From NCBI GenBank assembly GCA_041082215.1, contig JBDOIF010000152.1, positions 65,235-103,507 on the forward strand: a stretch of 38,273 bases of DNA, in the 5' to 3' direction. The DNA comes from Anaerolineae bacterium (GTDB lineage: Bacteria; Chloroflexota; Anaerolineae; B4-G1; DUEL01). Below are positions 1-38,273 of the stretch, one piece after another (the stretch's first letter is position 1; the number at the start of each line of letters is the position of its first letter). The translations under genes and the position numbers were made by a program. The notes beneath the pieces were generated by a model. It searched no databases, was not told where the DNA came from, and was given only the letters and a program-made list of their open reading frames with translations.

Positions 1-279
<279 letters not shown>

Positions 280-1122
280 TTACAGGAAGCCTTCCAGAAA
301 GCTGGCGATCTCATACTGCCAGAAAACCGGCCCGTCAGTGCAGATGAACTTCTCCCCCAGGTTGCAGCGTCCGCACTTGCCGATGCCGCAGTGCATGCGC
401 GCCTCCAGCGTCGTCAGCATCTGATCCGGGGCGAAGCCCAGTTTCTTGAGGGTGAGGAAGACGAAGTGGATCATGATCGGCGGACCGCAGGTAATGGCGA
501 CCGCGTTCTCAGGCGATGGGTTGACTCGTTCCAGCAGGTGGGTGATCAGGCCGACGTTGCCGGTCCACTTCCCATCCCCCTGATCCACCGTGACGTGGAA
601 GTCGGTAGCCCAGGCAGTGCGCCACTCGTCGAACTCCTCCCTGAAGACCAGGAGATCGGGGGAGCGGGCAGCCCAGAGGATGGTGAGGTGGCCGTACTCC
701 TCCCGGTGGTCGAGGATGGTGTGGATCACCGGCCGGAGCGGCGCGCCGCCGATGCCCCCACCGAGGATGACGATGTTCCTGCCCCTGAGCTGATCCATCG
801 GGAACCAGTTGCCCAGCGGCCCCCGCACCCCGACAGGATCGCCCACTTCCAGGCTGTGCAGGGTGTAGGTCACGTGCCCGAGGGCGTTGACCGCAAACTC
901 CAGAAGCGGTCCTCGTGCCGGCGTTGAGGTGATGCCGAAGGGGGCCTCCCCCGCACCGAAAGCAGAGACGAAGGCAAACTGACCGGGCTTGTAGTCGGCA
1001 AAGGCCGCCTTTCCCGCCTCCTCCATCAGTTCGACCTGGAACAGCTTGATGCCGGTGGCCAGGTCCTTGATGCCGGCCAGTCGGCCCAGATAGGGACGCA
1101 TTGGATTGACCGCCGTTGTCAA
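280..1122 (-). CDS. FAD/NAD(P)H-binding oxidoreductase with C-terminal 2Fe-2S motif (AsrB/HydG/PyrK family; FlxA-like)
   Basis: KPGQF, GEAPFGI, RGPLGN, GGGIGGAPLR, CGPPIM and CGIGKCGRC...C motifs. TTG start with GAGGAGG SD. Confidence 0.9.
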   Translation of the reverse strand: MTTAVNPMRPYLGRLAGIKDLATGIKLFQVELMEEAGKAAFADYKPGQFAFVSAFGAGEAPFGITSTPARGPLLEFAVNALGHVTYTLHSLEVGDPVGVRGPLGNWFPMDQLRGRNIVILGGGIGGAPLRPVIHTILDHREEYGHLTILWAARSPDLLVFREEFDEWRTAWATDFHVTVDQGDGKWTGNVGLITHLLERVNPSPENAVAITCGPPIMIHFVFLTLKKLGFAPDQMLTTLEARMHCGIGKCGRCNLGEKFICTDGPVFWQYEIASFLEGFL

Positions 1123-1224
1123 CTCACTCCTCCTCGGCTTGCTCCGCCAACTCCAGGCTGCATGGACTGGTCACAGGCCGATCGGCTCGCACCCCGACAT
1201 CCGACAACTGACAGCAACTCCCCC

Positions 1225-1255
1225 TGTAGGGCAACTCCACAGGAGTTGTCCTACA
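1225..1255. repeat. REP-like palindrome (GTAG-type)
   Basis: tgtagggcaactcc-aca-ggagttgtcctaca: 14-bp stem with one mismatch. Confidence 0.7.
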
Positions 1256-1268
1256 TCGTGCAGACTGC

Positions 1269-1457
1269 CTACGGCATGGTCTGGATAATATTGGAGAAGG
1301 TGTTCCCGATAACCGGCCCAAGCAGCACAAGCACCACCAGGACGCAGAGACAACCCAGCAAGAACATAGCCGCCGCGACGATGACGATGATCAGCCAGGT
1401 CTTCTTCTTCGCCGGCTCTGACTCCGGCTGCGTCGGGATACTGACTTCCTCTGACAT
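1269..1457 (-). CDS. Small single-pass membrane protein (62 aa) with Flp-pilin-like C-terminus
   Basis: ATG at 1457 with AAAGGAG SD. MSEEVSIPTQPESEPAKKKTWLIIVIVAAAMFLLGCLCVLVVLVLLGPVIGNTFSNIIQTMP: KKK followed by a long hydrophobic stretch. Confidence 0.75.
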   Translation of the reverse strand: MSEEVSIPTQPESEPAKKKTWLIIVIVAAAMFLLGCLCVLVVLVLLGPVIGNTFSNIIQTMP

Positions 1458-1532
1458 TAGGCGCTCCTTTCTCGGTACATATGCCACCCGGCTCCTACGA
1501 AGTGCAGCCAATCCCCGCACGGAGAGGGCCGC

Positions 1533-2528
1533 TCATCGCTCCGCTACCTGGCGCATCACCTCGGTGATGTCAATATCCACCGGACAGGAGACGACGCACC
1601 GGCCGCAGCCCACGCAGCCCAGGGGGCCAAAGTCCTCCGGGTAGTAGCAGAACTTGCAGTAGAAGCGGTTGCGGAGCCGCTCGGGCCTGGTGGGACGGGG
1701 GTTGTGTCCTCCGGCCACCCGCCGGTAATTGGTGCTGGTGCAGGCGTCCCAGGCGCGGATGCGCTCGATGCGGGTCACGCCGGGCCGCACCTCCACCACC
1801 CGGTCAGTGAGGTCGAAGCAGCGGCAGGTGGGGCAGACATAGGTGCAGATGCGGCAGCTCAGACAGCGCTCCCCGTGCCGCATCCAGAGTCTATCTTCGA
1901 ACAGCGGCCGCCACCTCTCCGGATCGGTCACCGGCACCGGCTCGTTATACTCCTCTACCGGCAGCGGCTCCCCCTTCGGCCCGACTACCTCCAGCTCTTC
2001 CAGGACCGCCACCCCCCTGGGAGTCACCGGCTGGAGGAAGAAACCATCCTGGCCGGGACGGACCAGCACGTCCAGGTGGGTGGGGTCGGTTGGTCCGCCG
2101 CCCATCGAAGTGCAGAAGCACCCCTCCCACATCCGCGTGCAGGCCATCCCCACCAGCACCGTCCGCTCCCGATGGTGCTGGTAGTACCGGTCCGGCGGCT
2201 CCTTCTGGAGAAAGAGGGCGTCTATGACGGCAAGCCCGTGGGCGTCGCAGGGGCGGATGCCGAAGAGGACCTGTCTGCGGTCCGGCAGCACCTCCTCCAG
2301 CGCCACCTCTTTACCCTTCTGCTCGATGCGCAGGATGACCTCGGTGGCGGGGAAAAGGAAGTCCTTAGCCGAAAGCTCAGGCCGCTCGTAGTCGAAGAGG
2401 ATTTCGGCGCTGGAGGCGACCGGCCGGTAGAGCACGTGGCCGTCCACATCGGTCGGGGCGACCAGGTCAACCTCCTGGGCCAGCCGGTCCAGCCAGGCCC
2501 GCAGTCTGTCCAGAGTGGTGAATCTCAT
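1533..2528 (-). CDS. 4Fe-4S dicluster protein (AsrA/HydB family; FlxB-like)
   Basis: FGIRPCD, C-x5-CFC, CLSCRICTYVCPTCRCF, WDAC and CVGCGRCVVSCPVDIDI motifs. Confidence 0.9.
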   Translation of the reverse strand: MRFTTLDRLRAWLDRLAQEVDLVAPTDVDGHVLYRPVASSAEILFDYERPELSAKDFLFPATEVILRIEQKGKEVALEEVLPDRRQVLFGIRPCDAHGLAVIDALFLQKEPPDRYYQHHRERTVLVGMACTRMWEGCFCTSMGGGPTDPTHLDVLVRPGQDGFFLQPVTPRGVAVLEELEVVGPKGEPLPVEEYNEPVPVTDPERWRPLFEDRLWMRHGERCLSCRICTYVCPTCRCFDLTDRVVEVRPGVTRIERIRAWDACTSTNYRRVAGGHNPRPTRPERLRNRFYCKFCYYPEDFGPLGCVGCGRCVVSCPVDIDITEVMRQVAER

Positions 2529-2646
2529 ATCTGCCTACTCCCGGTTTTCTTCGCACGCAGATTCACGCCGATTCTCTCAAAAAACAGATATCGCGCATTT
2601 GCGCCAGGTGATCTCCGCGTCTCTCTCTCCCCGCGTCCTTTATCAC

Positions 2647-3516
2647 TCAGATCGGTGATCCTTTCTCGTCCAGTTCGAACAGGAGCGGGGTGAGGGCCTC
2701 CTCCCGCCCGGCGCGGTGGCCGTAGAGGGCCTCCACTTCCCGCACCAGGAGCCGGTTAAGGAGGCTGAGGGGAAGGCCCATCGGGCAGACCCGCTCGCAC
2801 TCGTCGCACTCCACGCAGCGGCCAGCCAGGTGGAGCGCCCGCCCCAGGTGGAAGACGTACTTCTGGGGCAGTTCGATGCCCATATCCACCCATAGCCCGT
2901 CGTCCCGCTCGAACGCACAGGTGGGGCAATAGCAGCCGGGGCAGACCTGGCGGCAGGCGTAGCAGCGGATGCAGCGGTCGAACTGGCGCAGCCAGTAGGC
3001 CAGCCGCCCGGCGGGGTCCATTTCCTCAACGAGGGCCAGGTCGGACCAGTCGTCCCTGGCTGGTTCAACCGGCGGGGGCTCTCCGATCAGCACATCGCAG
3101 ACCACCGGAGTACGGTCGGTGCAGCGGCCGCACTTGGCGGCGGACTGGCCCTCTTTACCCACCACCCCCCCGCAGGCCACGCCGATGGCGTAGACCCGCT
3201 CCCGCTCGATCTGCCGCTCCGCCAGGAGGACGTTGAGGGTGCGGCTGTCGCACGGTTTGACCACGACTGCCACGCGGGGCGGCTCTTCCCCCCGCTTGCG
3301 GGGCTTTTTCTTATCGTGGAGGTAGGTGGTGAGGTTGTGGACGCACTCCGGGCTCCAGATCAGCCGGTCGGCCTCTGCGGGGCTGTAGATGAAGGCCGGG
3401 CGGACGCGACCCCGGGGGCCGACTTCATAGCCGATGACGAGGTCTACCCGCCCGTCCGCCAGCAGCCGACGGGCGTGCTCCTGAATCTGCTGGGTCAGCG
3501 GCTCGTTGATCGTCAC
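2647..3516 (-). CDS. 4Fe-4S protein, FdhB/FrhB-like N-terminus (FlxC-like)
   Basis: VIGYE, CVHNLTTYL, VKPCDSR, RCIRCYACRQVCPGCYCPTC and HLAGRCVECDECERVCP. GTG start with GGGGGAG SD. Confidence 0.85.
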   Translation of the reverse strand: MTINEPLTQQIQEHARRLLADGRVDLVIGYEVGPRGRVRPAFIYSPAEADRLIWSPECVHNLTTYLHDKKKPRKRGEEPPRVAVVVKPCDSRTLNVLLAERQIERERVYAIGVACGGVVGKEGQSAAKCGRCTDRTPVVCDVLIGEPPPVEPARDDWSDLALVEEMDPAGRLAYWLRQFDRCIRCYACRQVCPGCYCPTCAFERDDGLWVDMGIELPQKYVFHLGRALHLAGRCVECDECERVCPMGLPLSLLNRLLVREVEALYGHRAGREEALTPLLFELDEKGSPI

Positions 3517-3674
3517 ATCTCCCCCCTGTTCTCTATAGAAAGGCGCGCGACCTCAAGCCGCGCTGCTTTACCGCTTTTTCGGTTATGGATAGGCCGGCTC
3601 GTGCAGAAGATACAGGGCTGGTGTCCTTTCAAGCTGGATTTGGAGATGGTCCGGGAAAAGTTCGAACAGGAACT

Positions 3675-3702
3675 ATTATACTCCTTTGGGCAGGGCTGCC
3701 AA
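3675..3702 (-). promoter_or_regulatory. Sigma70-type promoter for the flxCBA-like unit
   Basis: Minus strand reads TTGGCA-16 nt-TATAAT. Confidence 0.6.
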
Positions 3703-3760
3703 GTGGAAGATCTGAAGTTCGGACGTGAGTTCGGACACAGGCGCTCATCGGCCGCTTCTG

Positions 3761-3813
3761 ACCTCACCCCACCCCCTGGCCCCCTCCCCGGGGGTAGGGG
3801 AAAGGGTGAGGGT
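3761..3813. repeat. C-rich/G-rich palindromic element (possible terminator of the histidine kinase gene)
   Basis: acctcaccccaccccctggccccctccccgggggtaggggaaagggtgagggt with cctcaccc...gggtgagg arms. Related to 15988-16016. Confidence 0.55.
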
Positions 3814-3822
3814 CGTGCGTCC

Positions 3823-4875
3823 CTACCCCTGGGGCCGCCAGATGGGAAAGGAGACGGTGAACGTGGTCCCCTTTCCCACCTCGCTCTCTACTTCGATCTC
3901 CCCCCCAAACCGCTCCACCAGCTCCCTGACGATCGTCAGCCCCAGGCCGGTGCCCACGGCGACCTGGCGGGCGTTGGGGGCGCGGTAGAACTCCTCAAAC
4001 AGGTGGGGAAGGGCGTCTTCGGGGATGCCGATGCCGGTGTCGGCCACCTTCACCCATACCTGATCCCCAGCCCGCCCCAGGGAAATGACGACGCTTCCTC
4101 CAGACGGTGTATACTTGATCCCATTGCCGATCAGGTTGGTGAAGATCCGGTCCAGCCCGTCCTCCGTGGCCCAGACGGCCAGCTCTTCACAGCAGGGTTG
4201 TATGGTCAGGCTTATCCCCTTCTCCTCGGCGCGGGGCTGGAAGAGGAGGGCGGCCCGGCCCACGGAGGAGTTGACCGCCACCGGTCCTTCCTTCTCCGCC
4301 AGCTCCGGTGTCCGGCTGGCTGCCAGGTCGAGCAGATCGTTGACCAGGCTCTCCAGGAAATCCAGCCGCCCGGCTATACGCTCGAAGAGATCCCGCTGCG
4401 TATCGGTGAGGGGGCCGGCGTAGCCTTTGAGGACGTTTCGCAGGAGCGACTGGGCGACGGTGATGGGGGATCGAAGCTCGTGGGTGGTGACCTGGATGAA
4501 CTGTCTTTTGGCCGCCTCAATGCGTTCCAGGTCGGTCAGGGCCTGGGCTGCCTGGAGCGCCAGCGCCCCCAGGTCGGCCAGGGCCTGGAGCTGGAGCTGT
4601 TCCTGCGGGGTGAAACGGCGGGGTTGCAGGGTGTAGACGCAGAGCCTGCCGACTGGCAGGGGGACGCAGAGGGCGGAGGCGTAGCCCGGCGGGGGGAGAC
4701 CGGCCTCGACGGACGGCGGCAGCGACACCCCTTCACCGCTGACAGCGGCGACGGCAAGGCGGCCCTCTGCCCCTTCGGACAGCAGGACCGCCGCCGCGTC
4801 AGCCGAAAGGACCTTTGCCGCCGCCGCCGCCAGGCGGGCTGACACCTGGCTCAGGTCCATCCCTTTCTCCGCCAT
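3823..4875 (-). CDS. Sensor histidine kinase (short GAF-like input, HisKA, HATPase_c)
   Basis: H-box THELRSPIT, N-box NLIGNGIKY, G1 DTGIGI, F-box LFEEFYR, G2 GTGLGL. No transmembrane segment. Confidence 0.93.
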   Translation of the reverse strand: MAEKGMDLSQVSARLAAAAAKVLSADAAAVLLSEGAEGRLAVAAVSGEGVSLPPSVEAGLPPPGYASALCVPLPVGRLCVYTLQPRRFTPQEQLQLQALADLGALALQAAQALTDLERIEAAKRQFIQVTTHELRSPITVAQSLLRNVLKGYAGPLTDTQRDLFERIAGRLDFLESLVNDLLDLAASRTPELAEKEGPVAVNSSVGRAALLFQPRAEEKGISLTIQPCCEELAVWATEDGLDRIFTNLIGNGIKYTPSGGSVVISLGRAGDQVWVKVADTGIGIPEDALPHLFEEFYRAPNARQVAVGTGLGLTIVRELVERFGGEIEVESEVGKGTTFTVSFPIWRPQG

Positions 4876-4900
4876 AGTGCGGGCGCGATGAGGCGTGCCC

Positions 4901-5302
4901 CTACCGGGCCCGTTCGATCAGCGCGCGCACCTTTTTCAAAAGGACATCCGGATCAACCGGCTTGTCCACGAAATCGTCCACTGGCAGATAGGCCTCATCC
5001 GGCCCGAAACGGAGGGAGGTGGTGGTATGGATGGCGGTGAGGATGAGGATGGGAATGTCGCGATAGGCGGCGTATTCCGATCGGGGATCGGGGCTGCGGA
5101 GCTGGAGGGAGACCTGGAAGCCGGCCGTGGTCGTCTCCATCATCACATCCAGGATGATCAGGTCCGGCCTGACCTCCTTTACCTTCTGCAGCCCTTCTTC
5201 CCCCGAAGAAGCGGTGAACACCTCGTACCCTTCTGCCTCCAGCGGCATGCGGAGGGCAGTCACCATATCCGGGTCGTCCTCAACGATCAGGATTTTTGCC
5301 AT
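4901..5302 (-). CDS. Single-domain response regulator (receiver)
   Basis: ILIVEDD, PDLIILDVMM (phospho-Asp), ILILTA and FVDKP. No output domain. Confidence 0.93.
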   Translation of the reverse strand: MAKILIVEDDPDMVTALRMPLEAEGYEVFTASSGEEGLQKVKEVRPDLIILDVMMETTTAGFQVSLQLRSPDPRSEYAAYRDIPILILTAIHTTTSLRFGPDEAYLPVDDFVDKPVDPDVLLKKVRALIERAR

Positions 5303-5316
5303 CGTCCTCTCCTACC

Positions 5317-5772
5317 TTACTCGTTGCTTGCTTCCTGCAGCACTGCTTCTACCAGCGCGGGGATGGCCGCTTCGACGGCTGGGCTGAGACCCTCCCCCCA
5401 TCCGATCCGCTCCGGCTGCATGCCGAAGATGACCAGCGGGGGGAGCGGATGGCCCAGAACACGGGCCAGGCTCAGGACCTCTGCCAGGCCGGCGTCGTGG
5501 AGGGAGAACCGGCCTTTTGCCTCCATCAGCAGGGGCTCCCCGGGTGTGAAGCGGATGAACCGGCCCGGTTCCTGCCCGATTTCAGCCGCGTCCACCACCA
5601 CCGCCCGGTCCCACCCCTCCAGCATCCGCAGCAGGTCCAGCCCGCCCGTCCCGCCATCTACAGCCTCGACCCCTGGGGGAAGCTCCCGGCGGCGGAGCTC
5701 CGCCACCACCCGGGGACCGACCCCGTCATCTCCCCGCAGGGGGTTGCCCAGACCGATAATCACCGTTCGCAT
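5317..5772 (-). CDS. [NiFe]-hydrogenase maturation protease
   Basis: GLGNPLRGDDGVG, VDGGTGG, VVVDA and SLHD motifs. Likely start is the ATG at 5772 (MRTVIIG). Confidence 0.92.
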   Translation of the reverse strand: MRTVIIGLGNPLRGDDGVGPRVVAELRRRELPPGVEAVDGGTGGLDLLRMLEGWDRAVVVDAAEIGQEPGRFIRFTPGEPLLMEAKGRFSLHDAGLAEVLSLARVLGHPLPPLVIFGMQPERIGWGEGLSPAVEAAIPALVEAVLQEASNE

Positions 5773-5808
5773 ACTGCTGACGCAACACGTCACGTCATAC
5801 GTCATGCG

Positions 5809-7098
5809 TCATACGAATTGCACCGTCAGGAAGTGGGTCGAGCAGGAGATGCAGGGATCGTAGGCCCGCACCAGCATCTCCAAAAGGTGCCGGACCTCCT
5901 CCTGAGGCCGGTCCAGAATCTGGGGGACGAGAGCCTGCATATCGGCGTTCAGGTTGGCCATGTTCTGGTTGGTGGGGATGATGCAGTTGGCCCCGGCGCA
6001 GCGGCCCTCCTCGTCGTAGACGTAATGGTGGAAGAGGATGCCGCGCGGCACCTCGCAGGACCCGACCCCTTCTCCTGCTTTCACCTCAACCCGGGACGGC
6101 TCCTCCGGCTTCACCCCCCGCGTGAGCAGCTCGTCAATGAGGCGGATGGAGTCCTCCACGCAGTGGACCATTTCCACCACCTGAGCGGCCGAGTTCAGGA
6201 ACGGGTTGGTGACGATAGGCTTCATGCCGAACTTTGCCGCCGCCTCTTTGGCCCGGGGGTGGAGCTGGTCGTAGTTGTTGTTGAAGCGGGCCAGCGCACC
6301 GACCATATAGGCATCGCGGTTGTGCCGGGTCCACTTGGCCGTAGAGAAGGGCACGCAATACTCGTTGGTGACCTTCTTGTATTCCTCGATGGGGTAGGAG
6401 AAACCGTCGGAGGTGACGATGGTGCCGTCTATAAAGGCATACTCATCGTCTTTATGGAGGCTGACGTACTCCGTCTCCCGCTCGAACTGGGGCCAGGGGA
6501 GGGTGGCGAAGAGGTCCACCGTCGCGTCCATATCGGCGCGGGCGGCTTCCAGGCGCTCTTTCATCTCCCGCAGTTCCCGCTCGGTGGGGGTGTGGGTGAA
6601 GCCGCCGACGACCAGCGCGCAGGGGTGGGTATGCCGACCGCTGATCATCGCACACAGGTCTCCAGAGAGTTTCTTCAGCCGCAGTGCCCGTTCCACCACC
6701 TCCCGATGGGTTGCCGCCAGCGGGATGACGCTGGGGACGCCGAAGAAGTCCGGAGCGACCAGGTAGTAGGTGTGCAGGACGTGGCTATCCAGGACTTCGC
6801 CGTGGAAATTCAGCTTCCGCAGCAGCCAGGCCTGCTCCGAAAGTTCCACTCCCATTGCTTTCTCTGTAGCGCGGGTGCTGGTGGTGGAGTGGCCAACGGA
6901 GCAGATGCCGCAGATGCGGCTGGTGATGTGGTTCAGTTCATAATAGGGGCGGCCGCGCACGAACGCTTCAAAGAAGCGCGGGGCCTCCACCACCTCAAAT
7001 CGGCACTCCTTGACCTCGCCTTTCTTCACATCTACGACGATGTTGCCGTGGCCCTCCACGCGGGTGACGTAATGAACATTGACGTTCAAAGTCGTCAT
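5809..7098 (-). CDS. hydA: Group 3b [NiFe]-hydrogenase large (alpha) subunit
   Basis: TRVEGHG, L1 SRICGICSVGH, EVPRG, L2 RAYDPCISCSTH followed by a short cleavable tail (FLTVQFV). Confidence 0.95.
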   Translation of the reverse strand: MTTLNVNVHYVTRVEGHGNIVVDVKKGEVKECRFEVVEAPRFFEAFVRGRPYYELNHITSRICGICSVGHSTTSTRATEKAMGVELSEQAWLLRKLNFHGEVLDSHVLHTYYLVAPDFFGVPSVIPLAATHREVVERALRLKKLSGDLCAMISGRHTHPCALVVGGFTHTPTERELREMKERLEAARADMDATVDLFATLPWPQFERETEYVSLHKDDEYAFIDGTIVTSDGFSYPIEEYKKVTNEYCVPFSTAKWTRHNRDAYMVGALARFNNNYDQLHPRAKEAAAKFGMKPIVTNPFLNSAAQVVEMVHCVEDSIRLIDELLTRGVKPEEPSRVEVKAGEGVGSCEVPRGILFHHYVYDEEGRCAGANCIIPTNQNMANLNADMQALVPQILDRPQEEVRHLLEMLVRAYDPCISCSTHFLTVQFV

Positions 7099-7111
7099 TG
7101 TACCCTCTCCT

Positions 7112-7873
7112 CTACCACTTTCCCGTCTCCACTTCCCGATACGCGTTGAACATCGTGAAGCGGTGCATAATGTCGTCCAGCGTCAGGCCGGCCTCGTCCA
7201 ACACCTCCTCCATCGCGTTCTCGTTGGGGTTGGAGATGAGGCCCCGGCAGCCCTCGCAGCCGTCACCGTAGGTGGGGCAGATGGCGCCGCACCCGGCCCG
7301 GGTCACCGGCCCCATGCAGACCCTGCCGACGTGGAAGACGCAGACGTTCCCCTTGAGCTTGCATTCCACACAGACCGGGTAATCGGGGACGGGCGGTTTT
7401 TTGCCCACCAGCAGCGCCTTGACGACCTCGATGAACTCCTCCCGGTCAATGGGGCAGCCGGGGACGACGGCATCCACCTTGACGACAGCGCTCAAGGGGC
7501 GGGCCGCATAGGTCTCATACCAGTCGGCGTGCTCTCCGTAGACGTAGCGGCGGACCTCATCCGGAGGCTGCAGATTCTTCAGTGCGTTGACGCAGCCGGT
7601 ATCGGCGCATGCGCCCAGCGCGACCAGAACCTGGGCCTGCTCCCGGATGCGCTTCAGCCGCTCCTCGTCCTTTGGGCGGGTGATCGAACCCTCCACGAAG
7701 GCGATCTGGAAGTCCCACCGGTCGTCAGAGATGGCCTCGCGGAAGTTCACGATCTCTACTGCTTCCAGCAGGTCCAGGTGGGTCTGGAGGGAATCCACCA
7801 CCGTCAACTGGCACCCTTCGCAACTGGCGAAGTCAAAAAACGCCACTTTCACTTTTGCCTTGTTCCCAGCCAT
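7112..7873 (-). CDS. hydD: Group 3b [NiFe]-hydrogenase small (delta) subunit
   Basis: FASCEGCQ, VEGSI, GACA, PGCP, VCVECK, CMGPVTRAGCGAICP and CEGCRG. Confidence 0.93.
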   Translation of the reverse strand: MAGNKAKVKVAFFDFASCEGCQLTVVDSLQTHLDLLEAVEIVNFREAISDDRWDFQIAFVEGSITRPKDEERLKRIREQAQVLVALGACADTGCVNALKNLQPPDEVRRYVYGEHADWYETYAARPLSAVVKVDAVVPGCPIDREEFIEVVKALLVGKKPPVPDYPVCVECKLKGNVCVFHVGRVCMGPVTRAGCGAICPTYGDGCEGCRGLISNPNENAMEEVLDEAGLTLDDIMHRFTMFNAYREVETGKW

Positions 7874-8700
7874 TAGAGCGCCTCCGGCACGTTCTTGATC
7901 TGGGCGTAGGTGAAGACGGGGCCGTCCTGGCAGCAGTAGAGGTTATTGATCTGGCAATGGCCGCACTTCCCCACGCCGCATTTCATCCGCCGCTCCAGCG
8001 AAAGGTAGATCTGGGTCTCCGGGATGCCCTTGCCCAGCATCTCCATCAGCACGAAGCGGTACATGATCGGGGGGCCGCAGGTGACGGCGACGGTGTTGCG
8101 GGGGTCCACCGTGACCCGGGGGAAGAGGGTGGTGATCACGCCCACGTGCCCTGTCCAGGACTCGTCTCCCCGGTCAACGGTGACGTGGAACTCCACATCC
8201 TCGCGGGCGGCCCATTGTTCCAGCTCGTCGCGGAAGAGCAGCTCCGCCGGTCGCTTGGCCCCGTAGAGAATGATCACCCGTCCGAAGGAGCCCCGCTCAT
8301 CCAGCACCTGGTTGATAAGGGAGCGGAGGGGGGCCAGCCCCAGCCCGCCGGGGGCGAAGAGCAGGTCCTTGCCCCGCATCTGCTCGATGGGGAAGCCGTG
8401 GCCGAAGGGGCCGCGGACCCCCACCGGGTCCCCCGGCTTCATCCGGTGGAGGGCGTTGGTCACATCCCCCACCCGGCGGACGCAGAGCTCGAAGGTGCCG
8501 TTGGAGCGGCTGGGGGAGGAAGTGATGGAGATGGGCGCCTCCCCCACGCCGGGCACCGAGACCATCACGAACTGGCCCGGCTCATGGCCCAGGCTCCGCC
8601 CACCCGGCAGCTCGATGGTGAAGAGCTTCTCCAGCTCTGTCAGCGGGCGGACGTCGGCCAGGCGGGCGAATTCCGGAGCGTAGATGGACGATTGGCTCAT
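7873..8700 (-). CDS. hydG: Group 3b hydrogenase gamma subunit (FAD/NAD(P)-binding, 2Fe-2S)
   Basis: PGQFVMVS, GEAPISI, RGPFGHGF, GGLGLAPLRS, CGPPIM and MKCGVGKCGHC; position within the hyd operon. Confidence 0.9.
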   Translation of the reverse strand: MSQSSIYAPEFARLADVRPLTELEKLFTIELPGGRSLGHEPGQFVMVSVPGVGEAPISITSSPSRSNGTFELCVRRVGDVTNALHRMKPGDPVGVRGPFGHGFPIEQMRGKDLLFAPGGLGLAPLRSLINQVLDERGSFGRVIILYGAKRPAELLFRDELEQWAAREDVEFHVTVDRGDESWTGHVGVITTLFPRVTVDPRNTVAVTCGPPIMYRFVLMEMLGKGIPETQIYLSLERRMKCGVGKCGHCQINNLYCCQDGPVFTYAQIKNVPEAL

Positions 8701-8712
8701 CTTCTCTCCCTC

Positions 8713-9741
8713 CTACGCCGACCCGTGGATGGCGTTGAATACTTCCACGATGTTGATATGCACCAGGCAGGCCCGGATGCAGCGCCCGCAGCCGACGCAG
8801 CCGGTGGTGCCGAACCGCTCCTGGAGCCATTTTCCTTTACGGAAGAAACGGTGGCGCTGGCGGGCGGCCCGCGCATGGCGGAAGTTTTCCCCACCGGCCA
8901 CGCGCGCGAACTCGTCCAGCTGGCAGGAGTCCCACCGTCGGACGCGGACCGCCTCCGTCTGGTCCAGGGCGATGGAGTCAATCATGTTGAAGCAGTAGCA
9001 GGTAGGGCAGACGTTGGTGCAGGAGCCGCAGGCGAGGCACCGGTCGCCCAGTTCGGCCCATATGGGGTGCTCGTAGGCGGTGGCCAGCATCGCCGGCAGC
9101 TCCGCCGCGTCGAAGTCAAGGCGATGGGTGAAGCGGGGCCACTTGGCGCTGAGGACGGCGTTGAGACGGCGCATGTCCTCATCGGTGGCGGGGCGGGTCC
9201 GGGCGTATTTTTCCAGAAGCGCTTCCCCCGCCTCCGTGCCGACGTGGACCGTGTAGGCGTCGCCGATGTCGGTGAGGTGGAGGTCGTACCCCTCGTCCGC
9301 CGTCAGTGTGCCCATATCTTTGCAGAAGGAGTGCTCGTCGCAGGGCTGGAGGCACTCCAGACTGATGATGAGCGTCTGGCGGCGCCGCTCCAGGTAGTGG
9401 GCATCGGGGTAATCGGCGGTGAAGGCCCGGTCCAGCATCCGGATGGCGTGGACGTCGCAGGTATGGGCGCCGAAGATCACCGTCGGCTCCGCCTCCACCA
9501 CCGGCTCCACGTATGGCTCTCCTTTCAGGTCGAGCCGGGCGACCCGCTCCTGAGGTGGCTGGAGGGCCACCTTGGGGGAAAGGATGGTGATATTGTAATC
9601 CAGCCGCATCTCAGACGGATCGGAGATAGGCGCGAAGACGAACTCCGGCCCCTTCGCCTTCGGCCCGATCAGCCGATAATCCGCCATCAGCGCCTGGACC
9701 AGTTGGGGAACTGCTTCTTTGGGCAGGATCCGCAGGCGCAT
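8713..9741 (-). CDS. hydB: Group 3b hydrogenase beta subunit (4Fe-4S dicluster)
   Basis: CLACGSCTNVCPTCYCF, WDSC and CVGCGRCIRAC. ATG at 9741 with GAGGAGG SD. Confidence 0.9.
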   Translation of the reverse strand: MRLRILPKEAVPQLVQALMADYRLIGPKAKGPEFVFAPISDPSEMRLDYNITILSPKVALQPPQERVARLDLKGEPYVEPVVEAEPTVIFGAHTCDVHAIRMLDRAFTADYPDAHYLERRRQTLIISLECLQPCDEHSFCKDMGTLTADEGYDLHLTDIGDAYTVHVGTEAGEALLEKYARTRPATDEDMRRLNAVLSAKWPRFTHRLDFDAAELPAMLATAYEHPIWAELGDRCLACGSCTNVCPTCYCFNMIDSIALDQTEAVRVRRWDSCQLDEFARVAGGENFRHARAARQRHRFFRKGKWLQERFGTTGCVGCGRCIRACLVHINIVEVFNAIHGSA

Positions 9742-9764
9742 GCAACAACCTCCTCTCAATGAGA

Positions 9765-9818
9765 AACTGGTAACTGGGGGCTGGAAGCTGGTAGCTGGTG
9801 GTTGGCGGCCGGTGGCTA
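9765..9818. repeat. Degenerate 7-nt tandem repeat (about 7 units)
   Basis: aactggt aactggg ggctgga agctggt agctggt ggttggc ggccggt ggcta. Fills the gap from the upstream stop codon to the hydB SD region. Confidence 0.75.
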
Positions 9819-10742
9819 CAGGTAAATGAAGACCTCCAGCCGCGTCCCCATACCTACCTCGGATTCCAGCTTCATCTCATCGGCACAGTTCTGAATGTTT
9901 GGCAGTCCCATTCCCGCGCCGAACCCAAGCTCCCGCACCCATTCAGGGGCGGTGGAGAAGCCGGGTTCCATCGCTTTTTCGATATCCGGGATGCCTGGTC
10001 CCCTGTCGGTGGCCAGGATCCGAATGCGATCAGGGCTTACCTCGGCTACGATTTCCCCCTCCTCTGCGTAGATGACGATGTTCATTTCCGCCTCGTAAGA
10101 GGCAATCGCCACCCTTCGGACGACGCGAGGGGCAAGACCCAGCCGCGTCAGCGTCTTTTTTAACCGGCTGGAGGCCTCCCCCGCGCGTTCGAAATCCCCT
10201 CCCTTCACCCGGTAGCGGAAGACCAGGGTGACCTGATCGGCTATGATGTCTTCAAAAATGTGGCTCGCCCGGTAGCGGTGGATCTCCTCCTCGTGGTACT
10301 CCACCTCCAGTTGTTGCAGAAGCGCCCGGACGATGTCTCCCTGGACAAGGATACCGACCAGGTTCCCCTCCCGGTCCACCACCGGGAAGCGGCCGTACTT
10401 CAGCCGATTGAACTTGCTGACGGCGTGGATCAGCGGCTCGTCTGCGTACAGGACGGCCGGGTTGGGGGTCATCTTCTCCCGCACCGTCGCCTCCAGCTCC
10501 CCGGCCGCCAGCGCTTTGATCAGGTCCTCGATGCTGATGATCCCCACCATCCGCCCGCCCTCGACCACCGGGGTGCCCGAGATGCGGTTGGCGCGGAGGA
10601 TCTCCCGGAACTCGGCGATCGTCATCTCAGGCGAGACGACGATCACCTCTTTCGTCATCGCCTGCTCGATCCGGAGTTCATAGGCCAGCTCTTGGAGCTT
10701 CGTGACCTCTTTGGGGTCGGTCGAGAAAGGCTTACGGGCCAC
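9816..10742 (-). CDS. CBS-pair protein fused to an RsbT/anti-sigma-type Ser/Thr kinase (HATPase_c-like) domain
   Basis: Two CBS repeats (ISGTPVV...MVGIIS; GRFPVVDREGNLVGIL), then YEAEMNIVIYA, DRGPGIPDI and GFGAGMGLPN. Confidence 0.88.
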   Translation of the reverse strand: MARKPFSTDPKEVTKLQELAYELRIEQAMTKEVIVVSPEMTIAEFREILRANRISGTPVVEGGRMVGIISIEDLIKALAAGELEATVREKMTPNPAVLYADEPLIHAVSKFNRLKYGRFPVVDREGNLVGILVQGDIVRALLQQLEVEYHEEEIHRYRASHIFEDIIADQVTLVFRYRVKGGDFERAGEASSRLKKTLTRLGLAPRVVRRVAIASYEAEMNIVIYAEEGEIVAEVSPDRIRILATDRGPGIPDIEKAMEPGFSTAPEWVRELGFGAGMGLPNIQNCADEMKLESEVGMGTRLEVFIYL

Positions 10743-10751
10743 CGGGACGAC

Positions 10752-11147
10752 TCACGACTCCTCGCCGAAGAACTCCTGCCAGCGCCGCAGGCTCGTCTCG
10801 AAAAGGCCGCAACTGGGGAGCCCCGCCCTGTACAGCCGGCCGCAGGTCTCGAACATAGTGTATTTGGAGGCCAGGAGCGGGATCCCCTTCTCTTCGGCCA
10901 GGGCGATCGTCTCCGGCGGCGGGACCTTCCCACGCACAAAGACGATAGCCTTGATGCCCGCCATCTCTGCAGTGCGCACAACCTGAGGGTTGGTCAGGCC
11001 AGACATCAGGAGGGTGCCCTCGTGGGTGAAGGCCAGGACGTCGCTCATCAGGTCTGCCCCGCATCCCATATGGACCTCCATATCGAGGTCCGCACCTTTG
11101 GTGACGAGCTTGCCCTCGATGAGTTCCAGCACTTCTCGCAGTTTCAT
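10752..11147 (-). CDS. DRTGG-domain protein
   Basis: GADLMSDVLAF, LLMSGLTNPQVVRTAEM, IVFVRGK and MFETCGRLY are typical of stand-alone DRTGG proteins. Confidence 0.88.
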   Translation of the reverse strand: MKLREVLELIEGKLVTKGADLDMEVHMGCGADLMSDVLAFTHEGTLLMSGLTNPQVVRTAEMAGIKAIVFVRGKVPPPETIALAEEKGIPLLASKYTMFETCGRLYRAGLPSCGLFETSLRRWQEFFGEES

Positions 11148-11181
11148 CGCCCGATCTCCTGGTCGTGTGGCTCTGGCCTGG

Positions 11182-11210
11182 AGTATAACATACTATGGCA
11201 AGGTTGCCAA
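11182..11210 (-). promoter_or_regulatory. Sigma70-type promoter of the hydrogenase operon, with a palindrome over the -35
   Basis: Minus strand reads TTGGCA-17 nt-TATACT with extended -10 TG. Palindrome tggcaa-gg-ttgcca at 11196-11209. Confidence 0.6.
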
Positions 11211-11333
11211 CCCTCCTGCACGCTGTTGCCCCCGTATGCCCTCAGGCTGTCCGTCGCTCGTTTGCAACCCTCTTATGATATAGGATACTTCTCAATCCTC
11301 AAAGTGTCGGGCGGCACATAGCGGGGGTGACAC

Positions 11334-11363
11334 TTGTCCCTCTCCCCTGGTTGCTGGTATAAT
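11334..11363 (+). promoter_or_regulatory. Promoter for rfbD-GT2
   Basis: TTGTCC-18 nt-TATAAT with extended -10 (TGgTATAAT). Confidence 0.55.
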
Positions 11364-11423
11364 GGCGGAGCGGAAGCGGCTCCGTCTGTTTTCGCCACTG
11401 AGAAACGGAAGGCACAGGGCCGT

Positions 11424-12254
11424 ATGCGCATCTTCGTCACTGGCTGCAGGGGACAGTTGGGTCGGGCTTTCGCCGAAGTGCTGGGAGGGGAGGTCCTGGC
11501 GGGGTGCGACCTCCCGGAGCTGGATGTTACGGACCGGCGGGCTATTGTAGAAGCGATCGTCGGGTTCGCCCCGGATATCGTCATCCATGCCGCGGCGTGG
11601 ACCGATGTGGACGGCTGCGCCCGGGAGCCGGAGAGGGCCTATCGGGTCAACGCGCTCGGCACCCAGAACGTGGCGCTGGCCTGCGCCCAGGCTGATGCCC
11701 CTATGGTCTACATCAGCACCAACGAGGTCTTCGACGGCGAGGGGACCGAGCCGTACCGGGAGTGGGACCCGATCCGCCCTATTAACCCTTACGGCCGCTC
11801 CAAGGCGGCGGGGGAATGGTTCGTCCGGCATCTCCTCACCCGTTTCTACATCGTCCGCACTGCCTGGCTCTACGCTCCCGGCGGCCGCAACTTCCCTCAC
11901 CGCATTGTTCAACTGGCCGACGAGCGGGGATACCTGCGGGTGGTGACGGATGAGGTGAGCAACCCCACCTACGCCCCGGACCTGGCGGCGGCCGTTGCAG
12001 CCCTCATCCGCACCGACGCCTTCGGGGTCTATCATCTCACCAACTCCGGCTATTGCTCCCGCTACGACTTTGCCCGTGAGATCCTCCGCCTCACCGGCCG
12101 GGAGCGGGTGCCAGTGGAGCCGATCACGCTGGACCAGTTTCCCAGGGATTCCACCCCGCCCCGTTTTGCGCCGCTGGCCAATACCGCCGGATCCGCGCAG
12201 GGGATCATATTGCGGCCATGGCAGGAAGCGCTGGCGGAGTTCCTCGGTCAATGA
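11424..12254 (+). CDS. rfbD: dTDP-4-dehydrorhamnose reductase
   Basis: MRIFVTGCRGQLG Rossmann motif, HAAAWTDVDGC, YISTNEVFDG, YGRSK and VRTAWLY. Confidence 0.92.
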   Translation: MRIFVTGCRGQLGRAFAEVLGGEVLAGCDLPELDVTDRRAIVEAIVGFAPDIVIHAAAWTDVDGCAREPERAYRVNALGTQNVALACAQADAPMVYISTNEVFDGEGTEPYREWDPIRPINPYGRSKAAGEWFVRHLLTRFYIVRTAWLYAPGGRNFPHRIVQLADERGYLRVVTDEVSNPTYAPDLAAAVAALIRTDAFGVYHLTNSGYCSRYDFAREILRLTGRERVPVEPITLDQFPRDSTPPRFAPLANTAGSAQGIILRPWQEALAEFLGQ

Positions 12255-13237
12255 CCCGGTCACCCGGTCACCCAATCACCCCATCTCTCGTCAGCATCAT
12301 CATCCCCAACCTCAACGGCGCCCATCACCTCCCCACCTGCCTGGAGAGCCTCCGTCGCCAGAGCCTCCGCGATTTCGAGGTCATCGTGGTGGATAACGGC
12401 TCCACCGACGGGTCGCTGGACCTCCTGGCTCGCGGCTACCCCGAGGTACGGGTGCTGGCCCTGGGCCAGAACCGGGGTTTTGCAGGGGCCTGCAATGCTG
12501 GCATCCGTGCTGCCCGGGGGGAGTTCATCGTCCTGCTGAACAACGACACCGAGGCCGACCCCCGCTGGCTTTTGGAGGTCGTCGCTGCCTTTGAGCGACA
12601 TCCGGAAGCGGGGATCGTCGCCTCCAGGATGCTCCTTTTCGACCGGCGGGACACCTTTCACACCGCGGGCGACTTCTACCGGGTGGACGGCGTCCCCGGC
12701 AACCGGGGGGTGTGGGAAAAGGACGAGGGCCAGTATGATGATGAGGAATATGTCTTCAGCGCCTGCGGCGGCAGTGCCGCCTACCGGCGGGAGATGCTGG
12801 ACCGGATCGGGCTGCTGGATGAGGATTTCTTCTACTCCTGTGAGGATGTGGACCTGGCCTGGCGGGCCCAACTGGCCGGGTACCGGTGCGTCTATGCGCC
12901 GCGGGCGGTGGTGTACCACAAGCTGAGCGCTACCGGTGGCGGGACCACCGCCAGTTTCTACGACGGGCGCAACTACATTTACCTCCTGGTCAAGGACTAT
13001 CCGGGCGACCTGTGGCGGACACACTGGCGAGCAATCTTGAAGGCCCAGTTCCGCCTGGCCTGGGAAGCGCTACGGTCCTGGCGGGGGGCGGCGGCACGGG
13101 CGCGGCTGCGGGGGATGATGGCCGGCCTTCTGGGCATCCCTCGCATGCTGCGGAAGCGGCGCGCCGTTCAGCAGAGCCGCCGGGTGGACCGGGACTACCT
13201 GGAGAGAGTGTTGACCGGAGTTGACGAAAGCTGTTGA
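12251..13237 (+). CDS. Glycosyltransferase family 2 (rhamnosyltransferase-like)
   Basis: VSIIIPN, VVDNGSTDGS, NRGFAGACN, LLNNDT and EDVDLAWR. ATG overlaps the rfbD stop (ATGA). Confidence 0.92.
   Translation: MTRSPGHPITPSLVSIIIPNLNGAHHLPTCLESLRRQSLRDFEVIVVDNGSTDGSLDLLARGYPEVRVLALGQNRGFAGACNAGIRAARGEFIVLLNNDTEADPRWLLEVVAAFERHPEAGIVASRMLLFDRRDTFHTAGDFYRVDGVPGNRGVWEKDEGQYDDEEYVFSACGGSAAYRREMLDRIGLLDEDFFYSCEDVDLAWRAQLAGYRCVYAPRAVVYHKLSATGGGTTASFYDGRNYIYLLVKDYPGDLWRTHWRAILKAQFRLAWEALRSWRGAAARARLRGMMAGLLGIPRMLRKRRAVQQSRRVDRDYLERVLTGVDESC
12252..12283. repeat. 8-nt tandem repeat (4 units) at the rfbD/GT2 junction
   Basis: tgacccgg tcacccgg tcacccaa tcacccca. Reverse complement of the unit at 30843-30866. 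Confidence 0.7.
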
Positions 13238-13313
13238 AGAGAGTATCATACGAACAGGGGTTGGGTGGTGGTGGCAGGTAACAGGTAGGCGAAGTCCGAT
13301 TAGAGGGGCACTG

Positions 13314-14915
13314 ATGGCAAGGGAACTGTATCTAACAGAAGAACGACAGGAACAGAGCCAGTGCCCTCTGTGCTACGAGCATGTAGACAGTAGCCTGCGG
13401 TCACATATCATTGATGTGCATGGGGAAGACGCATTTCGTCAAGCCGTATTGGCTGACAAAGAGCGTGGGATGTCTGATTCACAAATTGGTGAGCGCTACG
13501 GCATCTCCTTTGGCACCCTTGAACAAATCATCACCGAAGCTTATGGCGCTAATGTCAGTGTGCTAAAACACCCCAAGCGCATCAAACGGTGGCAGCCTCC
13601 AAACTTTCGTGAGGAGACAACGACTGTATGGAGCTTCAAGCAGCGCGGTGACTGGGCTACCCACGATGGCCGCTATCGGGGAAACTGGTCCCCCTATATT
13701 CCGCGTAATGTTATTCTCAAGTATTCTAGACCCGGGGATATTGTTCTTGATTACTTCGTGGGTGGTGGAACGACCGCGGTTGAGGCGAAGCTGCTTGGAC
13801 GTCAATGTATCGCCAGAGACATCAATCCCGGCGCGGTAGGCATAACGCTGGAGAATTTGAGATTTTCACCACCACGCCAATTTCCTGGCAATGGGGTGCA
13901 GTTGCTGTATGAACCGAAAGTGAGCATTGGAGATGCCAGAGACTTATCAGATATTTCTGATAACAGTATTGACCTGATCTGCGCTCATCCTCCTTATGCA
14001 GGCATTATCAAGTATAGTTCCAAAATTGCGGGCGACCTGTCTGGTTTGTCGGTTCAAGACTTTTTGGCGGAGATGCGTAAGGTTGCTGAGGAGAGCTTGC
14101 GCGTCCTAAGACCTGGGGGCAAGTGTGCCATTCTCATTGGAGATGCCCGCAAGTCAAAACATGTTGTGCCTATTGGCTTTAAAACCATCCGAGTCTTTCT
14201 TGATGCCGGGTTTATCCTACGAGAGCTGGTTATCAAGCGCCAACACAATTGTAAAACAACCGGCTTCTGGTACGCCCGAAGTATTCAATACAATTTCCTG
14301 CTGTTAGCGCACGAATATCTTCCCATTTTTGAGAAGCCTTTCGTAGGTCAAGTGGGAGAACGACCTACTTTGTGGGAATACGCCACCCCTCACAAGATCA
14401 CGTTGGAAAAGGTCCGCAGGGTTGAAGAAGAGAATCTGGAGACAACTACTGTTTGGATCTTCCCCAGAGAGTACTTGGAACAAGAGGTCAAACGAAACCT
14501 GATACGGCGTTTTGCCAACTATTATTATGATGAAGGAGAACTCGCTGAAGTCAGTTTGGATTGTGAGACTGAGTTCAAAAACATAGACAAACGTGTAGAT
14601 ATGGTATATGTTCGTTGGCCCCAGTATGGTGGAATGACCGAACAGAAGTTTATGGGCTATCGCGAGGCCGTGAGAAAAGTTGTCGAGCAAAGTGCACCCT
14701 GTCCAGGCGGCTTTCTCGTGTTAGAAGCGATGGATTTTCGTAGCGGAGGGATACTCTGGCCTGCTGGCTTAATTCTATATGAAGACATGTGTACCCATCA
14801 AGCCCTTTCGCTTAAAGAAATAGTTATTGTAGTACCAGAAGGGCTACCACCGGGCAACTCCGGTACAGATCTCGATATCATCCATCGCTATCTCTTGATT
14901 TACGTTCGTAAGTAA
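13314..14915 (+). CDS. DNA amino-methyltransferase (N4-C/N6-A type) with N-terminal Zn-finger/HTH and degenerate C-terminal duplicate
   Basis: TTVWSFKQRGDWATH...YRGNWSPYIPRN, motif I VLDYFVGGGTT, motif IV-like AHPPY, RVLRPGG. ATG at 13314 with AGAGGGG SD. Lower GC than flanks. Confidence 0.85.
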   Translation: MARELYLTEERQEQSQCPLCYEHVDSSLRSHIIDVHGEDAFRQAVLADKERGMSDSQIGERYGISFGTLEQIITEAYGANVSVLKHPKRIKRWQPPNFREETTTVWSFKQRGDWATHDGRYRGNWSPYIPRNVILKYSRPGDIVLDYFVGGGTTAVEAKLLGRQCIARDINPGAVGITLENLRFSPPRQFPGNGVQLLYEPKVSIGDARDLSDISDNSIDLICAHPPYAGIIKYSSKIAGDLSGLSVQDFLAEMRKVAEESLRVLRPGGKCAILIGDARKSKHVVPIGFKTIRVFLDAGFILRELVIKRQHNCKTTGFWYARSIQYNFLLLAHEYLPIFEKPFVGQVGERPTLWEYATPHKITLEKVRRVEEENLETTTVWIFPREYLEQEVKRNLIRRFANYYYDEGELAEVSLDCETEFKNIDKRVDMVYVRWPQYGGMTEQKFMGYREAVRKVVEQSAPCPGGFLVLEAMDFRSGGILWPAGLILYEDMCTHQALSLKEIVIVVPEGLPPGNSGTDLDIIHRYLLIYVRK

Positions 14916-14926
14916 GGAGACTTATA

Positions 14927-15406
14927 ATGTGGCCTGATCGTCATCCTATCTACAAAACCAGCAATGGTGTCATTGTCTATGTTTCAAAAGGCGGTAAGTC
15001 TCTATACAACTTCAAAGTCCAGTACCAAGAGCCGGGGAAAAGGGTTCGAACACCCAAACATATTCACCTTATTATTGACCTATATATGAAGCGGGCAGGA
15101 AACAGACAACTCACCCTGCAGCTTATTGACCACATTGTTGAAGGGATTATTTTGAGAGTTACACCTTCTACTTCCAATCCACCTGTTCTGCAAATCTTCT
15201 CTCCCCAACATGTGGATAGGTTTCGAGCGTTGGATGCCTACGGGGAATACTCTGTTGAGTTTCTCTTGGTGATCACCGAATTGATTACGATTCAGGAGAG
15301 AACCAATTACCCGCAGGGTGTGATGAATCTCAAACTTTTTGAGCTTTTCCGGGATGAAGCCGACATCTTTTCGGTAGTGAGTGCGGCCACTTTCAGGGGT
15401 AGATGA
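14927..15406 (+). CDS. Hypothetical protein in the methyltransferase-nuclease island
   Basis: 159-aa ORF with TAAGGAG SD immediately after the MTase stop. AT-richer codon usage; no family recognised. Confidence 0.8.
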   Translation: MWPDRHPIYKTSNGVIVYVSKGGKSLYNFKVQYQEPGKRVRTPKHIHLIIDLYMKRAGNRQLTLQLIDHIVEGIILRVTPSTSNPPVLQIFSPQHVDRFRALDAYGEYSVEFLLVITELITIQERTNYPQGVMNLKLFELFRDEADIFSVVSAATFRGR

Positions 15407-15490
15407 GGAACACAATACGGAGGTTATCTTGGCCTGAAAACCGGCTGCTCGGTTTTAGAAGATTAAGGAATCGATTCGGGATATGTGGAC

Positions 15491-15916
15491 ATGAATCCGA
15501 GAAACACAACGACAGGCACGGTTTTGGAACAAATGGTTCTTCCTGCTCTTGAACATGGCGGATACCAGTATCGAACGCAGGCCTATATAGGCCGACGCCT
15601 GGGTGGAGGCAAACACGTCATTGATGTGTTGGCTGAGGACCAGAGGGGGAAGAGGTTCTTGATCTCGCTCAAATGGCAACAGGTCTCCGGTACTGCCGAG
15701 CAGAAAGTGCCCTTCGAGGCGATGTGTCTGGCAGAGGCTGTACTATCTTCTCCGGAGAAGTATCACAAAGCATACTTGGTGCTTGGGGGCAGCGGATGGA
15801 AACTTCGCGATTTCTTCGTAGGTGGTGGCTTACGAAGCCACCTGCGCCACAGCGACTTGGTCAACATTGTGTCGCTTGAAACATTCGTTGCCTTGGCCAA
15901 TCAGGGAAAATTGTAA
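15491..15916 (+). CDS. PD-(D/E)XK-superfamily nuclease (restriction-endonuclease-like)
   Basis: G-x2-LE helix, IDVL, ISLKWQQVSGTAEQKVPFE and YLVLGGSGW. Alternative GTG start at 15485. Confidence 0.75.
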   Translation: MNPRNTTTGTVLEQMVLPALEHGGYQYRTQAYIGRRLGGGKHVIDVLAEDQRGKRFLISLKWQQVSGTAEQKVPFEAMCLAEAVLSSPEKYHKAYLVLGGSGWKLRDFFVGGGLRSHLRHSDLVNIVSLETFVALANQGKL

Positions 15917-15987
15917 ATCGCTACGTTACGAATCGAGCAAACTGTGACCGGGCTTCGGACAGGAGCTCGGATATGCCGGGAGAGCAA

Positions 15988-16016
15988 ACCTCACCCCTAC
16001 GGGTGAGGGGGTAGGG
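15988..16016. repeat. Short palindrome near the right edge of the island
   Basis: cctcaccc-ctac-gggtgagg followed by gggtagggg. Same arms as 3761-3813. Confidence 0.5.
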
Positions 16017-16052
16017 GTGAGGTCAGACGACCTGGGCTGGAGAACCACCGGG

Positions 16053-17528
16053 ATGGACAACCAGGATTTGAGCCCTTTGCTGGAACAGGCCACCGATGAG
16101 CACCCTCCTCTCCGGACCTATGCCTCGCTGCTCCTGTTCATTCTCCCCTTTCTGGGGGTACTTGCGCTGATCCATCCCTTCCTGCCCCTCTCCTTACAGC
16201 CGTTCACCCGATGGCTGGGCCTCTCTTTGGGCGGGCTTGTGCTGACAGGGCTCCTTGCCCTTCTGCTCCTTCAAATCTGGCTGAAGAGCCGCCCGGCCGG
16301 AACGGCGACCATCGGCCTCCTGGCCCTGGGATGGCTGGCCTGGGCACTTCTGACCCCCAAATCCGCCTATTCGGCGCTCCGTGGGCCTGTTGCCAGCATC
16401 CTCGCTTACATCACAGCTTTTCTCCCCCCCCTGATCATCGCCGCAGGGGCCTTCCTGGGCGGGCTGTACTTCGTTTCCGGCTATCTGCTGCCGGTGCTGG
16501 AAAAGGGCGGCCAGCGCAAAAACGCATTCAAGCTCCTCTTGGGTTATCTCGTGCGAATGAACCGCCCCTGCTGGGTCGTGACGGATGAGCCGCGGGAGGA
16601 GGACAAAATCGTCCAGCGGGTCAAGGGCGACCCTTTCACCCCCCTGCACGTCCCCGGCGTCATCATCACCGACTGCGACCACGCTGTCGCCGTCTCCGAA
16701 GGGGTGAAGTTCAAAGGTGTGAAGGGGCCCGGCGTCGTCTTTACCGACTTCGGCGATCAGCCCCTCCGATCGCTGGACCTGCGCCCTCAATTGCGGACCT
16801 CCACCGCATTCGGGCGGACACAGGATGGGATTGAGGTCAAGGTGCTCTTCTTCGTCCCCTTCCAGATCAACCCAGGAGGACAGAAACCCCAACTGGGCGC
16901 GCCGTTCCCCTTCCAGAAACGGGCGGCGGCGGACGCCGTCCGCGCGCAGAAGGTGGAACACCCCAGCAAGGGAGGGGAGGCGATCAGCCAGCGGTCCTGG
17001 GACGAGTTGCCGGTTCTCATCGGCACGCGGGTGATGCAGGACATCCTCTCCCGTTACCGCTTCGACGAACTCTACGAGCCGTTCGACGCGGGGGGAGAAC
17101 CACCGCGCGTGCGCATCGCCAAAGAGTTCCTGGAGGAGCTCGACAAGGAATTACGACCGCTGGGAATTCAGCGCGTCGGCGGAGGGATCAGCAACCTTCT
17201 CCCGGCCGACGAGGCGGTGCTGAAACAGCGGGTACGGAGCTGGCAGGCCGACTGGGTGCGCCGGGTGGCGCTCGAAAAGGCTAAGAGTCAGGCGGAATGG
17301 CTGCGGCGCATCGAGCAGGCGCGGGCAGAGGCCTGGGCTGACCTGATTATGACGCTGGGTGAACGACTGGCGGACCTGGACCGACAGGGTGTCAGCGTTG
17401 TGCCGGAGCGGGTGGTCTCCCAGTTTCTGGAAATCCTTGAGGAGCTTGCAATGCGGCCATCGCTGAGGCGATACCTCCCGCGGGACGCCGCCCAGGAAGT
17501 CCATCGGATGCGAGAGGGCCTGGACTAG
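16053..17528 (+). CDS. Multi-pass membrane protein with SPFH/band-7-like domain
   Basis: About 4 N-terminal hydrophobic helices, then GPG, DLRPQLR, RTQDGIEVKV...FQI, LGIQRV and an Ala/Glu-rich coiled-coil (WQADW...EQARAEA). ATG at 16053 with GGAG SD. Confidence 0.78.
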   Translation: MDNQDLSPLLEQATDEHPPLRTYASLLLFILPFLGVLALIHPFLPLSLQPFTRWLGLSLGGLVLTGLLALLLLQIWLKSRPAGTATIGLLALGWLAWALLTPKSAYSALRGPVASILAYITAFLPPLIIAAGAFLGGLYFVSGYLLPVLEKGGQRKNAFKLLLGYLVRMNRPCWVVTDEPREEDKIVQRVKGDPFTPLHVPGVIITDCDHAVAVSEGVKFKGVKGPGVVFTDFGDQPLRSLDLRPQLRTSTAFGRTQDGIEVKVLFFVPFQINPGGQKPQLGAPFPFQKRAAADAVRAQKVEHPSKGGEAISQRSWDELPVLIGTRVMQDILSRYRFDELYEPFDAGGEPPRVRIAKEFLEELDKELRPLGIQRVGGGISNLLPADEAVLKQRVRSWQADWVRRVALEKAKSQAEWLRRIEQARAEAWADLIMTLGERLADLDRQGVSVVPERVVSQFLEILEELAMRPSLRRYLPRDAAQEVHRMREGLD

Positions 17529-17546
17529 CGACGAGGAGCTCCAACC

Positions 17547-19397
17547 ATGCCGATCAAGTATATCTGGCAACACCTCAAACGCCTGCTCCCGCTCCTCGGC
17601 TCCTGCCTGGTGGCCGTCACGGTGCTGGGCCTGGCGCTCGCCAGAGGGCTGGAAGGAGGCCCCGCTGTCAATCGGCTGCGGGTCGAGTGCATAGGAGACT
17701 CCCTCCGGTTCTACGTCAACGACCGTCTGGTGAGCGAAGGGTCGGACCCCACATTTGCTGAAGGGGATGTCGCGCTGGTCGTCCTGGCCCCGGCTACCGG
17801 CGTGGACTCGGCAGCCTATTTCGATGAGCTGACCATCGCCCAGCCCGACGGCAAGATTCTCTTCGAGGATAACTTCAGGAACCCGGCTTCCGGCTGGTCC
17901 ACCTACGCCACGGCCGATGGGACGGCGGCTTATGCCAGGGGGAGGTTCCGCCTGGTCGGCCACGGAACCGGTGTGGCCCTGTTCAGCCAGTCCGGACGGC
18001 GCTTTCAGGATGCGACCATCACCGTGACGGTCCGCTCCGCCGGTGGGAGCCGGGCTGCCTGGGTGGGGGTGGCCTGCCGGTACGCCGATCGCGGCAACAC
18101 CTATCTTTTCCTCGTCAACCGGCACGGCGAGTACAGGGTGGCCCGTCTGCTGAACGGGGAGTCGGTGCTGCTGGGAGGACCCGCCCGGTCTGATGCGATC
18201 CACACCGGCCCGACGGACAGCCCGCTGGTCCATGTCGCGCTGGCAGCCCTGGCCGTGGCCCCCGTCCTCCTGGCGCTGGTCGCCGTCCCCTACACTGCCG
18301 CCCGCTTCCTGCGCGATCTCTACAACATCCACTCACTGGAAGAGGCGTACACCTTCCTGAGCCGGCTCCTCTTCGGATCACTGGCATTTGCCCCCTTTCT
18401 TTTAATCAAGGAGGGGAAAATCGCTGGCGGCAACGGAAGCGTCCTCCATCGGGTCGGTGGGCCGGGCTATCTGGTCATCTATAACGATACCGCTGTCATC
18501 ACCGAGCGGGGCGGCCGTCTGCAACGGCTGTTGGGGACCGGTTTCCCCCTCCTGGAGCGGTTCGAAAAGGTCTGGGAGGTCATAGACCTGCGGCCCCAGC
18601 GATGGGTGTATGAAGTAAGTGCCATGACCCGCGACGGCATCCCGGTGGTCTGTGAGGCGGACGTCAGTTTCCAGATAGATAATCGGGTCCCGGACGGATC
18701 AGGGGGCCTCCAGGCCAAACAGCCCACCGATAAGGAACCCTACCCCTATGCCCCCGATGCGGTCTTCCGTGCTGCCACCAGCCGCTGGATCCGGGACCCC
18801 GATTGGAAAGGGCCGCCGATGGACTGGGCCGGGCGGGTGGTGGTCGGCTTCACCGAAGGCATCCTGCGCAACATTCTGGCAGAGTATCGGCTGGACTGGC
18901 TGATCGCCCCTGCTGGGTCGGACGGCCGGATCCCCCGTGAGGTGATCCGTGAGCGGCTGGAACAACAGCTACGGGAGGCAGCTCAAAAGGTTGGGGCCCG
19001 GATCCTCCGTGTGCACCTGGGGGAGATCCGGGTAAAGGACGAGGGGATCTCCCATCAATGGCTCGAGGCCTGGCAGGCGGAGTGGGAGAGCCGCGCCCTC
19101 GCTACCCGGGTGGAAGGGGAGGCGGAACTCCTGCGAATGGACTCCGCCCGCATACAGGCCCAGGCGGAGATGGTCATCACCCTGATCCAGGCCCTTCAAT
19201 CCGTCGTCGCCAGCGAGGCGGAGCTCAAGCCCTACCTGCTGGCGACGCGCTTCGTCGAGGCGCTGCGCTGGATGTCCTACGACCCCACCGCCCGGGCCTT
19301 CATGCCCCCTGAGGCCCTCCAGACCCTCAGGCGGCTCCAGGAAGCGATGGGCACGGAGGGGTCGCCCTCAGGTCCACAGCCTGGAGAAGAAAGATGA
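17547..19397 (+). CDS. Membrane protein with beta-sandwich (DUF1080/ConA-like) ectodomain and SPFH/band-7-like domain
   Basis: TM, beta-rich loop, TM, then GGPG, IDLRPQ, MTRDGIPVVCEADVSFQID, GARILRVHL and WQAEW...EGEAE...ARIQAQAEM. GAGGAG SD. Confidence 0.8.
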   Translation: MPIKYIWQHLKRLLPLLGSCLVAVTVLGLALARGLEGGPAVNRLRVECIGDSLRFYVNDRLVSEGSDPTFAEGDVALVVLAPATGVDSAAYFDELTIAQPDGKILFEDNFRNPASGWSTYATADGTAAYARGRFRLVGHGTGVALFSQSGRRFQDATITVTVRSAGGSRAAWVGVACRYADRGNTYLFLVNRHGEYRVARLLNGESVLLGGPARSDAIHTGPTDSPLVHVALAALAVAPVLLALVAVPYTAARFLRDLYNIHSLEEAYTFLSRLLFGSLAFAPFLLIKEGKIAGGNGSVLHRVGGPGYLVIYNDTAVITERGGRLQRLLGTGFPLLERFEKVWEVIDLRPQRWVYEVSAMTRDGIPVVCEADVSFQIDNRVPDGSGGLQAKQPTDKEPYPYAPDAVFRAATSRWIRDPDWKGPPMDWAGRVVVGFTEGILRNILAEYRLDWLIAPAGSDGRIPREVIRERLEQQLREAAQKVGARILRVHLGEIRVKDEGISHQWLEAWQAEWESRALATRVEGEAELLRMDSARIQAQAEMVITLIQALQSVVASEAELKPYLLATRFVEALRWMSYDPTARAFMPPEALQTLRRLQEAMGTEGSPSGPQPGEER

Positions 19398-20374
19398 TCT
19401 TCCTTACGGCCGATCTCAACCCGTCCGCCCTTTTTTATCACCGGGAGCCGTCGGATTTTGCCCGTCGGCTGCTGGAGAGGGCGGAGCAGCGTCGGAGGGC
19501 GGGCGAGCTGAGGGAAGCCGAGCTGTATGCCCACCAGGCCCGGCAGCACAGCCAGGAGGCCCGGGCTTACATAGACCATGCCGCATCCCTGATCCTTCTG
19601 AGCGACATCTACCGTGAAATGGGAAAGCCGGGCCCCGCTCTTCGAAGCGCCCGTGAGGCCTACGAGGTCCTTCAACGGCAGCCCGGCCTCGACCAGCGGC
19701 ACAATGAGGCGGTCGCTGCCTACAATCTGGGGCTGATCCATCACCTCCTGGGTAACGACGTGGAGGCGCTGAACTGGTACCAGAACGCACGCCAGATGCT
19801 GGACCTGGCCCGGGAACACTGGGCTGCCCAGAAGGAATTATCCCTCATGAACGCCTGTCAGCGGCTGAGCCGCTGGGTTGCCGAGCTGAGCAAGAGCCTG
19901 AGCCACGAGGAGGGACGAGGGGGGCTCCACTTCTCCCTGATCCTCCCTGCTCGACTGATGGGGAGCAAAGATGGACAGCTTTCGGTGGCGAAGCTGAAAC
20001 TGGATGGTCTCCTCCCCGAGCCTAACCTGAGGATCGGCGACCGCACCTTTGAGCTCCATCCCTTCCCCGGTAAACCGGCCGTGGTCCACCCGGGAGAGTC
20101 CTATTTGATCTTCGAGATCCCCGAACAGATCGGCTCCCGATTCGGCGCCCGCAGGGGGGACTGTATCCTGGCGCGGCGGGTGAGCGATTGGGGCACGGGA
20201 GGGGGGTATTATCTGCTCAACGGGGCTGCCGGGCTGGACGTGGGCCAGTTCCTCCGCGACGAGACGGGCAAGGTCTCCTTTCGGAGTCTGATCACCGGGC
20301 GGATCATTGGGGGGATAGAGGGAGGCGATTTTTCTGTGTACGATCCCCTCGCCCTTCTCAGACCTATTGGTTAG
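19394..20374 (+). CDS. TPR-repeat protein with C-terminal beta domain (possibly degenerate S24/LexA-like)
   Basis: TPR helices AASLILLSDIYREMGKPGPAL and AVAAYNLGLIHHLLGNDVEALNWYQNA. ATG overlaps the upstream stop (ATGA). Confidence 0.8.
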   Translation: MIFLTADLNPSALFYHREPSDFARRLLERAEQRRRAGELREAELYAHQARQHSQEARAYIDHAASLILLSDIYREMGKPGPALRSAREAYEVLQRQPGLDQRHNEAVAAYNLGLIHHLLGNDVEALNWYQNARQMLDLAREHWAAQKELSLMNACQRLSRWVAELSKSLSHEEGRGGLHFSLILPARLMGSKDGQLSVAKLKLDGLLPEPNLRIGDRTFELHPFPGKPAVVHPGESYLIFEIPEQIGSRFGARRGDCILARRVSDWGTGGGYYLLNGAAGLDVGQFLRDETGKVSFRSLITGRIIGGIEGGDFSVYDPLALLRPIG

Positions 20375-20384
20375 GGGGACGACG

Positions 20385-21299
20385 ATGGATGTGCTGGTCA
20401 TCGGCGCGGCCGGGCTGGATGTGAAGGGGCAGGTGACGGGGCCCCTTCAGATGGGAACCTCGAATCCGGGCATCATCCGCCGCAGCCCTGGCGGGGTGGC
20501 CCGTAACATCGCCGAGAACCTGGCCCGGCTGGGGGTCGAGGTGGCCTTCATCTCCGCCGTTGGCGAGGGGTGGGCGGGCCGGTACATCCTGGAAAAAACC
20601 CGTCAGGCGGGTGTGAACGTCGAACACGTCCTGATCGGGCCCGACCTGCGCACCGGCACGTACCTGGCCCTCCTGGATCAGGAGCGGCAACTGATCGTGG
20701 GGCTGGACGATATGGCCAGTATCGAGAGGATCACACCCCGCTACCTGAACGACCGACGTCGCCTTTTCCGGGATGCACGGATGGTGGTGGTGGACGCCAA
20801 CCTCACCCCCGCTGCCCTCAGGACCGCCTTCCGTCTGGCAGAGTTGTACGGCCGCCCCGTCTGCGCCGATCCCACTTCGGCGCCGCTGGCCGTCCGCCTT
20901 CGCCCCTTTCTCCATCAGCTCCGCCTGGCGACCCCCAATCTGGAGGAGGCCGGGGCCCTCCTGGGGGAGATGGGGGCCGGGAGCCGTCCGATCCGTATGG
21001 CCCGTAAGCTGGTGGCAAGGGGGGTCGAGCTGGCAGTCATCACCCTGGCAGAACGGGGGCTTTGCTACGCCACCGCCGAGGAGAGCGGCCACCTGCCGGC
21101 CATCGCCGTCCCCATTGTGGACCGGACCGGCGTGGGGGATGCGCTGACCGCCGCCGTTATCTTCGGCCTGCTGGAGGAGCTGCCCCCCAGCGAGGCAGTC
21201 CGCCTGGGCCTCTCCGCCGCTGCCCTCACCCTTCAATGCCGGGAGACGGTCTGTCCCGACCTGAGCCTGGAAAACCTGTACGGGCAGCTCGTTGTCTAG
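20385..21299 (+). CDS. PfkB-family carbohydrate/nucleoside kinase (pseudouridine kinase-like)
   Basis: PGGVARNIAENLARLG, VVDANL, TPNLEEA and C-terminal signature DRTGVGDA. Confidence 0.88.
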   Translation: MDVLVIGAAGLDVKGQVTGPLQMGTSNPGIIRRSPGGVARNIAENLARLGVEVAFISAVGEGWAGRYILEKTRQAGVNVEHVLIGPDLRTGTYLALLDQERQLIVGLDDMASIERITPRYLNDRRRLFRDARMVVVDANLTPAALRTAFRLAELYGRPVCADPTSAPLAVRLRPFLHQLRLATPNLEEAGALLGEMGAGSRPIRMARKLVARGVELAVITLAERGLCYATAEESGHLPAIAVPIVDRTGVGDALTAAVIFGLLEELPPSEAVRLGLSAAALTLQCRETVCPDLSLENLYGQLVV

Positions 21300-21303
21300 C
21301 TGC

Positions 21304-21843
21304 CTACCCCACGGGGATGTACCCGTGTCCCTCCAGGTAGGCGATCACCTTTGCCGCACTCTCCTCAACCGTTTCCTCTGCTGTATGGCAAACGATTTCG
21401 GGATTCTCCGGCGGCTCGTAGGGGTCGGAGACCCCGGTGAAGTTTTCGATCTCCCCGGCAAAGGCTTTAGCATACAGCCCCTTCACATCCCGCTGGGCGC
21501 AGACCTCCACCGGACACTCAACGTAAACTTCGATGAACTCCCCAATCTCCTCGCGGCTCTTGGCCCGCCGCGCCCGATAGGGGGAGATGAACGAACAGAG
21601 GACCGCCACGCCGTTACGGGTGAGTAGCTTGGCCACAAAGGTCACCCGTTCGATGTTCTTATCCCGGTCCTCCTTGCTGAAGCCGAGGTCCCGCGTCAGA
21701 CCCTGCCGGACGATATCCCCGTCCAGTCGCTCGACCTTCAGGCCCCGGCGGCGCAGTTCCTTCTCGACCTCCCGGGCGATGGTCGTCTTGCCCGACCCCG
21801 AGAGGCCGGTGAACCAGAGGGTGAAGCCACGTTGGTCGCACAA
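21304..21843 (-). CDS. cysC: Adenylyl-sulfate (APS) kinase
   Basis: WFTGLSGSGKTT, LDGD, LGFSKEDRDKNI, FISPY, RDVKGLY and FTGVSDPYEPP. TTG start with AGGAG SD. Confidence 0.95.
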   Translation of the reverse strand: MCDQRGFTLWFTGLSGSGKTTIAREVEKELRRRGLKVERLDGDIVRQGLTRDLGFSKEDRDKNIERVTFVAKLLTRNGVAVLCSFISPYRARRAKSREEIGEFIEVYVECPVEVCAQRDVKGLYAKAFAGEIENFTGVSDPYEPPENPEIVCHTAEETVEESAAKVIAYLEGHGYIPVG

Positions 21844-21874
21844 GCTTCCAGCTCCTGTTTAAGATTTCGGTTGT

Positions 21875-22103
21875 TGTAGGACAAGCTTATGAGTTTTCAC
21901 AAATTAATCCGGCCATAATCCTGCGCGGCTCTTGTGGAAACAACGGGGCGCAGGCCGCCAGGCCTGCAGGGACAGGCTAACAGCCTGCGCTACGCCCGAC
22001 TATCTTTGTGGGCATAGTGCTCCCCGACCACGCAAATTCCCGGAGAACCTCCTGCACCATTGCGCACGGATTAATTTTTCAAGGTTCATCAGCTTGTCCT
22101 ACA
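21875..22103. mobile_element. MITE-like non-coding element, 229 bp, with about 37-bp imperfect terminal inverted repeats
   Basis: Left end tgtaggacaagct-tatgagttttcacaaattaatccg. Right end, reverse-complemented, tgtaggacaagct-gatgaaccttgaaaaattaatccg. Internal REP-like hairpins. Confidence 0.7.
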
Positions 22104-22719
22104 GATTCAGCACAGCGCGGATCTCTTCTTCCGCAATTGCTCCCTGTCGCAGGACCGCCGGCGGCCAGACGGTGCAATCCAGCACGGTAGAAGGGACACC
22201 GCCGCCGCAGGGTCCGCCGTCTATCACCAGCTCGATCCGCCCCCCCAACTGCTCCAGAACCTCCTGGGCGGTGAGGGCGGCTGGCTCCCCGGACCGGTTG
22301 GCGCTGGTGACGGCCAGGAACCCGCCCGCTGCCCGGATCAGATCGCGGGCCAGAGGCAGGTCCGGCATCCGCACCCCTACGGTGGGGCCCGGGCAGATGA
22401 TATCGAGCACGATCTCGGTCTTGGGCAGGACCAGGGTGAGGGCGCCGGGCCAGAAGCGGCGCACAAGCGGCTGTATCGCTGGCGGCAGGACCGCCACTTC
22501 GGCCAGCCCTTCAAAGTCGGAAAGGAGAAGGGCGATGGGACGGCCAGAGCTGCGCCCTTTCACCTCGTAGATCCGGGCCACCGCAGCCCGGTCCAGAGGG
22601 TGCGCTGCCAGCCCATAGACGGTGTCGGTGGGGAAGGCGATCAGCCCGCCAGCCTTCAGTACCGCTACGGCCCGTTCCAGCGCTTCCGCAGTGCCCGCCC
22701 CGATGATTTCGGTTTTCAT
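22099..22719 (-). CDS. tsaC: L-threonylcarbamoyladenylate synthase (YrdC/Sua5 N-domain only)
   Basis: AFPTDTVYGL, IYEVKGR, FWPGALT, VGVRMP, TSANRSG and PSTVLD. Confidence 0.94.
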   Translation of the reverse strand: MKTEIIGAGTAEALERAVAVLKAGGLIAFPTDTVYGLAAHPLDRAAVARIYEVKGRSSGRPIALLLSDFEGLAEVAVLPPAIQPLVRRFWPGALTLVLPKTEIVLDIICPGPTVGVRMPDLPLARDLIRAAGGFLAVTSANRSGEPAALTAQEVLEQLGGRIELVIDGGPCGGGVPSTVLDCTVWPPAVLRQGAIAEEEIRAVLNL

Positions 22720-22720
22720 C

Positions 22721-23569
22721 TCAACTCCTGTGGGTTATGGAGCTCCAGTGAAGCTCGAGCACCCGATCCCGCCCTGCCAGGTCGGGATGGATCGAGATGC
22801 GGGCCTGGGGCCAGAGGGAGCTGGCCAGGGCTGACACAGCCCTTCCCTGTGTTGCCCCGATCTCCACCAGGAGCGTTCCGTCTGGTTTCAGGAGCCGTGG
22901 GCCGTCCTGCAGGATGCGCCGGATCACCGTCAGCCCATCCGGCCCGCCGTCCAGCGCCAGCCGGGGCTCATGCCGACGCACCGATTCGGGGAGGGAGGCC
23001 CACTCGGTCGCCGCCACATAGGGGGGGTTGGAGACCACCAGATCGGCCGGGCCGGCCAGGGAGGTGGCCAGGTCGGTCTGGATCAGGTGGATGCGATCCG
23101 CCACCCCATGGCGGCGGGCGTTAGCCCGGGCCACCCGCAGCGCCCGGCCGGAGAGGTCGGTGGCGTAAATGCGGGCCTCGGGCAGATGGACCGCCAGGGT
23201 CACCGCCACACAGCCGCTGCCGGTCCCCACATCCACCACCACACGGGGTCGCCGGGCCAGCGCCAGCTCCACCAGCGTCTCTGTCTCCGGTCGGGGGATG
23301 AGCACGTCGGGGGTGACGGCAAACTCCAGGCCGTAGAACTCAACCCGGCCGGTGAGGTAGGGGAGGGGAAAGCCCGCGGCGCGGCGGCGAAGGAGCGATC
23401 GGTAAAGCCGGAGCCGGTCGGCGGAAGGGGACTGCTCCGGATGGGCCAGGAGAGTGGTGCGGGAAAGCCCCGTCACGTGGGCCAGCAGCACCTCCGCCTC
23501 CAGCCGTGGGGTGTCGGTGATCCCCCGCAGGAGGGCACATCCTTCCGTCAGAGCGGCGCCTACGTTCAT
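22721..23569 (-). CDS. prmC: Peptide chain release factor N5-glutamine methyltransferase
   Basis: VLIPRPETE, DVGTGSGC, VSNPPY and EPRLALDGG; directly follows prfA. Confidence 0.95.
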   Translation of the reverse strand: MNVGAALTEGCALLRGITDTPRLEAEVLLAHVTGLSRTTLLAHPEQSPSADRLRLYRSLLRRRAAGFPLPYLTGRVEFYGLEFAVTPDVLIPRPETETLVELALARRPRVVVDVGTGSGCVAVTLAVHLPEARIYATDLSGRALRVARANARRHGVADRIHLIQTDLATSLAGPADLVVSNPPYVAATEWASLPESVRRHEPRLALDGGPDGLTVIRRILQDGPRLLKPDGTLLVEIGATQGRAVSALASSLWPQARISIHPDLAGRDRVLELHWSSITHRS

Positions 23570-24657
23570 CTTTCCGTAGCCTGTTCCTCCCCCTCCGCCG
23601 CTGCCTCCAGTTGCTGGGCCTGGCTTTGGATAATCAGCTCCTCAATGAATGGGTCAAGGTCCCCATCCAGTATATCGGGCAGACGATACAGGGTGAGTCC
23701 AATTCGATGGTCGGTGACGCGGTTTTGGGGGAAGTTGTACGTGCGGATTTTCTCGCTCCGCTCGCCCGTGCCCACCTGCGCCCGGCGGGCCTCGGCCAGG
23801 TCCGCCTCCTGCTTCTGACGCTCCTGTTCGTAGAGTCGGGCGCGCAGGACAGCCAGCGCCCGCGTCTTGTTCTGGACCTGCGAGCGTTCCGACTCGCAGG
23901 CGACGACCATGCCGGTGGGTTTGTGGGTGATGCGGACAGCAGTGGCGTTTTTCTGCATATGCTGACCGCCAGGGCCGGAGGAGCCGTACACTTCGATCTC
24001 CAGGTCCTTGGGGTCAATGTGGACCTCCACTTCTTCCACCTCTGGCAGGACGGCTACCGTGGCGGTGGAGGTATGGATGCGGCCGGAGGACTCGGTGACG
24101 GGCACGCGCTGGACCCGATGGACGCCGCTTTCGAACTTGAGGCGGGAGAAGGCGCCGCGCCCTTTTACCTCGAAGACCACCTCTTTGAAGCCCCCGATGC
24201 CGGTCGGATGGGCGCTGAGCAAAGTCGTCTGCCACCCCTGCCGTTCGGCGTAGCGGGTGTACATCCGGAACAGGTCGGCAGCGAACAGCCCCGCTTCCTC
24301 CCCTCCGGCGCCGGCCCGGATCTCGACGATCACGTCCCGCTCATCCCGGGGGTCCCTGGGCAGCAGAAGGCGACGGAGCTTCCGCTCCAGCTCATCTAAA
24401 TGGGCCTGGAGTCTGGCGATCTCCGCCCTGGCCAGCTCCTGGATCTCCGGGTCTTCTTCTTCCAGAAGGGTAAAGGTCCCTTCCAGTTCTCGCCGGGCAG
24501 CCTGGTGCTCCCGGTAAAGCGTGACCAGCTCCTCCAGCTCCCGGTGCTCGCGGGCCAGCTCTGCGAGCCTCTCATGGTCGGATGCCACGGCCGGATCGGC
24601 CATGATCTGGCTCAGTCGCTCATACCGTTCCTCTATTCCCTCCAGCTTCTCCCACAT
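23566..24657 (-). CDS. prfA: Peptide chain release factor 1
   Basis: EIRAGAGGEEA, ESGVHRVQRVPVTE (PxT motif), GGQ and SEKIRTYNFPQNRVTDHRI. Likely ATG at 24657 with GAGG SD. Confidence 0.96.
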   Translation of the reverse strand: MWEKLEGIEERYERLSQIMADPAVASDHERLAELAREHRELEELVTLYREHQAARRELEGTFTLLEEEDPEIQELARAEIARLQAHLDELERKLRRLLLPRDPRDERDVIVEIRAGAGGEEAGLFAADLFRMYTRYAERQGWQTTLLSAHPTGIGGFKEVVFEVKGRGAFSRLKFESGVHRVQRVPVTESSGRIHTSTATVAVLPEVEEVEVHIDPKDLEIEVYGSSGPGGQHMQKNATAVRITHKPTGMVVACESERSQVQNKTRALAVLRARLYEQERQKQEADLAEARRAQVGTGERSEKIRTYNFPQNRVTDHRIGLTLYRLPDILDGDLDPFIEELIIQSQAQQLEAAAEGEEQATER

Positions 24658-24708
24658 CCCATACCTCACAGAAAGAGGCGGCCTGGGCTGGCCGCCCTGT
24701 GCAGGGTT

Positions 24709-24736
24709 ATTATAACAGAGGGAAGCGCGACGTCAA
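24709..24736 (-). promoter_or_regulatory. Promoter of prfA-prmC-tsaC
   Basis: Minus strand reads TTGACG-16 nt-TATAAT with extended -10 TG. Confidence 0.7.
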
Positions 24737-24782
24737 GGGAGCGGCTGGATGGGATTTCGAAGCAAGTACGTTACCTGCTGTC

Positions 24783-24870
24783 ATCACGAATGACACAAAT
24801 GCGTGAATTCACACGAATAGGAAAACGCTCTACAATTCGTGGGATTCGGTCCATTCGTGCTCTTCGTGAT
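24783..24870. repeat. 88-bp palindromic 9-nt-period element (copy A)
   Basis: atcacgaatgacacaaatgcgtgaattcacacgaat...attcgtgggattcggtccattcgtgctcttcgtgat. Inverted near-copy at 36698-36780. Confidence 0.8.
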
Positions 24871-24939
24871 GAGGTCGGCGTTTCGGGTTGGTCCATATGT
24901 GTGTATAATCTGTTCACCCTTACACTTCACGGAGGCAAT

Positions 24940-25839
24940 ATGGGGGAGATAGAGGAACTTCATATCGCTCCGCTTCAGACGATGGCGGAATACCGGGCCT
25001 GTGAGGAGCTCCAGCAGAAGGTCTGGGGATCCACTCCCCTGGATGTGGTGCCGGCCCACCTGCTCGTCACCGCTCAGCGCCACGGCGGGCTGGTGCTGGG
25101 GGCTTTCGACGGAGCCGGTCGGATGGTCGGTTTTCTCTTCGGCTTCCCCGGGAGGACCGCGCCGGATAACCCTGCTGCCGCCGGCCCCCGGTGGCAGCAC
25201 TGCTCCCATATGCTGGGGGTTGCTCCGGAGTGGCGGGGGCGGGGGGTGGGGACGCGGCTGAAACTGGCCCAGCGGGAATGGGCCCTTTCCCAGGGCTACG
25301 AACTGGTCACCTGGACCTACGATCCGCTGGAGGCGGGCAACGGGGCGCTCAACCTGGGCAAACTGGGCGCGGTCTGCCGGTGCTACCTGCGCGATTTCTA
25401 CGGCGAGCTGGCCGACGGGCTCAACGTGGGCCTGCCAACCGACCGCTTCGAGGTGGCCTGGTGGGTGGGCAGCGAGCGGGTGCGGATACGGGTGGAACAG
25501 GGGTGGCATCCCCCTCAACTCCAGGCACTGCTGGATGCAGGGGGGACGGTCCTGAACCCCGGCCGCCTTTCCCCTCGCGGCTGGCTTGAGCCAGGCCCTC
25601 ACCGGGGGCCGGAAGGGGACCTCTTATTGGTGGAGGTCCCCTCCCGCATTCAGGCCATCAAGGCGCTCTCGATGGACCTGGCGCTGGCCTGGCGGATGAG
25701 CGTGCGGACTGCCTGCGAGGCAGCCTTCCAGATCGGCTACGCTGCCTGCGATGTGGTGCAGGCGGAGGTACAGGGGATCGGGCGTACCTACTACCTCCTG
25801 CAGCGGTGGGAGGCAGTGGACGGCCTTGGTGACTCCTGA
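24940..25839 (+). CDS. GNAT-family N-acyltransferase
   Basis: LQQKVWG, GGLVLGAFD, SHMLGVAPEWRGRGVGTRLK (acyl-CoA motif), WTYDPL, NLGKLGA and PTDRF. ATG at 24940 with GGAGG SD; extended -10 TGTGTATAAT near 24900. Confidence 0.87.
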   Translation: MGEIEELHIAPLQTMAEYRACEELQQKVWGSTPLDVVPAHLLVTAQRHGGLVLGAFDGAGRMVGFLFGFPGRTAPDNPAAAGPRWQHCSHMLGVAPEWRGRGVGTRLKLAQREWALSQGYELVTWTYDPLEAGNGALNLGKLGAVCRCYLRDFYGELADGLNVGLPTDRFEVAWWVGSERVRIRVEQGWHPPQLQALLDAGGTVLNPGRLSPRGWLEPGPHRGPEGDLLLVEVPSRIQAIKALSMDLALAWRMSVRTACEAAFQIGYAACDVVQAEVQGIGRTYYLLQRWEAVDGLGDS

Positions 25840-25860
25840 GGGGCAGGGCAGGCCCTGTGC

Positions 25861-26661
25861 CTACCCTTCGTTGAGAAGCCCTTTCCGCACCGCACGGATA
25901 TAATTCAGACAGTGCCGGTCGCGGCCCAGGAGGAGCTCGACAGCCAGCGTCGCGGCCCGCATCCCCGGATCGAGAGGGTCGAGGATGGCGCAATCCAGCC
26001 CCGCCTCGACTGCCAGGACGAGAAAAGCCCGGTTGATGTGCGAGCGGGCCGGCAGCCCAAAAGAGACGTTGCTCAGCCCCAGGGTGATGTGGGCCTGGGG
26101 GAACTCCTGCCGGATGGCGCGGATCGTCTCCAGAGTGACCAGGGCGCTGTTCCCGTCCGTGGCGATGGTCATCACCAGCGGGTCAATATAGACCCGCTCG
26201 TCGGGTATTCCTGCCTCCCGCGTCCGGGCCATAATCCGGCGGATCACCTCCAGGCGGAGGTCGCTTGTCCCGGGGATCCTCCGCTCGTCCATCGCCAGAG
26301 CGATCACCCGGCAGCCGTGCCCGGCGACAAGGGGGAGGACCGCCTCCAGCCGGGCCGCCTCTCCGGTGATGGAGTTGATCATAGGGGTCTGTCCCACCAC
26401 CTCCATCGCGGCCTTCAGCGCCTGTGGGTTGGGGCTGTCCAGGCAGAGAGGGGTGTCCACCGCCTGCTGGACCGTCTGCACAAGCCAGACCAGGTCCTCC
26501 GGCTCCCGGTCCGCCGGCGTGCCCGCGTTGACGTCCAGCCAGTTGGCTCCGGCCTCCGCCTGCCGTCGGGCCAAGTCCTGAACGAAAGCGGCGTCCCGCT
26601 CCAGAATGGCCTGGGCGACCCGCTTTCGGGTTCCGTTGATCTTTTCACCGATGATCTCCAT
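25861..26661 (-). CDS. Pterin-binding methyltetrahydrofolate:corrinoid methyltransferase (AcsE/MetH pterin domain)
   Basis: IIGEKINGTRK, LDVNAG, PLCLDS, MINSI, YIDPLV, GLSNVSFGLP and GLDCAILDP. ATG at 26661 with GGAGGAG SD. Confidence 0.9.
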   Translation of the reverse strand: MEIIGEKINGTRKRVAQAILERDAAFVQDLARRQAEAGANWLDVNAGTPADREPEDLVWLVQTVQQAVDTPLCLDSPNPQALKAAMEVVGQTPMINSITGEAARLEAVLPLVAGHGCRVIALAMDERRIPGTSDLRLEVIRRIMARTREAGIPDERVYIDPLVMTIATDGNSALVTLETIRAIRQEFPQAHITLGLSNVSFGLPARSHINRAFLVLAVEAGLDCAILDPLDPGMRAATLAVELLLGRDRHCLNYIRAVRKGLLNEG

Positions 26662-27373
26662 ATCGGTCTCCTCCAGGTTGGATCGGAATCGTCTCGTCGT
26701 TGGGGAGAAAGTGGGCATAGGTGATCGTTTGGCCCGGTCGAGCGACAACGAAGTCCCCATCCCACGGACCGCGGAGCAGCTTTCTGAGCAGCGCATCGGA
26801 GCCACGGACCGTTTCGTAGCGCAGGCCGAACCGTGCAGCGATGCGCCGGGCATAGGCTCTGTACTGATCCACAGGTGGGGGGCCGGTTTCGATGAAGACC
26901 AGCCGTGTGTAGTTCTTCAGCATCTGCCCCATCAGCCAGCGGGCCTTTTCCTCACCGTACCGGACCATCAGCCGGTCGTATTCGTCGAAGGGGGTGTCGC
27001 CGACCTCGATCCAGCCCTTGGTCAGGTAATAGGTGCCCGGCTCGGAACGGACCTGACGCCGGTAGGCGTTCTGGGAGCCGAGGAAGAGGGCGATGCAGTC
27101 GTCCACCTTGGGAACGATCAGCGTGCAACCTCTGGCTTGCAGCCCGACGACCGCCATCGAACAGAGGCCGTACCCCAGGAGCACGGTATCCACCTCGCAG
27201 GAGGCCCGGTCTATAGCTTCCTGAAGGGCCTGTTTCAGCCGCTCAGGGGTGACGTGCAGGCCGAAGTCGAGGACCTGACAGCTTGCGCCAGGGGGCAGGA
27301 GGGGCCGCATCTCTTCGACTACGGTCGCGCAGGCGATGATCCGGGTTCGGTTGGGCTGGATGGATGGGACCAT
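26645..27373 (-). CDS. DUF1638-family protein (corrinoid methyl-transfer associated)
   Basis: IIAC, FGLH-x2-P-x2-L, LLGYGLC, VDDCIALFLGS, PGTYYLTKGW and NYTRLVFI. Confidence 0.82.
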   Translation of the reverse strand: MVPSIQPNRTRIIACATVVEEMRPLLPPGASCQVLDFGLHVTPERLKQALQEAIDRASCEVDTVLLGYGLCSMAVVGLQARGCTLIVPKVDDCIALFLGSQNAYRRQVRSEPGTYYLTKGWIEVGDTPFDEYDRLMVRYGEEKARWLMGQMLKNYTRLVFIETGPPPVDQYRAYARRIAARFGLRYETVRGSDALLRKLLRGPWDGDFVVARPGQTITYAHFLPNDETIPIQPGGDRYGDHR

Positions 27374-27402
27374 TTCTTGTTTCTCGCCAGTCGTGATACG
27401 TA

Positions 27403-27431
27403 ATTGTATACTTATATAGGGAAGTTGTCAA
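27403..27431 (-). promoter_or_regulatory. Promoter for DUF1638-methyltransferase pair
   Basis: Minus strand reads TTGACA-17 nt-TACAAT. Confidence 0.75.
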
Positions 27432-27501
27432 ATGGACAGGCCTGGGTAGGTGTATTTCAGCTTGGGAGCGAGATGTCCCTGGCCCGGGCCGGACCTGGGG
27501 A

Positions 27502-27592
27502 AACATGAATGGTGCAAATGGAAACAAATACCGCGAATGGAGCAGGTATCCCTCCTGTTCGCGGTATTCGGGCCATTCGTGGGATTCGCGAT
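27502..27592. repeat. Diverged 9-nt-period palindromic element (copy C)
   Basis: catgaatgg tgcaaatgg aaacaaata ccgcgaat...ttcgcggta ttcgggcca ttcgtggga ttcgcgat. Confidence 0.65.
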
Positions 27593-27655
27593 CCACCGGC
27601 GGGCGAGAGGACCACTCGCCCCGAAATTGAAATACGCCTGGCCCGGGGGCCCGGG

Positions 27656-27683
27656 TTGACAACCCCAGAGGGGATGGTATAAT
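27656..27683 (+). promoter_or_regulatory. Promoter of zur-znu operon
   Basis: TTGACA-16 nt-TATAAT with extended -10 TG. Confidence 0.8.
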
Positions 27684-27684
27684 C

Positions 27685-27707
27685 TTATTGAAAATGAGTT
27701 TCAATAA
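27685..27707. promoter_or_regulatory. Fur/Zur-type operator
   Basis: Perfect 9-5-9 palindrome TTATTGAAA-ATGAG-TTTCAATAA just downstream of the -10. Confidence 0.8.
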
Positions 27708-28155
27708 TGCGGATCGAACGGGTGTTCCTGCGGGCTGGCAGAGGCGGTTCCGCGAGGCTGGCCATCGGCTCACCCGGCCCCGCCAGGCGGTGATGGAGGT
27801 GGTGGCCTGTGCAGAGGGGGCCGTGACGGCGGCCGAGGTCTACCGTCTTGCCCGCGCTCGCTATGAGCAGACCGGTTTGGTCACAGTGTACCGCACCCTG
27901 AACCTGCTGGTCGAGCTGGGGCTGGCTTACCGTCTCTATGCGGAGGGGGGAAGTCAGCTCTACCTGCGGGCTGACCTGAACCAGCCGGTCCATCAACTCA
28001 TCTGCCAGTCCTGTCATCGGGCGGTGACGTTCCCCTGCAGGGGGCTGGAGGAGGTTGTGACGGCCATTGAACAGCAGACCGGCTTCGCCGTGCGGGGCCA
28101 CTGGCTGGAGCTTTTCGGCCTCTGCCCCGCCTGCCGAAGGGAGGAGAAACGATGA
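27694..28155 (+). CDS. zur: Fur-family regulator, probably Zur
   Basis: GHRLTRPRQAV, VTVYRTLNLL, HQLICQSC, HWLELFGLCPAC; first gene of a Zn-type ABC operon. Start is ATG 27694 or TTG 27688. Confidence 0.85.
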   Translation: MSFNNADRTGVPAGWQRRFREAGHRLTRPRQAVMEVVACAEGAVTAAEVYRLARARYEQTGLVTVYRTLNLLVELGLAYRLYAEGGSQLYLRADLNQPVHQLICQSCHRAVTFPCRGLEEVVTAIEQQTGFAVRGHWLELFGLCPACRREEKR

Positions 28156-29177
28156 GAAGGCCGGAAAAACCACAGAGACACAGGGTCCACGGAGAGTTTT
28201 CCCCAAATCCTGCAAAACTCTGTGCCCTCTGTATCTCCGTGGTTTTGTTCTTGCTCACGATGTGTACACCAGGGCCAGCGGCGCCGGCGGAGGAGGTGGC
28301 GCTCACCCCCGTCCCGCTGGGGCAGGGGGAGCGGCTACGGGTGGTGGCGACGACGACCATCGTGGGGGACGTGGTGGCCCGGGTGGGGGGGGAGGCCATC
28401 GAGCTGACGGTTCTCCTGCAGCCCGGAGCCGACCCCCACACCTATCAGCCCCGTCCCTCCGACCTGGCGGCTGTGGCAGAGGCCCACGTCCTTTTCGTCA
28501 ACGGCCTGGGGCTGGAGGAGACGCTGGAGCGCACGCTGCACAATGTGGGCGGGAACGTCCCTCTGGTGTCCGTCTCGACCGGAATCCACCCCCGGATGCT
28601 GGAGGCGCACACCCACGCCGGGGAGGAGGACCACGAGGAAGGGGCCGATCCCCATGTCTGGTTCGATGTGCGCAACGTGATGGTCTGGGTGGAGAACATC
28701 CGGCAGGCCTTGAGCGCGCTGGATCCGGCCCACGCCGAGTCCTATGGAGCCAACGCCGCCGCCTACCGGGCGGAACTGGAGGCGCTGGACCGGTGGATCG
28801 TCGAGCAGGTGGCGACGGTGCCGGAGGGGAACCGGAAGCTGGTCACCAACCACCCGGCCTTCGGCTACTTCGCCGACCGGTACGGCTTTCTGCAGATCGG
28901 CGCGGTCTATCCAGTGAGCCCCTCGGCAGAGCCGTCGGCCCAGGACATCGCCCGGCTGGAGGAGGCGATCCGCCAGTACGGCGTGCCCGCCGTCTTCACC
29001 GAGAACACCGTCAACCCGGCGCTGGCCGGGCAGGTGGCCCGGGATACCGGTGTCGCCCTGGTCCAGCTTTACACCGGCTCTCTGGGAGGGCCTGGAAGTG
29101 GGGTGGAGAGCTACGTCGAGCTGATGAAGTACGACGTGCGGGCCATCGTCGAGGCGCTGGGAGGGGAGGCGCGGTGA
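28152..29177 (+). CDS. znuA: Metal (Zn/Mn) ABC transporter substrate-binding protein
   Basis: VVATT, GADPHTYQP, NGLGLE, His-rich loop EAHTHAGEEDHEE, DPHVW and HPAFGYF. Confidence 0.9.
   Translation: MRRPEKPQRHRVHGEFSPNPAKLCALCISVVLFLLTMCTPGPAAPAEEVALTPVPLGQGERLRVVATTTIVGDVVARVGGEAIELTVLLQPGADPHTYQPRPSDLAAVAEAHVLFVNGLGLEETLERTLHNVGGNVPLVSVSTGIHPRMLEAHTHAGEEDHEEGADPHVWFDVRNVMVWVENIRQALSALDPAHAESYGANAAAYRAELEALDRWIVEQVATVPEGNRKLVTNHPAFGYFADRYGFLQIGAVYPVSPSAEPSAQDIARLEEAIRQYGVPAVFTENTVNPALAGQVARDTGVALVQLYTGSLGGPGSGVESYVELMKYDVRAIVEALGGEAR
28166..28246. repeat. 81-bp palindromic element inside the znuA 5' end
   Basis: aaaaccacagagacacagggtccacggagagtttt...aaaactctgtgccctctgtatctccgtggtttt: imperfect inverted arms. 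Confidence 0.75.
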
Positions 29178-29200
29178 CGGGGAGACGTGGGGAGGGGGAG

Positions 29201-30001
29201 ATGATGAGATGTGAGGTGTTGCGGGTGGAGGAGCTCACCGCCGGGTACGACGGCGCAGCAGCACTGGAAGGGGTCACCTTCTCTGTCTCCGGTGGAGAGC
29301 AGATTGCTGTTGTGGGGCCGAACGGGGCGGGGAAGTCCACCCTTTTCAAGGTCCTCGTCGGGCTGCTCCCTCCTCGATCCGGCCGGGTAGAGGTGCTGGG
29401 GTGCGACCCCCTTCAGGGCCGGGTTGAGGTCAGCTACGTCGCCCAGCGAGGGGAGGTGGATTTCGCCTTTCCGGTGACGGTAGCAGACGTGGTGATGATG
29501 GGTCGGGTGGGGCGGATGGGCTGGCTGCGGTGGCCCTCGCGGGAGGACCGGAGGGCGGTGGTGCAGGCGCTGGAGCAGGTGGGGCTGGCCGAGCTGGCCG
29601 ACCGGCAGGTCGGCGAGCTTTCCGGCGGGCAACAGCAGCGGGTCTTTATTGCCCGCGCCCTGGCCCAGGGGGCGGAGCTCCTGCTGATGGACGAGCCCTT
29701 CGCCGGGGTGGATGCCGCCAGCGAGCAGGCGATCCTGGAGTTGCTGGCCCGCCTGAAGGAGGGTGGGATGACGGTGCTTCTCTCCACCCACGATCTGAGC
29801 CTTGCCGCTGACCGGTTCGACCGGGTGCTTCTGCTCAACCGCCGCCTGATCGCCAGCGGTCCGCCCCAGGAGGTCTTCTGCCCCGACGTCCTCCGCCGCG
29901 CCTACGGCAGGCAGTTGGCGGTGTGGGAGCATGAGCGGGGAGTGGTGATGGTGGGGGACGGCCACTGCTCGGGCGGGGTGGAACAACAGATCGCGGTGTA
30001 G
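29201..30001 (+). CDS. znuC: Metal ABC transporter ATP-binding protein
   Basis: GPNGAGKST, FPVTVADVV, LSGGQQQRV, LLMDEPF and H-loop STHDL. ATG at 29201 or 29204. Confidence 0.92.
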   Translation: MMRCEVLRVEELTAGYDGAAALEGVTFSVSGGEQIAVVGPNGAGKSTLFKVLVGLLPPRSGRVEVLGCDPLQGRVEVSYVAQRGEVDFAFPVTVADVVMMGRVGRMGWLRWPSREDRRAVVQALEQVGLAELADRQVGELSGGQQQRVFIARALAQGAELLLMDEPFAGVDAASEQAILELLARLKEGGMTVLLSTHDLSLAADRFDRVLLLNRRLIASGPPQEVFCPDVLRRAYGRQLAVWEHERGVVMVGDGHCSGGVEQQIAV

Positions 30002-30008
30002 AGGGGGG

Positions 30009-30848
30009 ATGATGGATTGGCTGCTGGAACCGCTGGCCTATCCCTTTATGGTGCGCGGACTCCTGGCCTCTCTGCTGGTAGGGACAACCTGTGCGGTCCT
30101 GGGGACCTACGTTGTCCTGAAGGGGATGGCCTTTTTCGGCGATGCGCTGGCCCATGCTGTCCTCCCCGGGGTGGCGGTGGCCTATCTGGCCGGCTGGCCC
30201 CTCTTCGCTGGCGCGCTGGTCGCTGGCATCGGGGTAGCGCTGGGCATCGGCGCCCTGACCCGCCGGGGCCGCCTCAGGGAGGATACAGCCATCGGCATCC
30301 TCTTCTCCGGCTCCTTTGCCCTGGGGATCGCCCTCCTCACCACCGTCGAGGCCTACAGCGTTGATCTGACCCACTTCCTCTTCGGCAACGTCCTGGGGGT
30401 CTCCCCCGCCGACCTGTGGCTCACCGCCGGGCTGGGGGGGCTGGTTCTCCTGCTGGTGGCGGTCTTCTATAAGGAGTTTCTGGTGATGGCCTTCGATCCG
30501 GTCCTGGCCCGGGTGCTGCGGCTGCCGACGGCCTTCCTTCATTACCTCCTGCTGGTGATGCTGGCGGTGACGGTGGTGGTGAGCCTGCAGACGGTGGGGG
30601 TGGCGCTGATGGTGGCGATGCTGGTCACGCCAGCGGCAACGGCCTATCTGCTCACCCGTCGGCTGCCGGCGATGATGGGGCTGGCCGCCTTTTTCGGCAG
30701 CTTCTCCGCCGTTGCGGGCCTCTACCTATCCTATTATGTCAACGTCGCTTCCGGCCCGGCGGTGGTGCTGGTGTGTACGTTCCTCTTCCTGCTGGCGCTC
30801 CTCCTTTCCCCGCGGCGGGGGCTGGTGTGGAGGTGGGCGGCTGGGTGA
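30009..30848 (+). CDS. znuB: Metal ABC transporter permease
   Basis: GDALAHAVLPGVA, EDTAIGI, FLFGNVL, FDP and VTPAATA; multi-pass membrane protein. Confidence 0.92.
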   Translation: MMDWLLEPLAYPFMVRGLLASLLVGTTCAVLGTYVVLKGMAFFGDALAHAVLPGVAVAYLAGWPLFAGALVAGIGVALGIGALTRRGRLREDTAIGILFSGSFALGIALLTTVEAYSVDLTHFLFGNVLGVSPADLWLTAGLGGLVLLLVAVFYKEFLVMAFDPVLARVLRLPTAFLHYLLLVMLAVTVVVSLQTVGVALMVAMLVTPAATAYLLTRRLPAMMGLAAFFGSFSAVAGLYLSYYVNVASGPAVVLVCTFLFLLALLLSPRRGLVWRWAAG

Positions 30849-30880
30849 CTGGGTGATTGGGTGATTGGGAGGCTGGGGCG

Positions 30881-31336
30881 ATGGTTCTGGTGAGCGCCTG
30901 TCTGCTGGGGATGCGGACGGCTTATGACGGGGAGGGCCGGGCGACAGAGGCGCTGGTCCGGCTGGCTGCTCAGGGGCGGGCGGTGCCGATCTGCCCGGAA
31001 GTGGCGGGTGGGCTTCCTATCCCCCGCTCCCCGGCGGAGATCGTCGGCGGGAGCGGCGAGGACGTGCTGGAAGGGCGGGCGCGGGTCCTCACGATCGAGG
31101 GGGAGGACGTGACGGCGGCCTACATTCGTGGGGCAGAAGTGGCGCTGGCGGTGGCCCGTCGGCTGGGTTTGCGGCGGGCAGTGCTCAAAGCCCGCAGCCC
31201 CTCCTGCGGTTCCCGTTGTATCTACGATGGGACTCACTCCGGTCGGCTGATCTCCGGTCAGGGAGTCACCGCCGCGTTGCTGCGCCGGGCAGGGGTGGAG
31301 GTGGTGTCGGAGGAAGAGATGGGGCCTGAGAGTTGA
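30881..31336 (+). CDS. DUF523 / TudS (2-thiouracil desulfurase)-like protein
   Basis: LVSACLLG-x3-[25 protein letters not shown] and [12 protein letters not shown] at 30881 with GGAGG SD. Confidence 0.87.
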
Positions 31337-31338
31337 GG

Positions 31339-31422
31339 GGTCAGGCGTCAAACGTCAGACGTCAAACGTCAAACGTCAGACGTCAAACGTCAAACGTCAG
31401 GCGTCAAACGTGAGGCGTGGAA
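31339..31422. repeat. 7-nt tandem repeat CGTCARR, about 12 units
   Basis: ggtcagg cgtcaaa cgtcaga cgtcaaa cgtcaaa cgtcaga cgtcaaa cgtcaaa cgtcagg cgtcaaa cgtgagg cgtggaa. Confidence 0.9.
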
Positions 31423-32519
31423 CTTTGCACATCCTGCTGGTCGAGCCGTATTTCGGAGGAAGCCATCGGGCCTGGGCGGAGGGGTATGCCCGGCACAGCT
31501 GCCATCGGGTGGAGCTTCTGACCCTGCCGGCCCAGTTCTGGAAGTGGCGGATGGAGGGCGGAGCAGCGACGCTGGCGGAGGAGGTCGAGAGGCGAAAGGT
31601 CCGGCCCGACCTGCTTCTGGTCACCGATATGCTCAACCTGTCCGTCTTTCTGGGCCTTGCCCGCCGCTGGCTGGCCGACGTGCCGGTGGTCCTCTACTGC
31701 CACGAGAACCAGCTCACCTATCCCCTCCCTCCTGGCGAGAAGCGGGACCTGACCTATGGGTTGCTCAACTGGCTCTCGATGCTGGCAGCCGACCGGATTT
31801 TCTTCAATTCCCATTACCATCTGGAGACCTGGTTTGAGGAGCTGCCCCGTCTCCTGAAGCACTTCCCCGACCACACCCACGTCCACCGTATCGGGGAGGT
31901 GCGGGCCCGGTCGGCGGTGTTGCCGGTGGGGATCGAGCTGGCGCGGCTGGACAGAAGCCGTGTGGAGCGCGGGGATGGGCCGCCGCTGATCCTCTGGAAC
32001 CAGCGGTGGGAGTACGATAAGGACCCGGTCACGTTCTTTCGGGCGCTGGATCGGCTGATCGAGGAGAAGCTGGACTTCCGGGTGGCGCTGGCGGGGACGA
32101 ACGTCCGCCAGCGGCCGGAGGAGTTCGAGGCAGCGCGGGAGCGGCTGGGGGAGCGGATCGTCCATTATGGCTATGCCGATGAGGCGACCTATACCCGCCT
32201 TCTGTGGGAAGCGGACGTGGTGGTGAGCACCGCCATTCACGAGTTCTTCGGCGTCGCCATTGTCGAGGCGATCTACTGCGGCTGTTTCCCGGTCCTCCCC
32301 CGACGGCTCTCCTATCCGGAACTCATCCCTCCCTCCCACCACGACCGCTGCCTCTACGACGACTTCGACGGCCTGCTGGCCCGCCTTCGGTGGGCGCTGA
32401 CCTGCCCGGACGAGGCCCGCCGGGCCGCTGTGCCCCTCCGGGATGCAGTTGCCTGCTTCGACTGGCCGGTCCTGGCCCCCCGATACGACCAGTCGTTCGA
32501 GGAGGTGCAAAATGGATGA
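31410..32519 (+). CDS. DUF3524 + GT-B glycosyltransferase (GTDC1/QTMAN-like)
   Basis: [48 protein letters not shown] and PRRLSYPEL. Start position uncertain because it lies in the repeat. Confidence 0.85.
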
Positions 32520-33384
32520 CCACCAACCAGCAACGGGCAACCAGCAACGCTTCCCCTGGTACGGATGGCTGGGCGCGGCCATCGTCGTCGCCGCCGAGAT
32601 CTGCCTTTTCGCCCACCAGCCCTTTGTGAGCCGGTGGTTCACCCCCATTGTCTGGACCGGCTACATCCTCCTTGCCGACGGGCTTTCCTTCCGATTGCGG
32701 GGCCGCTCCTGGATCCACGACCGGCCCCGGGAGATGCTGCTTCTGGTCTGGCTTTCAGCCGGCCTCTGGTTGATCTTTGAGGTCTACAACCTCCGGCTCC
32801 GCAACTGGTACTACGTGGGCGTGCCGGAGAACCCGTGGGCGCGGGACTGGGCCTACCTCTGGTCCTTCACCACCATCTTTCCCGGCATCTTCGAGACGGC
32901 GGACGTGCTGGACGGGCTGGGGCTGTTTCGGAAAGCACGGCGCCGGCCCCGGGAGATGTCTTCCCTCCGGCTTTCCCTTTCCTTCCTCCTGGGGGCCGCC
33001 TTTCTGACCATTCCGCCGCTCCTGCCCCTTCACGTCACCCCGTACACCTTTGCCTTCGTCTGGGTGGGGTTCTTCCTCTTCCTGGAGCCGGTCAATCGGG
33101 CGCTGGGCGCGCCCTCCCTCTACCAGGCCTGGGAGGAAGGGAATCCCCGGCCTCTCTATCTGCTGCTGGCGGCAGGGGGAGTCTGCGGGCTGCTGTGGGA
33201 GTTCTGGAACTACTGGGCCACGGCCGGCTGGCGGTATACCATCCCCTGGCCGCTCGATTTCGGGGTCTACTACTTCCGGATGCCCGTTTTGGGACTCCTG
33301 GGTTTCCCGCCGTTCGCGCTGGAGAGTTATGCGATGTATCAGTTTATGCGGCGAATGCTGCTGGGAGACGCGATGACGCGGTGA
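32512..33384 (+). CDS. Conserved-looking multi-pass membrane protein of unknown function
   Basis: ATG at 32512 with GGAGGTG SD. Several hydrophobic helices and two similar motifs, WLIFEVYN...NWYY and LLWEFWNY...WRY. Confidence 0.8.
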
Positions 33385-33449
33385 CGGGGGGACGCGGTAA
33401 GAGGTACTCTGCATCTCCCCGTCCCTGTGTCGCGTAGGGGATAGGTAAG

Positions 33450-34130
33450 ATGGGTGAAGCGGTTGTGCTGGCGCGGGAGGAGACGGAGCGGGGGGAGGTG
33501 GCGCTGCGGCGACGGTTGGGCGCCGACGGCGAGCCGGTCTACGAGATCATCTTTAACGGTGTCTTCCTGATGGCCAGCACCAACGGCCCCTCCGCCCGGG
33601 CGCTGGCCCGGCTGGGGCTGGAGCCCCTGGGCGGGCGGACGGGGCTGCGTGTGCTGGTCGGTGGGCTGGGGATGGGGTACACCCTTCAGGCGGTTCTGGA
33701 GCACCCGGGGGTGGTGAGGGTAGAAGTGGTGGAGATAGAACCACTCATCGTGGAATGGACCCGCACCTACTTCGGCCCGTTGAACGGGGAGGCGCTGTCC
33801 GATGGGCGGGTGAAGGTGGTGGTGGCGGACCTGGCCTGCTATCTGGAGGAAGCGGCCGGCCCCTACGACGCGGTTCTCCTGGATGTGGACAACGGCCCCA
33901 CCTGGCTGGTGCTGGAGGAGAACGCGGCTGTGTACGCTCCCCCGGCGTTGGGGCGGATACGGGACCTCCTGGCCCCCGGCGGGGTGCTGGCGGTGTGGGG
34001 GGCAGAGCCGGCCCCCGATTTCCTGGCCCTGCTCCGGCAGGCCTTCCCGTGGGCGGACGAGGTGGTTGTGGAGGAGACGGCGGAGGGGCGGAGGGCGGAC
34101 TATTTCATCTACCGGGCGGGAAAACGCTGA
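33450..34130 (+). CDS. Spermidine-synthase-like SAM-dependent transferase
   Basis: NGVFLM, VLVGGLGMGYT, VVEIEP, YDAVLLDVDNGP and PGGVLAVW. Confidence 0.85.
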   Translation: MGEAVVLAREETERGEVALRRRLGADGEPVYEIIFNGVFLMASTNGPSARALARLGLEPLGGRTGLRVLVGGLGMGYTLQAVLEHPGVVRVEVVEIEPLIVEWTRTYFGPLNGEALSDGRVKVVVADLACYLEEAAGPYDAVLLDVDNGPTWLVLEENAAVYAPPALGRIRDLLAPGGVLAVWGAEPAPDFLALLRQAFPWADEVVVEETAEGRRADYFIYRAGKR

Positions 34131-34194
34131 GGCGCTGAGGCACAGAGGCCCGGTGCTACTCCGTGCCTTCAGTGCCTTCGGTGCTCTCAGCATT
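34123..34194. repeat. Palindromic 8/9-nt-period element spanning two convergent stop codons
   Basis: cgctgagg cgctgagg cacagagg ... ctccgtgcc ttcagtgcc ttcggtgct ctcagcatt. Confidence 0.65.
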
Positions 34195-36612
34195 CAGCAG
34201 CGCCACTTCCAGCACCTCTTCCATCCGCTCCACCTTCACCACCTTTAACTGCCGCAGCACCCGGCGGGGGATCTCCACCAGGTCCGGCTCATTCTGCCTG
34301 GGGATGACCACCGTCTTAAGGCCGGCTCGGTGGGCGGCCAGGAGCTTTTCTTTGAGGCCGCCGACGGGCAGAACCCGGCCCCGCAGGGTGATCTCCCCCG
34401 TCATGCCCAGGTCCCGCCGCACAGGCCGGTTGGTCAGGGCGGAAATCAGCGCTGTAGCCATCGTGATCCCCCCGGAGGGGCCATCCTTGGGGATGGCTCC
34501 CTCCGGCAGGTGGATGTGGATGTCAGTCTTATCGAAGAGCTCGGGGTCCAGTTCCAGCTCCTCGGAGCGGGAGCGGGCGTAGCTCAGCGCGGCCTGGGCC
34601 GATTCCTGCATCACCTCCCCAAGCTGACCGGTGAGGATGAGGTTGCCCTTGCCGGGCATCAGCGTCACCTCTACCGGCATCAGATCGCCTCCCGCCTCGG
34701 TCCAGGCCAGCCCGGTTGCCAGGCCGACCTCGTCCTTTTCCTCCGTCTGGTCCCGCAGATAGCGGGGCGGCCCCAGATAGCGGGGCAGCACACCGGCGGT
34801 GATGTGCTGGAGGGGTTTCTTTCCTTCGGCCAGCCGGCGGGCCGCTTTTCGGCAGATGGAGGCGATCTCCCGCTCCAGATTCCGCACGCCGGCCTCGTAG
34901 GTGTATTCCCGGATCATCCGTCGCAGCGCTGCGTCGGTGAAGTGAAGCGGATGCTCTTCCAGGCCGTGTTCTTCAAGCTGGCGGGGGATGAGGAACCGGT
35001 GGGCGATCTCCATCTTCTCTTCTTCGATGTAGGAGGGAAACTCGATCACCTCCATCCGATCCCGCAGAGCGGGAGGGATGGGGTCAAGGGTGTTGGCAGT
35101 GGTGATGAAGAAAACGCGGGACAGGTTGTAGGGGACCTCCAGGTAGTGGTCGGAAAAAGCATGGTTCTGCTCCGGGTCCAGCACCTCAAGCAGCGCTGCC
35201 GCCGGGTCTCCCCGGAAGTCCAGCCCCAGCTTATCCACCTCGTCCAGCATGAGGACGGGGTTGACCGTTTTAGCCCGGCGCATCGTCTGGATGATGCGGC
35301 CCGGCATTGCGCCGATATAGGTCCGTCGGTGGCCCCGGATCTCCGCCTCATCCCGCACCCCTCCCAGGCTCATGCGGACGAAGTTCCGGCCCAGCGCTTT
35401 GGCGATGGATTGCCCCAGGCTGGTCTTGCCGGTCCCCGGTGGCCCCACAAAGCAGAGGATCGGGCTGCGCATCTTTCCTGGTGCCAGCTTCTTGACGGCG
35501 ATGTATTCCAGGATGCGCTCTTTGGCCCTGGGGAGGCCGTAGTGATTGGACTCCAGCACCTCTTCCACGTGCTTCAGGTCCAGGTTGTCTTCCGTCTCCT
35601 CCACCCAGGGCAGGTCCAGGATCCAGTCCAGATAGGTGCGGATGATGCCGGTCTCCGGGGCCATCGGCGGCATCGCCGCCAGCCGCTCCAGCTCCCTTTC
35701 TGCCTGTGCCCGCACCTCGTCCGGTAACCCGGCCTGGGCTATCCGTTCCCGGAGCTGGTTGATCTCCTGGGTGAAGGTATCCGTTTCTCCCAGCTCCGTC
35801 TGGATGGCCTTCATCTGCTCCCGCAGGAAGTATTCCCGCTGGCTCTTATCCACCTCCTGCTGGACGCGGGTGTGGATCTGGTCCTCCAGCTCCAGAACGT
35901 CCAGCTCCTTGGCCAGGAGGACGCTGATCCGCTGGAGGCGGGTGGCGATGTCGAGCGTCTCCAGGATCTCCTGCCGCTGGGCTGTCTCCAGGTTCAGGCT
36001 CTGGGCCACCAGATCAGCCAGCCAGCCTGGCTCGTGGATGTTCAGGGCGAAGACGTAGAGGTCCTCCGGCAGGGAGCGGTTCAACTGGACCACCTTTTCG
36101 AAGAGGGCCAGGACAGCGCGGACCAGCGCTTCGGTGAGGCGAGTCCGTTCGGTCGGTTCGACGATAGGCTTTGCCCGCACCCGGATGTAGGGTTCCAGAT
36201 GGATGTATTCCAGGATTTGGACCCGCTGATGGCCCTGGGCCAGGAGGTTCAGGGTGCCGTCCGGCATGCGGAGCATCCGCCCGATGATGATGTCGGTGCC
36301 GAAGGCGTACAGATTCTCCGGCCCTATCTCCTCTGCTCCGGAGTCTCGCTGAGCCACGGCGATGAGGGGTTCGTCCTGTTCCAGGGCCACCTCCACCGCC
36401 TCGATGGACTGATCCCGCCCCACCAGGATGGAGGAGACCATGCGGGGAAAGAAGACGATATCCCGCAGCGGCAGCAGCGGTCCCTCGATGATCTCCTCGG
36501 TCTGTTCTTCCAGGACCTCGTCCTCGAACTCAAACTCGCCAAAGGGAAAGGGACCGGGCTGGGCCCAGCCCATCTGCATCCACCATTCCCCCCATTCACG
36601 GTCCCAGCTCAT
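34156..36612 (-). CDS. lon: ATP-dependent Lon protease
   Basis: LPLRD N-domain, Walker [20 protein letters not shown], catalytic [13 protein letters not shown] and PVGGLKEK. Start could be at 36579. Confidence 0.97.
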
Positions 36613-36697
36613 TGTTCGCCTGTTACTCCCAAATTCGATTCAAGGTTCGAGGTATCTGCTTACCTGCTTCTCTGGATCGATCCGGAACGCCGGCTTT

Positions 36698-36780
36698 ATC
36701 ACGAATGGCGCAAATGGATTGAATCCCACAAATCGTGGAGCGTTTTTTGTGTGAATTCGCGCATTCGTGTCATTCGTGAT
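36698..36780. repeat. 83-bp palindromic 9-nt-period element (copy B, inverted relative to A)
   Basis: Reverse complement atcacgaatgacacgaatgcgcgaattcacaca...aaaacgctccacgatttgtgggattcaatccatttgcgccattcgtgat aligns end to end with 24783-24870. Confidence 0.8.
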
Positions 36781-36828
36781 GGCGTTAGGTAGTTACGATT
36801 CGAGATTCAAGATTCGAGATGCCTCATC

Positions 36829-38175
36829 TCATCGGTCGTTTTCCGGCAACGGGTTGCCGTTTTGTTCTGCCCACGCCTCGCGGGCCTCGGCTGCCAGGAA
36901 GACGGAGCCGGTGAAGAGAAGCCCACCCCCCGGCTCCAGCGCGGCCAGCGCCCGCTGGAGGGCCCGCTGCACGTTGACCGCCACCTCGGCTCCGCCGCCC
37001 ACCGAGGCAGCGATGTCGGCCAGCTCGATGGGGGAGGCTGCGCGGGGGTGTTCAGAGCGGGTGACGATCATGTAGTCGGTGATGGGGAGGAGCGCCTCCA
37101 GCATGCCAGCGATGTCCTTATCCGCCGAGGCTCCGAAGACCAGCACCCATCGCACGCCCGGGAACCATTCCTCCAGGGCAGTTCGAAGGACCTGGGCGGA
37201 GTAGGGATTATGGGCACAATCGGCCACCACCAGCGGGTCCCGCCCCAGCACCTCCATGCGGGCCGGCCATTCCACTGTGCGCAGCCCTTCCTCTACCGCT
37301 GACCGTTCCAGCCTGAAACCGCGGTCTGCCAGCGCCTGAAGGGCGGCCAGGGCGGTGGCCCCGTTCTCCAGTTGGTGGCGGCCCAGAAGGGGAATCCAGT
37401 AGGTTCCCGCCATCTCCGCCCCGCCGTCCCGCACCCGCCGGACGGTGAAGGACTGCCCCTCCAGGTCGAAGGGACCGGGATCCCACGTCCAGTCCCGTCC
37501 CACCTCGACCAGAGGGGCTTCCTGCTCCTGGCTCACCTGCTCGATCACGTGGATCGCCTCCGGCCGCTGCGGGGCACTGACCACCGGCACTCCCGGCTTG
37601 ATGATCCCCGCCTTTTCCCGGGCGATCTCTGGCAGGGTCTCGCCCAAAAGGTAGGTGTGGTCCAGGCTGAGGGAGGTGATAACGGACACCTCCGGCAGGA
37701 GGACGTTGGTGGCGTCCAGCCGCCCCCCCAGGCCGACCTCAGCCACCAGCATCCGGACGCCCCGGCGGGCGAAGTAGGCGAACGCCATCGCCGTGATCGC
37801 CTCGAAGGTGGTCACTCCTGGGATGCGGGCGACCAGCGGACGGATTTCCTCTACCAGCTCGATGACCTCTTCGCGGGAGATCAGCTCCCCGCCAACGCGG
37901 ATACGCTCACGGAACGTATGAAGATGAGGGGAGATGTAGAAGCCGGTGCGATACCCGGCGGCCCGGAGGGCAGATTCGATCATCGCGGCGGTGGAGCCTT
38001 TCCCCTTGGTGCCGGCGATATGGACGGAGGGGTAGGCCCGATGAGGGGCCCCCAGCTCGTCCAGCAGCCGTTCGACGCGGGAAAGGTCGAGCGTCTCCGG
38101 TGTATACCGCTCGATCCGCCGCTTCTCATAGTCGGTCAGGCTATGAAGGTACTCGATCGCCTCGCGATATGTCAT
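36829..38175 (-). CDS. folC: Folylpolyglutamate synthase / dihydrofolate synthase
   Basis: HIAGTKGKGST, SPHLHTFRERI, TTFE, EVGLGGRLDATN, LDH, EKAGIIK, WPAR, DCAHN and TGS. Start is ATG 38175 or GTG 38190. Confidence 0.95.
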   Translation of the reverse strand: MTYREAIEYLHSLTDYEKRRIERYTPETLDLSRVERLLDELGAPHRAYPSVHIAGTKGKGSTAAMIESALRAAGYRTGFYISPHLHTFRERIRVGGELISREEVIELVEEIRPLVARIPGVTTFEAITAMAFAYFARRGVRMLVAEVGLGGRLDATNVLLPEVSVITSLSLDHTYLLGETLPEIAREKAGIIKPGVPVVSAPQRPEAIHVIEQVSQEQEAPLVEVGRDWTWDPGPFDLEGQSFTVRRVRDGGAEMAGTYWIPLLGRHQLENGATALAALQALADRGFRLERSAVEEGLRTVEWPARMEVLGRDPLVVADCAHNPYSAQVLRTALEEWFPGVRWVLVFGASADKDIAGMLEALLPITDYMIVTRSEHPRAASPIELADIAASVGGGAEVAVNVQRALQRALAALEPGGGLLFTGSVFLAAEAREAWAEQNGNPLPENDR

Positions 38176-38205
38176 GCTCGTATTCTGCACCTCTTCAGTT
38201 TGAGG

Positions 38206-38233
38206 ATTGTACCGCGTTTGTGGGGATTTGCAA
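38206..38233 (-). promoter_or_regulatory. Promoter for folC(-lon)
   Basis: Minus strand reads TTGCAA-16 nt-TACAAT. Confidence 0.55.
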
Positions 38234-38273
38234 GTAGGGGCGACCGGCAGGTCGTCCCTCCCCCGGCGACCGG
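38234..38273. repeat. REP-like GTAG palindrome with a partial second copy at the window edge
   Basis: gtaggggcgacc-ggca-ggtcgtccc followed by ggcgaccgg. Confidence 0.6.

Follow-up and report, generated by a model that had tools for sequence, protein, structure and literature searches.

SPFH proteins form large rings, and the stomatin, flotillin, QmcA and HflK/C proteins share a Band_7 domain and an N-terminal membrane anchor with the protein described here. Among circularly permuted proteins, the ConA/Diocleinae lectins as against favin and pea lectin are presented as the classic case in PMC3320104, and the "permutation by duplication" model given in the same source for saposin/swaposin and the DNA methyltransferases places a tandem copy as the precursor of the permuted form. 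The window, the whole stretch of 38,273 nucleotides of an Anaerolineae contig that was analysed, encodes a protein (P0001) in which the two themes meet, and P0001 illustrates cleanly how circular permutation and domain insertion can occur together in nature. A literature search did not find its architecture, an SPFH hairpin loop with a folded 180-residue ectodomain, described.

Results

P0001 is an SPFH protein with an ectodomain between two membrane helices

The gene is one unbroken open reading frame (Table 1) whose product has the order N-terminal tail, TM1, a 180-aa ectodomain (17,670–18,209), TM2 and SPFH/Band_7 domain, and the motifs quoted for the ectodomain in the first-pass annotation are present at their place in the translation of 17,547–19,394 (+). 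The start codon is supported because the N-terminal motif MPIKYIWQHLKR aligns with the orthologue starts M..PKWAxRHLKR. The assignment of the host as an SPFH protein was borne out by PF01145, which matched P0001 in two stretches with 41 bits (E = 2.7e-10, gathering threshold 23.6) and its orthologue P0003 with 44.4 bits. Orthologues of the SPFH region in the same family are 58–69% identical, and homologues carry the name "SPFH domain-containing protein" in some sources. The closest PDB chain to the SPFH part by sequence search was QmcA at an E-value of only 0.21, and the NCBIfam scan returned nothing useful.

Both ends of the ectodomain were said to run into transmembrane helices, and hydrophobic stretches do lie on either side of it, peaking at 2.38 in residues 10–35 and at 2.62 in residues 224–255 with a 19-residue Kyte–Doolittle window; TM2 aligns with the TM2 of insert-free homologues. 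By charge counts, the tail before TM1 has three K/R and zero acidic residues, and two R are present just past TM2. The hydropathy and the charges together suggest that the ectodomain is outside, the N-terminus inside and the SPFH domain in the cytoplasm, and the N-terminal hydrophobic signal and nearly invariant Cys20 of the canonical relatives were counted in favour of the outside location. A folded domain of 180 residues at the hairpin tip, with its conserved pair of cysteines, argues that the hairpin of this SPFH family spans the membrane and does not just dip into it.

A homologue of the upstream paralogue P0002 is present upstream at 10/10 orthologous loci, and adjacent second matches are seen across relatives; from this conserved adjacency P0002 is likely a partner subunit. 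The downstream TPR gene, whose start codon overlaps the SPFH stop codon in the sequence ATGA, also has a homologue at 10/10 orthologous loci. PADLOC gave no match for the three operon proteins.

Table 1. Positions of the features of the P0001 locus in the window.
Feature	Position	Strand	Description
Upstream paralogue P0002	16017..17528	+	503 aa; several TM helices and divergent SPFH-like region; weak Band_7 match (E 0.026)
P0001, whole gene	17547..19397	+	616 aa; one unbroken 616-codon ORF, translated
TM helix 1, about residues 13–32	17583..17642	+	hydropathy peak 2.38; conserved in 19 homologues
Segment 1, residues 42–97	17670..17837	+	corresponds to canonical last five strands (C-terminal third); contains Cys48
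Closure AQPDGK, residues 98–103	17838..17855	+	joins native C-terminal to native N-terminal strand
Segment 2, residues 104–221	17856..18209	+	corresponds to canonical first nine strands (N-terminal two thirds); contains Cys177
TM helix 2, about residues 227–249	18225..18293	+	hydropathy peak 2.62
SPFH/Band_7 region	18294..19394	+	PF01145 match; coiled C-terminal part; predicted cytoplasmic
Downstream TPR protein	19394..20374	+	TPR_12 E 6.8e-9

The ectodomain carries the two parts of one domain in swapped order

Segment 1 (residues 42–97) reads NRLRVECIGDSLRFYVNDRLV...GDVAL...YFDELTI, and segment 2 reads ILFEDNF..PASGW...FQDATITV...GVACRY...YLFLV...GEY...SDAIHTG. With a canonical profile of 192 positions built from 39 single-domain relatives, residues 34–100 matched profile positions 127–192 with 55.4 bits and residues 99–223 matched positions 7–133 with 116.4 bits, so that the segments fall on complementary parts of the profile in swapped order, as the first-pass annotation had expected of separate searches. 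The profile is covered once in full with no spare halves left in the chain, and the same swapped pattern was observed in P0003. When the halves were re-ordered in silico, the swap gave, as had been foreseen, one full-length match of 180.7 bits (profile positions 10–192), while the native order in the same comparison gave two matches of 52.2 and 118.8 bits. Profile positions 127–133 are matched at both ends of the ectodomain, which agrees with the proposal that the native termini are fused and the chain reopened at one loop. In the 180-residue ectodomain a ConA-like beta-sandwich is circularly permuted at the level of the gene, with the opening of the chain at the SDAIxxG / NxLRxxC loop.

A collinear full-length match to a known domain was not found, the Pfam result being insignificant and the custom profile swapped. 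The Pfam family PF06439 scored 15.4 bits (E = 0.019), short of its threshold of 26.8, and this match takes in only the first 31 residues of the ectodomain, at positions 128–158 of 187 in the C-terminal part of the profile.

The domain family itself is large, with 3153 members detected at E ≤ 0.001. Among the best 150 of these 3153 relatives, 39 showed the order "seg2-seg1" and 39 the tandem order "seg2-seg1seg2-seg1", and a lone "seg1seg2" was seen only in the orthologue P0003. These counts and the consensus of 26 single-domain relatives (LFxDDFSxPxSGW ... CRYQD ... SxAIxxGxAxNHLRAxCxG ... FDNFxVxxP) agree with the earlier claim that the usual order is the reverse of that in P0001. Canonical order is also found in the paralogues that the bacterium itself carries on contigs C65, C84, C101 and C152, and the family is common among its relatives in the form of predicted lipoproteins and in-frame tandem arrays. 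The AQPDGK closure matches the inter-domain linkers of the tandem relatives in position and length.

One relative, P0050, is collinear with PF06439 from residue 46 to 212 (profile 8–184 of 187). When 10 canonical or tandem relatives were compared with PF06439, three passed (32.6, 35.1 and 37.7 bits), three remained below the threshold and four had no match; with passes in only 3/10, the family is a distant branch of the clan and not a clear PF06439 member. In a sequence search the canonical profile matched the CBM66 structures 4b1l, 4azz and 4b1m with E-values of 1e-8 over about 120 residues. The ectodomain is a member of this large family, which is related to DUF1080 (PF06439) and CBM66.

The predicted structure is a single permuted jelly roll

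The AlphaFold2 model of the ectodomain is one compact beta-sandwich of 14 strands with a pLDDT of 94.8 and a pTM of 0.91, and the five models concur on one domain (pLDDT 93.8–94.8, pTM 0.91), although the input alignment was largely made up of junction segments from tandem proteins and AlphaFold would join complementary halves regardless of folding in the cell. The two half-domains that a truncated tandem duplication might have left, named beforehand as evidence against permutation, were not seen in this model. In the model the closure forms a tight hairpin, loop 66–70 lying between strands 55–65 and 71–75 at a pLDDT of 96–98, and segment 1 supplies five strands, the counterparts of the final five in a canonical control model.

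The top structural match in the PDB was 1ajo_B, an engineered permuted glucanase (Z = 13.6, rmsd 3.4 Å, 162 residues aligned, model 6–171), followed by the Dioclea lectin 2jdz (Z = 9.3, 145 residues aligned), and Foldseek likewise ranked permuted glucanases, with 1ajo first, and ConA-type lectins at the top. The alignments of the CBM66/DUF1080 chains, which have the canonical order, cover only model residues 60/68–189, that is segment 2, with Z-scores of 4–7 (4b1m 6.9 over 60–189, 4jqt 5.9 and 3imm 4.2), whereas the canonical control model aligns with them in full length (4b1m 21.3, 4jqt 19.2 and 3imm 16.1) and with many members of the ConA-like superfamily at Z-scores of 14–21. Because the model fits the permuted 1ajo best, its strand order corresponds to a jelly roll opened anew at a comparable position. 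On these models the ectodomain is predicted to have the two-sheet jelly-roll fold of the ConA-like lectin/glucanase superfamily, and its segments to form one domain with the parent fold and altered connectivity.

The domain is an insertion in a small clade

The loop between TM1 and TM2 measures merely 4–50 residues in 18/19 homologues from related genomes in the alignment, and the 180-residue domain is therefore an insertion. Within the family, TM1 and TM2 are joined by a short loop in 10/10 orthologues whose N-termini are intact. Only P0001 and P0003 exceed 521 aa among the 120 best SPFH homologues, and the insertion is confined to one small clade formed by P0001 and the P0003 cluster. P0003 is a 66%-identical orthologue of the same architecture; its cluster (90% identity) contains four 614-aa variants from independent assemblies, all of which keep the Cys pair. 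A word-based search with residues 30–260 returned the query alone and missed this 66% orthologue, and the searches of genome contigs and metagenome contigs found no DNA encoding relatives. In genome G053, a distant paralogue carries a different beta-rich insert of about 170 residues that is unrelated to the ConA-like unit.

The identity between P0001 and P0003 is 70% in segment 1, 59% in segment 2 and 78% in the SPFH part, and P0003 is without nine residues that span the native first strand ILFEDNF. The ectodomain also changes faster than the rest of the protein: of the 14–16 differences among three near-identical variants, 10–11 are located in its 180 residues, possibly a sign of relaxed constraint.

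Concerning its origin, a one-unit piece cut in a shifted register might have come from tandemly repeated copies of the domain, as in "permutation by duplication", and might have landed in the SPFH hairpin loop either in a single step or with later trimming. The in-between stage, in which an SPFH protein would carry the insert in canonical or tandem form, was not seen. When donors were searched, both halves matched single-domain proteins best, the top one coming from a genome of the same family (G008) with 81.1 and 41.7 bits, and tandem proteins scored just slightly below them, so no donor junction stands out. Direct repeats were sought at the insertion borders 17,646 and 18,225 and none was found there. 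A 33-nt repeat pair at 17,767 and 18,232 (79% identity) encodes Ala/Val/Leu-rich stretches and was taken as chance. The insert is not marked by base composition (GC 0.67 against 0.65). The native termini are adjacent, being closed by six residues into a hairpin in the model; the loop could therefore probably hold an unpermuted domain too, and the permutation may merely record how the piece was acquired.

Discussion

Taken as a whole explanation, a permuted ConA-like sandwich, acquired as an out-of-register tandem unit in the loop of an SPFH hairpin and placed outside, is considered probable (about 0.8). The lack of a significant Pfam match would allow an unrecognised collinear domain whose swapped-order likeness to DUF1080 is coincidental, and yet the halves match complementary parts of the profile with 55 and 116 bits in a family of 3153 members, while of 20 shuffled ectodomains 10 gave matches of at most 0.8 bits and the other 10 gave none; the swapped profile match with this shuffle control refutes the coincidence, to which we give practically no weight. 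An artefact of assembly or gene calling, in the form of a chimeric contig or a fused ORF, is equally negligible: the genome is a draft of 174 contigs, but the frame runs through 616 codons uninterrupted, the flanking genes are syntenic with those of relatives and the same architecture recurs at 66% identity in four 614-aa proteins of other assemblies.

The state of the domain in the cell allows two further explanations. The ectodomain might be the decaying remnant of a truncated tandem duplication, that is, functionless halves of two domains that do not fold. Every junction of the tandem relatives spans a C-terminal third followed by an N-terminal two thirds, the ectodomain gathers changes faster than the SPFH part and P0003 has lost the native first strand, all as a remnant would have it; but together the pieces make up the full profile once (7–133 and 127–192) with no leftover halves, the frame and the Cys pair are retained between P0001 and P0003 at 59–70% identity, and all five AlphaFold models show a single domain, which makes such decay very improbable. 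Slightly less remote, though still quite unlikely, is intermolecular complementation, in which segment 1 of one chain would complete segment 2 of its neighbour in a domain-swapped ring and no intramolecular domain would exist. The ring formation general among SPFH proteins suits this arrangement and a single-chain AlphaFold model is compatible with swapping, yet the six-residue closure forms a tight hairpin (pLDDT 96–98) and is the simplest way to satisfy the halves within one chain.

With the intramolecular permuted sandwich as the preferred reading, its resemblance to solved structures leads to function. The nearest relatives among these are the CBM66 and DUF1080 structures, and on that likeness the binding of a glycan or other envelope component is a tentative suggestion, somewhat short of even odds. 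Such binding would link the SPFH oligomer of the cytoplasm, which probably also contains the upstream paralogue P0002, to a site beyond the membrane.

A broader idea, which we consider doubtful, is that the external loop of Chloroflexota SPFH proteins is a recurrent landing site that has received at least two unrelated inserts, and that the permutation was kept since anchoring at SDAIxxG faces the binding side away from the membrane. If that were true, the inserts would connect the SPFH cage in the cytoplasm with a ligand on the outside or with an attachment to the envelope, and the insert would be natural proof that the hairpin of this family fully crosses the membrane.

The locus points to a little-studied class of SPFH proteins bearing an extracellular module. 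Most stages are visible together: single canonical domains and in-frame tandem arrays both occur, also within this one genome, sister genomes have the insert-free host gene, and two lineages keep the finished permuted insert. The domain was nearly missed by Pfam and by sequential structure aligners, and it offers a test case for permutation-aware search tools as well as for ideas on how domains enter the loops of membrane proteins.

Comparison with known systems

The SPFH part of P0001 is very divergent from stomatin, flotillin, QmcA and HflK/C and differs from them in the hairpin loop with its folded ectodomain, and the conserved adjacent paralogue pair P0001/P0002 is reminiscent of HflK/HflC. 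The nearest solved kin of the canonical form, the CBM66 module of levanase SacC (4b1m, 4b1l and 4azz) and the DUF1080/PF06439 structures (4jqt, 3imm and 3hbk), all have the canonical strand order, unlike the ectodomain. The closest structural match is instead to the permuted Bacillus 1,3-1,4-beta-glucanases (1ajo CPA16M-127, 1ajk and 1cpn), which were engineered from a GH16 enzyme and share 11% identity with the ectodomain, a likeness that does not imply catalytic kinship.

The ConA/Diocleinae lectins, represented by 2jdz as second-best match, have the superfamily fold in common with the ectodomain, but they are soluble seed lectins permuted post-translationally by cleavage and re-ligation, whereas the P0001 domain is a membrane-loop insert permuted in the gene itself. 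Their cut site is also different, as seen from the alignment offset that sets model residues 4–174 against residues 45–239 of the chain. With the families of "permutation by duplication", the ectodomain shares the predicted tandem precursor, which is abundant in its own family and present in the same genome; the ends of the unit in P0001 do not come from new start and stop codons as in those families, and it lies inside another gene, between two TM helices.

A swapped-order domain between two membrane helices

The gene of P0001, the SPFH protein carrying the ectodomain, is a single open frame of 616 codons. Hydropathy in a 19-residue window gave two strong membrane segments, at residues 10-35 (TM1, peak 2.38) and 224-255 (TM2, peak 2.62), and an SPFH/Band_7 domain was found by Pfam C-terminal to both helices (PF01145, E 2.7e-10, 41 bits, cut-off 23.6). 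The interval separating the helices is residues 42-221, and on translation it contained all the motifs quoted in the first-pass annotation, in the order claimed; the hydropathy peaks on either side and the PF01145 match also bear out its placement between two TM helices of an SPFH protein. A third, weaker hydrophobic stretch (score 1.75) follows TM2 and is kept by orthologues; as part of the SPFH domain, it may be embedded in the membrane or lie at its interface.

Coordinates of the features in the window
Feature	Position	Strand	Remarks
Low-GC stretch	within 13221-16000		directly upstream of SPFH operon; GC 0.48 at 14001-16000 vs ~0.65 elsewhere
N6_N4 DNA methylase gene	13221..14915		in low-GC region
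159-aa ORF	14927..15406		in low-GC region; no Pfam match
Upstream gene (P0002)	16017..17528		multi-TM SPFH paralogue; three-gene unit, 10/10 orthologous loci
P0001 gene	17547..19397	+	TM1, ectodomain, TM2, SPFH domain
Ectodomain	17670..18209	+	P0001 residues 42-221
33-nt repeat, first copy	17767-17799		codons of GDVALVVLAPAT (segment 1)
Stretch compared with P0003 residues ~100-110	17847-17885		nine residues absent in P0003
33-nt repeat, second copy	18232-18264		codons of HVALAALAVAP (TM2)
Third hydrophobic stretch	18351-18407		FLSRLLFGSLAFAPFLLIK, residues 269-287
Downstream gene	19394-20374		TPR protein, start overlaps SPFH stop codon; 10/10 orthologous loci

The three-gene unit around the P0001 gene is kept in 10/10 orthologous loci. 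The downstream protein has its TPR repeats N-terminal, and its C-terminal ~150 residues gave no Pfam match. The low-GC region upstream of the operon may be what is left of a restriction-modification system gained by horizontal transfer.

P0001 residues 34-226 served as query in an exhaustive HMMER search, in which 3153 proteins scored E <= 0.001; the best 150 of these were re-scored locally for segment 1 (query 9-70) and segment 2 (query 71-188). Among these 150, the patterns were 2-1 (39 proteins), 2-12-1 (39), 2-1-2-1 (11), 2-12-12-1 (9) and rarer mixtures. Thus, the family unit is segment 2 followed by segment 1, and the reverse order initially proposed as the family norm was borne out. The 12 order of P0001 was otherwise confined in this set to the junctions of tandem units, and only P0003 had a 12 unit alone; this orthologue of 614 aa (66% identity to P0001) has one matched stretch at residues 37-220 and the same TM-ectodomain-TM-SPFH layout. 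Thirty-six of the 150 had a pattern starting in segment 1 or ending in segment 2: two are fragments without an initial Met that start inside the domain, most others have flanks of at least 37 residues before or 58-81 after, which is space for an undetected half, and a few with shorter flanks appear truncated. The genome itself encodes a 774-codon frame with segment 2, segments 1+2 and segment 1 (contig C65), the order segment 2 then segment 1 on contigs C84 and C152, and alternating segments on C101. When residues 30-260 were used in a word-indexed protein search, the query alone came back, though the 66%-identical P0003 is in the same collection; the same tool did find P0003 with the SPFH region as query.

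The permutation was monitored directly by searching a canonical profile of 192 positions, made from the 39 2-1 proteins, against P0001. Residues 34-100 matched profile positions 127-192 (55.4 bits) and residues 99-223 matched positions 7-133 (116.4 bits), covering the profile once in swapped order; the ~7 positions near SDAIxxG that were matched at both ends of the unit mark the cut, as expected if the chain had been reopened there. When the segments were swapped in silico, one full-length match resulted, as anticipated earlier (180.7 bits, positions 10-192); the native-order ectodomain gave two matches in the same test (52.2 and 118.8 bits), and of 20 shuffled ectodomains 10 gave any match, all at or below 0.8 bits, and 10 none. 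P0003 showed the same swapped pattern (59.8 and 75.5 bits), its second match beginning only at position 20, since P0003 lacks a nine-residue piece that spans the native first strand (ILFEDNF). These results confirm the swapped segment order in P0001 and support its reading as a circular permutation. The first sign of the swap had been an N-terminal piece of the ectodomain matching the C-terminal part of PF06439 (DUF1080 / 3-keto-disaccharide hydrolase); with the ectodomain alone, its first 31 residues aligned to positions 128-158 of 187 (E 0.019, insignificant).

Predicted structure and family of the ectodomain

AlphaFold2 was run on P0001 residues 34-226 with a checked 31-row alignment, made up of the orthologue and of pieces that cross the junctions in tandem relatives. 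The result was a single, compact, all-beta domain of 14 strands (mean pLDDT 94.8, pTM 0.91; 93.8 to 94.8 over five models), a predicted fold, as AlphaFold would assemble complementary halves irrespective of their behaviour in the cell. Strands 1-5 correspond to the last five of the control model of P0050, a canonical-order relative (pLDDT 93.2, pTM 0.82), and the remaining nine to its first nine or ten. In the model, the six-residue AQPDGK closes both native termini as a hairpin (blocks at pLDDT 96-98), consistent with the suggested fusion of these termini.

The PDB was searched with sequence-order-dependent aligners, VIA-align covering 48,161 chains. Foldseek placed the engineered circularly permuted glucanases 1ajo (E 1.2e-5) and 1ajk on top for the permuted model, followed by ConA-type lectins. 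With VIA-align only 3 chains reached Z 8 or above, and it aligned 1ajo_B over model residues 6-171 (Z 13.6, rmsd 3.4 A, 162 aligned) and a Dioclea lectin over 145 residues (Z 9.3). Canonical-order relatives aligned to residues 60/68-189 only (4b1m Z 6.9, 4jqt 5.9, 3hbk 4.5, 3imm 4.2), and a few GH16 chains to residues 3-110 only. The control model, in contrast, had 266 chains at Z 8 or above and full-length alignments to 4b1m (Z 21.3, 156 aligned), 4jqt (19.2) and 3imm (16.1). This difference between the two models is the signature expected of permuted connectivity.

The consensus of 26 single-domain relatives reads LFxDDFSxPxSGW ... GVICRYQD ... SxAIxxGxAxNHLRAxCxG ... FDNFxVxxP, and before the domain they have a hydrophobic N-terminus in which Cys20 is nearly invariant, resembling a lipoprotein signal. 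Among 10 canonical or tandem relatives scanned with Pfam, three were above the PF06439 threshold and matched collinearly (e.g. P0050 residues 46-212 to positions 8-184 of 187), three were below it and four gave no match. The canonical-form profile matched the CBM66 module of Bacillus levanase (4b1l, 4azz, 4b1m; E 1e-8) and, weakly, DUF1080 structures. Within the ConA-like superfamily, these proteins therefore branch off distantly in the DUF1080/CBM66 part; the DUF1080/ConA-like label given at first was about right at clan level, but the P0001 ectodomain itself falls below the Pfam threshold.

Insertion, origin and maintenance of the permuted unit

Members of the same taxonomic family have orthologues of the SPFH part (residues 226-616) that share 58-69% identity with it. 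Of 11 orthologous loci, one is cut by a contig end, and the 10/10 with intact N-terminus have M..PKWAxRHLKR, TM1, a 4-14-residue loop, TM2 and FLxxLYxI. With nine more distant homologues added, the loop is ~4-50 residues in 18/19. The exception, an SPFH paralogue at 36-38% identity (genome G053, contig C196, L037:344-1063), carries an apparently beta-rich insert of ~170 residues between its two TM helices, which is unlike the ConA-like unit and gave no significant match in Pfam; the SPFH hairpin loop may accept ectodomains repeatedly. In alignment, host loop is retained on either side of the P0001 insert (ARGLEGG|PAV... and ...HTG|PTDSPL vs AQGGKPTNPL in orthologues). Among the best 120 of 155 SPFH homologues from a 5.8-billion-cluster database, with Anaerolineae / Chloroflexota source names, a length above 521 aa was seen only in P0001 (616 aa) and P0003 (614 aa), which are mutual nearest relatives (80% identity; next at 69-70%). 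The domain family is present in 52/60 related genomes, and none of its matches listed there includes flanking helices. The loop, length and genome surveys together therefore indicate that the domain was inserted once, on the branch from which the P0001 and P0003 lineages descend.

In-frame tandem arrays, the precursor state that the "permutation by duplication" model requires (PMC3320104), are abundant in the domain family. Excising one unit's length from an array of this kind, but out of register, would yield exactly the 12 product. The piece could have been permuted already on entering the SPFH loop, or a tandem pair could have entered and been trimmed later; no intermediate deciding between these routes was seen. 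For each half, one and the same single-domain protein from a same-family genome is the best match or close to it (81.1 and 41.7 bits), and tandem proteins score only slightly below it, so no donor is singled out. Base composition and flanking repeats gave no trace of the insertion event. A 33-nt direct repeat of 79% identity joins segment 1 and TM2 codons; as these are GC-rich codons for Ala, Val and Leu, the likeness is probably a coincidence.

Identity between P0001 and P0003 is 70% over segment 1, 59% over segment 2 and 78% over the SPFH part. Four proteins of 614 aa, each from a separate assembly, make up the P0003 cluster, the other three differing from P0003 at 14-16 positions, 10-11 of them in the ectodomain, and all keep two cysteines nearly invariant in the family (Cys48 and Cys177 in P0001). 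We take these sequences to reflect probable purifying selection on the ectodomain combined with faster change, as is common in exposed domains, though relaxed constraint may instead be at work. The nine-residue loss in P0003 means that the old-termini hairpin was trimmed in one lineage.

Topology and comparison with known systems

With three K/R in the N-terminal tail, two R after TM2 and neutral to acidic ectodomain flanks, the charge distribution would make the N-terminus and SPFH domain cytoplasmic and place the sandwich outside, which agrees with the predicted export signals of the canonical relatives. A folded 180-residue domain at the hairpin tip implies that the SPFH hairpin spans the membrane, and the conserved three-gene unit makes a putative mixed SPFH oligomer likely. 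Given the resemblance to CBM66/DUF1080, the most plausible role of the ectodomain, at somewhat below even odds, would be binding of a glycan or envelope component. The first-pass annotation proposed that the permutation lets the domain sit in the loop, but it may not be required: the native termini likewise lie next to each other, and insertion of a canonical copy would probably have been feasible as well.

Within the literature accessible to our search, we found no published gene-encoded permutant of the DUF1080/CBM66-like family and no SPFH protein whose hairpin loop carries a folded ectodomain, and the available part of the CIRPIN paper (PMC13552848) does not mention SPFH or transmembrane cases. 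Circular permutation of ConA-like folds is itself classical, as in ConA and in engineered glucanases, and domain insertion is likewise common. The Fibrobacter lichenase is also a natural circular permutant.
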